The notes beneath the pieces are model-generated. The model did no database searches. It was not told the origin of the DNA and saw only the letters and a list, made by a program, of their open reading frames with translations. From Raillietiella orientalis (Eukaryota): a stretch of 64,000 bases of DNA. Below, piece by piece: positions 1-64,000 of the stretch. The position numbers were made by a program, and so were the translations under genes. Location of the stretch: contig JAYWIR010000002.1 in the NCBI GenBank assembly GCA_036172245.1, positions 806,001 through 870,000 on the forward strand, read 5' to 3'. Within the stretch, counting starts at the first letter, position 1. Every line of letters starts with the position of its first letter.

Positions 1-3000
1 TGAGCCCAGGTGATGCAGGTCATGTAGATGATCGCTACACCTGGGCGCTGTAGACAAACGCGTGGCCCTAGGAAAACAGGAGGATCCCAGGACGGAGGAA
101 AGGAAGAGAAGAGAGAGGGGGATGGAGGAATGGAAGACGAGAAGGGGAAGAGGAGGAAGAGAGGAAGAGGAGGAGAGGTTCCTCTGGAAATTCCGATCTG
201 GGCGATGCGCTCGAGCGAGGAAAGGCAACGTGATCCCCTGGTTGCGGCAAAGCATGAATTCATCCTTCGCGCTCGCAGACACCGTACACGCAGGAAACGC
301 GCACCTCCATTTCGGACGGATGGCGCCTCCGGATGGTGCCCAACTCCGTTTCACCACGGGGCGTCCGGTCAAATGTCTGGTCTTTTCGCGGAAGGTGGCT
401 ATTCTCGCTGCATTTCGGTCTGGCAAGATCGGCGACAGTTTCCCCGGATGCGGCCCGGACAGCTTCGGGGCATGGAACGTTCCGCGTGTGTGGATGACAG
501 CGCCGCTCCACAAGGAACACCTTCCGCAGCCGACAAACTCAACACCCCGCGTGGCACGAGAGTTCCTGAGGGACGCAAGCCTGGGGGTCCGGACGCTCGC
601 CTTGAAGCCCGAACTGGGATGGTGGGGGAGCGGAGAGGGGGCGAATTTCGTATCCAAGCCAGGTCCTATCGGTCATCCCAGCAAGGGTAGCGTCCACGAA
701 GGGGATGAAACGGTTTTCCCCATGAAGCTGAGAGGACTGACCACGCTTCCTGGGCGAGCACGTCCACGGGGAACGTGGGGCTTTCTCAAAACTAGGTTTC
801 CTGCCCCAGCGCGTTCGCTGAAACCTTGCTAAAAGGGAACGCGACTGCTCAGTGCCGCCCCAAAGGATCTCCCGGGAACGTCCGCAGTGTTTGGGAGGAA
901 GATGCTTGAGAGCTTGCATCCTCCAGGATTCGGAAGGGGGGCGCTTCATATGCTGCGCGCACGTGGTTAGCTTGACGGAGACCTCTTCAACGTGCGCTCC
1001 TTATCCTCCTTCGTTCTGATTGGGAAGGTGGGCAAACAGCATCCTTGGGTGCCCCTGTGACCCCGTGCTCCGGATATGTGCTTGTCAGATGGACCCTTGC
1101 CAGACTTCTGCTGACGCAAAATAATTTGAGCAGTCTCATTTCCTTTCAAGGTCCCCATTCTGGAGATTTTCTCTTGAATTTGTCCTTCGGCTATTCCCCC
1201 CCCATTCTCTCTCTCCCGTGAGGAGCTCGTCTGTGCAGAGAAAGTGTGGTAGGAGACCACTACCTGGTTTCCAAGAGCTGGGGAACCACTTCAGTTCTTG
1301 CTGATCAGCCGCCTCTAGACCCCGTTGCTCCTCTGCGATCATTCTTTTCCGCCTCGTGTCCCTTTATGGATGATGTGGCCCGTTGCTTTCTTCCGCATCA
1401 GGGGGCAGGAGTGAGACTGAGGGCGTAAACTCGTTGGTTTGGGCACACTCCCGGCTACGAGGAGCGAACTCACCGAGTTCTTGCACCAGGATATGCTCCC
1501 TTCCAAGTCACAGGCTGAAAGGAAGCGAATCCTCGTGGCCTCTGACTTTGCTGTCTTCTGGATGGATTCTGAGCCCCTCCAAATTGTTCGTTCTCGGTCG
1601 AAAACGTTTCTGTCCTCGCTGTTGTTTCCTCAGCTGCCCACGTTTCTACGGAATTTGTGCTCCCCTTGTCCTACTTTCGGACCTTCTATCTTGCCCTACA
1701 AAGTGGCTATGTAGGCGCTGACCCTATGCAAAGCACAAAGACGATGAAGATCTCCATGTTTATCCTAATTCTAGATCCAAGGATGAAAAGGACTACGGAG
1801 TCCTTTCCAATATAAGTATCAGTTTGTGGCGAATAAGCCTCGGGCTGATTACTATCAGCCCTAATCACATAAGAGATGAAGTATCCAACAGCGTTACTCT
1901 CATTTCTCCGAAAGCTGCGCCGCCAAAGGTTTGCTGTGCGCCATAATTGATGCAGGGAGAAGCTTGAAGTAATAGCTCAAAATTTAACCGATCCTGGCCG
2001 AATCAAACTTGTAATTGATTCCCTAACTGACCCCGAAAAATCCCAAATTTTCGCTAGATTTTACACCTCTTGCCCTCAAATTCGCATAAATCATGAATTA
2101 TGCACGTTTCACTCGAGGGATTTTTCGATAGTAGTTTTCTGATATTTAATCAATAGGCATAAAATTCATCGTCTCCTATGCTTGATTCGTCTATAAATAC
2201 TAAATCTTCTTCTTTTATTTTCGCTGGGGGAAATGTATTCTTAAAATATTTTCAGTATTAACTAAATAAATTTTAAATTTAATTTTTGCATAACGCTATA
2301 AAAAAAATAAATATTGAATAGTACCTACTTGCTTATATATTCAGTATAAAAAGTGTGCAGTTTACGTGAATGTACAAAGCATAATAAAGGGACTGCAGGA
2401 CTGATTTATCGCGAGCGTGCTTTGTGGTTTCAAATTCCACGTCAAGGTCTTCACACGCTGCTCGACTGCAGAAGGTTTCTACGAGCCTATCTATACTTCG
2501 CTTTACTTGCATAGTCCTTTCATAACTATCTAAATTGTCGATTTCTTCGTCAATCCGAGTTTAAATATCCTGAAGGGCTTTTAAATAGTCTTGAACGTAC
2601 TGCGTTATGTCTTTCTCTTTGGCCCGGGCGTTCCCCGAGATCGCTTTGGATAGCCAGGAGCCATCGCCATTTGCTACCAGGTCGCAAAGAGCAATGCGCT
2701 GGAAAACAGCAGATCGGAAGAGCGGATAGGGAAGAAGCAAATGGGTAAAGATATTTGAAGCTTCTCCGTTATCAGACGAAACCATGGATGAAATCACCAT
2801 CGTGAGGTGTAGAGTGGATCGGTGCTTCACAGACTTGGCTGCTATGACACCAGCAGGTAGGAGGACCGCGTCTCGGAGCGATGAAAAAATGAACCGGAAG
2901 GTAGACTTTTCGGATTTCGGGTAGGAGAAAGGGAGGGAGTTTGGAGGATCTAATGGCAACATCGACAGCATTTCAGGGCAGTTGACAGAATCTTGGTTCT

Positions 3001-5999
3001 TCCGCCTGTGCGGGTGAACGGTTCTCTCGTCAGGAGGCACGGTAAACACGCGGCTGATACTCGATCCCGCGGGATGAGCGGGCTTTGGCAGCGCCGTGCA
3101 CGCCGCACGCTTCCCCGGGAACAGCATAAGAATCTACCGATACTGAAATTCCCTTTTTCTGTTTAAGGGGAGTCTCCGGAGAAGTGTTCGGCTTTCCGGG
3201 GACCTCCTCCAGAAAGCGACTCCAAAGGTTCAGTAGTCAGGTTCACCGCTGGAAGAGGACCCGGGAAGTTCCGCGTAAGGAGTCACCGGGAGGGAGTTCG
3301 GCCCTCCGGCACTTGGCAGACAGACCTCGGCCAGCAGCACGCCTCAAAGAACCTCCGGGGAAGAGACTTGGTCTGCGAAGGAGCACCACTCGTGCTCAAC
3401 TTTCGGCGCAGAGATGCGTGAGAGATCCCTCTCCACCGCGCGGCTTCGATCAAGGAAAGCGCGCGCCTTGGGCGGGGATGCAGCGCAGCGCATCGGGGGG
3501 GGGACTTCTTCGACGAAAAGCCTCACCTACGCGGCGCCGCTCAGCCCCACGAGGGTGCGTCGCCCACCGGGAACGGCGCACGCAGGACGCGTCGAAGGCA
3601 CACGGCGCCATACTCCCGGCTCGGAGCTGCAAGGAGAGAGGTGAGTTGTCGATCTGGGCGTGTTATCCGTCCATTCGACGCCTCCCCAGTTGCTTTTCGG
3701 GAGGACGAACTGAGGGAAGAAAGGAGTATGCGGACGACGAGCTCCCGCTTCTCCGTCCAAGATGTCTCTGTCCCCGAGGGAGCTCAGGACGCTGCAACAG
3801 CAGCAGGTCAGCAAGGGACCCGCCTGCTCCCGTGTCCAATCCTCTTGTGGAACCATTGCCTCAGGCATTGCATGTGAAGCAGGGACCTTTGCCCAGTCGA
3901 GGGAATGGATGAAAAAGAGATGGAAGCGGTGGCTATCCCCTTCTCCCTCACATAATGTATAAAATCAGAAGTAGATATTTCGCTCGAAAAGGGGAAGAGG
4001 AAAGAGGAAGTCTCCGGGGTGCTTTCTGGGACCGGCGAGAGAGGAAAAGGTCCTCAGTGCGAGCTTGGACACAAGAGCTCTGAATTCATCCTTCGTCACC
4101 AAGAAGGGCAGCACTGCAACAGAAAACAAAAGAGCAGAAATCTGGTCTCTTGCGCTAGACCGGTTGCCTACCTGAGGACCGCCTACAGGGGATTTGGAAG
4201 GGGAAGAGAGGTGGGACGGGTAGTGGTCCCGAGCTTCCAAGATATCTTCTGCTTATATCCTTCTTCCCGTACTGAGAGAAAGGGATCCTGGATTGCGATC
4301 CGGTGAGAACGCGACCCTCGCCCTACCACGAAAAGGGGAGTGGAGGGTGATGAACCGGCAAAGCGAGGGCGCGCAAGTCTGACCCCCGGCGCTATAGCTT
4401 GCGGTCTTCTCGACAGGATCGGCTCCATTTTGGAAAAAGGCACGGGAAAAGTTTGCAGAAATGGCGGTTGGAGGTGGCGCCAGGGTGCCATTTCGCCTCG
4501 CTCCCTTCATTTCGAGGAATAGGGAAGGGAGGGGGTGGAGATCGTTCAGGGAAGTACCTGGATCTCCTGATGCCTGCAGGAAGTTCTCTCGAGAAGCACA
4601 CCCCCTAGAAAAGGCTCTTCGGGAAGTGCTGGAGCGATTCTGGCTTTCAGGGGCAATCTTCGTTCTCACGCACACTGTCACTTCGGCGCAGGAACACTAA
4701 TGGGGAACTTAAGGAGGACTCCTTTCCCGGAGCGACGCGTCGCCACGGTCACCTTCAGGGACCCGGTGATTCGGAGGAGGGGTGGAGAGATCCGTACCAG
4801 CTCCATGGAAGCTTCCAGAAAATCTCGCAGAAGCCGCAATGCAGGGACAAGGGACTCGCGTGTCGGTGGAAAGAGGTCAGGGGAGGTCAGGGAACTCCAC
4901 AATCGGAGCCGGAGTGATAGGAAATGGTCGACTCGACGTGAGGAAGGCGGGAAGAGCACGGAGCTGCGGGAGACTTGGGAGATCGAGATGATGTCATCAT
5001 GGAAACGGAAGAAAGGGCAAGGAAGGGCGAGTGTGGGAGTCTCGTCCATCATTCCACCTCCTCTCCTCCTTCCGAAAACTTTCCTGAAAGCAAAGGAAGA
5101 TGCTGCCTCATGGTTCGCCACCCCTCTGCGAGAGAAGCGCCCTCACCCGCAGCTCTCGTTTCCACGTGCGGAAGGCTTAGAGGGAGAGGGCGCGGTTTGC
5201 GCCTCCCTCTCTCCCACATCCGCCGGGCACACACGCGGAGAGGGGGCTGGTGATCTGAGGGGAGAGCGCCAGAGCTCCCGGTTGTCCCGCCGCGTGTAAA
5301 CAAGGCGCGCGGCAGCCCGCTTTAACGAGGGGCGCGCAGGGTACTTCGGGTGTGTTTCTTACAAGCGTCAACCCGGCATCTGAAGGGGACCGCCGACGGG
5401 CGTCCGCGCCCTGAGTCAGCGAGGTTCCGAGGGCAAGGACGGAAGTGAAGCCGAGGAGGGAGGCGGCAGCGCTGTCGGAGCGATCACGTGACGGGTGGAA
5501 TCGTCGCCTCCACCAAAGGCGGGAAGAGCGAAGGGTGCGCGCAGGGTGCGTCGGGAAGAGAAGACGCCCGTCGACGGCTTCACCTGGGGACGGCGGCTGA
5601 GGCGGCGGCGCCACGCCGCTCGTAGTGGCAACGATGGCGGACGCACCTGTCGCCGCCGCTGGGGGCGAGGTCAGAGAGGGAGGTGGAAGGTTGCTTCTCT
5701 CCTACCAGCAAGAGCACGTGGGAAATTGGTTGGGGGGAGGGGGGAGGACGGGGCAACGAAGCCATGGGGCGCGAAACTGGAGGACGAGAGTCAGAAAGGA
5801 AACAGGGATCGAGACACCGCCAGCGCCCTAAGGAAAGGATGAGTCAGTTTTCACGGTCGTCGAAGAGAGATTGCCCCCCCCTCGGCGAACGGATGGACGA
5901 GAGCGTCCTGGAAAGAATGCTCGGAGGGAACGCGCGCCAGCTCTTCTGCGGCCATTGCAAGCCACGGATAGTGGCGCCCTGAAGGGGCGAGAGGGACAC

Positions 6000-7250
6000 T
6001 CTGCAGTGACGGCGTGTGCGGCCCCTAGGGAGAATAATCCTCATCCCGCAAGGGCCGGGGAACGTAGTCTTTAGTAACCTCCGCGCAAGGAGCCCGAGTC
6101 TACGAGGCATGAGACCCTGGACCATCCACTGGATCCACGAGAAGCGGCAGAACGGGAGAGTATCCGCTCCAGGATCGGAGGGATTCGGGAGCAGACAGAG
6201 GTCCTGGAAGAAGAACTTTTCCGGATGTCTTCGGAGCGGTCCGGAACCCTCCGCACGTGCCTTTCTAGCTGCAAGGACAAGAAAGGCGCGCACGCGCTTT
6301 CTTCTGTTGGTCGCCTGGGGCAATACCAGACGACCACCAAGCTGACCTCGACACGTCCACTTCTCCCTCCAGAGGAGGATCAACCAGAGCTTCACTCGCG
6401 GTGGCGCTGGTTATCGGATGAAACACGTCGTCCCTGTACTTGCTTGATGACCTGGCTGAAGCTAGCTTGGAGGTGGTCAGGGCGAGTGGAGCAGCTGCTG
6501 GGCGAAACCCGGGAGGGGACGACGGCTAGTGGAACCCAGCGGCCTTCCAAAGGCTTGGTCCGGGCGCACCCAGCGGGTATCTTTTCCCTCTCTTCCTCTC
6601 TCTATGCGGGCGCGTTTCTGCCTGCTCGCCTCTGCCGCATCCCGCCCTGGGTCCCTTTTTTAGTCGTGACTTTCACCGACGACCTTTCCTCAGCCTGTGG
6701 GGGAAGGAGAATCCCTAAAAAGGCCTCCAGGCTAGGTCTCGTCCCTTCGCGTAGGCGGAGAGGGGAAGAAGAAAGCGTTCTGCTCGCAGCCCCCCAGAAC
6801 CAGAGCGTGAGAGATCCTTGATCTCTGCATCTCCCTGCTGTTGGTCGCTCCCGCCACCCCATAAAGCCTAGGTCCCGCCTCTGGGCCGTTCCTCTAGCGG
6901 CAGACTGGGTTGTTCCTTGTTGTCCCTGGAGTTTTCCGATTCTCGTTTGAAGGGCCGGCTCAAGAAAAATCATCTGCAAGATTGAAGCTGCGATCGATGA
7001 GGAAGGATCTGTTGAACGGGCATGGAAAATTATGTTCCCAAAGAGGCCTCCTAAGTAGTCATCGCGTGTCCAGAGGGATTGCGCCCTTCCTGGGCCTTGA
7101 GAGGCTTACTTCCCTCAGGAGGTTGGATGCTCAAGGGATACTGGAGGAGCGTTCTCCCTCCTGCAACCGGGTGGAGGGTCCGTCCTTGGTAAAGCTCTAT
7201 ATCCGTTGCTGGGAAGCGAGAGGTAGACGCATGCTCCAGGCTTCCCATTG
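6000..7250 (+). mobile_element. Possible heavily decayed L1/Tx1-like reverse transcriptase remnant
   Basis: Degenerate motifs in the right order: ARAFLAAR (like QxAFxxGR), LSSSLYA (like LSPxLY), FTDDL (like YADD), SRLGL, then W..G. Each is individually weak. Confidence 0.3.
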
Positions 7251-8680
7251 CCCCCTTCCTCAGTTATCCAAGTGCCCCCGATTGACCAGAGAAAATCCGC
7301 CACAGTGTTCATGGAAGGTTCTAGGAAAGTCTTCTGCAGCGAAGATCGGGAGAAGAGCGAAATCGGAGCTATCGTCGGCCGTCTGGAATTTAGGGAGAGA
7401 TCCCAAGACAAAGCGAAGCACAGACTTTCCCGGAAGTCTGGATCCCGTTCCGCGTAGGGCCCGGAACACATGGAGCGCGGGTCTCGATTCGACGCTCCAC
7501 TACCACCTCCGTCCACGGGGTGGTCCGTGGGTCAGAAAAACTCCCAATGTCCCCCTCCCTGCGCCTCGCCTCCCCCTCCATCTCGGTATCCAAGCAGACG
7601 CGAGAGGCGGCGAGAAGATGAGGTTTCCTCCTTGCCCCACCGCTTCCTACCGGCAGCGCTTCCTCCTCCTCCTCCCCCGCCATTTTTCAACCGCTATCGC
7701 GAACGCGGATCTGCGCGCGAGTTCCCAGGAAAAGGATCCATCTTCCCGGATCGACGAAAAGATAAACGCGTGGGGGCAGCGCAGGTGCCCCGGCTTCGCT
7801 CAGCCCCGAGCCGAGGTCCCTCGACTGGCCGTTCGCTCGCTTATCTGCCCGAGATTAACGCTTTCGACGTGGGGAGGAGGGTCGGTGGCGCCTCCTCCGC
7901 ACGGTAGCCGGAGAGGTGCCTCCGCGGACAGGCGGTCCTCGTTATCGTGGTTTCATCTGCCCGTCCAATCGAGCACGGCATCTTCCCCGTTAGGAAACGC
8001 GGCGGCGCTGGCTGCCGCCATTTAGATGGGAGGGGGAGATTTCGCTCCTCGCAGCAGCATGTGGCGGGGCGGCCGCTGCTGTCCATCGCCGTCCCTGCTT
8101 GCGTCCTCCTTCTTCGTCAAGAAATTTCGCCCCTCTGAACTTCCCTCGACCCTCCGTCTTTTTTCGCTCACAGGAAACTTTCGCCCTGCAAAGCGCGCGC
8201 GCGAGCTCCAGACTTTCTGGGATCTCGGAGGCAGCCTGCCCGCCTGGAAGAAGATGAGGGAGAAAGGGAGATAAAATGGCAAAGGAACTACGTGCGCTGG
8301 CCCGCGAATCGGGCGCTTCCGTCTCTGGGAGAACTTGGCTGTCCCAAAGAAGTCTCCTGGAGGGGGAAACTCCGGTGGCCCCGACCGGTCTCGCGGTTTT
8401 CCCTGGAAGGACGCTCCTCCCCGCCTCCGGTCTGGGAACGCCGAGCATGTCAGACGGATGACTGGTTCCCGATGATCGAATAGGGTAGGGCAGGGAGATC
8501 CTCCTAGAGGGCTTCCAGATGTTCCACAATTCGGAGGCAGAGCTTTCGCAAGGATGCCTTCGTCGGCAGCCAGCGGTAGGCGCCTTCTGCCTCCCCACGG
8601 TGGCAGCAGCAGCAGCAGCAGCCCCTCCCCGACGGCTGACCCGGGAAAGGGAATCTCAACGGCCGTAAAGAGTCACGTGT

Positions 8681-8686
8681 TTTATT
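8681..8686 (-). promoter_or_regulatory. Candidate polyadenylation signal of ap paralog 1
   Basis: AATAAA on the minus strand about 200 nt after the stop, followed downstream by nothing coding. Confidence 0.45.
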
Positions 8687-8883
8687 GACTACCACTAGGA
8701 AAAAAACGGAAGCTGGTGCTTCCAGCTAGGAAGCCCTAGTTTGGAACCACCTTTGTCCTGGGTCGCTTCCTCAGGATACGAACGGGCCAACGGGAGGGGA
8801 AAAAGGGGCGGGGGCGGGAGGGAGAGAGAGAGAAAAAGGAAAGAGTGCTCGTCCACGTGTGCCCGGCCACTCGCTCCCCGTCA

Positions 8884-9123
8884 TTAGCCGAACAGCTCGC
8901 TGAATTCTTTCACAGAGGACTCTTCCACCTTGCCCTTCTGCGTGAGGCAGTTTGTGATATCCAGAAACTGAGCGTTCTTCGTGATTCCTCCCTTCACTGC
9001 CTCCCCGGGGATCTCCGAGCCTGGAGAAGGGGAGGACTTCTCGGAGGAGCTCCTTGACTGACGAAGAGCTTCTTGTCTCATAATAGTTCGGCGCCATTTA
9101 GCCCTGGCGTTTTGGAACCACAC
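8884..9123 (-). CDS. ap: ap paralog 1, terminal exon (VWFQNARAKWRRTIMRQE...ELFG*)
   Basis: Acceptor CTCTTTCAG|GTG, recognition helix WFQN, TAA stop at 8884-8886. Confidence 0.93.
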   Translation of the reverse strand: MWFQNARAKWRRTIMRQEALRQSRSSSEKSSPSPGSEIPGEAVKGGITKNAQFLDITNCLTQKGKVEESSVKEFSELFG

Positions 9124-12100
9124 CTGAAAGAGGGATGCGGTCTCTCTCTGCAGCCTGGCCTGGACGTGCGCGCTCGCCGCAGCGTTCTCCCATGGGGAAC
9201 GGGGACGCTCCCCGAAGGGCAACTAGTCCCTTTCCCCCCCTCCCTCCCCTGCCGGGAGAGGAACGCTCCTTTTCCGTTTGCGCTTGCGATCATGGGACGG
9301 TGTTGGCAGGGATGAACTTACCTGAAGCACTCGCTTTGAGAGTTGGGTCTTCTGGGACAACTGCTTCAGGTCCTTCGCGTCCGGGTTCTGGTTTATGGCG
9401 AAGTAGGCCTTCATGGTGCGTAGCTGGTGGTGCTTAAAAGACGTCCTCATTCTTTTCGTGCGCTGCACGGGATGTTGGCCACTGATGTTCCCAGGACTGA
9501 GGGACATGTCGAATGAGAAGCCCTCCATGGTCGGAACTCCATTGCCTCCACTCCCGGGAGAAGATAGTTCTGGAAGGAGAGCGGAAGGCTTAGCGTCCGC
9601 GTGCTCGGAGGCGGCAGCGACTGAGCGCATTTCTCCGAAAGGGGATGGAGGGAAGGAGAAGGGAACCAAGATGCCCCAAGAGTCGTCTGGCAAACGGTGA
9701 GTTCCTAGGCCCTAGGCTGAGGGGATCCATGCCAACAGAGTGGACCTCGACGAGAGTATCAACACCGTCTGGGAGACAGGGGAGCATGGGGAGGACTCTC
9801 AGCCACTCTTCTTCACTCTCGTCCTCCCACACGAGGGAGGAGAGGAGGAAGGACGTGCGGATGCGGCGCCTGTTCCTTCCCTCATTCCTTTTCCTCCATT
9901 CCTTCCTTCTTACCCCCCACCCTCGAGGCGGGGAGGGGCGGAGGATGGGGCGTCCCAGCCTCTGGTGCGAGGGCGGGGATTCGCATTCCCCGACGCCGCT
10001 GGAGCGCGAACTCCTCCGCGACTCGCGGTTGCATCCGAGCGTGAAACGCGGTTAGGAAGTGCGCGTCTTCCCGCGCGCCTTGCCTGGGGACTGCTCTTCC
10101 CCTTCTACCCAACTCTCCTCCTCGTCATCTCTTTCCTTTCTCCGACGCCCCCCTTCTCCCTCCATCTCCTCTCCTAAGCCGTAGCGCGCGCGCCCCTCTG
10201 CGACCTGAGGGGAGCGGAGATGTCGCCGTGAGTGGGAGGGAGGGAAGAGGACTCCTCGCGCGCGCGCCTCCTCCGGCAGCGGCAGGGAAAGGGAGAGAAT
10301 CACCAAAGGGGTCAAGGGGAAACGGGGGGGGGGAGAGAAACACAGCCCTCGGTCCGACTCCGTTGCTCTCCCTCTTTCCCATTGGAGCACGGGAGCTCGT
10401 TTCCCAGGAGACGCTCATCCGGACGTGGGGGTGAGGGGAGGGCGGGGCAGGGAAGAAAACGAGAGGAGTGGGACCGCGCTCCCTGGCAATTACGGCGTGC
10501 CTGTGCGTGACCGCGAGGGGGAGCGGAGGCGGTAACGAGGTGCCACTGGGAACCACGTGTGCCGCAGGAACCGGGAACCACGCAGCCGCCGCTACCCTCT
10601 CAAGGGACCTTGTCGCCGCCCCCGCTTTCGGTTCGGCTTCATTAGCGCTGTAATCGAAGAAGCGGCCGCCTTCCTTCCCGGGCGCTTCGTGCGCACTCAA
10701 CCGGAGGACGCTGATCGCGGGCGAGCGGGAGGACGCGGTGGCAGCACTGCCGCCGGGACCCCTCATTAGCGCACAGTTGCTGTCTGCCCAGAAGCGTCCG
10801 GCACCCAGACGCTTTCTTCCTCCTCCTCCTCCTCGTTCGCGCCTCCAGCTCTCTTCTTAGGGAGGACTCGCTCCGCAAGCGCCTTCTCCACTTCGGAACG
10901 CTCCCAGTTCTTCTTTTTCCGGGAGGCGCGAGCCACTTGGGGGGAAGTGTAGGGAGAGAGGGGGGAGGAAAAGGCTCTCCCTTTTCTCTCTCCCCATCCT
11001 CCGATGACTCTCCTTCGGGTCACGCTTCGCTGAAAGGTCGTTTCTCTCGTAGCAGCATTCCTGGGGTAAGACGAGTTCCAAGGGATCCCTAAAGCCCCCT
11101 TTCTCCAGGGTGAAGTCCTTTCTTTTCTTATTATTCTCGTTCCTCCTCTTCTCGTACCCCCGGAATGGTTTGAAAATCCCCGCCGGAGTCATTCTGAGAT
11201 CCTCCCGGAGGATGTCCTCCTTAGCGCACTCGAAGGAGAGGAACGTGTGTGGCAACCTCACCCACCCCTCACCACCCCTCGGCACTCCTCGGACATCGGT
11301 AGCGTCTCCTCCCTCTCCCTTCCCCCCCCCCCCTCTCCGGGGTGTGAGACTCAGTGGATCCCCTGCCTTGGAGCAGCGAGGAATATTCCGGGAATGGTTG
11401 ATGGGCATGGACTCCTCTGCGCTAGGGGTCTAGAGGGTGCCCCGTCGTTTCAGAGTGAAGTCGCGAGGAGCTTCTTCCTCTTTCTTTCTAATCGATATGG
11501 GAGTTTTCTGGATCCCGGAAACGAAAGCAGAAATGGAAAAAGACAGAGAAAGGGGGACGGATGCGGGAAGCAGCAGTTGTGCCTCATCTGGGGGAGGAAG
11601 TCTCTCTCCCTTCCATGTCGTTCCTTTACCCCTCCCGCCTTCATTTCCCGATTACCAGACCGAAGGAAGGGGAGATCAGCCGACCAGTCCTTCCCACTTC
11701 CTTCTTCTCTTTCACTCCTTTCGACCTCCCCTCCCCCGTCTCTAGATAGGACTCCGCGCTATTCGGGGGTGGAGCGACTCACGGTTCTAGAGACGGGTTT
11801 TCTCCCAGGTGATCAAGTAGGGGATTATCCAATGGGGGAGAACTCTAAGCCAACAACCCGCTGTTTCCCAGGCAACTCTCGTCGTTCCCTTCTTCCCCAA
11901 GACGGAAGTGTCAGTACGCTCTCATGTCACTGCGAGCGCGCGCACGAAGCCCTCGCAAGAAGGGCTAGGTTGAGGTGGGGTGGGAGGAGCTTTTCCCTCC
12001 TCCTTCCCGGAAGGAACGTTCGGCTTTCCCGGAAGGAGGAGGAGGGGAGCAAGGGTTCCCCGTGCTTACCTATGGGATGGATCGGCACGTCGTTACTTGT

Positions 12101-15100
12101 TTCAAAGTTTTTCCTCCTCCTCTGGCGATACTTGGGGCCCGAAGGACTTCCTCCGCAGTACTCCGGCATTCTGATCGGAGTATTCTGGAATCCCATGGAG
12201 CCGCTGGAGCCGTTGGCTCTGCATGAGACGCCGTCGTCACCCTCGTCGTCGGTTCGGAAGGTATTTTCCGTTATGCACTCGAAATGGAGGCTGCAGAACA
12301 GTTGCATCCCCCTCATCCCGAACTGCTCGCCCTTGGTGAGCAGCTTGGAGCAGGCGCAGCATGAGAAACAGTGGACATGGAAGAGCAGCTGTCGGACGCG
12401 CATGACCAGCTCATTTGCTGCAATGCCGGTGTCGCACCTAGCGCACCTCTTTGACGAGAAAAGCCTGAAAAAAACAGAGGTCAGCTCTCGCAGGCGGTCC
12501 GAAAGCGAATAGACCGCCCTTCCGTTGTCCCACCCTCTTCACATCAGCCCAGCAAACCAGCATGGCCGCCACCATGAACTCTTCCCTCCGCCCCCCTCCT
12601 GCCCCCTATACGAGAAGGAATGCCAAGGATGTGCCAAGGGATGCAGATGTCTCGCGGTGCAACCCTCTTCTGACAGAAAGAGTCGAAGGAAACCCTCCTT
12701 TTAGAACACGGCCGTTTTGCCCGGGACAGTGACGCGATCCGGTGTGTGGCGCTCGTCGCTCCCACTGCCACTATCAGAGGGGACTTTCAGGAAGCACCAC
12801 CCTGCAACTCCTTCGGAAGCCTATGCCGCCGAGTGGAGTCCGATCCTTATTTCCGGAAAAGGTGGTGAATGATCCCAACCTGCCCGATGGAGGAAGCAGC
12901 CCATTTTCTCTGGCCCCCGTCGGGATCGAGGAGACACGTGGATTCTCGGGCGATGAGAACAGTCCGGCCGGCAGAAGAAAACGGCTGGAAGGCAGCCCCG
13001 GGGCATTCCTTCTGGGTAGCCGAAGACGCCGACAAAATCAGCGGACGAAATCAAAGGAGACAGACAGACGCGGGAGTGACGGCGCGAAGCCAAGGGTTCC
13101 TGGGGCGGAAGAATAACTCCAGGCAAGAAGAGTGCAGAGAGGCCGCGGTGTCAGAGGCGACGGCGCGGAGTCGACGGTCTCGCTCCTGGAGCCCGAAGGC
13201 AGGCAGGAGAGCCTCAGAGAAGCGGCCTATTCGCACTGGGATCGCTCGATCGGCGTATCCCCAGGGACACATGCCGGAAAGGGGTGCATCCGATGAAGAA
13301 GGGGGAGGAGGAGGAGAAACTACTGAGGAAGACAGATGGGAGGACATCTCTTTGCCTTTCCTGAGATTTGGGGAGGAAGACTTCAAAGATTCCCGCTTCC
13401 AAAGGGTCTGTCCACTCCTTTGGGAGCGGGAACAGCAACGAGTCGCCTACATTACTATCCAAACGAATGAGCACGGACCGCGCCTCCGCGAAGCCGAAGG
13501 AAGGGAAGGCGACTTCGAAAAGAAACGGAGAGAAGAACGGTTGGTGTTGCCAAAGCGTCGCAGAGGATTCGCTCTATCGATTCCCACAGGAATTTCTTCC
13601 TTTCTCTCTCTTCCCCCCTCCCTCCTTGCCCCTTCTCTCCCGGTCCTCGGGCGGCAGTGTAGGCAAGCCCTCCTACCTGTAGTAGTCTTCTTTACAGAAA
13701 ATGCTGCCATCTTTTTCAAAACAAGTGATCTTCGTCTCCAGCAGTGTCTTGCACTGATAGCAGCGGAGACAAGAACTGTGCCACGGGCGGTCGACGGCCA
13801 CCAGGTAGAACCGATCGAAGATTCTTGAGTGACAGCCGGCGCATATGAGAGGTATTCCGCCTGCCTCCTGCATCATGCCAATTCCGTTTCTCTTTCCCGG
13901 AACCTCCTCGAGCGGATGATACTGGGAATAAGGAAAGGTCATGATAGGGTCTGGGATGCACGGCAACAGAAACTGCCTGGGCAACATAGCTACTGCACAA
14001 GCTCAGCGCGTAAGCACGACTCGCTGGGGCTTGCCCCCCGTCTTCGGTTTTGAGCATCCCTCTCAAAGGGGCGTTCCCTTTTTCCGGTTTCGCGCAAGAG
14101 CCTCGGGCGGTAGCAGCAATTCTGAGCGCGAGAGGGTGAACCCTCGAGCGTGAGCGGCGTGGGCTATCCGGCCGTGGACTCAACCTTGGTTGCCTGATGA
14201 GGTTTTTGACCTGATCTCGAGGGGTGCCTCGAGCCATTGTGGCAGTAGCTCTTGTCTAGACAAGGAGGCTAGCGCCACCGACAGAGATCTGCCGTAGATT
14301 TTCCAAGGACGCTTCTTGCAACCCCCTCCTCCCTTCCTCCCTTGCTGGTCCCTCAGGAAGGGTTCCGCGGCTGCAGACGGACATCCGGGGAGGTGGAGGA
14401 AGGGACTGCTGACTCCACAAAGAACGCGTGGACAAAAGCTGGTCCTTTCTTCACCCTTTCTCAACCATACGCAGGGGGAGGGGGAAGAGGACGCTCCTCG
14501 ACGGACTGGAGGAATTGGCAACGTCGGAACTCCAAGTAGGGCGGATCGGTGCAGTGGTGCTTCAGCGAAAAGCCGGTCATGAACCAACGTGGGAGCGGTT
14601 GTAGGGGGAGCTGCGCTCGCGAGGGGGAAGGGGAGGCTCTCGTAGGAAGGAGGGTTTCTCTAGCTGCTGGTTTGACTTCTGACCTTTCCTCCCTGCTTCG
14701 CGGAAGAGTCAGCGGGGAACGCCGGTGGCGGAGGCCGCTTTTTTGGCGCAGTTCCTGCGCTCGACAAGGAGGACGCTGCGGCACCGAAGTAGCCGAAAAT
14801 TCCTCCGCCCCCAGAAACGGAGGGCAGCAGAGAAAGAGCTGGGCTGCCGGGAGAAAGGAAGCAAGGAGGGGATGCGCACCGGACCGGAGGGACCGGGACG
14901 CAGCAGCTGTGTCGGTCGCTCGGCTACACGGGTGGAGGCGACAGGGAACACGGGGGGGAAGGTTATGGCTTCTCCGCAGGAGCTTCGCCTTCGACGGCTC
15001 GGTGCTTGCGCTGGGCGCATCCTCAGCCGCTCTGAGGGAGAGTCGCCCCAGAGCAGGATCCACTGCAGCGAGTCTAGCAGAGGTGTCCGCCTTTCTTCCT

Positions 15101-16032
15101 GCACTTTGGTAGGACTCGCCTTGACCCAGCCCGCTCATACCGGAGGAGCCGATGTCGGGGGATGCAGCTCAGAGGGGTGCGATCGCTCTCCCATTTTCTC
15201 CCGCCCTTTTGCATGTTTTGCCAGGTTCTACCTCGCCGCCTCCTCCCGAAGGGATTCTCTCCCTCAGCACAGCCTCGCAGGGCTCTTCTTGGGAACCGGG
15301 AGGATCGCACGGAGGCGACTATGGACTGCGACCTGGAATCTGCCCGCTGGCTCTCGAACGAGAAGGTGGACGGTGCCTCTCGGCCGAAGGAGGGGACTCC
15401 CGCGGGCAGCCACCCCCGGAATACCGGAGGAGTACTCCGAGGAACGCAGGAAAAGAGGCGAATTCTCGGGAGACTGAACTCGCCCCCCCTCCCCCCTCCT
15501 GATTCATAGGGAAGGGCAACCCTCTCGGAGCGTCCCCAGCGCAAGTGCGCGTTCCCGACCTTCCGCGGAAGTGGTGTCGTTGCCCCTTCCACCTGGAGTG
15601 ATGGAAGCACGCGGAGGCTCCGCTTCCACCTGCCCTTAGGCTGGGCTGGTCCCCTCCCCCGGGGAAAACTACTGTTAGCTACGTCTGCTCTCCCCTTCAC
15701 GATCTCCGTTCTCCCCCCCCCCCTCCCTTCCCACGCTCGCGAAGGAAGGAGCAGAAGGAATTCCTGAGGGACGGCTCGGATTACCCGTGTCTTCACGCAG
15801 CCTCTTCAAGACCATCCGGGAGGTGAGGTCTTACGGGACGCCCCCCTCCCTGCCCTGAACCCTTGCAGCCGCCAGGTCGCCGCTTCGGAGCTCGTTGAGC
15901 TATTTTTAGAAAATTCTGCGCGCGGCGGCGACCCTTCAAGTGCGCGTGAACAGGAGAGGGAGGAGGAAGGAGGAGAAGGGGACTCACCCTTTGCCAAGGG
16001 AATCCCGGGTCCTTGTTTTCGTGGACGCCCAT
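8884..16032 (-). CDS. ap: LIM-homeobox transcription factor, apterous/Lhx2/9 family, paralog 1 (apB-like); complement(join(8884..9123,9322..9569,12070..12464,13677..13921,15988..16032)), 390 aa
   Basis: Two complete LIM domains plus homeodomain RTKRMRTSFKHHQLRTMKAYFAINQNPDAKDLKQLSQKTQLSKRVLQ|VWFQNARAKWRR. All introns are GT-AG. Exon lengths 45+245+395+248+240=1173 nt give phases 0,2,1,0 and an uninterrupted frame. Confidence 0.93.
9322..9569 (-). CDS. ap: ap paralog 1, homeobox 5' exon
   Basis: Branch-like GCTAA plus pyrimidine tract and CAG acceptor at 9570. Encodes the homeodomain up to RVLQ. Donor CAG|GTAAGT. Confidence 0.92.
12070..12464 (-). CDS. ap: ap paralog 1, LIM2 and linker exon
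   Basis: Acceptor TTTTTTTCAG|G. Encodes LFSSKRCARC..HVHC..CCAC..CSLH, then basic KYRQRRRK. Donor G|GTAAGC, phase 1. Confidence 0.93.
13677..13921 (-). CDS. ap: ap paralog 1, LIM1 exon
   Basis: Acceptor CCTTTCCTTATTCCCAG|TAT. Encodes CAGC..HSSC..CYQC..CKEDYYR. Donor AG|GTAGG, phase 2. Confidence 0.93.
15988..16032 (-). CDS. ap: ap paralog 1, first coding exon (MGVHENKDPGFPWQR)
   Basis: ATG in GCCATGG context, donor AGG|GTGAGT, phase 0 matching the next acceptor. MGV...WQ resembles the apterous N-terminus as recalled from Drosophila (MGV...HWQ). Confidence 0.7.
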
Positions 16033-19000
16033 GGCCTCCAGGTGTGGACGACCTCCGTTTCCCGCAGGACGCCGCTGCTCTCCCTATTGACAGAGGGAGG
16101 AGGAGGGACTGTTACTCTCCGGGAGGGATCGGGGAGGGGAAGACGGGGGTGGATCAGGGGAAGGGAGAGGACGCCTCACTGTCAGCAGGAAAGGAGGGAG
16201 CGTACGGGCATCCGAGTGGGGGAGGGGAACTCCGGGATCGGAGCGGGCAGGCAGGCACTCTTCCTCCTCCTCCTCCTCCTCTTTGCTGCTGCTGCTGCCA
16301 CCGCCGCTTCACAGCGGGTGCTCTGCTCCTGCGGGAGACGACGACGACGACGACGCAGCACAGATCGGGCGATCGCGTGCGCGCTTTCCGGCGCCTGGAG
16401 CGGGGTTTGCCTTCCCGAGCGCTCGCTCCGCAGCCCGCCGAGAAGGCCGGGCCAAGCTCCGGAGGAGGAGCCGAAGGTTTCCTCGCAACGCCCGACGCGG
16501 GCGGTGATTGGCCAGGACCTCCCTCGCACGGAGCGCCCGCGCGAGCGCGTGGCGAACGATGGCTTCGCCGCCGCCGGGACCTGCGCGCTCCCGCTCCACG
16601 GAAACCGTCGATGAGCGCGTCTGGACGCGAGGGAGAGAGCCGCGCGCGCTCCCCTCGTGCTCTTTTCCGCGGGTCGGGAGCAATGCCGCTTGGGATCGGA
16701 ACGGGGAGGGGTGAGCATGGAGCACCCGGTGCTGCGTATCCGCATCCCCCATCCGCTTCCCGCTCCCCTTCCCTTCCTACCCTTCTCACTCGTCCAATTC
16801 TCCTCCTTCCCACACCTCTTCCTCTCCTTCTACCTCCTCGATCTGCCTTCCTTTTTGGCGACCACAGGATCTCTAGAAGGCAATGCACTCGAGCAACGGC
16901 GACCACCTCGAAGGGGAGACAGGCAAAAAAACCAACGGAAAAAAAAAAAAAAAAGCAGGAAGGAAAGGCGAGAGATTTTGGAGGTGACATGGCGACCCAC
17001 CACCCTCAGCCCGGCAGGACGTGCGCTGTCTCCATCCCCTCGGGCGGTCGGCGAAAAGGGGTGCATGTGCCCCGCGACCACGTGACCGTCACGCGCAATT
17101 TTCGTAACCGAGAGCCACCAACAGAGCCCTCCCTTTTTCCCCAGGTGCCGCACCGCAGCCTCGGGTGGGGGAGGAGGTCTTCCGCTCGCGGGTCCGTGGC
17201 TCCGAAGGAAGGCGAGAACGATGGAGGCGTCGCGCGCGCCATTGGATGGCGCCGGGTCTTTGCCGCCGCGTCCGGATCGTCTGCGGAGGGTGAAGAGAAA
17301 AAACGGGACCATAGAGATGAGGAGTGTTGGGGCCCTCCCGTAGGGACAGAGGGATGGAAGAAGGGTGCTCTGTCCCTTCGAGGAGCCCCGCGCCGCGATC
17401 CTGAAGCTCCCTGGGCGATATGCCGGTCTGTGGGACCTCCGTGGAAGTGCCAACGTCTCGACAGGGGCGGGGAGAGGCATCCGAGGTTCGCCCGTCCTAC
17501 CGCGGGCCAACCGAACACCGGTGTTTTTCAGGCGGGGATCACATCAAGCGGGTGCTAAGGAACCCACGGAAGAGCGGCGGCGGCTAAAAGCAACTCTGCA
17601 GTCACTATAGCAACAGAACTCGTGAAAATTCCATCTCAAAGACACGGCTTAATGGACTTCGCGGGTTGAATGGCGCCGCGCGTGCCAGGCTCCAGGAGCT
17701 CTCCATCCCTCCAAACCTGCTCACCAAAGGACTCTGGTGACCTCGGAAAGAGCCAGCGACTTTCCGACAAGCAGGTCGAGGGGCGCTTACTTCGGCACCT
17801 CCACTCTCTGGGAAGCCGGATCATGTTCGTGCGGGTTGAGGTGTGCATCCATCCCATCGAGTCCGGCGGACCCCTTCTTGCACACTGGAAAGCACACAGA
17901 GGGATCCGACCTCTTTTCAACGACCGCTCCTGTTTCCTGCGTTCGTCGGCAACCAGCAGGAACGAGTGCTCTGTCCCTGCAAGAATCCTCGAGGAGAGAA
18001 GAACATCCCCCATTCTTCCCTGCCTCCGCCGCGAGCCGTTCCAATCGCTACTCCGCCGTCCGCTGACCTGCTGGGGTCGGATCCGGGGGCTATTCCGTGG
18101 TCGCCGCGGCGAATTTCGGGTCCCTGGGTCATCGAGTTCCCTCATGACGTGAAAGACAAGAAACTGCCCCTTGTTCCATCTGAGTTGAGAGAGGCCGCGA
18201 CCCGAGTGAGTGCAGCACCGAGAAAGTTGCCTTTCCCGTGTCCCCGTCGCGCCCCTGAAGCACAGAGAGCAGCTGAGCGTGCGTCGCACCTTCTATTCAG
18301 GTAGAGATCACGTGCTCAGGAGGGGACATTCCCTCCTTTCGAAGGCTCTGACACGGCAGTTTCGAGCCACCTAGACACGAACATCAGAGCTTGACGTTTG
18401 CTAAATCCACCCCTGCAAGGTCAGGGAACAGATCTTCCCTTCCCCAGGGAGACGGTTCTTCTCCCAGACCAGCAGCCTCCAGAAGGCGCGCACAGGCAAG
18501 GAATTGTCAAACTTCTTTCACTCCCCTTCGAAAGATTGCAAGGGCGCTCGTTCAATCAGGATACAGCTGTGCACCCCCGAACACTCCGAGAAGGAGGGAA
18601 GGGCACTTAAGGAGCCGATACTGAAAAAGAACTCCTATGTGAGTGCACCAGGGATCCCCTTACAGCTCACGAGGAGCGCATTCTTCTTACGGACATCACC
18701 AAGCAGATGCAGGAAACCAAGCTCACAGGAATTTTGGTGGATGATCTGGATCTGGTCTCGTCTTGCAGATGGTATTGATCATCTGCCTAGACTCTTCCTC
18801 CTCTTGCTCATTCTTCATTCTCTTCCTTCTCCTACTGCTCCTACTCCTACTTCTTCTACTTCTATTCCTAGCCCTCCTCTTCCCTTCCTTCTTCTCCCTT
18901 CCTCCATCTCTCAAGGCCTTCTGCATTGAAACCAAAGCATCAGTTGACGATCCGATTTCCCAAAGTTTGGTGCTCGAGAAGGGGACGGAATCTATCAACC

Positions 19001-22000
19001 CGATACTCCAGGGCAATCCAGAACACTCTTCCCGAGGAAGGAGCTTTTATAAGGAATCCTCTGGAGACGCCAAAGACTAGCCTCTCTTTCTGCGAGCTTC
19101 CTGGGCATCGGAAGGACACCCCGGGGTGTTTGATGCGCACGCCCCTCCTTCCTTTGAAACTCTGAAATCAGGTTGGAGCGCTTTGCACCTAGCAAGAAAG
19201 CGTGATAGGGGTGGTGTGTGTAGAGAGGGGAGAGGAAGAAGGAGGGGCATCGCGTGCCGTGATCTGTCCACACAAAAAAGCACCTGATTTTTCAAGAACA
19301 GATCACCCCCTCTCGCTGAAGCAAGGGGGGTTACCTCGAGAGCATGTACCAGGCACGACGGACCGCGCCATCACTATGGTGGTGGCGCGACGGCAGCAGA
19401 CGTCGAAGAGCGCGGAGCTGCTTTTCTGTGAAAAGCCAAGTCCTGCCTCTGCGGAGTCAGCTGCTCCTCTGAGGCTGCAGCATTCGCCAAGCACGTGCTC
19501 CCAGGGTGACTGACGTATGTCCCAGATCTGCACGGCTGCTGCCTGTTCTTCTCGAGCAGCTTAGATCCTACTCCTTCCCTGCCCGCTCCCTTCGAGGAGT
19601 CTGCCCTTCTCCCTTCGAGGCAGCCTTTGCCTCATAGGAAGTGAGGAAAGCGTTTCGTCCGTTGCCTCCTCTGGACACCTCTTCCTCCTCCCTTTCCCCC
19701 CTCTCCTGCCTTCGAATCTGCAAGGAGCAAGCATCCGCAGCTTCTGATAGCAGCGGATGGCAGCCAGAGAGACTCCATCGCAGTTCCTTCCGCAAAGGTA
19801 ACAAGGGCGCAGCATCAGGTGGCTCTCCAGGACACGAAGATGGATCTCTCCAGGCGCAATCAGAGAGATAAGGGGCTTATAAAAGGCGGCAACGTCCAAC
19901 TCCCCACGCCATGACGATGGAAGATGGGGGCAAAGGAAAGATGAGCGCGAGCCTCTACGAGCCAACGGGAAATGCAAACTCCCCCTCCACTATCTTCCTC
20001 CGGAGAGCAGGGCTGTACCAAAGACCGGGGCTGCTAAAAAGAAGGAAATTTCCAGAGCCCCTCGCGTCTTGTGCTGCGCGTTCATCCGCCGACTCCGCTT
20101 GGAACTTTGTCAGATCTGCCTCTCTCCGGGAGCCGCAGGGTCCTCCGTGATTTCTCTTTCCCAGCCAAGCTGACTTCCTCATCTCCGAAAGTCGGCTGAC
20201 AAAAAGACAGCAAAGTCGCGCGTCACCTCCTGCGCCCCCTCTCATGGTCTTTCCGGAACAGATCGTTTTCCCTCTTCGCGAAACGGGTGTTTCCCTCGGC
20301 GTTCCCGATGCCATTTTTTCTTTCTTGCCTTTTTTTTTTTTTTTTTGAAAATTTAGAGGAAGAAAGAGAGGGAAGGAAAGAGAGAAGGGGGAGAGGAAGG
20401 CAGAGTCTGCTCCAGGAAGCCGCTGCAGAGGAGAGCACACGCGTTTCGTAGCGGTGCCGTGGTCGCACCTGGTTAGCTTTCGGACAGCGTCACGCTCGTC
20501 TGGCAGCAGCATCTGCGTCCGCTGAGACAAGCCACGGCGGATAGACAGACGTTTCGGTTGCCTCACTCCTCCCCTTTTTTCCTTCTTTCTCTTTCCCTCG
20601 TGGCTTCCCCGGCTGCCTTCCCTGATGATGGATTTCTGTTATTGCTGAACGAATCGGAAGGGGAAGATGGCGGAGGAGGAGGAAAGATGAGGGAAAGCAA
20701 ACAAAGAGGGAGAGGTGTTCCAGGAAGAAGATGCTTTCCTACATCAGCGTGTCTCCGGGGTACGCGAAACTTCCTCCTCAGAGCTGTTCACCCAACTATG
20801 ACCTAGGTCGAATTACCAGGGAGCGTTCCGTCTCATTCATCCAGATAACTCATCTACCGGGTCCGCTTCCTGTGTGGCTGGCGCTCCTTATGCAAATGGA
20901 TGCGCTCCCCATCCGTCATGCGCGAGGTCAACCTACCTCGTGTACGCCTGGTTGCCGGGGCGAAGCGCCCGCGGTCCGAGAGCTTCCACCTCCGAAGGCC
21001 TGCCAGTCTCCATCAGCATTTTTTTCCTGTTCCCGGATATCTGGCCTCGCGTCCAGACAGCAGGAAGGAGGTGGGAATCTGGCAGGCAGACAGATTCCGT
21101 GCCATTCCGTGCTCTTCGGGGTCAAAGAGACTGTCGGACTGGTCGCAGAGCGGTTTTGCAGAAGAAAAGGCGCTTCCTGCGGTGCTTATGGACACTCGCA
21201 AAGCCAAGCTCCGGGTCACCTGGCGTGACGCAGTTTGACATGCATAGGAGCAGTTCGTGACCCATTCCTTTTCGCCGCTCCATTGTCATCAGTTTCCCAC
21301 TGGTCCCTCGACCGCTCTGTCACGAATTCGTAGGGACTCAGGCCAACCACCAACAAAATCCAGACGCGTCGTAGCTGCAGCTCGTGAGGTGGAATGCCAG
21401 AGGATCATTTGCATAGGCGTAACCTGAGTTTGTTCACTCCCTGCAACACGATCCTAAGCTCCTCGGATCGGCTACGCAACCAGGAGGAGCTGCGGTCCTC
21501 GCAGGGGGGCAGAGCGCGTTTCCGCTCTTTTCCGGATGGAAACCGCCGGCCATCATAAGGAACGGCGACTAGGGGAGCCCCTAAATTTCTGCGCAGCTCT
21601 TCAGCGGTCTTGTCGCAGCTAGCCGCTGTTTCATTTGTCCTCGGAAAAGGTCAGATGGGAGGTCCTGGCCCACTATCTCAAGCGCCTTTCTGATCCGCCT
21701 CCTCGGAAGTGGACAGATGGGAAAAATGCGGTCTGGTCCTCTGAGAGGACACGGGAACTTTTTTCTGGAGCGTTCTTCTGTACCAGGACCCAAACCAAAG
21801 GGGTGAGAGCGTCAAGCAGCGTGGCATGTTCGGATTGATTGGAGGAGGAATCCCCAACGGCTCTACTCTCTTTCGCCTTCTGGTCAACTGGAGGACCCTC
21901 TCTCAACTTTCCTCCAAACATCCCTCGACTGGCCGAGTTGGCAAGAAGAATCGCGGCTTTCGTGCAGATCCACTTCTGTGAACGGAAGGAATGCATTGTG

Positions 22001-24114
22001 ATGCTGCTGCGTTGTCGTGACGTGCGGCGTTCGAGGGGAATGATTTTTTTCGGCATGGGGACTCTTTGGGAGCGGATCGTTCGAGCTGTGGGAATTCCCC
22101 GTGTTCTTCATGCCCTCCCCCCCCTTCACCCCTCAAAGTGATGTTCCTAGCTATTTTTCTTCCGTGATCGCATCCCGTCTCATTCTTCCATCGATATCTG
22201 GAGAAGGATTCTCCTAAACACTGCGGTTCCTTCCCCAGTCTTTCCATAATTGATGCCGCGTTGCTTCGAGTCAGCCTCTTCGATTCCAGTTGACGGGACG
22301 AACACGAAACGGAATTTCTCGGCGGCAGGACTCCACGAGGCAGGGCCGGGAGTCGGAAGAGAAAATTCGTTTCCTTTCCCAATTACTGAAGCGGGTTCGC
22401 GGCTAGCAACCGCGAGCGGAAGCGGGCTCTCCCGTGCCTATCTGCGCATTGGAAGCAATCACCGGAGTGACTGTTTCCCATCTTCCTATCAGAACATCTG
22501 AGCACCCAATGGCGAACCACAGACACAAATGTTCGGGTTCCACTCCTGGGAAGGCAAAAAGGGAAAGGAGGGCTCGGAGGGTGAATCGAAAGGCGGAAAA
22601 GCAGCAGAAGAAGAAGAAAAAGCCAATTTGTCAATGCTTCAGTTGGGGGGAACAAACACCGACTCTTCTGATGAGGACACCCGCTCTTCTTCGGCTCAGA
22701 TGGTGTGCATACTTTTCGAGCAAGACGCGCCGTGCATGGTTGCGTCTTTCGTGAGTGACGTCACGCTTCGTAACCATTCGTCTTCGGCGAGAGACCCCGG
22801 TCGTACATCTCAGCCGCGCTCACGAACCCGCTTACGAATGACGCGAATTTGATATTCCCTCGATGTCACTTAGCTTCGAGGGGAACCTGGCTCGGTTCAC
22901 TGTCAGCCTCTGGCAAGGGGAAACCTAGACGCAACCCAGAACAAAAGCAAATTCAATACGGCCTGACTTGACGAGGAGAGGTGAGTTCAGGCCTCCTCGC
23001 CGGAGGGAAAGTGGACGACGAACGGAGGAATGGAGATCGGATCTTTAATGGAGCTAACGTCTGAGGACGCAAAGGGCTCTCTCCGCTCACATCTCTTGGG
23101 GGAAACCATCATCATCAGTCTCATCCTCTCAGCCGCCGATTAACGGTGAGTCCGGAGAGAGGAAACACGAAAGGTGCGAATCGTGGGATCTCGAAAACCG
23201 AGCGCAGGAGAGAGCGGAATTCCCGTTTTGAACGTGGATCTCGAAAGATGGCCCGATTCGATGACTCTCAGTCTTTGGTGAGTTCCCCAAAGAGCTCTAT
23301 CTTCTCCTGCCGGGGACATTCGAAAATTTTCTCCATGAACGTTCTATTTGTTACTGTGTGTCAAGTGGTTACTATGTCCATCAACATCTTTATTGATCTC
23401 TTCGGACGAAAGGAAGAGGAAGACTTTGCGGTCAAAAAGATGGATATCCCTTGACTTGCCTGTTGTTTTTCCACGGGAAACCACGAAATAAGGATGTTCA
23501 TGATGATTTCCATTGTAAGGCTCTAGGCTGGACAGAATGCATCCGCATCACTTCCCGTTTGAAATTTCTCCAAGATGGAAAGAAAGGAGCGGAAACTGAG
23601 CATTCTGTCATGGCTGCCGGGAAACAGAACAAAAGAAGAATCTCTGCCCGTTAGCAATCTACAGTTGCATTGAATTCATTGACTTTTTCTTTAGGATTCT
23701 CCCTTCAAAAAGTAATAATCCGTCCTTCCCCATTCCTGGTCTGTGGGATTCCAGGACTGCTCGGTTCTTTGGCTTGAAGTCACGTGTGCATGCAAACTGC
23801 AGCAAAGGATCGCGAGAGAAGGCTCCATGGAAACGAAATGATGAGGATCCGAACGAATAAAAAGGTGGGCAGATTCACTCCAAGCAGATCTAATGAAATA
23901 ATGAAGTATGATGAGCAATTTGCGTCGGGTATCACACGCAGAAAGGTGTTGTAGGATTGTGAATCGCAGGAAACTCGGCTCATTAACAGAGCGGCAGTTA
24001 GCAGAGAAGAGATCTGCAAGGATCACCTACTGAATAGGTGGGATGCGAGGAACTGGAGCATGATTGAATTCGTGTCGATTCCGGAAGAAGTGGATCCGAC
24101 TTCTTCAGGGCCAC

Positions 24115-25344
24115 GAAATTCGCCGGTATGTTGGAGAAGGCGATCAACTTTTGTGATGAAACGCAGTAGCAGAGCGTAGCAGTGGTGAGGGACACTTGGT
24201 GCTTCCTAGCTATCAGGAAGTTCAGCGACGGTGAAGTCAAGAGTCCAAGATCAAAGCCATTGCGGTTTACAGCTTTGGTTCTGTACTTTGCATTGATGAA
24301 GCTCGCAGGCAGGAGAAGAATCTGGAAGACGGGATTCTTGCAGTTGCAAGCCATCACCCACCTCGTACTGTGAAGTCTTGAGATGCGGGAAGAGGCAGCC
24401 GCTTGATTTAATATGGATGATTCTCCGCATACTGACTTGAAGATCATCGAGTTTACGATTTCGACACCAATTTTTCTTCTTCTTCGCGTGAGACCATAAA
24501 CGAGCTTTTACGTGCAGCTCTTTGAGAATACAAATCTCGGAGGGTTACGACCTTTGAATAATACATGAGGTTCACCTCGGACGAATGTCCTTGAGAAAGT
24601 AACACAGCAATCTTTAAACTCGGGAAACATTTGGTGGCCCCCTTCCATCCTCAGGCTGCCGTGTGTAGGATACAACACTGGATTGTCCTGCTTTGGTAGA
24701 AATAAGGGGACTCTGTCGTGCTTACCGTTCGTTCCAAGTGCGCACTGCCTGCTGGGACGCAATCCGTCTCGCGTTTATCCGCATATGGTGGGGTCACGCC
24801 TTTGGGTCGCGTTAAGGATCAAGCGCACTACAAAGTTTCCCTGGCTGATTCGATGGCGCACGTTCACTCGCCGTGTTACAGAGATCCGGAGGACCAATAA
24901 ATAGAGTGATGAATCGACTTGGATATTCGATGGACGGAAACTTTTTCTTAGACTAGCGGGACGAGGGAAGAGCGAAACAGCGAGCAGCCGTACTGGTGAG
25001 AGTGCGGCAAAGTTCACCGGTGTGTTGGAGAACGCGATCAACTTTTGTGATGAAACGCAGTAGCAGAGCGTAGCAGTGATGAGGAACACTTGGTGCTTCC
25101 TAGCTATCAGGAAGTTCAGCGACGGTGAAGTCAAGAGTCCAAGATCAAAGCCATTGCGGTTTACAGCTTTGGTTCTGTACTTTGCATTGATGAAGCTCGC
25201 AGGCAGGAGAAGAATCTGGAAGACGGGATTCTTGCAGTTGCAAACCATCACCCACCTCGTACTGTGAAGTCTTGAGATGCGGGAAGAGACGGCCGCTCGA
25301 TTGAATATGGAGGATTCCCCGCATACTGACTTGGAGATCATTGA
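24115..25344 (+). repeat. Direct duplication of about 335 bp (24115-24450 and 25009-25344, offset 894)
   Basis: Near-identical sequence with no indels; near-identical paired ORFs in the track. Confidence 0.92.
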
Positions 25345-26679
25345 CTGAAAAAGTGATTGGCGCGATGGGATTCCCGAGCAGCTTTTTCCATCCTTTCGCC
25401 CTTCAAGAACACTTGAGGGGGAAGGACGCAGCCTGAGGCACTGGAGACAGCAAACCGACGGATCTGGTGGAGATCAGAGCTCATCCTGCCAATTGGCTTA
25501 CGTCTGTACGAGAGAGCGGAGGAGATGACCCGTATGCTTCCATATTCTGATCAAAATACTGGTAAGCGTGTTCACTTTCTTCGGCGTGACGGGCAACCAG
25601 GCGGCATGCAGAGAGGTTCAGGAAAAATGCTTCGGCTGTCCGGATGGAGAGAGACCTCTTGAGGTGCCCGTTGATGAGAATCCGCCACAACCAAACTCAG
25701 TTCCTTCGGCCACGTGTCCTCAACACGCACTGTCATGTAAGAAAAAAGCACATTGGGGATCCGCGCTTTCTGTATAAAGCATACCTCCTGGGACGCGCGA
25801 CCATGCATGCGCGTCGCCCATCTTCGGTGGTCACGCAGTTCATTCCTGTCGCGGACAGTGAGCTCCTTGGTTCTCACAAGAGTCATCTCCAGCTACCAGC
25901 ACTGCCCTAAACCTTTTTCGAGAACGACATGGTCAGTAAACCTAGGTCGCTCCTGGAAGGGAAAGGGTAGTCTGCATGAAGGCACCAATGCACGTGATAC
26001 CCGCGACGAGTCCTCCAGTGGTGGGAAATCGGAGGGCACTCTGATGAAAGTGGCACCTTGCCCTTCTTGGAAACGCTGCGAGGTGAATGCCCTTTGGGGC
26101 TCAAAATCCGGGTCTTCCTCAAGCCTTCCTCAATCATCAAGCCTTCCAGAAAGCACAAAGGACTTCAGTGAAGCATGCAAAATCGAACCTACCAAAGGCA
26201 TGAACAAGTGAATTGACGATTCCCTTGAGTGTAGAGAATCTTCTCCCGAAAAAAAATGGAAGGTACTGGCTTATGTATGTGTATTGGTGTGTGTATGCGT
26301 GTGTGTTTTTTCTCTTTTCCTCCAAACTGGCCCGGCAGGACCAAATTTCATTGTTTGTTCTGAGCCAATGAGCAGTACGATTATGCGAAGTTCCTCCGCG
26401 TCGAAATACGACAATTATGTGGAAGAATAACGTCTTCTCGTCTTCAGGGAACAGGAGGATCCCTGTTCCGTTTTTTTTCCCCCTCTCGCTCTGCGCGGGA
26501 GCTCGCCGCTGCGAAGGCAATCGACTGTTTCGGTTTCTGCGGTCCGCAGCGAGATACTCGGCAATTGAGGCTGCATCAGGGCGGGGAGCGTAGCCGGGAC
26601 GCAAGAGAGGGAGGCGGGAAAAACCGGGAACATTCGTGGATGGAACCTTCCTCCCTTCGCCATTCTGGTTCGACGAATT

Positions 26680-26680
26680 C

Positions 26681-26736
<56 letters not shown>

Positions 26737-26745
26737 TTTTTTTTT
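26680..26745 (+). repeat. Compound microsatellite (CTGT)n(CT)n(GT)n(T)n
   Basis: Directly visible. Confidence 0.9.
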
Positions 26746-27228
26746 CTTGTTCTTTTCTTTCTTTTACCATTTTAGAGAAAAAGTTGGCTCTGTTCGCTGT
26801 CACGCGCGAGGGAGCGGAGGTCCCCCGTCCCTTGAAGACAAGGAGAAGGTGCCGGGAAGAGCAGGTTCCGTTCTGGCACGGGGCGACGCCCCCGCAGCTC
26901 CAAGCCATTTCGCCCGCCCGAAAGGTCGCGAGACTCGACCCACCTTGCCATGTGGGTCTCGAGAGGGCACCCTGCGGACACGGCTGACGCGAGCGGAAGA
27001 GTGTTCTGGAAATGACCAGAACGCTCCTCCGCCCGGATCTCCCGCGATCTCCGAACAGCAGGAGTTCAGGATGCGCGCACTTGTTTGCTTTTCCTGCCTC
27101 TTCGAAATGATCCGCATGCTGAGAACCTATTCTTTGAGAGGATGGACCAAGAACCGATCCCCGAGGGTGGCAAAGCCGCTCGAGGGCCGGGAGGATTCCC
27201 TCGCGATCAAAACAGTCCGCGGGCGGCG

Positions 27229-27245
27229 TGCGCGCGCGCGCGCTC

Positions 27246-27313
<68 letters not shown>
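27229..27313 (+). repeat. Compound microsatellite (GC)n-(GA)n
   Basis: Directly visible. Confidence 0.95.
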
Positions 27314-27319
<6 letters not shown>

Positions 27320-30300
27320 TGAACCTGAGACCTGTGAGGTGGGAGGCGCCACCCCGAAAGACGCATGCGCGTCACTACGAAGGGGGGGAGGGGAGGAAAA
27401 AAAAAATTAGAGGAATCCGCTGCAGACAAATCTGACGAGGAGGAGGCGGAAAGCGCGCGCGCGGAAGCCAGAGCAAAGAGGAGGAGGGGAGAGAAGTGAA
27501 GAGGGGTGGGGGTGGGAAAGCGGAGAAGGATGGCTTCCGTCAGCGGGCTGCACTGCTCTTCTTTCGGCGCGCACGAGGGATGTGCTTTTCTCCCCCCCCT
27601 CTAAAAAAGGGAGAGCCCTTACTTACCGCCCCCCTCCCTCCACCCCTGGGAGGGCGTCCAGCTACGAAGGAGGAACATACGTGGACGATCTGAATCGGTG
27701 GAGGCAACCAAAGCGAGAATCCGACAGGGAGGACAGGTGAGCTCGGCTGCCCCCGTCTCGACCGGAGGATGTGCTGGGATGGAAGGGGAGAAAGGTGATG
27801 GCTAACGTCATGATCAAGGAGAATCATCGTCGGACGAAATTGGTGCTCGCACGCTCCCCCGGACGACGCCACCGGAGACGGTGGCATCTGATTCTGGAGG
27901 AGCTGTACCAGGCTTGCAGGACGGGGAGGAAGGGCTGTCGCATCACCCGCGGACAGTCCCCTTCTTTCTTTCATCTTCATCAGCGACGGGCGCTGGCGTT
28001 CTCTTCCGCGTCTCGCCATCGTTCTGACTGGAACGATTCCGGGAGGGAGTGCATCAGGGAGCGAAACTGTTTCGGGATGGCCGCGGAGGAAGCACCGACG
28101 GGAAAGGGGGACTCCCAGAGTGAAAGGAGGAAGGCGGGAACGCTCGGGATGACCGTGCGCGGCGGGGAGAAGGGTTAGAGACCCCGGAAGCCCGAGCACC
28201 GTGAAAGCAGGGAGTCGTCGTCGCCGCCATCTGGACGGACGCGTTTCAACCGTCCACTTGGGAAGGAGGGATCCGCGCGCCCTCTAGCGCACGGAAGCGC
28301 AAGCAGGCTGCTACGCTCCTGGTGCGGAGTGCGCGTTCTCCGTGAGACACTCGTGCGCTGTTATCCTTCGGAGGTCGGACCAGAGCGGGTCGGACTCGTG
28401 CCTGCAGAGCGGGTTGTCGGGCTGACCCGAGGCTGCGGTGGATATGCCTGCAGCGTCCCGGGCAATGAGGTTTCCCGAGAAGGGAACCGGGTGGGGAGTT
28501 CCTACCTAAGTATTCCCCCCCCCCCTCATGATAGTCCTCCAGAGAGGGGAGATTTGCCTGCCGTTGCTGTGCAGACCGAATGACGCCCCCCCTTGGAACG
28601 ACGAAAAGGGAGACAAAGAAAGGAAGAACGCAAAAGAGGAAGGAGAGTGAGACTTGCTCCACGGGATGCCTAATGCTGCTGCCATCTGATTGGCCTCTGC
28701 AGAAGGAAAGAAAAAAAAAGTCGGCGGAAAGAAAATTTCGTGAAGCACTGTCTGCTGTCCGTGGAAGCGGAACGCTCAAGGAATCATGGTCCCTGGAAAT
28801 GAAGTAACGTGCGGAGGACGCGCATGTGGGAAGGCAAAAAGTGCCCTCCAATCAGGAAGATGGAAGGAAGCGGCGCGCTGTAGATCAGCTGTGGCACGCC
28901 ATCAACCGGTCCTTATGAGGACTCATCTGTGCGCCTTCACTGAGGCACCGAAAGGAGGATCCCTTCGGTGCCACTGAGCGACTGAGTCTCGATCCTTGCT
29001 TCAGACGAGATCGCAGACTCCTCAGCTCCAAGTGATCAAAAGTAGCGCGCTCCTTTTCCTTCCCGGGTGACCTCGTTCTAGTTGACGCTCACCCTTCCCG
29101 GCTTATCGCAACCTCCAGAGTCGAAAACACAACTGCTGTCACTGTGATCTTCCCTCGTAGCGAGCGAGCCACAACCAGTCTCTCCCATGGATCGGAGAAA
29201 CAGTATGCAGAAGCGTACGCAACAGTGCTCTTGCAAGGAAAGGGTAGCTTTTAGATGCGCTTCATACACACCAGCGCTTCATGGGAACTCGAACTGAGGT
29301 CGGAGGCCACTGGTCATTCTCGCTCCGCAAGGACGAATAAGGTTCTCGCGGAGGAAGCGGAGGTGTTAGATCTCGGCAGATCTTTCCGGATCCGCATGCG
29401 AAACTAGGATGCGGTCCCGTGGTAGGTGGGAAGAAGAAAGGCCCGATCAAGCCATCCCTCCTCCGCCAGGGCAAGCCCGGACCAGGTCAGCATGCCCCCT
29501 TCGAAACTGGACAGCCGTCCTCACACCGGCGGCGCCTTCCGGGAGCGCCAGTTTCACCCGGTGATATTTCTTCATCGTGAAACGACAGAGTTCCTGACTC
29601 TGAAAGATCTTTCGTCCTTCGTGATGCAAGGCACTCTGCTGTGGATGATCTCCAAACAATCCATCGGATGCGCATAGAACTTGCATCTTTGAGTGCCACC
29701 GCCATCCACCATCCGGGACGGAAAACTTGTGAGCCTTCAAGGGAACAGATCCGTCCGTCATAGGATTCTCTCGAGCTGAAAGCAGCGAAACTTGTCTCCT
29801 ATCACCTCATGGACATCCGTTTGGTGGACCAGTGGGCACGATGGGAGGACTTCACTCCGAGAAGAGTTATCCACACATGGCATCCGTACGCCACCTGCAT
29901 CGAGAGGTATTTGTTTATACACCATGGGGTATCTTTAAGGGCTTCATCCTTTCTTGCATGCTTCCATTCGTTTATTTGATCTGAGCGCCGTGATTCTCAA
30001 TGCAATGTAGCAAATGAGCCTCCATCTACGGAGGATACCCGCAGGTAGGAACTTCCCATTCGGCTCCCTTCTCGGAAAGCCTCGCTGCCGGGAGCGCTGA
30101 GGGCAGACCTACTACAGCCCCGGATCACGTGGTTGAGTGCTTCCATGGAGGCACGGCACACAGGCAGCCACGTTCTTTCATCATCCTGCCGACGCCTCCG
30201 AACTTTCACGTTCGGGAGATGCGGCATTTCAGCTCATCCGTTCTCAAAGCAACTCGTGAGTCTCGTCTTTGTTGACCTGGTATCGGATGTCCCCGAGGTC

Positions 30301-33300
30301 GCCTCCTCACCGTTTCGAAGCGACCGGGAAGCTCCGCGTTCCCGTCCCAGAAGAGGCGAGCGAACACTCTGCTTCTGGGCGAAACTTCCCGGCTGAAAGC
30401 ATCGCGACGTTTTCGACCGGGGGCCACGGTGACTTCGAAACTTCGAGTCCATGAGAGAAAGCAGAAACGCAACTCGAGCTCGGAAAAAATCGCAACCCTC
30501 CCAACTTTGTTTCTCCATTGAGGTGTCCCTTCCAATCAGTTCGCCTGGATAACTCCACGGAAACTTGCGCCCAAAACGGTTGCTATGTAAACAAAGGAGG
30601 TGCCACCTCGAATCGTCGCTCCGTGTTCAACCCCACCTAAAAGTCTCTGGCAAGTGCCACCTCGACCTTGACTACCTCGTTCCCGTTGAGAATCGCGGAT
30701 CGTTCGCTTCCGACCGGTCGCATTCTCAGAAAGACTGCCACTTCCTTTGGCACGGGAGGCGGCGACGTTTTAGTTTGAAGATCTTTTTGGGTTCAGAACC
30801 GCGCCTTTCCCTCTTCCGTCTCCCAAGATTCCTTTTGGTGGATCGAAACGGAGTACTCAAACGTCTTGCTCTGGTGACAGCGCCTGGATTCGTGACCAAA
30901 GGAGTGCTGCCCGAACAGTCCGGACAACAGCGCCATCTCTCATCGAAATTCTCACCTCCGCATACACAAGCGCGCATAAACAGCCAACCTCAGAAAGAGA
31001 TGCTCTAATAACCCAGTGGACCATACAGAAGTTCTTCGACCCTGTTTTGGTTCCCATATTTTTTTGCTTTTTGTTTTCCCTACTGGGTTCATTATTGTCT
31101 GCTTGGCTCCCTGGGGATTTGGGAAACTGGCTCCGAAAATCTGAAGCGTTCTCCTGTGGCCCCGGATGCAACTGTTGTCCGTATCTCTGAGCTCCAATTT
31201 GCCATAATTCGGGAGTGCCCATGGGAAGTGGCTAAGAGCACGATGTAAGAAACCGGACTGCGTCCGGAAGAATAATTTCAAATTCTGCCGTTCGATCGTC
31301 CCAGCCGTTGCTGAAGGATCGTCCATGTTTCCTTTTTTAAATGCTGTTTCTTGAAGAGCACAGCGACATCCGGCAAAAGAATTTTTGTTTTCATTTTCAC
31401 TCGTGTTCGTGATTGGAAATTCGACTGCCATCGTTGGCAAAGCAGAATGATGAAGGAAAGCTGGCACCAGAAGTGTGTTGAAGGGCTGACGTCTTCTTGG
31501 AAGAGAACAGCTACATCGAGAGGTAAGTCGGATAACTACGTAGCTTCTTGACCATGGTTTGAAAACGTCAGCAGGACGCCATCGCAACACATTCCGGCTG
31601 GGACGCTCAGCGTGAGAGAGTGCTCGTTGGGAAACGTTTCCGAAAACCTTCTCTGTGATGCAGCTTCTCCATCTTCTCTTCACCGCTACAACAGTGGCAG
31701 ACACTTGGTAGACAATCTGTGAGAAATCCACTCTTTCGTTCGAGCGTCCTTGTGCATACACACAACGATGCTTCACACATGATATCTGAGGGAAGAACTT
31801 CACAGGTTTCACCACTCGGCTGCGGAGATCACAGTTTCTTCTCGATCTTTGGGAGCACATTCGTCAAGAATAAATGAGTCTCTAACCTCATCAAGAGGAA
31901 GTTCTTCTAGCGTCTGATCTTAGCGACGGCATGCAGTGGTTTGGGTGAGGAAAAATTTTCGATCTGCAAGGACGAGGACAGCTGGACGTTAACTGCTTAA
32001 CAGGCGAGCAGTTTCCTCAACACGACGCCTTCTTTCTTCCCTTTCGAGATTTCACTTCAGGCCACGGAGTTTATTCCATCCATACTCATTCAGTATGAGA
32101 ACGAGTTTGGTTTGGGAAGCAGCTTTTGCCAGCTGTCCAGTGTATCGACGCATCAAGCCTGATGCTGATCTGCATCAGAGGTGATGCGTAGGATACTGTC
32201 TTTGAAAACAGTTTCCCAAATGAGGAAGAGGTACTATTAAAATCTCATCAGGAGGAAGTCATCAGATTTTAATATTCGGTTTAATATCCATCAAGTTTTA
32301 GTACCCACTAAAACTTCTTCAACAAGCTTTTCCCAAGCATAAAGTGCTCTTGAAAACCACGATCTCTCATTGACAGCCATAAAAAAAAAAAAAAAACAGG
32401 AGGGAGAGAGAGACAAAACGACAGTTTTGAATCCGTCGATCTCTACGTGGTCTCGTGGAAAGACTCCGTGTTCATCCCGTTTCCCATTGGCAGTTCTTCC
32501 TGCCTTCACGTCAAGGCTGTTGCAAGACTGTCTGGGTATTTAGTAGTAGGAATTGAGAATTTAAGCCACGCCGGTTATCCTGCTGGACATCATGATGAAA
32601 AATTTAGATGGCAGGAGCCCATAAACCAATATGGAGCCCAGGGTTAAGCCGCGCGCACCACGGAATATGAGAGATTTTTTAAGGTCTCATTTCGCTGTCG
32701 TTAGCGAGAGCAGCTCACATAAGACTTCGGTTCGGGGCTGGACGGTCTCATAGGATGACATGCAGCTCGATTCAGATGCAAGAGGAGGGAACAGGGAATG
32801 TCAGTGTCACGCGCGAAGCGACGGTCGGACACACGAAGCACTTCTTGGATGAGTAGAGGATGTTTCTAAGCGGTAAGCAAAATTTTTTTTATTTCCTTTT
32901 CCCGACCGGTAGACCTGAAAGCAAGCATCTCCATCCTTATCTTCATGCCGTGCGACAACACGGAACCTACGTTCGCCTGTTTGTTTTCGGAAGCAACCAA
33001 AAAAACCAGCAGTTGACTAGTAAAAATCTCACAAATGAGCTGAAATTCCCGAGACGGACAAGACAGTCGCTGTTGTTTGGACACGAACTCATGAATCAAC
33101 AGCCTTCGAAAGCCGATTTCTTCATACGTTTAGCGAGATCTTGCACCTTTCGTTTTCGGATACATCTTCATCTCCATCGGAGGTCCAATTACGAGGAGCG
33201 ACACTCTGAGGCTGAAAGGTTTATTCGACAAGCGCACTTTCTACCTAATGCTGATAATGACGAGCATTCAGCCTTTAGGCGGCGCGGAATCACCGAACCT

Positions 33301-36300
33301 ATAATCCCTTTATAGACCGATAATAGGAGGAGCTCATGTAAGCTGCAAGAAAATTTGCACAGGAACGAATATGCTTTCTTCGGCCTTTCTTGCACTCGCG
33401 TCTGCCCTCCCGAAACTTTTAATTTATTGTGGTGCTCGGGACATTAGGCTCAGCCTTCGAGATTGAGAAATGGGAAATTCTGTGACGGACGAATAAATGT
33501 TGGGTCGATGACTGAGCCGAGAGGATTTTTCGTTTCCCACCCTTTTTGTACCTGTTTGCTGTTATGTCAGATCGTCTGATTCCTCAGCAGATAGCAGATT
33601 GCGCGCCCAAGCGAGCACCACAGGAAGGCCTGTGGGTCCGGAACAGCAGCGGCGTTCTCTTCCGAATGCGGAGACGCCGCAAGCGAAAGTGGCCACTCAC
33701 GCCGAGAGGATGTCGTGTTGACTGGACGACTCAGATGTCGGGTGACTCAGGAGTTGTGACCAGAATTCGCTGACCCTCGGCGACAGACCGAGCCAGAAAA
33801 AAAAATTCTTCTTCCTAGAGTTTTCGAAACTCTTTCCGATCAGGAAACCACCCGCGATTTCCCCTCTTTCTAGGCGAGCGGATGCCGACTGGAAGGCATC
33901 ATTCGGTTCAACAACGTCAAAACAGCACCAGGGATGCCCTCTTGCAACTCTTCCACGTTCGGCAGGGACGTCTGCCCTTCGTGTCGAGAGGTTATGAGGC
34001 AAGTTTCGCTTTGAGACACCCCGAAAAGTTCGTCTCATCCAGGCAACAAACTCGGGACGCACTTTCTGCGTCTTCCCTGCTAAAGCTGGTGCAGGGGAAA
34101 AACAAAAGGAAGAGCAAGGCATTTAGGATCTGCGACTCCTTTTAAAAGATATTAATCATGGGATCCGCGCTTCCAAAATTCCATCTCTCAGAGCCAGGAA
34201 TGTGATGAAGTGGTTGGAATGATTCATTGAGGTGACAACAGACCTCTTCGCAAAGAAATCATGAGGAGAAAACCCGAGTTGGTGTCTCTCTTGTAGATGC
34301 TCCAGTCTCCAAGGAAACTCCGGTCCAAAGTGTCTATTTTTGCTCACCAAAATGGCTGAACTTTCTTTCGCAACGCACGGAGCGAAAAGTGCATCTGAGT
34401 GAGCACTCGAGCTCTCTATCCGTAGCGTGGGTTACCACTTGTATCTGGTGTAAGTCACCAGTCCCGATTCTTCCACTCGTTATCTCGAGTGGAAACACCC
34501 ATTAAAAGCTAAAGTCGGTGCTGCTTGCGTTACTGAAAATCTCTGCCTGTACCTATCGGATCCCCCGAGAGTAAGAATCAAGAACCTGAGAATGTTCCAG
34601 AGTGTATTTGGTGGGAAAGTGTCACTTTAAGATTTCGAGTGTATCTGAGGGATGCTGCAATCTCGAATAGTGAATTTTTCGCGAAAATCCGGAACTCTCT
34701 AGCAAGTTGCCTTCCATGCACAATGGACAGCAGAGGACATAGCGTTTTCACTCCATCCAAGAAGGGTCTAATGTCTCGCCACTCGAAACAAGGCTGAAGG
34801 TTCTCAAGCCCTATCCTGGTATCTGTAAAGCTGCTGAAGTTGCTGGTGTCAATTCTGGATACCTAGGTGCTAATCTTTTTTTTCTGGATGGGATTCACTG
34901 AAAAACAAAGCTTCGGTGAGGCAGACTTGCTCGAGAGAATTTGAGCTTCTAGAGCTCAAACTTCATCTATTTTGAAACAGCAGTCTTTTTATTTCAAGAA
35001 TACTTCGAATTGAAAACCGACGAACTGCCCGATTGCTGGTTTTTCACCCCAATACTCATTCAGCTTCCTCTCGAACATTCTATAATCCGTTCTTTCCTCG
35101 TGTTCCGATCACATCTAGTCATTCTTATCTGTGATACGAGGAAGATGTGCTTGGTTCCTACGATGGAATTCTCGAAACACTGCAGCTCCTGTCAAAAGCT
35201 ACTGTCACCACGACTCCTATTAGAGAAGCGAATGCTGTCCTTAGTGACTGAGAGATGCTCTATAAGACAGAATGGTAGCCCACGATCGGTGATTCCGCTA
35301 TCAGTCCCACTTCCTTTGGTACTTCTCACAAATCAGGTGTTTGTTTTTTGAAGCGTGACATACTTCAGCTATTAAATTCCTTTTCTCTTTCTTTCTGGGT
35401 ATTGTAGGATCACGCGGCCCTCAGTAATTCTTCAGTTGTTGACTTTTTTCTTCAGAAACAGTCTCACTTCAAGTGCTTTGCTTCTTCAAGAGCTGAAAAG
35501 CTGAGAAGTTGAGCCTTGGCTAGGCAGATGCGCGAACTCAACTCGAAACTTTTGGTGCCACAAGTGAGGTCACTCTGTGCGTGCATTCCACCTTTTTGCA
35601 GTGCCGGGATCAGAAGAATTTTCTTTAGCTAGTTGGCGCGCGAGCACATTTCTTAATCCAGGAGAATTTTCCCTTCGTTGCTGCCAAATCGTTTTATGAT
35701 TTAAAAAATGGTTTTTTCGCCCTTCGTGCATCATTTGGGATGCTGATTTACATCTTTGCATCTCCCACAGAATTTCCCAGCAGCCCATCTGCAGGAAGAG
35801 CCTGTTGCCGTTTTCTCCGTGTATCATGTAACTGTTTGAGCTCTTCCTGTTTGTGCCCTCACCAGAGATCAAACGAGATCTCACAGAATTGGAGCTCCTA
35901 GAACAGTCGCCTCGCAACAGGCAGGGAAATTCCACCGAAGTGTACCTTGCTTCGTTGCTGCGCTTGAAGCCCAGTGGTCTGGGATCTCCTCAAGAGACAA
36001 TCCGAGCATGCATAGCACCGGCCATGCTGGAAGAAAAGGAATGTAGGAAAGAGGCAACGACAGAAGGCAAGAGGAAGTCTAATGGGACGTGAACAGAACT
36101 CTTTTCACATCTTTTGGATTTGCTGGAATGTGTGAAACCGAAAACGCAAGAACCCTCCAGAAAAGAAAGTTTGGGGTTCTGCTCAAAATCTAGGAAGCAT
36201 GTGGGAAGCTTAGAATACTTGTCGTGATGGCCAGGGAGATCGGAAAGGTACTGGACTTGCACTGAAAATCTAAAAAGCAGTAGACGCTAGCAAGTGGCCT

Positions 36301-38533
36301 CGTCTCCTTGCTAAACGAGAAGGAAGTTCCTGGATTAGAATCCAAACTCTAGAAAATGGCTGTTCATTCTAAGTAAAACATGGTTCCCAGTGGCGAGAAG
36401 GTGCAAGGATCAAACATAAAGATGAGGATCGAGAAACAGACTCCTATCCACTTGAAGACAAACGCGTCCTCTGGACGTGCCATCTGTAAAGTTGCAGTCA
36501 GAAGCGAAGGTTGCTGCGAAAGAGGGCAACAAGCAGTAAAGCCATCTCCGTTTCCGAGTAGAGAGTGGAGCCCCTCGATTATTCTTCTCGAGTGCGACGT
36601 CCACAATCGTTGCAGAACACGCGCGCATTGTTTTTATTTTTTTCTCTTTCTTTTTTTCTTGGATTCTTCCTTCCTGTTTTCTTTTCCGAAAGGTAGAGTA
36701 AGGGGAACCAGCATCTCCAGAACTGCACGCTTGAAAGTCCTATCGCTCCCTATCACGGTGGTATGGAAAGAAGGGGACAGAAGAAAAGGTCAACTCCAAA
36801 CCGAATGGGATCGATCGAAACTCCAGACAAAAGAATCGCTCCCTGGAGAGATTCGAGATTAATTGGAAGCACCTCAGTGAACTTTGAGGTCAAAAGCAAC
36901 CGGGATTAGTCAAAAGCAACAGTAATAAGAGCTCTTCACCTCGCCTCTTCCTGAGTTCGGCATAGCTGGAAGCTCATGCACCCTCCACATTCCTTCGTCT
37001 TTGATTATATCTTCCGCAAATCACCCCACCCCAAACACCCACTAAATAACCTTCCCTTCCTTTGTGTTCTACCCATTTCCTTCCCATCCCGCGTATTCGG
37101 ATGCTTCCAAGCGCCTCCGTCTATCTTCTCGACTCTTCAAATATTCCCCGCCATTTCTTCGCCAACTGTCTGTTTTTGTAAACCGCAGGCCCTTAAAAGG
37201 AATCTCTGCTTCCCAATTTTCAAAGCCTTCTGAAGATCCTTCTTCGAAAAAACCCCCAAGAGTTGATCTCTGGTTGCAAGAAACCCGCTCAAGAGCCATA
37301 GGAGCTCCACAAATTGGACACCTTGGTTACGACCACATTTTCTTCGATTCGGATGCAGATTTTTGTCTCACTTGCTACTCTTAGAAATTGCTTGAGAACC
37401 GCTGAACAGTCTACTGCCAGGTCGCCGGCATGAGTGGCAAGAGACTATCGGTGAGTCATCTCAAGTGGGTGTGCGTGTGGGATTGCGAAGACCGGTTGCA
37501 CTACCCAACCCTTCCCCACCTCCACTACAAAGGCGATTTTAGAGTGCCCCCTCCTCCAGGAAAAGTGATCTCGAAAGGGATCTGCACCTCACAACGCGGA
37601 TGCGATAGAAGGATGCTCAGAGGTCTTCTCCGTTACAGCTAGGTTTTGCAGGGAGGACCTTTGTTGGTCGTCGAGATGCAGCCCCGAGAGCCTCTCTAAT
37701 CTTTGGGAAAGAAGACTTCTGAGGAATTCATCCATTCACGCCTACCGCTTCCTTCAGCACCCTCCGAAAATATCCGAACACCCTGCTCCACGGCGAGGCG
37801 ACAAGATATCACTCGAAGGCTTGCAGCGACCGCCTCCAGCAAGCGCGCTCCTCTTAAGTGGACCAGTTTCTTCTGCCGTCTCGGCCCTGCAAGGAACTCG
37901 CTCATCCTTCGCACATGTCTGTCCGTCACCTTCTCACCAAGGCTAGCAACCTGCAGCGCAGAAATTGGGTGCGCACCAGCTCGGCGACTGCCGCCCCCTG
38001 CTACTGCTGCCTTTCGGTGAGCTCCAGCCGGCTACCGCGACGGCGAGGTGCGAGGCCTCCTCCGACCAATCAGGACTGAAGGAACCTGTAGGCTTCGTCA
38101 GTGGTCTGGAACCCCCGACCACGGACGGAAGTGGTTCTGAGCCCTCTATCCTCTCGTGACGACAGAGAACTCTCCCCTCCCCCAGGACGCTTACCAAGCA
38201 GAACCTCCAAAAAATGAAACCTGGGAGTTCTGCATTCTGAGTTTCTTATATATTTCGACTGCGACTCCACCCGCCGCGCACTCCAGCGCGCACGTGGCAC
38301 CAGCATATAGAGGGAGGTGGCAGCAACCTTTCTCGAGGCTGCCTCCGCCTGTGGCGCGTCTTCCGGCTCGAGCACAGGCAGCTGGCGCGTCTCGTTCCGA
38401 AGCCGGACCGATCTTCGCTCGCGAAGCGAGGGGTCCGGGCTGCTCCCCACAGCAGCTTTACTCCTCCCCTGGATATGAGCGCTCCCTATCCGGGACCGCT
38501 TTCCACGAAGCAGGCAGGGGGAAGAAGCGAGTC

Positions 38534-38701
38534 CTAGTTGGAGTCGACCGGCTGCTGCTGCTGCTGAGACGGCGGGAAATTCCGCGCCTCCGGGCTCTCG
38601 TCGGTCTGCTCGTCAGCGCTCACCGAGCTACCGTTGCTGGTGGCCAGCAGCTGCCTCGTCGTCATCCTGCGCCACTTGGCTCGAGCGTTTTGGAACCACA
38701 C
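38534..38701 (-). CDS. ap: ap paralog 2, terminal exon (VWFQNARAKWRRMTTRQLL...QQQQQPVDSN*)
   Basis: Acceptor CTCTTTTCAG|GTG, WFQN helix, TAG stop at 38534-38536. Too short for the ORF track; translated by hand. Confidence 0.92.
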   Translation of the reverse strand: MWFQNARAKWRRMTTRQLLATSNGSSVSADEQTDESPEARNFPPSQQQQQPVDSN

Positions 38702-41700
38702 CTGAAAAGAGTCTCTCTTGGATGGCCTTACTGGCTATGGGGGCTAGAAAGGAGCAGGGAACCCCCTCCTTCTCCTTTCCCGCGGGAATTCTCTCCTCAG
38801 TTTCCCATCGTCATTATCTGACAGCTCTGACCACGGGATGTGAGCTCTAGGAAGGGAGGGGAAGCGACTGGCTCGCTTTGCCCTCAAAAGCAGCCTCCCC
38901 CCAGGCGAGGAATCCGTTTCCACATTCTACGGGCCGGAACGCGATAGTTCCCCCTCCTTCCTTCACGCCCTCCCTTCTAATAAAGCAGCAAAGCTGTCGC
39001 GGACATGCCCCGAGATCCTGAGGGTATTATCCTCTCCCCCTTTTCTCCGTTTCCCCACCCTCAGTGAGGGAGTGAGGATCCCTTCCTCTAGGATGAGGGA
39101 CTGAGCCGCGTCCCGAGTGTCGCAGCTACAGTGCTCTGTCGTCCCTACCGGGAGGATCGGCCACTGGACTGCGTCGGCAAGCGCGTGGGGAAATCCGGCA
39201 GGAAAAGGCTCGGTGGCGGATCTCCAGGTGCTGCTGCTGCTGCCGACCTCCAGGGCAGCTTGAGGAACGGTTGACCAGGTCGGATGATACGCGCGGTCGA
39301 ACGGAAGGCATCCGTTTCCTCGCTTTTGGCATGCCCCAAGTGGGAGACAGTCGGGAAAGGATTCCGGGGGACTCTCTCGACGAGCTCGCGGGAGTTCTCC
39401 CGGATGCCACCCCTTGGATCAGCCGTGTTCCACATGGGACGGTGGCGCTATCCCTCGGGAACTGTGTTGTGGAAATCTCCACTTCTTCGGGGATCCGAGT
39501 CCACTCCGACGTTCTGGTCAACGATGATCCCTCGGTCGACCCTAGTTACCTTTGCGTTCATCCTTGGACCCTCCCCGCGTCCCGAGAGAAAAGGAGAGAG
39601 GAAAGTTGAGCGTTCCACGTGCAATCTCCGTACCATTCAGTAAGAGACCGGTCGTCGGACGTTCAGGGGGACCGAGGGGAACGCGCGTGATACCGTGCTA
39701 CTTTCTCTCTTCCCTCTCCCCACCACCTTCCCCTCCATTTCCCGAGAGGGGAAGAACAAAAAGAAAAAAACTTACTTGGAGGACCCTCTTGGGCAGATCC
39801 GTATTCGTGGAGAGCTGCTTGAGGTCCTTGGCATCGGGGTTATGGTTCTCGGCGAAGAACAGCTTCAGCATCTTCAGCTGGCTGTGCTTGAAGGAAGTCC
39901 GCATCCTCTTGGGGCGTGCGGGAGGCTCCTGGTGGCCACCTGCGCAGTCCGAATCGGGGAGGAGATCTGGGGAGAGCGCGACAGGATCGCATGCAGTGAG
40001 AGAGAAGGAACGAGGCAGGGTCGAGCGGGAAGAGAGGGAGGGGGGAGGAGAGGGAACGATACGGAGACGCCCGGAAGCGGAAGCATCGCCGCTGCCAACT
40101 GCTTGAATGCGTGGCGACTCGCCGGGGGATCTGCGGGAGAGAATCCCGTGGCGCGTGAGACACGCACCCGCCGCTCCCACAATGTGGGAGCTGTGAGCGC
40201 TCGCGGGGCACTTCCGTGAGGCACTTTCGCAGGAGAGGAGGAAGAGGGACGCTCGTGGAAAAACGGGGAGTTCCCTTTCAGATGGTAATCGGGTACCGAC
40301 GACTCACCGGGAGGCAGGGAATGGGAAGGGAGGGGGAAGAGACGACTGGGTGGAGGGGTGCGACTATCGTGGTCGGCCTCCCGCAGGAACTAAGCCCAAC
40401 CACTCTCCGTGCCCCCCCTCCCCCCCCCCCCCATCACACAGCAACCCGCACCTCCTTGGTTTGGGAAGTGCCGGAAGGTAAGGAACGGCTTCTTCCTCCC
40501 AACGCAAGGTGGAGAGTCCTAAGGGAGGAAAGCGGCGAGAGGATCACATCCTTCCATTTCTCCCCCCACCTTCAGTCCGGATACGTGAGCAGCTTTCCTG
40601 GTTCCCCCTTCCGCAGGGGAGCTCGCCGTCGTTGCCTGTAGGGAGGAGAGGCAAGCGAGCGTCAGCTTTCCCCTCCCTTTCCCCATCCACGGGACGGAGG
40701 CGGGCTCTGCTGCGCCGTCAGAGCTAGGTCCAGCCGGAGGAATGGACAGCAAACTGCTGCAGGAAGCAGGATGCTTGCATCCCTGGGGGAGAGCGAAGGA
40801 ACCGGAAGGGTCACGGACCCTTCCTCTAGTTGGGAAGAGGACTTCCCGCAGAATTCCTAGAGAGGAGGACGCAGTGTCTGGAAGGAGGGATGAAGGGGCT
40901 GCCCTTCCGGAAGCTCGCGGAGATGCCTGAAGGAATTCGGGAGTGACGGGAACTCCGGGAGCTGTCCGGCCGCGGCATTCCCTGGAAAAGCCCCGCGCGG
41001 CGGCGGCGGCGGCACGCCTTTCCCGGAGTAAGGGGAAGGGGATCCAGATGGGAGGAGGCGTGGGGAGCTCGCAGGGCAGGGAGGCGAGGCCGTTTCCGCG
41101 ATCGTTGCCATGCCATCTGCTTCCAGGATGCCAGGAGTCCCGTTCCTTCCTTTTCGGAGGAAGAGGGGGAAAGAGAAAAAAACCGCACCGTTTGTTGCGG
41201 GAGGCGGGAGGGCGGTTCCTTTCATTGTGCTGAGAGGGGAGGGGGTAGAGGGGTAGCCGGCCGGCCGGGCACCTGGGGCTGGCTGCGAGCGTCGCCGTCG
41301 GGTGCGGTTGGCGCCTGACCGCCGCCAGCAGTCGCGCGCGTGCGGGTCGGAGAGACGACCCGTCTCTGCCGCGGGGAGCCCTGCAACCAGCTCGCAGGGC
41401 GGCTGCTGGGGCTGCAGAGCAGGGAACGGGAGGAAGAGACGCGATCCCTTTCTCCAGTCCCTCCTTCCTCCGATAGAGGGCGCAGATCAGTATCTCTTTA
41501 TGGGGCGCGCGCGAGAGGAAGGGTTTCTCCTCCTCTGACTTTTTCCCTCCCTTTCCCCCCTCCTCCCCTGCCCGAGGTCCGAATGAGCTCCTTACCTTCG
41601 TGGGGGTGCAGCCTGAGCTCGGCGCCCTTCTTCCTCCTCGACCTGTTCCTCGCGTAAAGAGCGCAGTGGTCGGCGCCAACGACGCTCGCCGCCGCCGCCT

Positions 41701-44700
41701 CCTCGTAGCCGCCTCTGCAGCAGGCGTTCCCTCCGTGGCACGGGTGGCTCTCCAGAACCGGCCGGGCGGAAGCTCGGGACTCCCGCGTCGGGGAGCGGAG
41801 GAAGGGAACACCCAGGAGAGGGGTGAGAGGAGGAGGAGGAGGAAGGGGAGGAGGAGGAGGCGGGGGAGGGACCGCCGCCCCGCCTCCGTCTCCAGCTCCC
41901 TCCGCAAGCCTGTAGTGCTGGCTGCAGTAGATAGTGCTGCCGCGCAGCCCGAAGTGCTCGCCCTTGAGGAAGGGGCGGAGGCAAATGGCGCATGTGAAGC
42001 ACTGCACGTGGTACACGGAGTCGCGCACCTCCATGACGTACTCGTTGGTGCAGATTCCGACGCCGCAGCGCACGCACCTCCGGATGCCGAACAGCCTGAA
42101 AGCAGAGCGTGGGGAGAGGAGGTGGCGATCTCTCTCGAACAACATCAGCACCTGCGTCCGCCGGGGCGCGATCCTCGCCCACCGCCTCCCCTCTACGGCG
42201 AGCTCTCCTCCTCTGAGGTGGTCCGGGACCCCAGGATTCGTGCCCTCTCCCCCGCGTTGCCTCGCACGCCTGTGCGCGGTCGCTATTTTGATCCAGTGCC
42301 AGGAGGTCGCCACTACCCCCGGAGCTGCTCTTCCCGGCTGGCCGCAGCCGGGAGCGGCGACAACAACAGCGCGCGCGCGCGCGCCAGCACGAGAGGGAGA
42401 GGGAGACGAAAAACATCCGGGGATGGAAGGGGAGGAGAGGGGGGAGACAAACTGGGAGGGAGGGAGCGGGCAGATTGAAAGATCCACCCGCGCTCTAGAC
42501 CGCCGCGAAGGCAGCACCCTGAGGAGGAGGGGAAGAGCCCCTGGCGGCTGCAATGCCATCGCGCACGTGCTCCCGCACATCTCGCCCGCTCGAGGGGAAA
42601 GGGCACGATCGCCTCCGCGGATCCTGCGCATCGAACACCACCTCCGCTGCAGCAGGGTGGCCTCGGAAGCAGGGAAGGCGCGGCGCTCCCTTTGCGCGCC
42701 TGCCTCCCGGACCTCCTGCAAACCGAAGGGTGCCGTTCCGGAAGGCCACCCGCCCCTTCTCCGCGGGCAGGCAGATATCCGTCCGACGACCGGCGCCACT
42801 CGGGGAAAGGAAGGGGTAGGATGGGCTGCGAACGAGTCACGTGACGCCACCTCTGCCGTAGAGACCTTCGCGGCCTCTCAGAGGGAGAAAGAGGGACGAC
42901 GGGGAAGGGAAGGGAAGGGAGGTCGTCTCCGGACTGCGGCCTCGCCGAGGGCTCGGGGCAAGGTGATGGCTCCCCCTTCCCTTCCCCGGAAGACGGAAGG
43001 AGGAGGGAGCAAACGGTAGCAAAGCGGAGGGGGAGGAAGCGAGGAAAGAGGAAAAGGAAATCGCCGGTGGCGGAAGAGGACGGGGCGGTTCGGGAAGCGG
43101 AAGAAGCGGTGCGCGCGCGCGATGGGTTCGAAGAGAGAAGGCGGAGGATGGGAAAGGAGGCGAGAAGAGAGGAAACAGAGAAGAAGATGCTGCCGATCCG
43201 CATCTTCCCAGCCTAACTCCCCTTCTCTCTCTCTCTCTCTCTCTCTCTATCCTTCCCTCCTCCTCCTCCTTTTTCTCCCGTGATTGATTTACGCCGCGTC
43301 CGCGCCGGCACCGCACCCCGCGCGAGCGCGGAGTCGCCGCCGCGCGCGGTTCCGCGGTGCCGCGCGCGCGCGCAGGCGCCGTCGCTCCGCCCGGGCTCGG
43401 GGCCCCGCGTCAGTTTCCGGATGAAATGTGCGCCCGGTCTTCGGGATCTCCCGATCCGCGCGCGCTGCCGGAGCCATTATCGCGCTCATCTCGGGCTGTA
43501 AATTACGGAAGCTGCTCGACGGGAAAAGGTCCGTTCTTCCCGGCGGGAAAAGCCCCGCGGAACAGGCGCTCCGCATGTCCGGACGTCTCGCTCGTGATTT
43601 AGGGTGAAATACAAATCACCGGGAGACGAGAGGACGCGGGAGCTGTCCGTCCGCGATCATCGCCGCAGCCTCCAGGAGCTCCTGCCGGCGCGACCGGCGC
43701 TCGGGTGTCGCCGCCTCTCCCCCTCCGCTGGAGAGGCCGAAGGAGGGCGGAGGGTGAGATGGAGGGAGGGAGGGAAGAGGAACGCCGGGAAGCAACGCGC
43801 AGCGGCGGGGCCGCCTATTGCGTTCTACTCTCCCCCGTACCGCGGACACCGGCCCGGGCATCTTCCCGCTCGCTCCAGGGGTTCGAAGGACGCAGCTCCG
43901 GCATGCCGGGGCGGTGGGACGCGACGCGCTCCTTGCATCCCGGACGCGCACCTACGAGAGAGCCCCGAGGGCATCCCTTGCTGCCATTGTTATCGTTGTT
44001 GTCGTCGTCCCTGCTGCTTTGCTGCTTTCCGACAGGACAGCCACGCCGCTCCCGGTCGGGTTTCGCCTTTCCTTTTCTTCCAGAAGCGGCGGGAAAGGAA
44101 AAAAGGCAGAAAAAAAAAACCTCGGGAGGGCGGGCGACGAGCTGCGAAACAGTGGAGGATCCCTGCTTTCCTCCCTCCCTCCCTCCCTCCGTCCTCCTCC
44201 TCCTCCTCTTCCGACTACAAACGGGTTTCGTCCTTGTATCGGGTTGCTCCGCGGAACCCTGGGAGACCACAGCTGCTGGGCTTCTGGGCTCGGCGCGCGG
44301 AAGAAACAAAACGGAGATCGTTTTCCCGCGCGTTGCGCGGCCCGGCGGCGCGCGGGTAACGCTATACGCTTGGGGAGACGGGCGGTGCCGCCGCGCGTTC
44401 CCGCTGAGGAACACGGGTCTCCCCACGCGGCCGACGGAGGAACCAGGCGCACTTGATAAATGGGAGGGAAGTCCTAGAAAAATTGAGCGACCTTGCGGAA
44501 GCTTCCGAGATCCATCTCGGGAGGAGGAGGAGGAGCCCTCGTCGGGCGGGGCACCCTTTGCTTTCCCGTCGGGGGAAGGTCGCCCGCGCCTCTTCCTCCC
44601 GCGGCGCGAGGGACGTGCAGCGGCGGCCTCGGCGGCTTCGCTGAAGAAGGATGTCTTCCTGGATACGCGCGCGCCCTCAGGGAGTCTCTAAGACCGAAGT

Positions 44701-47700
44701 CCGCGGCGCCGCTTTCGATCTCGCTGCTCCGCGAGCGGTGCGGATGCGGGGCAGCACGCCGGCGCCCCGCGTCGGAAGGAAGGGAAAGAGGGGGCAACGC
44801 CGCACGAACGCCGCCGCCGTGTGGCGAGACGGGGCGCGTCCGTCGCCGGTCGCCTCCGTGACGTTGGAGTCCCGAACGAGTAAAACATAGTCACAGCCCC
44901 CTGCCTGCGAACCTCGACTGCACCCACAACGTACGATGAGGGGAGAGCTCTTGGACAGTGCTAGGAAGGGTGGTGGCTGCCACGTGACCACCCTCTGATG
45001 CGTGACCGTCCACCGCCGCTCAGGACAAGACTCCCACACGCCGCCGCCGCGGTGGGGCTCCTCTGCCGCTTCTCCGCGCGCGAAAGCGGCGAGGATTCGT
45101 CCCTCTGGCCCAACGGCTTCCCAGAGCTTTCTCCCGTCGGGCGATTCCTCCTCCGCCGCTGCCGCCGAGAGCTCTGGAAAACCCACCACTCCCTCCCTGA
45201 CAACTTGATTAAAACGCGCGCTCTTGGAGGCGAATCCGGGCTTCGTGCGTTCGGTGGGAACAGAGGATCCCGACCGACCCCGCGATTGTTCGACGTTGCC
45301 ACGGAACAATCGCGGACTCTCCAGACGTGTCCGAAAAACTCGGCCGCAAAAAGCGCGCGCAAGAAGTCTCCTGCGTGAGCCTCGCATCTGGGCGACGAGG
45401 CTGGCGCTCGCGAAACAAGTTTCCCAGGAGATTTTCCTCCTCTCTCTCTCTCTCTCTCTTCTTTTTTCCCCCCCCTCCTCTACCAGGCGGCGGGCTGACG
45501 AGAGTTCTTCCCAATTTCGATCTTCACCTGGAGCGCTGTCATCTGCGGATGCTTCTGCTCGCAGTTATTGTTATTGCCGATGCCCTAGCCCGCGAGCTCG
45601 TTTTCCTTCCTTCCCCCTTGCCCCCTCCCTCCTGTCCCTCTCCCTCCAGCCCGCCCGCCCCTTGGAAGCGGAGGAGGGCCCGCCGGAGTGCAGCTCGAAC
45701 TTTTCGCGGGCTTCCGCGCGGGTTGCCCCCGCACCGCCACGCCGTCACTTTCGAAACCTCTCGGAGTGCTGTCCCTGGCGATGCATCACGCAGATCGAGC
45801 AGATGCAAAAAGGAAACGGTGAAGATGATATCAACAACGATCCTCCCTCTCAATCCGAGCGCTGCGCTACCTAAGAAAGAAAGGAGTGACCCAGGTCGAC
45901 CTTACGAGCAGCGACAGCAACCGGAAAATCAGCCCCGTAGAGGCTCCAAGAGCTGCCGGAGAGAATGCGGCGCGTCCAGGCACTGCTCTCTGAGCGAGAA
46001 GCAAGGGAGGGAGAGGGAGAGGGAGAGAGAAGAGAGGAGAATTTCCGAGAGCGCCGTGGCCATCGCCACCGAGAATAGCTTTCACTCTCCGCCTTCCTGC
46101 AGACACCGTTCCAGACAGCTTCCCGTGAGGAGGTCGCCACTCCTCCCGCTCCAGGGGCTACAGCAGCAGCGACGACTGGCGGAAGCGCCCCTCGAAACCA
46201 GCGTCCCAGGTAGTCCGCGCCGTCCCGTATCTGCCATCGATCCCGGAAAACAGCATCTATGGAGTCTCTCTTCTCGCCAATGGAGGAAGCCGGGCGGCGC
46301 AATGGGTGGGAAAGCGTCTCTCTTAGACTCTTCTTATGCTGCGCTCCCTACGCAAGGATGAGGGGAAAGCTCCACGAGCCCGACCAAGCACCCAGAGTCG
46401 CCGAGAGGAGGGAGAATGCACCCCCCTTCCCCTTTTTGCTACCTCGCCTGGGTCTACTCCTGGCTGCGGCGGCGACACCGGGAGGCAGGCGACCGAGGGT
46501 CATCGGCTACAATCAGAGGGCGGTGGCGACGAGGGGAAGCCGGCTCCCCGGCACCGTGGCGCGGGTGGCCCCTGCTGGGGATGGCGACTCACCTGTAGTA
46601 GTCCTGTTCGCAGTAGATGCGGCCTCCCCTGGTGAAGCACTTGTCGAAGTTCTCCAGGGACCCGGTGCACTCGCAACACTTAAGGCACGCGCCGTGCCAC
46701 CGCTTGTCCTCCACTGCCAGATAGAACTTCTCCCGGATGAATTGCCCGCAGCCCACGCAGCTCATGTTGCAGGGGTTGGCGCCGCGGGCCTCCGAGAGGC
46801 AGCTATCGAGAGCACCGCCGCAGCCGCCTTCGCAAGGACGTCCAGCCTTCCATATGATCCTGCCTCTCGGGTCCTGCTGCTTCTCGGGAGCCCTTCCCAT
46901 GGCGAAGCCGTACTCCGTCCCGGGAAACGGGCTCCCGGAATTTGCTCCGGCGACGGGAGGGACGGAAAGGAAGCGCGGGTGCGGGTTGTTGTTAGCACCG
47001 CCGGAGTCGCCGAGCCCGGGCGGCGACGCGACCCCGTCCACGCAGTGGTGCTTGTCCTCCTTGGGGGTTGCCGGAAACTGCTTCTGGGCAGGATGAGGAA
47101 ACGTGCCCGGAGGAGCGTTATGGTGAGGTGGGTAGAAGTCGAAGTGGCCCGGGTGCTGCTAGGGAACCAAGAGTTAGCGAACTTTCGGAGAAGAGGGTAA
47201 AAGAGGGAAATGCCCTGTCAAGCTCGGCTGGACGGGCAGCGTCAGAGATTCTTTGGACTCTTCACTCCCCGACCCCACCCCACTATTCCACCCACCCTCG
47301 ACGAGGGTGAGAGGGAAGGTGGGATGGGAGCCGCATGCACCTCCTGGAACTGCTAGCGGACCAGGCGGAAGAACCCCTTCGACGCGGCGGTGACGCTACC
47401 GGGAACTTCGTCCCAGAAAGGCGTTGGGGACGGCGTGGGCTCCGCCGCTCTGAGGCCGCAAGAGAGTCAGCCCTGTTCGGAGAAGGTAAAAGGAAAGCTC
47501 GCGGCGAAAGGCGAAGGGGAACAGCTGACCCATCCCGGCCCCGAAGCTGCCTCCAAATTTCCCGCAAAGTCTGCGACTCCACGGGCCGCCCCCGCCCCGT
47601 CGGCGCACGTGAAAGCCCGCCGCGGCGCCTCGGAGAAACTCCGAAGATGCGGGCGACCCGCTCGGGATCACGGGGCGAAGCGCTGGTACGGGGCAGAGGA

Positions 47701-50522
47701 CGATCTCGCCTCGAGGATCTTCGGATTTCGAACTGAGCCGACGGGATAACGGGAAATCTGGTCCTTTCCTCCCTCCCCCCTTCCCTTCGCTCTAAAGTCA
47801 AAACTCCTGCTGGCAGCTACACGCGATCCTCAGCAACGAGACCTTCCTGGCGATCAGAGAAGCATCACTTGGGAGTCCCAAGGGAAAAAATAACGGGAAC
47901 TCATCCTTCTTCGCACTATTTTTTTTCTCCATTCTTGGATAAGTTTATCTTGATCTTGGAGATTCAGTTCTAGACGGCGATTCATATATCTCGGTTGACA
48001 ACAGGAATGAGGTCAGAGGAGCCAAAAAACATTATCCCGAAGTCTTTTAATAGAGGGGGAAACCATTTCTATACCATCCGCGACGCGAGGACCCTGAAAG
48101 CAGCTTTCTTCGAGGTGCACGAATGCCTCGATCAATCGACCCAATGACTAATCTCCCGGGCAACCCAACTTATTCATCGCGTCCCGTAACAAGGCGCGTC
48201 GGACGCAGCGAGGATTTAAACTTTCAATCGCACCTGTGCCTCCCATCCCGATGCATCCTTGAGGAGAGGGAATGATACCTCGCTAGGGCAATTGAAAGTA
48301 CTTTACGGAACAGCTGACAAACTGGGAATTTTTATTGAACGGGATTGCTCCGGGAGGAATGCAGATTTATGGAAACATCGTAGCTGCACGCGAGAGGTGC
48401 ATCGACGGCGGAACATGAATCATCGCCACTCGGGAGGAGAGGAAGATGGATAGAAGGAAGATTTCAGCCCGTCCGGGAGCTCACTTCGTTCCCGCGCCAG
48501 ACCGGTCTTCGTCGCTCCCCATCCACGGCGGCTCCAAGATGGCTTCTTCACAGAGGCGGAGCTGCTCCGGGGGCAGGGCGCGAACCGGCCAGAGATCCAC
48601 GAAGGATCCGTCCTTCCGCGCCGCGCCGGGTTCTGCGGCTGGAAAAACCAAGGGCGACAGAGCGGCCCGCCGGAGGGCTCTTCTTGACCTCGTGGCCGCC
48701 TTCGCACCCACATCCAGCCCGCGCGAGCTCGGACCTCTCGTGCGGATCTCGGCCTCCCCTGACCCTGGAAAGCTGTGCACTCGCTTCGAGAATTCACGGG
48801 CACACTGCATTCCCTTAGCGCTATTGGATGATCCTGGAGAGCACGGGCGAGCCGAGGAGATAAGGCAGTGTCCTGAATCTCAATGCAACATGTGATCTCC
48901 TTCGCAGTATGTCGATTCGCCGCCTCCAGAGCGGACCGCGATCGCCTCATGCCGATTTGCATAAACCTCAGACGGGCCTTGAACGGCACGCATTTCAATG
49001 GGCGGCCCTTTGCTCCTTTATCTTCGCGACCTTTTCCTTCTTCCTGGTCCACACCGAGAGAGCCATTCATGAAAATCCGGGAGAGAGATTCTCTCTTCCC
49101 ATTCCCTCCCATCCTCGGAGAGGATCTCATGGGGATTTTCGCGGCGGCGCCCGGACAGCAGCGGATGTTCCTCTCCCGGGCGGAGTCTTCGAGTTCTGTA
49201 AAAGCGTCCCTCTTGGATCGCGTCCCCCCCTCCCCCTTTTCCCCCGCATAGGCGGCAGCACGTTCGTCGCCGCTGCTTTCGGCTCGACAGGATGTGTGGG
49301 AGGCCCGGTGAACAGCGGGGAAGAGTTTGGCTGCTCCGTTCGGCCCCCGGCAGGCTTCAGTCACGCTAGCTGGTCGCGTCGCTTCGGGATCGGGAAGGCT
49401 TGGGCAGGCTGGAGAGGAGGCTGCGGTCCTGACAACGACGCCCCGCGAACTCCGGCTTTCGACAGTCCTCAAGGAAAGACGAGCAAAAAAAGAGGGGAAG
49501 GTGCCGGAGCCAGTATCAAGAGATGAATGTCCCATCGGAATCCATATCAAGATTGCCATGTTCCTGACCCGCTTCATTAGTATTCCCCGAAGCCGCGAGC
49601 TCCCTGTTCAAGTGTCTGAGAAATGAGAGACGCAGTCTAGACAAGGGACTCCCGTGTCAGTCATCTCGGAGTGTGATCGCATCGGAAGTACGATCAAACG
49701 GTCCACGTTCCCGCTCTTCCCCTCCCCCGCCTCCTCATTTCCGGAACTGCAAGTGCTGGCTGCCTCGTATTCTAGATAGGAAGGCAAGAAGAGCGACTCC
49801 AAGATATCTTTTGGGGTGGGTAGGGAGGAAGAATCCAGGTTCATAGACTCTGGAGAGAGAGAGAGAAAGGTTCCTGAAAGCCGAATTGAGTCGACCGTCA
49901 AGAGCTTCAGAGTCGTTGGCGGGTTGGAACACTCCTGCCTCTTGAGCGTCACTCTCAACACTAGTATAGGGTTTAGGGAAGATGGAACCTCTTTATCCAT
50001 TGATAGAATGCTGATAAGGGTGCGATTATAGAGTCACTCACTCGAGTTACAATCCAGGGACGTTGATTTGCACCCCATTCATGTTCACGCCTTATCTAAG
50101 CCTCGCGGTTTCCAAGCCAGCCTGAAGTCAGCAGCGCGTGGTACAGCGCGTGAAAGGGGGTTACTAGTGGAGGATCTTCCTCCATCCAGGGAATAACCGA
50201 TTAAATGGGAGACAATGGGATCCGAAATGGGACCTCGAGAAACCTGGACAGATCCAGCGCTTTTCACACGAGGGACATCTCTTCCCATCTGTTGCTAAGG
50301 AAAGCTGGAGATCGCCTGCGCTCGCCATCGGGGCGGAGAGCGAAATCGCGCCCGTGAGGAAACCGGGAGCTCTTCGTGTAAAGGGTCAAGGCTCCCAGGA
50401 GCATGCGGACGGGGAATGAAAAGAGGCAGGACACGGCAAGAACGTGATAGGCCAGGGAGGAAGCAGCATCTGCTCACCCAGTACATAGCTTGAGCAATCG
50501 AGGAGTTCTGCCACATTCCCAT
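38534..50522 (-). CDS. ap: LIM-homeobox transcription factor, apterous/Lhx2/9 family, paralog 2 (apA-like, divergent); complement(join(38534..38701,39776..39966,41596..42095,46593..47158,50478..50522)), 489 aa
   Basis: Two complete LIM domains plus homeodomain RPKRMRTSFKHSQLKMLKLFFAENHNPDAKDLKQLSTNTDLPKRVLQ|VWFQNARAKWRRM. GT-AG introns. 45+566+500+191+168=1470 nt with phases 0,2,1,0, identical to paralog 1. Confidence 0.92.
39776..39966 (-). CDS. ap: ap paralog 2, homeobox 5' exon
   Basis: Acceptor CTCTCCCCAG|AT. Encodes the homeodomain up to RVLQ. Donor CAA|GTAAGT. Confidence 0.92.
41596..42095 (-). CDS. ap: ap paralog 2, LIM2 and poly-Pro linker exon
   Basis: Acceptor CTCTGCTTTCAG|G. Encodes LFGIRRCVRC..HVQC..CAIC..CSQH, poly-Pro, RNRSRRKK. 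Donor G|GTAAGG, phase 1. Confidence 0.92.
46593..47158 (-). CDS. ap: ap paralog 2, N-terminal and LIM1 exon
   Basis: Branch GCTAAC plus TTCCCTAG|CAG acceptor. Open frame to CVGC..HGAC..CCEC..CEQDYYR. Donor AG|GTGAGT. Confidence 0.88.
50478..50522 (-). CDS. ap: ap paralog 2, probable first coding exon (MGMWQNSSIAQAMYW)
   Basis: ATG plus 15 codons, donor TGG|GTGAGC, phase 0. Splicing gives MYW-QH, resembling the apterous MHWQ motif. Same coding length as exon 1 of paralog 1. Confidence 0.6.
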
Positions 50523-51119
50523 GTAGGTTCTTCATCCACTGGAGGTCCACCACCACACACAGGAACAACAATGGCAACACGAGGAAGGCGGAAGCACGGA
50601 CGCACCGGAGGGGGATATTCTACCGTGCCGTGGAGAGGTGCGTTCCACCCTCTAGGAGGAGGGAGGAAGGCAACTGGCGCGGCACACTGGAGGAGAGCAG
50701 TTCGCTGATGTCGCCTTTTCAGGACTACACAAGCTCTGTCTGAAGGTCCGGGGTCTCCTCTTCCTTCTTTCGTCTCAAGGAGAACGTCCCACACCAACGC
50801 TGGCTATTCGCATGAGGAACGAGCAGGGGTTGCACCTGCCGACCAGTATCTCAGCTGAAAAGAACGAGAGCACCATCCGTAGAGGCCGCCCGGGCGTGGT
50901 ATCCCGACGGCATGCTGATCTCATCAGTTCACCCGGAGCACACTCGAACGCACGCAAAGACCGCGACAGTCACCCTCGCAGCACGCGCATCGTCTCGGAT
51001 CATACTAACGAGCGAGGCAGAGAGCACCAGGTTCACGCGAATCACGTCGCTCTGCCCAGATGAACGGAGAGGGGATGGAGAACGAATTTCGCGGAATTAA
51101 AGACGGCAGAGGGTAAAAG

Positions 51120-51385
51120 ACACACACAAGCACACACGCGTACACACGCGCGCGCGCGAGCGAGCGAGCGTAAAAAAAAAAAAAAAAAGAAAAGAAAAGG
51201 AAAGGAAAGGAAAAAAAACACAGGCAAAAAAAAGAAATTAAAGAAGGAACGAAAGAAAAAAGCAGCAGAATAGCAAAGCGAAGCAGAGACGATAAAAAAA
51301 AAAAAAAAAGGAAAATAGGGGGTGCAAGGGGGAGGGTGATTTATTCATCCGTCGTTCCTTCGCGTCGCTCTTTTTTTTTTTTTTT
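51120..51385 (+). repeat. (CA)n/(CG)n microsatellite and poly(A)/poly(T) tracts upstream of ap paralog 2
   Basis: Directly visible, 0.6-0.85 kb upstream of the proposed ATG. Confidence 0.85.
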
Positions 51386-53869
51386 CCTCCTTGCGCACCG
51401 TCGGATTTGCCGAACGCGCTCGTTTTTCCCTGCGTCAGTCGCTCGTCGGACATCATAGGTGGACACATCTTCCGAGGACACCGATCTCGGAGTGAGAGCG
51501 TGGCCGATCTGCCTTTGTCGGCGTGTGTGAGCCGCTCCTCAGAAACGTCCACGCTTTCGGCGGTCATGTGCTGCTGCCCAGCCGTACGAAAAGCGGTAGC
51601 CCGAGATGAGACGGTAGGTCGAAATCAGAAGGATGGTTCGCGCGCTTCCTGGTAAATTCTGATGCGCCCTCGAGCGGAAAAGCATCCTCGCGCGCAAAGC
51701 TCTCCTCGAGAGATGCCATCTCCCTCGTGCGGTTTTAGTAAACTCGTTCCAGTCTGCCCAAAGCCCTATCACGTGATTGCGATCGGCATTCTCCCACAAA
51801 TCCATCCTGTGCTTCGGGATCACAGGCACCTCTACTGAGCAGCACGGAAGAAAGAGGAATTCCAAGGAAGCGGGAGAAAATTTTGGTTCATCCTTCGAAA
51901 TAGCTCCTCCTCATCCGGATTTTACCCTCCCTCCCTCATTCTGCCCCTGGGTGTTCCATTTTTCTCGTTTTTCTCTCGTGCCGCACTCGATGCTTTCCGC
52001 CACATTTGCGTAGGTCCACACATGAAGGTATTCATATACAGGGAGCGGAGCGGTCCCAGTCTCTCTGCTGTCAGGTGGATAAAACTTTGATCCGGGACAT
52101 CAACGATGGTTTCGGCAGTTGTCGAAACCATCGTTGAAAGCACCGATGACCTTCTGAGGATTAGCGCGCCGAATGCAGCTTGGATCACCGTTAAACAACG
52201 AAAGTTCGCATCCATCACAGCTCCCCTCTCGAGAAAAACTTCGAAGACAGAGGTATCTCTTTAGGACCACTCGAATTCTCTGCTCAGATGAAAGTGGATG
52301 CTCTGCGGGCGACGGAAGCGTTTGCAGCGTCTTCGTACTTCCCGCCGCAAGGCACGTTTCCGATTTCCATCTTCTCTTATCGGGAGAGGAGATGCGGACG
52401 GGTGGGCAGTTGTCTCAGCGGTTTCCGCGCGAAATGGGGGTCGAGCCTGAAATTCCTGTGGGCTCCCGAATCCGCAGTTCATTTTTCGCGGCGAGAGTGG
52501 GCTCCCTGAAAAATGAGCAAGAAATCTTACGGAAAGAATGAAGTGTTTGTCTGAAGAATGAGGTCTCCCGTCCCAACCCTTTTCGGAGCAGAAAGTTTCG
52601 TCTCCTTGAGAGAAGATCGGACGGAACTCCGTACCAAAATTCACGAGAGGGAAGGGGAGAGGGGGGGGGATCCACTTTGCTGCCTTGAAGCCAAGGCATT
52701 TCTTGAGAGACGACACAATGCTTGTCCAGCTTTATTCGAGGCTTTGTTGCCATCAGGTTTGAAGGAGTCCTAGAGGACTCACCGAAGTATCGAGACAAAA
52801 GGGGAAACAAGTGGCGTGATCTGCTGACTCTAACTGCCGAATAATGGGTTGAGGCTGAACGCACTCGAGGGCCGGAAGATGAGAATAGGTCGGGGAGAGA
52901 CGCGCAGACAAAGTCAGCATGTCAAGGGACGTGGACGGGTGCAAAAAAGTCTCCCGCAGAAGTCATCCATCAAGCGAAGATCTCGGTACTCGTGCTGGAG
53001 AAGCTGAGACTCCATCTCTGTTCTCCCTCACACTTTCCTCGCGAGGAAGTCTCAGTTTTGTTGGCTTACAGTCGTTTGCAAACACCCTCCTGTCATCGTA
53101 AGCGCGGGAATTCTTCCCGGAAGAAGACGTGTGAAAGCGGCGCTTCGAAGACCGAGTCCAACAAGAGAGATCGATCTCGAAAACCTCATGTACAAATAGG
53201 AAGTAGAATCGAAACGCGAGATGGACGGAAAATCCTCCTGGAGCTTCCCGTGGACCCAGGTAGGCCGAATACTTGTCCCATCTCCCCGAAATTGTCGGAT
53301 GCTTTTTGGAAATTTGCCGGAATCCCCGAAGACGCTGGGGAAATACTGAGATGAAACGACTGGACTGTCTGTAGCACGCAGTGATTGAATCGTCAGTGCT
53401 CTCTATTCTGAGCGAACAGAACCTTCCAAACTCTGGTGACAATGAGCTCTCTCTCTCTTATTGGATCTCTGAGACGGCTTACGTTCTCCAGAAACAAGGA
53501 TTAGGTCTCTTCAAGGAACTGAGATTGCATAAAGACATGCGAAGAGGGGAAGTTTTCCAAATTTGCAGCTCCTTCTTGTCTTGACGAGTCAGCATGTCGA
53601 GGGATATGGACGGGTGTAAAAAATCCCCTCCAGTAAACGCAGTTGGACGCTTTGAAGAAGGCGCGGTTGGGCGCTGCTGACTTCAAGAGTCGAAGGAGGG
53701 CTTTGTTGGGTGCGTTCACTGCCGCACTTCGAGCCCTCGGCTTTTCGTCTTGCACCGAGGGTTTGGCCAAGCCTTCCTGCTTGATTTTCGGCGTTTCCCG
53801 AGTCTGAATGTTGGTGGTAGTTGGTGGTCTTCTTATGGAGACGGCTCGTCTTCGTCTGGCTGTCTGTAA

Positions 53870-54370
53870 CGTGTCCTAGCCGGTGCGCCCGTAAGTTCTG
53901 CCTGTTTTGCGTGGTAGGCGACGCCATGATGTTGCTGAGCCGTTTCGCGTACAGACTAGGAATTTTCAGCTCTTAAAGGGCATCCTCGTTCTTGGGATCG
54001 CGGGCTCCCGGTGTTCCAATGACTGTGGCGCGAACTGATTTCCAGGTTTCTCAGAATGGAAGAAAAATGCTCGCAGTTGCAAGAATTTCCCTCTTTTCCT
54101 TCGAGCGTCCTCTGAAAGGCTGTCGGTCGGCTTCTTAATGGCCAGCATGAGTCCAGGACCACGAGGTGGTTCCGTTTTTTCAGAACAAAGTCAAGTCGCA
54201 ATGACGACCCCGCTTCTGGTGTCTCTTGGCTGCTGGATAGGGTCTCCCACTTGCTCTCCGTCTCCTTGACGTAGTCGATCAAGGCGCCGTGTCTCCTGGC
54301 GTACAGTTATTTGAAAGGGCCACCTGTAACGTGCGAGGCAGCAGTTCGCTGCATTGCTGGCACCGATGTC
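53870..54370 (-). mobile_element. Degenerate 3' end of an RLE-type non-LTR retrotransposon (NeSL/Utopia-like)
   Basis: Across frameshifts, in the expected order: RCQQC..SHV..LYARRHGALIDYV (CCHC/RHD-like), LRLDFVLKKRNHLVVLD..P..RPTAF (PD..D endonuclease-like), VIGTPGARDPKNEDAL*ELKI..YAKRL (like GSLGSWDPxND..LGI). Confidence 0.7.
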
Positions 54371-55406
54371 AAGAGCAATCAGCATCCGTTGTCATGGTGG
54401 GTATTTTTAAAGAATCTTCGCGGTTATGGATGAATTTTTTAAGAATTGAACTTCTTTTGTTTCTTTCTGTGAAGGCATCGCTCTGAGCCACAAAAAGGTC
54501 AAGGGTCAGCGCGGATTTGTAACTCCGCATCCATCTAATGCTCCAATCGATTGCTCACTTTACCAAGCAAATTCATTTTTCATCTGTGCACTCTAGAAAG
54601 CATTCCTTGAACACCTTCCCCGATGCAGAGAAAAGTCATGAAGGACATCTTCACGCAGTTAACGGTGGTATGGGAAACCCATAAGAAGCAGCTTTAAGTT
54701 CTAAAAACGAGGAAATGAATCGCAGAGAAAGAAAAAGGTTGTCTTGGAGATTCACTTGCCTTATAAAAACCCCAGATGGGTTCACCTTCGGCTTTGGAGA
54801 AGTGAATTTGTGTCATTTGGGACGGTCGACAAGAGCAAAGACAGCAGAAAGGCAGTGCTCTCTTGTTCCCCTAGAGACGAAGAATAGCACATTTAAGTGT
54901 AGCCACAATAATTAGATTCCGTTTAGATGTGCATTGGTGGTAATGAATTAATGAAGGTATCTCAACGAGCATGCTGGGGATGGAGAGAATTTCGTCAGGG
55001 AAAAAGCACGAAAGACTTGACAGATTGCATCCCTCCGAATGAATTGTTTTATCCGTGCAGTCAATCAGGAGCTCACAAAATAACTCAATATTTCATGAGC
55101 CCTTGGAAAAGGAGCACGTAATCGGTTGCGTCTCTGAGGGGCAGAAATCGGTCACACTTCTTCAAAAAAGCGGGAATTTCATTCAGCGTGTTCCTTATAG
55201 ATGGATCATCTCTCAAGGTTTCCCGGTGAGCGGAACATTTGTTCCGAGGAGCACCTTCATCTCCGTAAGATGATTGCAGTGCGAGCGTAAACAGGTACAG
55301 CCTCCACAGTAGGTTTCTTATGAGTTTCGAGTGATCCATCAGGGAGAAGCCTTGGGTTGGTAACAACATCGAGAAATAATGAATTGCTTGCTTGACATTT
55401 TGCACG

Positions 55407-56536
55407 GAAGATCTGGAAACCTAGGGTTCAATCGACGTCTGGAACACCTGTGGATGAGAGGAACACCCGATGTGGTTGGATGGTGATGAGATGACGGCAA
55501 CCCAAAAATACCTGGCGAAGAGAACTCTCTCTTCGGAGGTGATACGGGCAACGCCGTGTGATGAAAATAAAAGGAGAATTGGGGATTCCGCGATCTGTGA
55601 TGCCCGGACTCTTTACGGGTTCACCGTTCCCTTTCTTTTCCTGCCTCTCTTTCTTCTCCCCTTGCTCCTCCTCCTCTAAGTAAGCGTGCGCAGGTCGAGA
55701 TTAGAGCGGAGAACCTCTTACCAGAAAACAATGATATTCGTCCCAACCAGGAGACAGAGCCATTGTGTGAATTACGGGCGTCGAGGGCATTTGGACCAAC
55801 TGCTTTCCTCATCCTGCCCCTCTGATAAATTTGAATAAAGAAAGCCTTTCACAACAGCCGTGCAAAAAAAAAAAGAGAACAAATAAACATTTGCAACTTG
55901 CCCGGGTGAAAGATTTTTTTGTCGCCGGATTGGATGAATTTGAGAAATTACAGGCACTTCTTTTCTCTCTCTCTCTCTCTCTCTCTCTCCCCCCCCCCCC
56001 TTCCTTCTCCCCTTCCTTCCTGAAGGCAGGCAACTGGAAATAACTGTCGTCAGTAATCAATTAGTCCCCGATCCAGATGACGGGAAACGTGCATTTGAAA
56101 GCAGGCAAAAGGTAGGATAGAGTGCGCTGCGAATCGTGAGCGAGAGAACGGGAGGAAAGGGAATGGGAGCAATAAGTGGAGAGCGTTCGGTTCCTGAAGG
56201 ATCCCTGAAGAATTATTGGCCGGCAACGGAAATCGAATCGTCCTTTTCAGCATCGACGAAGAACCTGGAAGCAAGAAGTCGGCGTCTCCGTGCGTGGGAG
56301 ATGTGAACAGCTCGCGAAACGAAGGAACAGGGAATCCTGGGAACCGGGATACCGGCAGTGCGCGCGCTTAACCGGAAAGCTCGCGAGATTTCCATTCACC
56401 CTGAACGGCTTCAACGTCTCGAATGCACCAGAAGATCTGGAAACCCAAGTTTCGATCGATGTCTTAGACACCTGTGGTCGAGAGGAACACCTGATGTGGT
56501 TGGATGGTGATGAGAAGACGGCGACACAAAAATACC
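55407..56536 (+). repeat. Diverged direct duplication of 106 bp (55407-55512 and 56431-56536)
   Basis: Ungapped alignment GAAGATCTGGAAACC...GATGTGGTTGGATGGTGATGAGA...CAAAAATACC. Confidence 0.88.
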
Positions 56537-59519
56537 GTCCATCCGGATGGACATCTTCGGGAGGAACAGGTGCTTGTAGCTCCTCTCGGAGCGTAAGAGT
56601 TCGGATCTTCGGGTGTCGCTGCTGTGCTCCTCTTGATCAGAAGAGAGAAGCGAGGGGGTCATGGAAACGCAAGAGCTCCACTTCTTTGGAGAACGAGGGG
56701 GAAACGGGGGGGGGGGCGCTACAACGCAGAGAGCTCCAGCTGCTCGCGGACGGTTTCCCATATCGCGGAAGAACGAAATTTCAGGAATCCTCGAAACGGG
56801 AGAACAAAAACGCAACCCCGAGGGATATGCCTCCGGGCCAAGTGTCGCCGAGGACCGAAAACGAAGGGTGTGACGCTCCCATCCCCTCCGAAGCTCTGAA
56901 AAAGCGAGATGCCCGAACGGAACCGTGCGAAAGCTCCTCGTGCAGTGCGCCCGACCGCCTTCGAAAACGGTGCGCGACCCCATCCTTGTGCCCGAAGGTG
57001 CGGGTGGTGTCACGGAAAGGCACACCCTCCCATCCGGCACCGATGAAGCCAAGCCAAGGCCTCTTGGAACTTCCGGAGCACAGCAGGCCGAGCCGCAAGC
57101 ATGTCAAGATAGCGGCAAGCGCTCATCCGACAAACTGGCAGCGGTGACGACGGAAAACAACAGCGTGCCACTGCCTCCACCCACTCTTCCCGTCCGGAGG
57201 GTCGTGGATTGATAACGGCGTCGCAAGAACGCTCGCGCCTGGAGCAAAATCAGTTTCCTTCCTCCTACGAAGAAGACACAGGCGCTTGGAGATCCACCTC
57301 TTGAGTTCTTCCGCATGTCTTGCGGTTGTTTTTCACGCATGCCACTTGCGCAGGTTCACGCTACGGCGCGCGAGGGCCGAACCTGCCTCAGATGTCATCG
57401 ACTCGATTGCCTCCGCAGATCTGGAGCATCGAGCTTCTGAGCATTCCTGGTGGCCAAATGGGCGGAATAAGACGCATCTTCCGTCTGAAAAACCGTCTAA
57501 GATGAAAAGCTGAAGCAGCTCGTGCCCCCCCTGTCGACGTGTTTCGGAATTCGCATGGAACGCGGAGGCACGTTTCGTGGTGTATACGCAGCGTGTTCCC
57601 CTCTCTTCTCCACCCCCCTTCCACAAAAGAGAGACCCCTTCGTTCCTTCTTAGTCTCCCCTCCCTAACTTATGCGGTTGCCAGCTGTCTCATTTGGAAAA
57701 AGATCGGTGTCAGGTCGGGTCATCAGGAAATTCTTCGGTGCAGCCAGTGCGAGAGATGGTGCACATCACATTCCTTCGATCTCATTGCCAGCTGAGTGCT
57801 CATCCCAGGTTGCGTGATCTTCGACCTTGCCTCAGGGAGGAAAAGGACCTCTTTCTCCAAAGGAGAAGAACCCTTCCGAGGACCGGAAAGCGAGCGCTGC
57901 GGCCGCCGCGCGCTCCCGCTTTCCCAAGCCGCGGTGAGTCAGGAACGAGCCACTGCTGTCGGTGGCCGGCTCTCGTACCTTTGTTTTGCTCCAGGGCATC
58001 GATCGCATTGCATGTGCCGAGGAATCATCAACAAACGCCTCTCCGCTTCCGAGGCCGCAGAGATCACCAAGATAAGGGGGGGCAAAAAAGCAGAAAAGAA
58101 TACGCAACAAACCACCTACCCGTTCCTTCCCGAGCGGTGAGTCCTCTCAGAGTTTCCCTTAGAAACGGGCCATAAAAGGGACCAGTGAATGCTCTGCAAT
58201 CTCCCTCCCCTCTGTTATTTCCATCGTTAGGATCAGGCGCAAAGACGACTTACATAATATGACCTGTGTGAAGCACTAAACAAATGACGTTTTTATTTTA
58301 TTTCCCCCTTCGGTTCTTCTGCATTCTTTGTATTTGTCGTTTGCTTACAATCGCTCGGATACTTTTGCAACCTCTGCTCTTTATTATTCCAGCCCTTCCC
58401 TCTTTCTTCTCTTTTATTATCCTGCAATAATTGTGGTCCAATTCAGAGTTCGATAGATCATGCGGGATGTCCTCATTCAGTTGGATGGTACTTGGGCTTC
58501 AATCAGGTGCCGCTAAACACGAGAGACGAGGTGTTTATCGAAGGCGGTTTTTTCCGCTCTCTCCCAAATACGCTCCCCTCCTGCTCCATGGAAACGCTGA
58601 GCACACCATGAGGAATTCCGTGAAGTGGGAAATTTTTTTACTATTTTTCAGGACGTCACTCGGATTTCCCTCGGGGAGGAGAGCGCAGCGAACCATCCGA
58701 GCTACCTCTCGTCCCGTCTTTTAGAGCAACCGATCCCGGAGGGTGGCAGCACAGTGGGGCATGGAGGCGGCACCCAGCGCTCTGGAGAGTTTTTCGAAGC
58801 CGTCAGCACGGGGCGATCCCGAACTCGGGCCTCTTCCTCCCTCCAGAGAGGCCGGGTCTCTCAGCCGGACAAGAAGTCCAGGGAGAGGGAAGGTAGCGGC
58901 CGTGCTCCACCCCTTTCGGACGAACGCGTCAAGAATCGAGGCGAATTCGGGGACCCGAGTTTGCCCCGCCAGGAGCGCTCGGTGCGACCCGAACGAAGAC
59001 TTCTCTGCCTTCGGCGGTGAAACTTGGCAGCGCACCTGACGAGCACAACAGTGAGCCCCCTCTGTTGGATCCGAAGTTGCGTCCTATGGGGCAAGGTCTC
59101 CCCGTTGGATGCAACTCCCATTTCCCTTGACTCATTGCTTCCCGAACGAAGGCCTCTCCTCGTTCCTGCACTCGCAGCTCTTGAACACCATTATGATTGT
59201 GTGTGTGTGTGTTTTAACAAAAAAAGACCGACAACCTCACGTTACGATGGAAATCCTTCTGGGTCCTTCTGTTTTCGCTTCTTTCCTTCCAGCCTTCTTT
59301 TTTTTTTTTTCTTTCCGGGTTTTCTTTTAGTTCGGTTCTCTGAGGACCGTTCGCCGAGGAACTCACGAAGCTCTTTAAGACCGTTCCACGCCACCCGACG
59401 GCGCATGTTAGCTCTTCAAGTTAGCGAATACCCTGATAGATGAACCATGGGAGCCACTCCTTGTTTTACTCCTCTGAAGAGAAACCCGAAAGGACGCTTC
59501 CCAATTTCCATGAAAGGCG

Positions 59520-60685
59520 CCTCCTCGACGGGAGCAGCGCGCTTCTGACACTCTGGAGATGCATGATCAACCAGCACCATGCATGGTACGCGATGGAGGA
59601 GCCCCACCTCCGAGGGGGGTGAACAGCTTCATTTTCACCACCAGAGGGGAACCCCGAAGGGAACCGTCTCCTTGGTTACTGGACGTACCCTGGAGGGCCG
59701 ATTCCCAATCCTGGTCGGTCAACGAGGACATCCGGCTTCCACCAGTGCTGCACTCCCTTAGGGAACACGCGGGCAGCAGACTTACGGCTATATGGGGAGA
59801 TACTGTGCAAATCTGCAGAAGGAGAAAAGGACTGGGCGAGTGGACGATGGGCCAGCTCACTGACGCTGTGATCCCGAGTGCTTGACCTCATGGACTTTTG
59901 CTCTGGGGAGTTTGCTAGTGGGCATTCTGGAAGAAGATCTGAAGCGGTGCTCATAAACACCCGCACGCTCCCCTTAAAGTGGCAGAAGTCAGCATTGAGG
60001 CTGCTGCACTGGGGTCTCCCGTGCAACGCCCGCCGGCATCACTGTATACAGGGGGAGAGGTGGACCCAAATCGTGCTAGGTGCGGGCAGGGGGAATCCCT
60101 CCTGCACCTCCTAGTGGATTGTGTTGCCCTCCTGCCCCTTTGGGGACGTTTTTCTGCAGATCCCCGAGGGTAACCCCAGAGACCTGAAACGCCTCTTCCT
60201 GCACGACGCCCTCACGCCAGCAGCATGCCTAGCAGCACTTTGCTGCCCACGCGGCGAGACCGTGGCTGCATGGAGCAACTCCAGAGGAGGCCAGGACTAC
60301 TGGGACGCCGTCTATTTTGCTGTCCCCCCCTTCACGAGGATAGCGTCGAGATGATCCCATCCGGGAGCTTCGGAACAGGAACTTGCCGACCTCCTTACAA
60401 GGATGCAGAGGACACCCTCCAGCACACAGAGATTCCTTCCACTTTGATCTTAGCTAAAAGGCCAAGAAGCGAGGCCAGGATTCCTTCCCGAACCCCTCCA
60501 GTTTTTTGACTGCATGTGTTTTTCGTTTTATTTTTTTCCTCTTTTGTTTGTCTCCCCTTCCCCTGTGCTGCCGAGGCGAGCCCTGCTGGCCTGCGGGCCA
60601 GTTCCCGGCAGGTTTCTTCTCGTAGTTATAAGTGACGTGGCAGGATCAAACGTCCTGCCACAGACGCGTTGGTTTTATAAATAAA
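59520..60685 (+). mobile_element. 5'-truncated, frameshifted L1/Tx1-like LINE 3' end, left copy (5' boundary approximate)
   Basis: zf-RVT-like motifs LPLKWQKSALRLLHWGLPCNAR and (R)ARCGQGESLLHLLVDC...W across frameshifts, then a T-rich 3'UTR ending TTTTATAAATAAA. Confidence 0.65.
60440..60472 (-). pseudogene. 3'-truncated U2 snRNA fragment (about nt 2-34), left copy
   Basis: Minus strand reads TCGCTTCTTGGCCTTTTAGCTAAGATCAAAGTG, matching the U2 5' end with about 2 substitutions. Flanked by direct repeat GATTCCTTCC at 60431-60440 and 60479-60488. Confidence 0.85.
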
Positions 60686-60853
60686 CGCCCCAGCGTGACT
60701 GGTTGCCAATCAACCCAAAGTTTCTAAGGCTAACCAGAGTCGTCCTGCAAACCCAGGATGCACCCATTTCTCGCCGCGGATCCTTCCCCGGAGGGGATGA
60801 GAACGCGCAACGCCTGGTGCCTCCACGCTCAAGACCGCAGCCACACGACCCGC
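60686..60853 (-). mobile_element. tRNA-derived SINE-like repeat, diverged copy
   Basis: Reverse complement GCGGGTCGTGTGGCTGCGGTCT..CCAGGCGTTGCGCGTTCTCATCCC..GGAAGGA..CGAGAAATGGG..GCAGGACG aligns colinearly with 62970-63157, with many substitutions and indels. Confidence 0.55.
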
Positions 60854-62968
60854 GCTGGCGGTCGTGTGGCAGCGGTCTGAGCTCACCGCGTCAGAGCAAG
60901 CGTTCCCATCTATCCTCGAAGAAGGAATACTCGAGTCGTGCCTTCTCGCCGTTTCGGTCGGAGAAGGAACCGCTTTGAAAACCTCGGGTTCAGGAGGACC
61001 GTGAACCGCTCCGAACGTTCTTCACGGGCAGCTCAGAAGAACAGAGCTGTTCCACTTTCCTCTCTGTTGCATCCGAAGAAGCGCCCCAGGACAAACGAGC
61101 GTACATGACATAGAAAAAGGAAAATAAAGTGTCCGTCTTCCACAAATGCATGCACCGCCTACTGCTATATGTGGTGACGCCTCCAAGGATTCCAAGGTAT
61201 ACGCAAGCGAATGGACGCCTTCGAATTCCAGAATCGGGGCACTTGTTTGGGGAAACGAGGAAGGGAAAGAAAGGTAGGGGGGCGGAGAGAACGCACCATT
61301 CTTGCCGCTATATCGCAACAGCAAGAGGCGAACAGAACGAACCCTTTTCCCATCAAGGTCACGTGCTTCCGACTGACGAAAAGAAGCCGTACGGGTCGCG
61401 TGCCGCCGGTTGCGCTTGAAGGATCCAGCCAGAAGGTCGAATCCGTGCAATTTCGGGTCTTGTCTTACGACGCATCCCCTCCGACGCTTTGGTTTGCCGG
61501 AAATCTCTCCCGCCCCGCTTTGTCAGCTCTGGCGATTTCAACAAAGCAGGGCCTTCCTCGGACTCGCTTCCCTTCAGAGAGGTCGCGAGCCAGATTCAGA
61601 AAGAGATGCACTGGTGGCAGCACCCCACGGTCTCCTCGTTCCGAGCCCTCGCATCTGGCGACCATGCACTTCGGAATCCCCGAATTCCTAAGGCGCGACG
61701 GAAGACGCCACCGGAATGCGCCCGGTAGTTCCCTGAAAACGTCCCCCCCCCTCCCCCCCACCTGGTCAGACGAATCGGGGGAGACATTTATGTGCCAGTC
61801 TCATCCAGAAACCGCGTCCCGGGCCCGTGTAAATCTTGAGGTTGACGCAATACGTTCAGGGAGAGCCGACGAAGCCTGTAAAAGTCCAAGATCGCGAGGC
61901 GCTCCAGCCGGTTATCGCGATGAACCACCCCCGCACAGTGCCAGGGGCTTTTCCTGATACCCCCGGGCGCGCGCACGAACGGCATTCCGCCGCAGAAGTG
62001 GCGGGGGATGGAGCGAGGAACCTCAGCAGAGGATCCCTCACTGTCCACCGCCGATGATCGTCATCGCACCGTCTTGACGGGACGGCAGTTAAATTTTTAA
62101 TGGTCGTCGAAAAACAGCGCGAGGCAGAGAATTCTTTTCCGACGGACTACCTACGAAGATCTCTTCCTTGGACGGAGCGTTGGGGTCTTTAGAGAGTGAT
62201 GGAACAAATGCGACTTTTGCACCATAAAGGGAAGCGGACTTTCAATAAAGAGATGAAAACCTCTTGCAGAAGGAAAAAAAAAAAGGGGGGGGAAGAAAAA
62301 AATTCGAATCTTTTGTAAGATAAAAATAAAATCGGGAATCTTAGACCCGACCTATCTGTTGAAAAAGAGGATCGGACTGATGCCCTTTTCCGAGACGCCC
62401 GAGCATGTTTACCTCCAGCATGGTGCGACGATCAGTAGTGTACGCGTAAAATATGTACTGATCCCTTTGAAGAGGTTCTTCATCTCGAGAATCAGTTGAA
62501 CTGGAATCCGACGCCGGATGACGGAAAGAATGGACTTAAAATAAAAAAAGAGCCTTTGAAAAGCTGCTGTGCTGCTGCATGTGTGTGTGTGTGTGTGTTT
62601 TTAAAAAGTGCATAAATTTTCATCACGTGTTGGCATGTGCTCCGAGCACTCTCCCCCGTTTGAGACGGAATGCGTGCATCCGATGCTGGTGATTTCCAGC
62701 GATGAAATTCGTCGCCAAGGATGCATCTGAAAAAGCAATCCATTCCAGAATGAGATCAAGAGATGTTTGACGATGGCAACAGAGAGAGAGAGAGAAGGAG
62801 AGAGATCTCTTGGAACTCTGAATGATGCGCGGGATAAATTAATGGCATCTCATCGTGCGACAAGCGACAATAAACATTGCTTGCGTCTGAAGCTTCTAGC
62901 CGTCGTTTATTGTTATGTCTTATTTGCTGCGAGGTTAACGGGACAGAATGGCGTTCAAGGTCCGCGAT

Positions 62969-63157
62969 GGCGGCCGTGTGGCCGAGGTCTCCGAGCGCGG
63001 TACCAGGTGTTGCGGGTTCCAATCCCACTCGAGGAAGGACCCACTACGAGAAATGGGCGCGTCGTGGGTTTCGAGTTCTCTTCCAGGCAGGACGGCGCTG
63101 GCTGGCCTAGAGGCTTCGAGGGCAGCACTGCTTGGCACGCCTGGTCACGCCGGGGCG
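62969..63157 (+). mobile_element. tRNA-derived SINE-like repeat
   Basis: A-box-like TGGCCGAG (62979) and B-box-like GGTTCCAATCC (63015), no complete cloverleaf. A homologous diverged copy lies at 60686-60853. Confidence 0.6.
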
Positions 63158-64000
63158 TTTATTTATAAAACCAACGCGTCTGTGGCAGGACGTTTGATCC
63201 TGCCACGTCACTTATAACTACGAGAAGAAACCTGCCGGGAACTGGCCCGCAGGCCAGCAGGGCTCGCCTCGGCAGCACAGGGGAAGGGGAGACAAACAAA
63301 AGAGGAAAAAAATAAAACGAAAAACACATGCAGTCAAAAAACTGGAGGGGTTCGGGAAGGAATCCTGGCCTCGCTTCTTGGCCTTTTAGCTAAGATCAAA
63401 GTGGAAGGAATCTCTGTGTGCTGGAGGGTGTCCTCTGCATCCTTGTAAGGAGGTCGGCAAGTTCCTGTTCCGAAGCTCCCGGATGGGATCATCTCGACGC
63501 TATCCTCGTGAAGGGGGGGACAGCAAAATAGACGGCGTCCCAGTAGTCCTGGCCTCCTCTGGAGTTGCTCCATGCAGCCACGGTCTCGCCGCGTGGGCAG
63601 CAAAGTGCTGCTAGGCATGCTGCTGGCGTGAGGGCGTCGTGCAGGAAGAGGCGTTTCAGGTCTCTGGGGTTACCCTCGGGGATCTGCAGAAAAACGTCCC
63701 CAAAGGGGCAGGAGGGCAACACAATCCACTAGGAGGTGCAGGAGGGATTCCCCCTGCCCGCACCTAGCACGATTTGGGTCCACCTCTCCCCCTGTATACA
63801 GTGATGCCGGCGGGCGTTGCACGGGAGACCCCAGTGCAGCAGCCTCAATGCTGACTTCTGCCACTTTAAGGGGAGCGTGCGGGTGTTTATGAGCACCGCT
63901 TCAGATCTTCTTCCAGAATGCCCACTAGCAAACTCCCCAGAGCAAAAGTCCATGAGGTCAAGCACTCGGGATCACAGCGTCAGTGAGCTGGCCCATCGTC
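63158..64000 (-). mobile_element. L1/Tx1-like LINE 3' end, right copy (runs off the window)
   Basis: Reverse complement of 59843-60685. Mirrored coordinates sum to 123843 throughout and the mirrored ORF translations are identical. Confidence 0.65.
63371..63403 (+). pseudogene. 3'-truncated U2 snRNA fragment (about nt 2-34), right copy
   Basis: TCGCTTCTTGGCCTTTTAGCTAAGATCAAAGTG flanked by GGAAGGAATC at 63355-63364 and 63403-63412. Confidence 0.85.

Follow-up and report, generated by a model that had tools for sequence, protein, structure and literature searches.

The right-hand end of the 64-kb window (the whole stretch of DNA analyzed, 64,000 nt) contains two inverted LINE-like copies, each joined at its A-rich 3′ end to a copy of a short tRNA-like repeat. 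The left LINE-like copy (59440 to 60685, plus strand) is 5′ truncated and ORF defective. The 5′ boundary can be placed only between about 59312 and 59520, and the 3′ end is the A-rich sequence ..TTTTATAAATAAA. A 10-bp stem with a 5-nt loop (60637 to 60661, plus strand; centroid fold) ends 24 nt before this terminus; the 90-nt fold around the stem has a z score of −1.6, which is not significant alone. As originally predicted, the element is frameshifted: translations divide its open stretches over two frames, 4 stops interrupt the 305 codons of the best frame, and no open stretch is longer than 123 codons.

A frame at 59943 to 60173 (plus strand), which is out of frame with an upstream open stretch at 59872 to 60114, contains a C-x7-H-x4-C-like motif (..RCGQGESLLHLLVDC.., read by eye) and is a candidate for the C-terminal zinc-binding region of a non-LTR reverse transcriptase (RT). 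In a language-model comparison, the nearest named clusters for this frame were "RT zinc-binding domain" clusters (PF13966 zf-RVT in 40% of members; score, 0.93), and the leads for an overlapping frame were also zf-RVT clusters (0.90 and 0.88). These leads share 110 to 160 of 256 features, with no HMM or sequence match alongside. Pfam yielded 0 relevant matches and no RT domain for eight ORF pieces of the LINE-like copy, a word-index protein search with the zinc-motif frame yielded 192 candidates with none at an E value of ≤1, and a PDB search yielded 0 matches for one frame and seven irrelevant weak matches (E ≥ 0.17) for the other. A single phmmer match among 1.84 billion representatives, to a repeat protein over 15 residues, was rejected as spurious. 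Neither an RT nor an endonuclease is present within the 64-kb window.

The LINE-like arms are members of an interspersed multicopy repeat family with an A-rich 3′ end. In one public run (X1), 288 contigs aligned to them at a likeness of at least 80%, mostly 80 to 95%, and covered 59334 to 60669 and 63175 to 64000. Two contigs were at least 99% alike, 4 were 95 to 99% alike, 139 were 90 to 95% alike, and 143 were below 90%. X1 was the only public run found, has a word share of 0.06, and is possibly from another organism; its contigs demonstrate presence, not absence, and a comparison of ages based on them is weak evidence. Cover was 0 to 1.4 on the bins at 60670 to 61003 and 62841 to 63174 and was also next to none on the spacer. 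An exact contig of 258 nt matches a part that the arms share and does not discriminate between them. Among the X1 loose ends listed (6 of 154), none fell at a junction. The other 59 kb of the window hold no further LINE-like copies, and a metagenome pattern scan with the 23-nt LINE tail gave 0 matches.

Within the left copy, a match to U2 snRNA nt 1 to 33 (RF00004) lies at 60440 to 60473 on the minus strand, antisense to the LINE-like frame, with its mirror copy at 63370 to 63403 (plus strand) in the right arm. The match is weak in both arms (Rfam, 23.4 bits against a gathering score of 46; E, 0.11). The antisense fragment is bracketed by 10-nt direct repeats, GATTCCTTCC, at 60431 to 60440 and 60479 to 60488; this bracketed piece of 38 nt is present in both arms. 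One X1 contig omits 116 nt that contain the fragment. In these features, the U2 fragment resembles a secondary, private-looking insertion into a resident LINE-like copy.

Three local copies of a short tRNA-like repeat

The left short-repeat copy, SL (60686 to 60853, minus strand), lies tail to tail with the LINE-like 3′ end, and the right copy, SR, occupies 62962 to 63158 (plus strand). SR contains an A-box-like word, TGGCCGAGGTC, at 62979 to 62989 and a B-box-like word, GGTTCCAATCC, at 63015 to 63025. Both were assigned by eye against the consensus motifs; SL retains the B-box-like word in degraded form. A third, partial copy of about 78 nt, S3 (60850 to 60927, plus strand), scored 53 and 47 in alignments for which shuffles peaked at 38 and 36 (0/200 each). 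SL and S3 stand head to head, 9 nt apart, and create an 18-bp near-perfect palindrome at 60833 to 60877; by blastn, 60827 to 60882 is self-inverted with 80.7% identity over 57 nt. An Rfam miRNA match at this position is spurious, produced by the palindrome. The three copies share a common 5′ end and fall within 2.3 kb, with 0 copies in the remaining 61 kb of the window.

The short repeat had been labeled a tRNA-SINE, an identity that remains unproven. ARAGORN found 0 tRNA genes in 64 kb, Rfam gave no tRNA match at an E value of ≤10 in 5 kb or in the 221-nt short-repeat copy alone, and all three copies are local. A metagenome pattern scan with a degenerate short-repeat motif gave 0 matches, and a protein search for other junction copies, using an ORF across SR and the junction, gave six candidates and no match. 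An A-rich run at 59296 to 59330 on the minus strand (T13 on the plus strand, read directly) may, to judge from its sequence and position, be the short repeat's own A-tail, in which case the LINE-like copy would lie inside the short repeat. A target of the Mariner-N4_AMi type was considered for the short repeat and rejected for now on the CpG level of the window (observed/expected, 0.92, not CpG depleted), the shared 5′ end, and the A- and B-box-like words. Vertebrate genomes, unlike this window, are CpG depleted.

Perfect identity of the inverted arms ends within 6 nt of the LINE-like terminus

A repeat search of the window found one inverted pair, at 59843 to 60699 (left arm, plus strand) and 63144 to 64000 (right arm, minus strand), with arms of 857 nt and a spacer of 2444 nt; TRF found no tandem arrays at a score of ≥200. 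The left arm consists of LINE-like sequence to 60685 followed by 14 nt of short repeat. In the right arm, the LINE-like sense strand is the minus strand, and the arm reaches the window end, so that its length is at least 857 nt. The arms are complementary at 856 of 857 positions (99.883% over 857 nt; blastn), and a perfect inverted repeat this long cannot have arisen by chance. Up to the A-rich end ..ATAAATAAA (60685 in the left arm and 63158 in the right), the LINE-like part is identical at 843 of 843 positions, in agreement with the original observation that the arms show no difference through the LINE tail. The arms differ internally only at 60692 (left A, right G), 7 nt past the terminus as first reported, and the next mismatch in ungapped register is at 60700.

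Past the junction, the arms are only ~76% identical, with indels, over about 165 to 190 nt. A blastn alignment of 60749 to 60850 with 63071 to 62972 gave 75.7% identity over 103 columns (E, 4e-14), and the MAFFT alignment of SL with SR contains indels of 2, 6, and 15 nt. Their local alignment score was 132, against 24.3 ± 4.0 for shuffles, none of which scored that high (0/200). The homology ends near 60853 and 62970, at the tRNA-like heads, as had been claimed. The description of the spacer beyond as unrelated sequence also held: by blastn, it has no homology elsewhere in the window apart from the short-repeat copies and two low-complexity matches. The alignment agrees, too, that an identical LINE-like tail, running antisense, abuts two diverged short repeats at one and the same homologous position. 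SL and SR agree at 13 of the 14 short-repeat nucleotides next to the junction.

Three alternative explanations are considered first. An old inverted duplication (palindrome) of the LINE and short repeat, with arms kept alike by gene conversion and inner ends that escaped it, would account for arms around a unique spacer, and the SL/S3 pair shows older inverted events at the locus. However, identity falls from 100% to about 76%, with three indels, within a few nucleotides and exactly at the element terminus, whereas erosion of conversion should give a gradient at an arbitrary place; we regard such a palindrome as very improbable. A composite SINE-LINE unit, offered in the original prediction as one possibility, or a 3′ transduction would make the antisense short repeat part of the mobile unit and would explain why order and orientation are the same in both copies. 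Mobilization as one RNA predicts equal divergence on both sides of the junction, in contrast to the 843/843 identity on one side and about 76% on the other, and this explanation, contradicted by the step in identity, is scarcely credible.

The third alternative is an assembly or library artifact, in which an inverted chimeric join placed the reverse complement of the left LINE beside SR. Chimeras of this kind can come from a template switch in amplified DNA or from a mis-join at a repeat. The 843/843 identity, the extension of the arm to the window end, and the position of the junction at a 13/14-nt microhomology, like that of in vitro template switches, would all suit an artifact. The 2.4-kb spacer, by contrast, is unique and nonpalindromic, unlike that of fold-back reads, and the junction falls on the homologous nucleotide of a real diverged repeat. 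An artifact seems distinctly improbable, if less so than the two preceding explanations.

Possible target-specific insertion or local DNA copy

A fourth alternative is that a young, trans-mobilized, ORF-defective and possibly short nonautonomous element of the L1/Tx1 type, sequence specific and antisense, hit SL and SR independently at one site of a tRNA-like SINE family. It would explain a same-nucleotide junction in two copies about 24% diverged and a step in identity at an A-rich terminus preceded by a 10-bp hairpin. The zf-RVT language-model lead points to a domain of L1/Tx1-type LINEs, and the A-rich run at 59296 to 59330 (minus strand) would suit a SINE split by the insertion. Precedents, insertions of Tx1-Mar and SINEU into Mariner-N4_AMi and of Tx1 into Tx1D, are described in PMC4494074.

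Several features of the locus argue against targeting. Only two junctions are seen, adjoining and inverted. The original prediction treated the two copies as independent; with only 2.4 kb between them and opposite orientations, the junctions do not count as separate observations. No independent copy from the window, X1, or the two metagenome scans supports the inferred Tx1-like element that targets a SINE. The copy is frameshifted, contains stops, has no target-site duplication (TSD), and carries a secondary U2 insertion, and not one base separates the two tails. Of the 288 related X1 contigs, just 2 are at least 99% alike, which is weak evidence. The SINE status of the target is unproven, and no target copy lies outside the locus within the window. 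We hold independent targeted hits to be the less probable account, with a real chance of being correct nonetheless; the particular claim that an ORF-defective L1/Tx1-type element was mobilized in trans and entered a tRNA-like SINE, in antisense orientation and at a single exact position, in a genome without CpG depletion appears unlikely.

The original failure to find a convincing TSD at the left 5′ end was borne out. No word of 5 to 12 nt starting at 60686 recurs in 59250 to 59700 (0/8 lengths), and no words of ≥8 nt are shared between 59250 to 59600 and 60680 to 60730. A young insertion made by target-primed reverse transcription (TPRT) is expected to have a perfect TSD, if any was made. The missing TSD is not decisive against targeting, because Tx1 insertions with a TSD, with a truncation, or with no target change are all reported in PMC4494074.

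Taken as a whole, local DNA copying explains the junctions at least as well as a retrotransposon aimed at a repeat. A recent local DNA copy primed by homology is the best reading of the identical arms, one to which we give an even chance. What the sequence shows directly is the structure, the step in identity, the defects common to the arms, and the clustering of short-repeat copies at one locus. Both arms carry every defect of a dead copy (frame break and stops), and a source whose ORF2 tail is broken should not give rise to new insertions efficiently. The bracketed U2 fragment is common to both arms, and the left copy has no TSD, even of 5 nt. Both visible LINE-like copies lie 2.4 kb apart, inverted, and alone in the window, at a locus where inverted events have happened before (SL and S3, head to head), and the 13/14 match of SL with SR before the junction is a usable pairing site. 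The X1 relatives are mostly old compared with this copy, a weak point in favor of local copying.

Other observations count against a local copy. The edge of perfect identity lies ≤6 nt from what looks like a genuine retroelement 3′ end, A rich and preceded by a hairpin, and an identity edge at the terminus is exactly what two insertions would give. Pairing would have to extend to the very end of the homology, and homologous pairing is ill served by ~76% identity with indels. PMC4494074 supplies a precedent, in which Tx1 LINEs occupy the same site, antisense, in an old abundant transposon. The outer end of the right copy is past base 64000, where a LINE 5′ end and unique flank are both possible.

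We infer the copying mechanism, its left-to-right direction, and the age of the LINE copy as follows. The starting state would have been one old, 5′-truncated, ORF-defective L1/Tx1-type LINE, antisense in or at the end of SL, with the diverged SR 2.1 kb from SL in opposite orientation. Recently, in the course of break repair or restart of replication (SDSA/BIR type), a DNA 3′ end in SR would have annealed to the homologous SL, and synthesis from the SR end would have continued on the SL template into LINE sequence. Because synthesis would start at the end of the SR-SL homology, the new copy would join SR at the LINE-SL junction nucleotide. The copied LINE part would be identical because it is a young DNA copy, and SL and SR would retain their old divergence of about 24%.

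Discussion

If the targeting explanation were true, the locus would present a LINE with a SINE family as its chosen target and would add a new class of target to the Tx1-style "transposon-in-transposon" strategy, possibly outside the animals in which PMC4494074 places the clade. Such safe-haven integration aimed at a SINE would bear on how LINE endonucleases gain specificity and could offer a natural site-specific integrase-like tool. It would parallel the known Tx1 elements that target other transposons, as described in PMC4494074. Under the likelier reading of a local DNA copy, a diverged inverted-repeat pair can set off an inverted duplication nearby with a junction that passes for target-specific retrotransposition, which calls for caution when specificity is read from few copies.

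The closest published comparison concerns crocodilians. [quoted passage not shown] Like the system described there, our locus joins a retroelement tail, oppositely oriented and at a preferred site, to a repeat that is old, abundant, and diverged, with U2-derived sequence associated and TSDs often absent or altered. Unlike that system, in which the target is a DNA transposon, our locus presents two adjacent junctions. The U1 and U2 pieces in SINEU, as described there, are sense 5′ heads, whereas the U2 piece here runs antisense within the 3′ region between direct repeats; the LINE-like copy's U2 piece is thus not a SINEU-type sense 5′ snRNA head. Tx1L inserts into the Tx1D DNA transposon of Xenopus, and its encoded endonuclease has been shown to be specific (cited in PMC4494074). 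Our locus would be like Tx1L/Tx1D as a LINE whose target is another mobile element and is unlike it in having no endonuclease in the window.

The short repeat is like tRNA-derived SINEs in its length of about 170 to 190 nt to the junction, its plausibly spaced A- and B-box-like words, its common 5′ end, and a candidate A-tail beyond the LINE-like copy. It is unlike them in having no tRNA-finder match and no dispersed copies within the window.

Repeat-mediated inverted segmental duplication and template-switch repair provide a further comparison. Unlike in these processes, the junction here coincides with a retroelement terminus; the outer breakpoint lies beyond the window. Like their products, the locus has inverted arms that match perfectly, a spacer of unique sequence, and a junction located at microhomology in a prior inverted diverged pair.

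Structure of the inverted repeat

A repeat search found a single large inverted repeat in the region, 59843-60699 (left arm, plus strand) against 63144-64000 (right arm, minus strand), with a 2,444-nt spacer. The arms are complementary at 856/857 positions (99.883%, blastn), and the right arm runs up to the window end (base 64000), where it is cut. In the ungapped register, the first two mismatches lie at 60692 and 60700. The LINE-like sequence ends in an A-rich terminus (TTTTATAAATAAA) at 60685, mirrored at 63158; since the first mismatch lies beyond this end, the repeat part is identical at 843 of 843 positions. Past the A-rich end the arms are still homologous but old, with 75.7% identity over 103 columns (blastn) and three indels, of 2, 6 and 15 nt (MAFFT). 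The local alignment of this diverged flank scored 132, against 24.3 ± 4.0 for shuffled sequences (0/200 reached 132), and homology runs out near 60853 and 62970. The spacer showed no blastn homology to the rest of the window except for copies of a short repeat and two low-complexity matches. The original prediction had described the arms, tail ends and homology limits correctly to the nucleotide, as judged by blastn, MAFFT and ungapped comparison.

The step in identity bears on two explanations. A composite SINE-LINE unit, which had been offered as an alternative, or a 3′ transduction is contradicted by the unequal divergence on either side of the junction (843/843 versus ~76%), and its probability is close to negligible. 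An old palindrome kept by conversion fits poorly with a fall from 100% to ~76% within a few bases at the element end and is very improbable. A separate reading, an assembly or amplification chimera, is rather improbable.

Elsewhere in the window there are direct-repeat pairs at 24107-24406/25001-25300 (300 nt, 95% identity, spacing of 894 nt) and 55407-55512/56431-56536 (106 nt, 87% identity, spacing of 1,024 nt). Inverted-repeat pairs I2 to I10 in the repeat scan come from microsatellites at 26576-27406, which are long tracts of (GA)n and (GT)n.

The arms are copies of a LINE-like repeat

The arms are members of an interspersed repeat family. In X1, the one public sequencing run found with related contigs, 288 contigs aligned to 59334-60669 and 63175-64000 at a likeness of at least 80%: 2 at ≥99%, 4 at 95 to 99%, 139 at 90 to 95% and 143 below 90%. 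One 258-nt contig did not differ from 59745-60002.

Two frames on the left arm's plus strand are stop-poor, with 4 and 6 stops per ~305 codons (10.5 expected from composition). A C-x7-H-x4-C-like motif lies in the frame at 59943-60173, with arginine at the position expected for its first cysteine. This frame and the adjoining upstream open stretch (59872-60114) are in different reading frames. The copy is defective, carrying one or more frameshifts as well as stops in frame, and has a 10-bp hairpin whose end lies 24 nt upstream of its terminus. Language-model look-alikes of both frames were clusters that either bore the name "reverse transcriptase zinc-binding domain" or had PF13966 (zf-RVT) on 10 to 53% of members; the scores were 0.93, 0.90 and 0.88, with shared features under the level counted as strong. 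There were no matches in Pfam for eight ORF pieces, in a word-index protein search with the LINE-like frame or in the PDB with the LINE-like frames, and phmmer against 1.84 billion representatives returned only a spurious repeat protein. Neither a reverse transcriptase nor an endonuclease, on which a Tx1-like placement would have to rest, lies inside the window. The language-model leads, which found no confirmation by alignment, suggest that the arms are likely the 3′ part of an L1/Tx1-type LINE ORF2 with its 3′ UTR.

The CpG observed/expected ratio is 0.63 in the LINE-like copy (59440-60685) versus 0.92 in the whole window, which is not CpG depleted; window GC is 56%, with blocks reaching 67%. 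A separate ORF at 41498-42877 (minus strand) encodes a LIM domain (PF00412, E 5.5e-13; residues 268-322) followed by a proline-rich run. A word-index search found no close homologue of this ORF, so the lineage seems poorly sampled.

Both arms also share a match to U2 snRNA nt 1-33 (60473-60440, mirrored at 63370-63403), antisense to the coding frames and weak in Rfam (23.4 bits versus a gathering score of 46; E 0.11). The 38-nt piece that holds it sits between perfect 10-nt direct repeats (GATTCCTTCC) at 60431-60440 and 60479-60488, the whole spanning 60431-60488 (mirror, 63355-63412). The arrangement suggests that a 3′-truncated snRNA was retro-inserted here as a small secondary event that duplicated its target. 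One X1 contig is without 116 nt that take in this piece.

The short repeat at the junctions

The diverged flanks are copies of a short repeat, SL (60686-60853, minus strand) and SR (62962-63158, plus strand). A partial third copy, S3 (60850-60927, plus strand), shares their 5′ end and aligned with scores of 53 and 47, versus shuffle maxima of 38 and 36. SL and S3 stand head to head, 9 nt apart, with an 18-bp near-perfect palindrome at 60833-60877 (palindromic region, 60827-60882) that Rfam spuriously reports as a miRNA-like hairpin. The earlier label of tRNA-SINE is tentative. The copies have a common 5′ end, and SR contains words that by eye resemble pol III A- and B-box consensus motifs. Against the label, ARAGORN found zero tRNAs in the 64-kb window, Rfam, run on 5 kb and on the isolated 221-nt copy, matched no tRNA at E ≤ 10, and all three copies are confined to a 2.3-kb stretch, the other 61 kb of the window holding none. 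A dispersed SINE family is plausible but hypothetical.

The left LINE-like copy is closely preceded by a T13 run (plus strand, 59296-59330), A-rich on the minus strand. This run could be the short repeat's own tail, in which case the LINE-like copy would sit inside the short repeat. X1 word depth was very high (1201.7) in the bin holding the run (59167-59333).

Local DNA copying versus targeted insertion

We consider recent DNA-level copying the most likely origin of the second arm and give it an even chance. A 3′ end in SR would pair with its inverted homologue SL (matching at 13/14 of the nucleotides next to the junction), and synthesis primed in SR would run on into the resident LINE copy. 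Since synthesis would start at the end of homology, the junctions would share a nucleotide without endonuclease specificity, SR and SL would stay at their old divergence, and the new arm would be identical. Copying would also explain why the frameshifts, stops and U2 insertion are common to both arms, why the two copies are neighboring and inverted, and why no target site duplication (TSD), not even of 5 nt, was found at the left LINE-like copy, where the original prediction had likewise seen no convincing one at the left 5′ end. The scarcity of near-identical X1 contigs (2/288 at ≥99%) is weak evidence in the same direction, and the model fits a locus with an older head-to-head event (SL/S3). 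Against copying, the identity edge falls within 6 nt of what appears to be a true element terminus, homeologous sequences only ~76% alike and interrupted by indels would pair poorly, and the right arm's outer end is outside the window.

The original prediction, a Tx1-like LINE targeting a tRNA-SINE family, would call for independent target-specific insertions into SL and SR, which we regard as unlikely. Such insertion has a precedent in the Tx1-Mar LINEs and SINEU of crocodilians, but specificity there is seen in hundreds of independent copies, while targeting here rests on two junctions 2.4 kb apart, and the source element would need to be ORF defective and mobilized in trans. That an ORF-defective L1/Tx1-type element was so mobilized, antisense at one nucleotide of a tRNA-like SINE, is doubtful. 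Metagenome scans with two patterns gave no match, nor did a protein search with the ORF spanning SR and the junction. The X1 contigs were uninformative on the junctions, and their sparse cover outside the arms carries no weight either way.

Comparison with known target-specific elements

Literature on Tx1, SINEs, targets and non-LTR elements, represented mostly by titles and abstract openings, held no SINE-specific LINE; LINEs described there target DNA transposons, LTR elements, snRNA genes and microsatellites. The crocodilian study describes Tx1-Mar LINEs and SINEU inserted in opposite orientation near position 240 of Mariner-N4_AMi, an old transposon, with TSD, truncation or an unchanged target all seen, as well as U1/U2-derived heads on some Tx1 families and Tx1D as the target of Xenopus Tx1 (PMC4494074). 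Under the copying model, the locus is unremarkable though instructive: a dead LINE fragment duplicated in inverted orientation, with repeats as the seed. Targeting, if real, would be one more case, or a variant, of the known target-specific LINE strategy.
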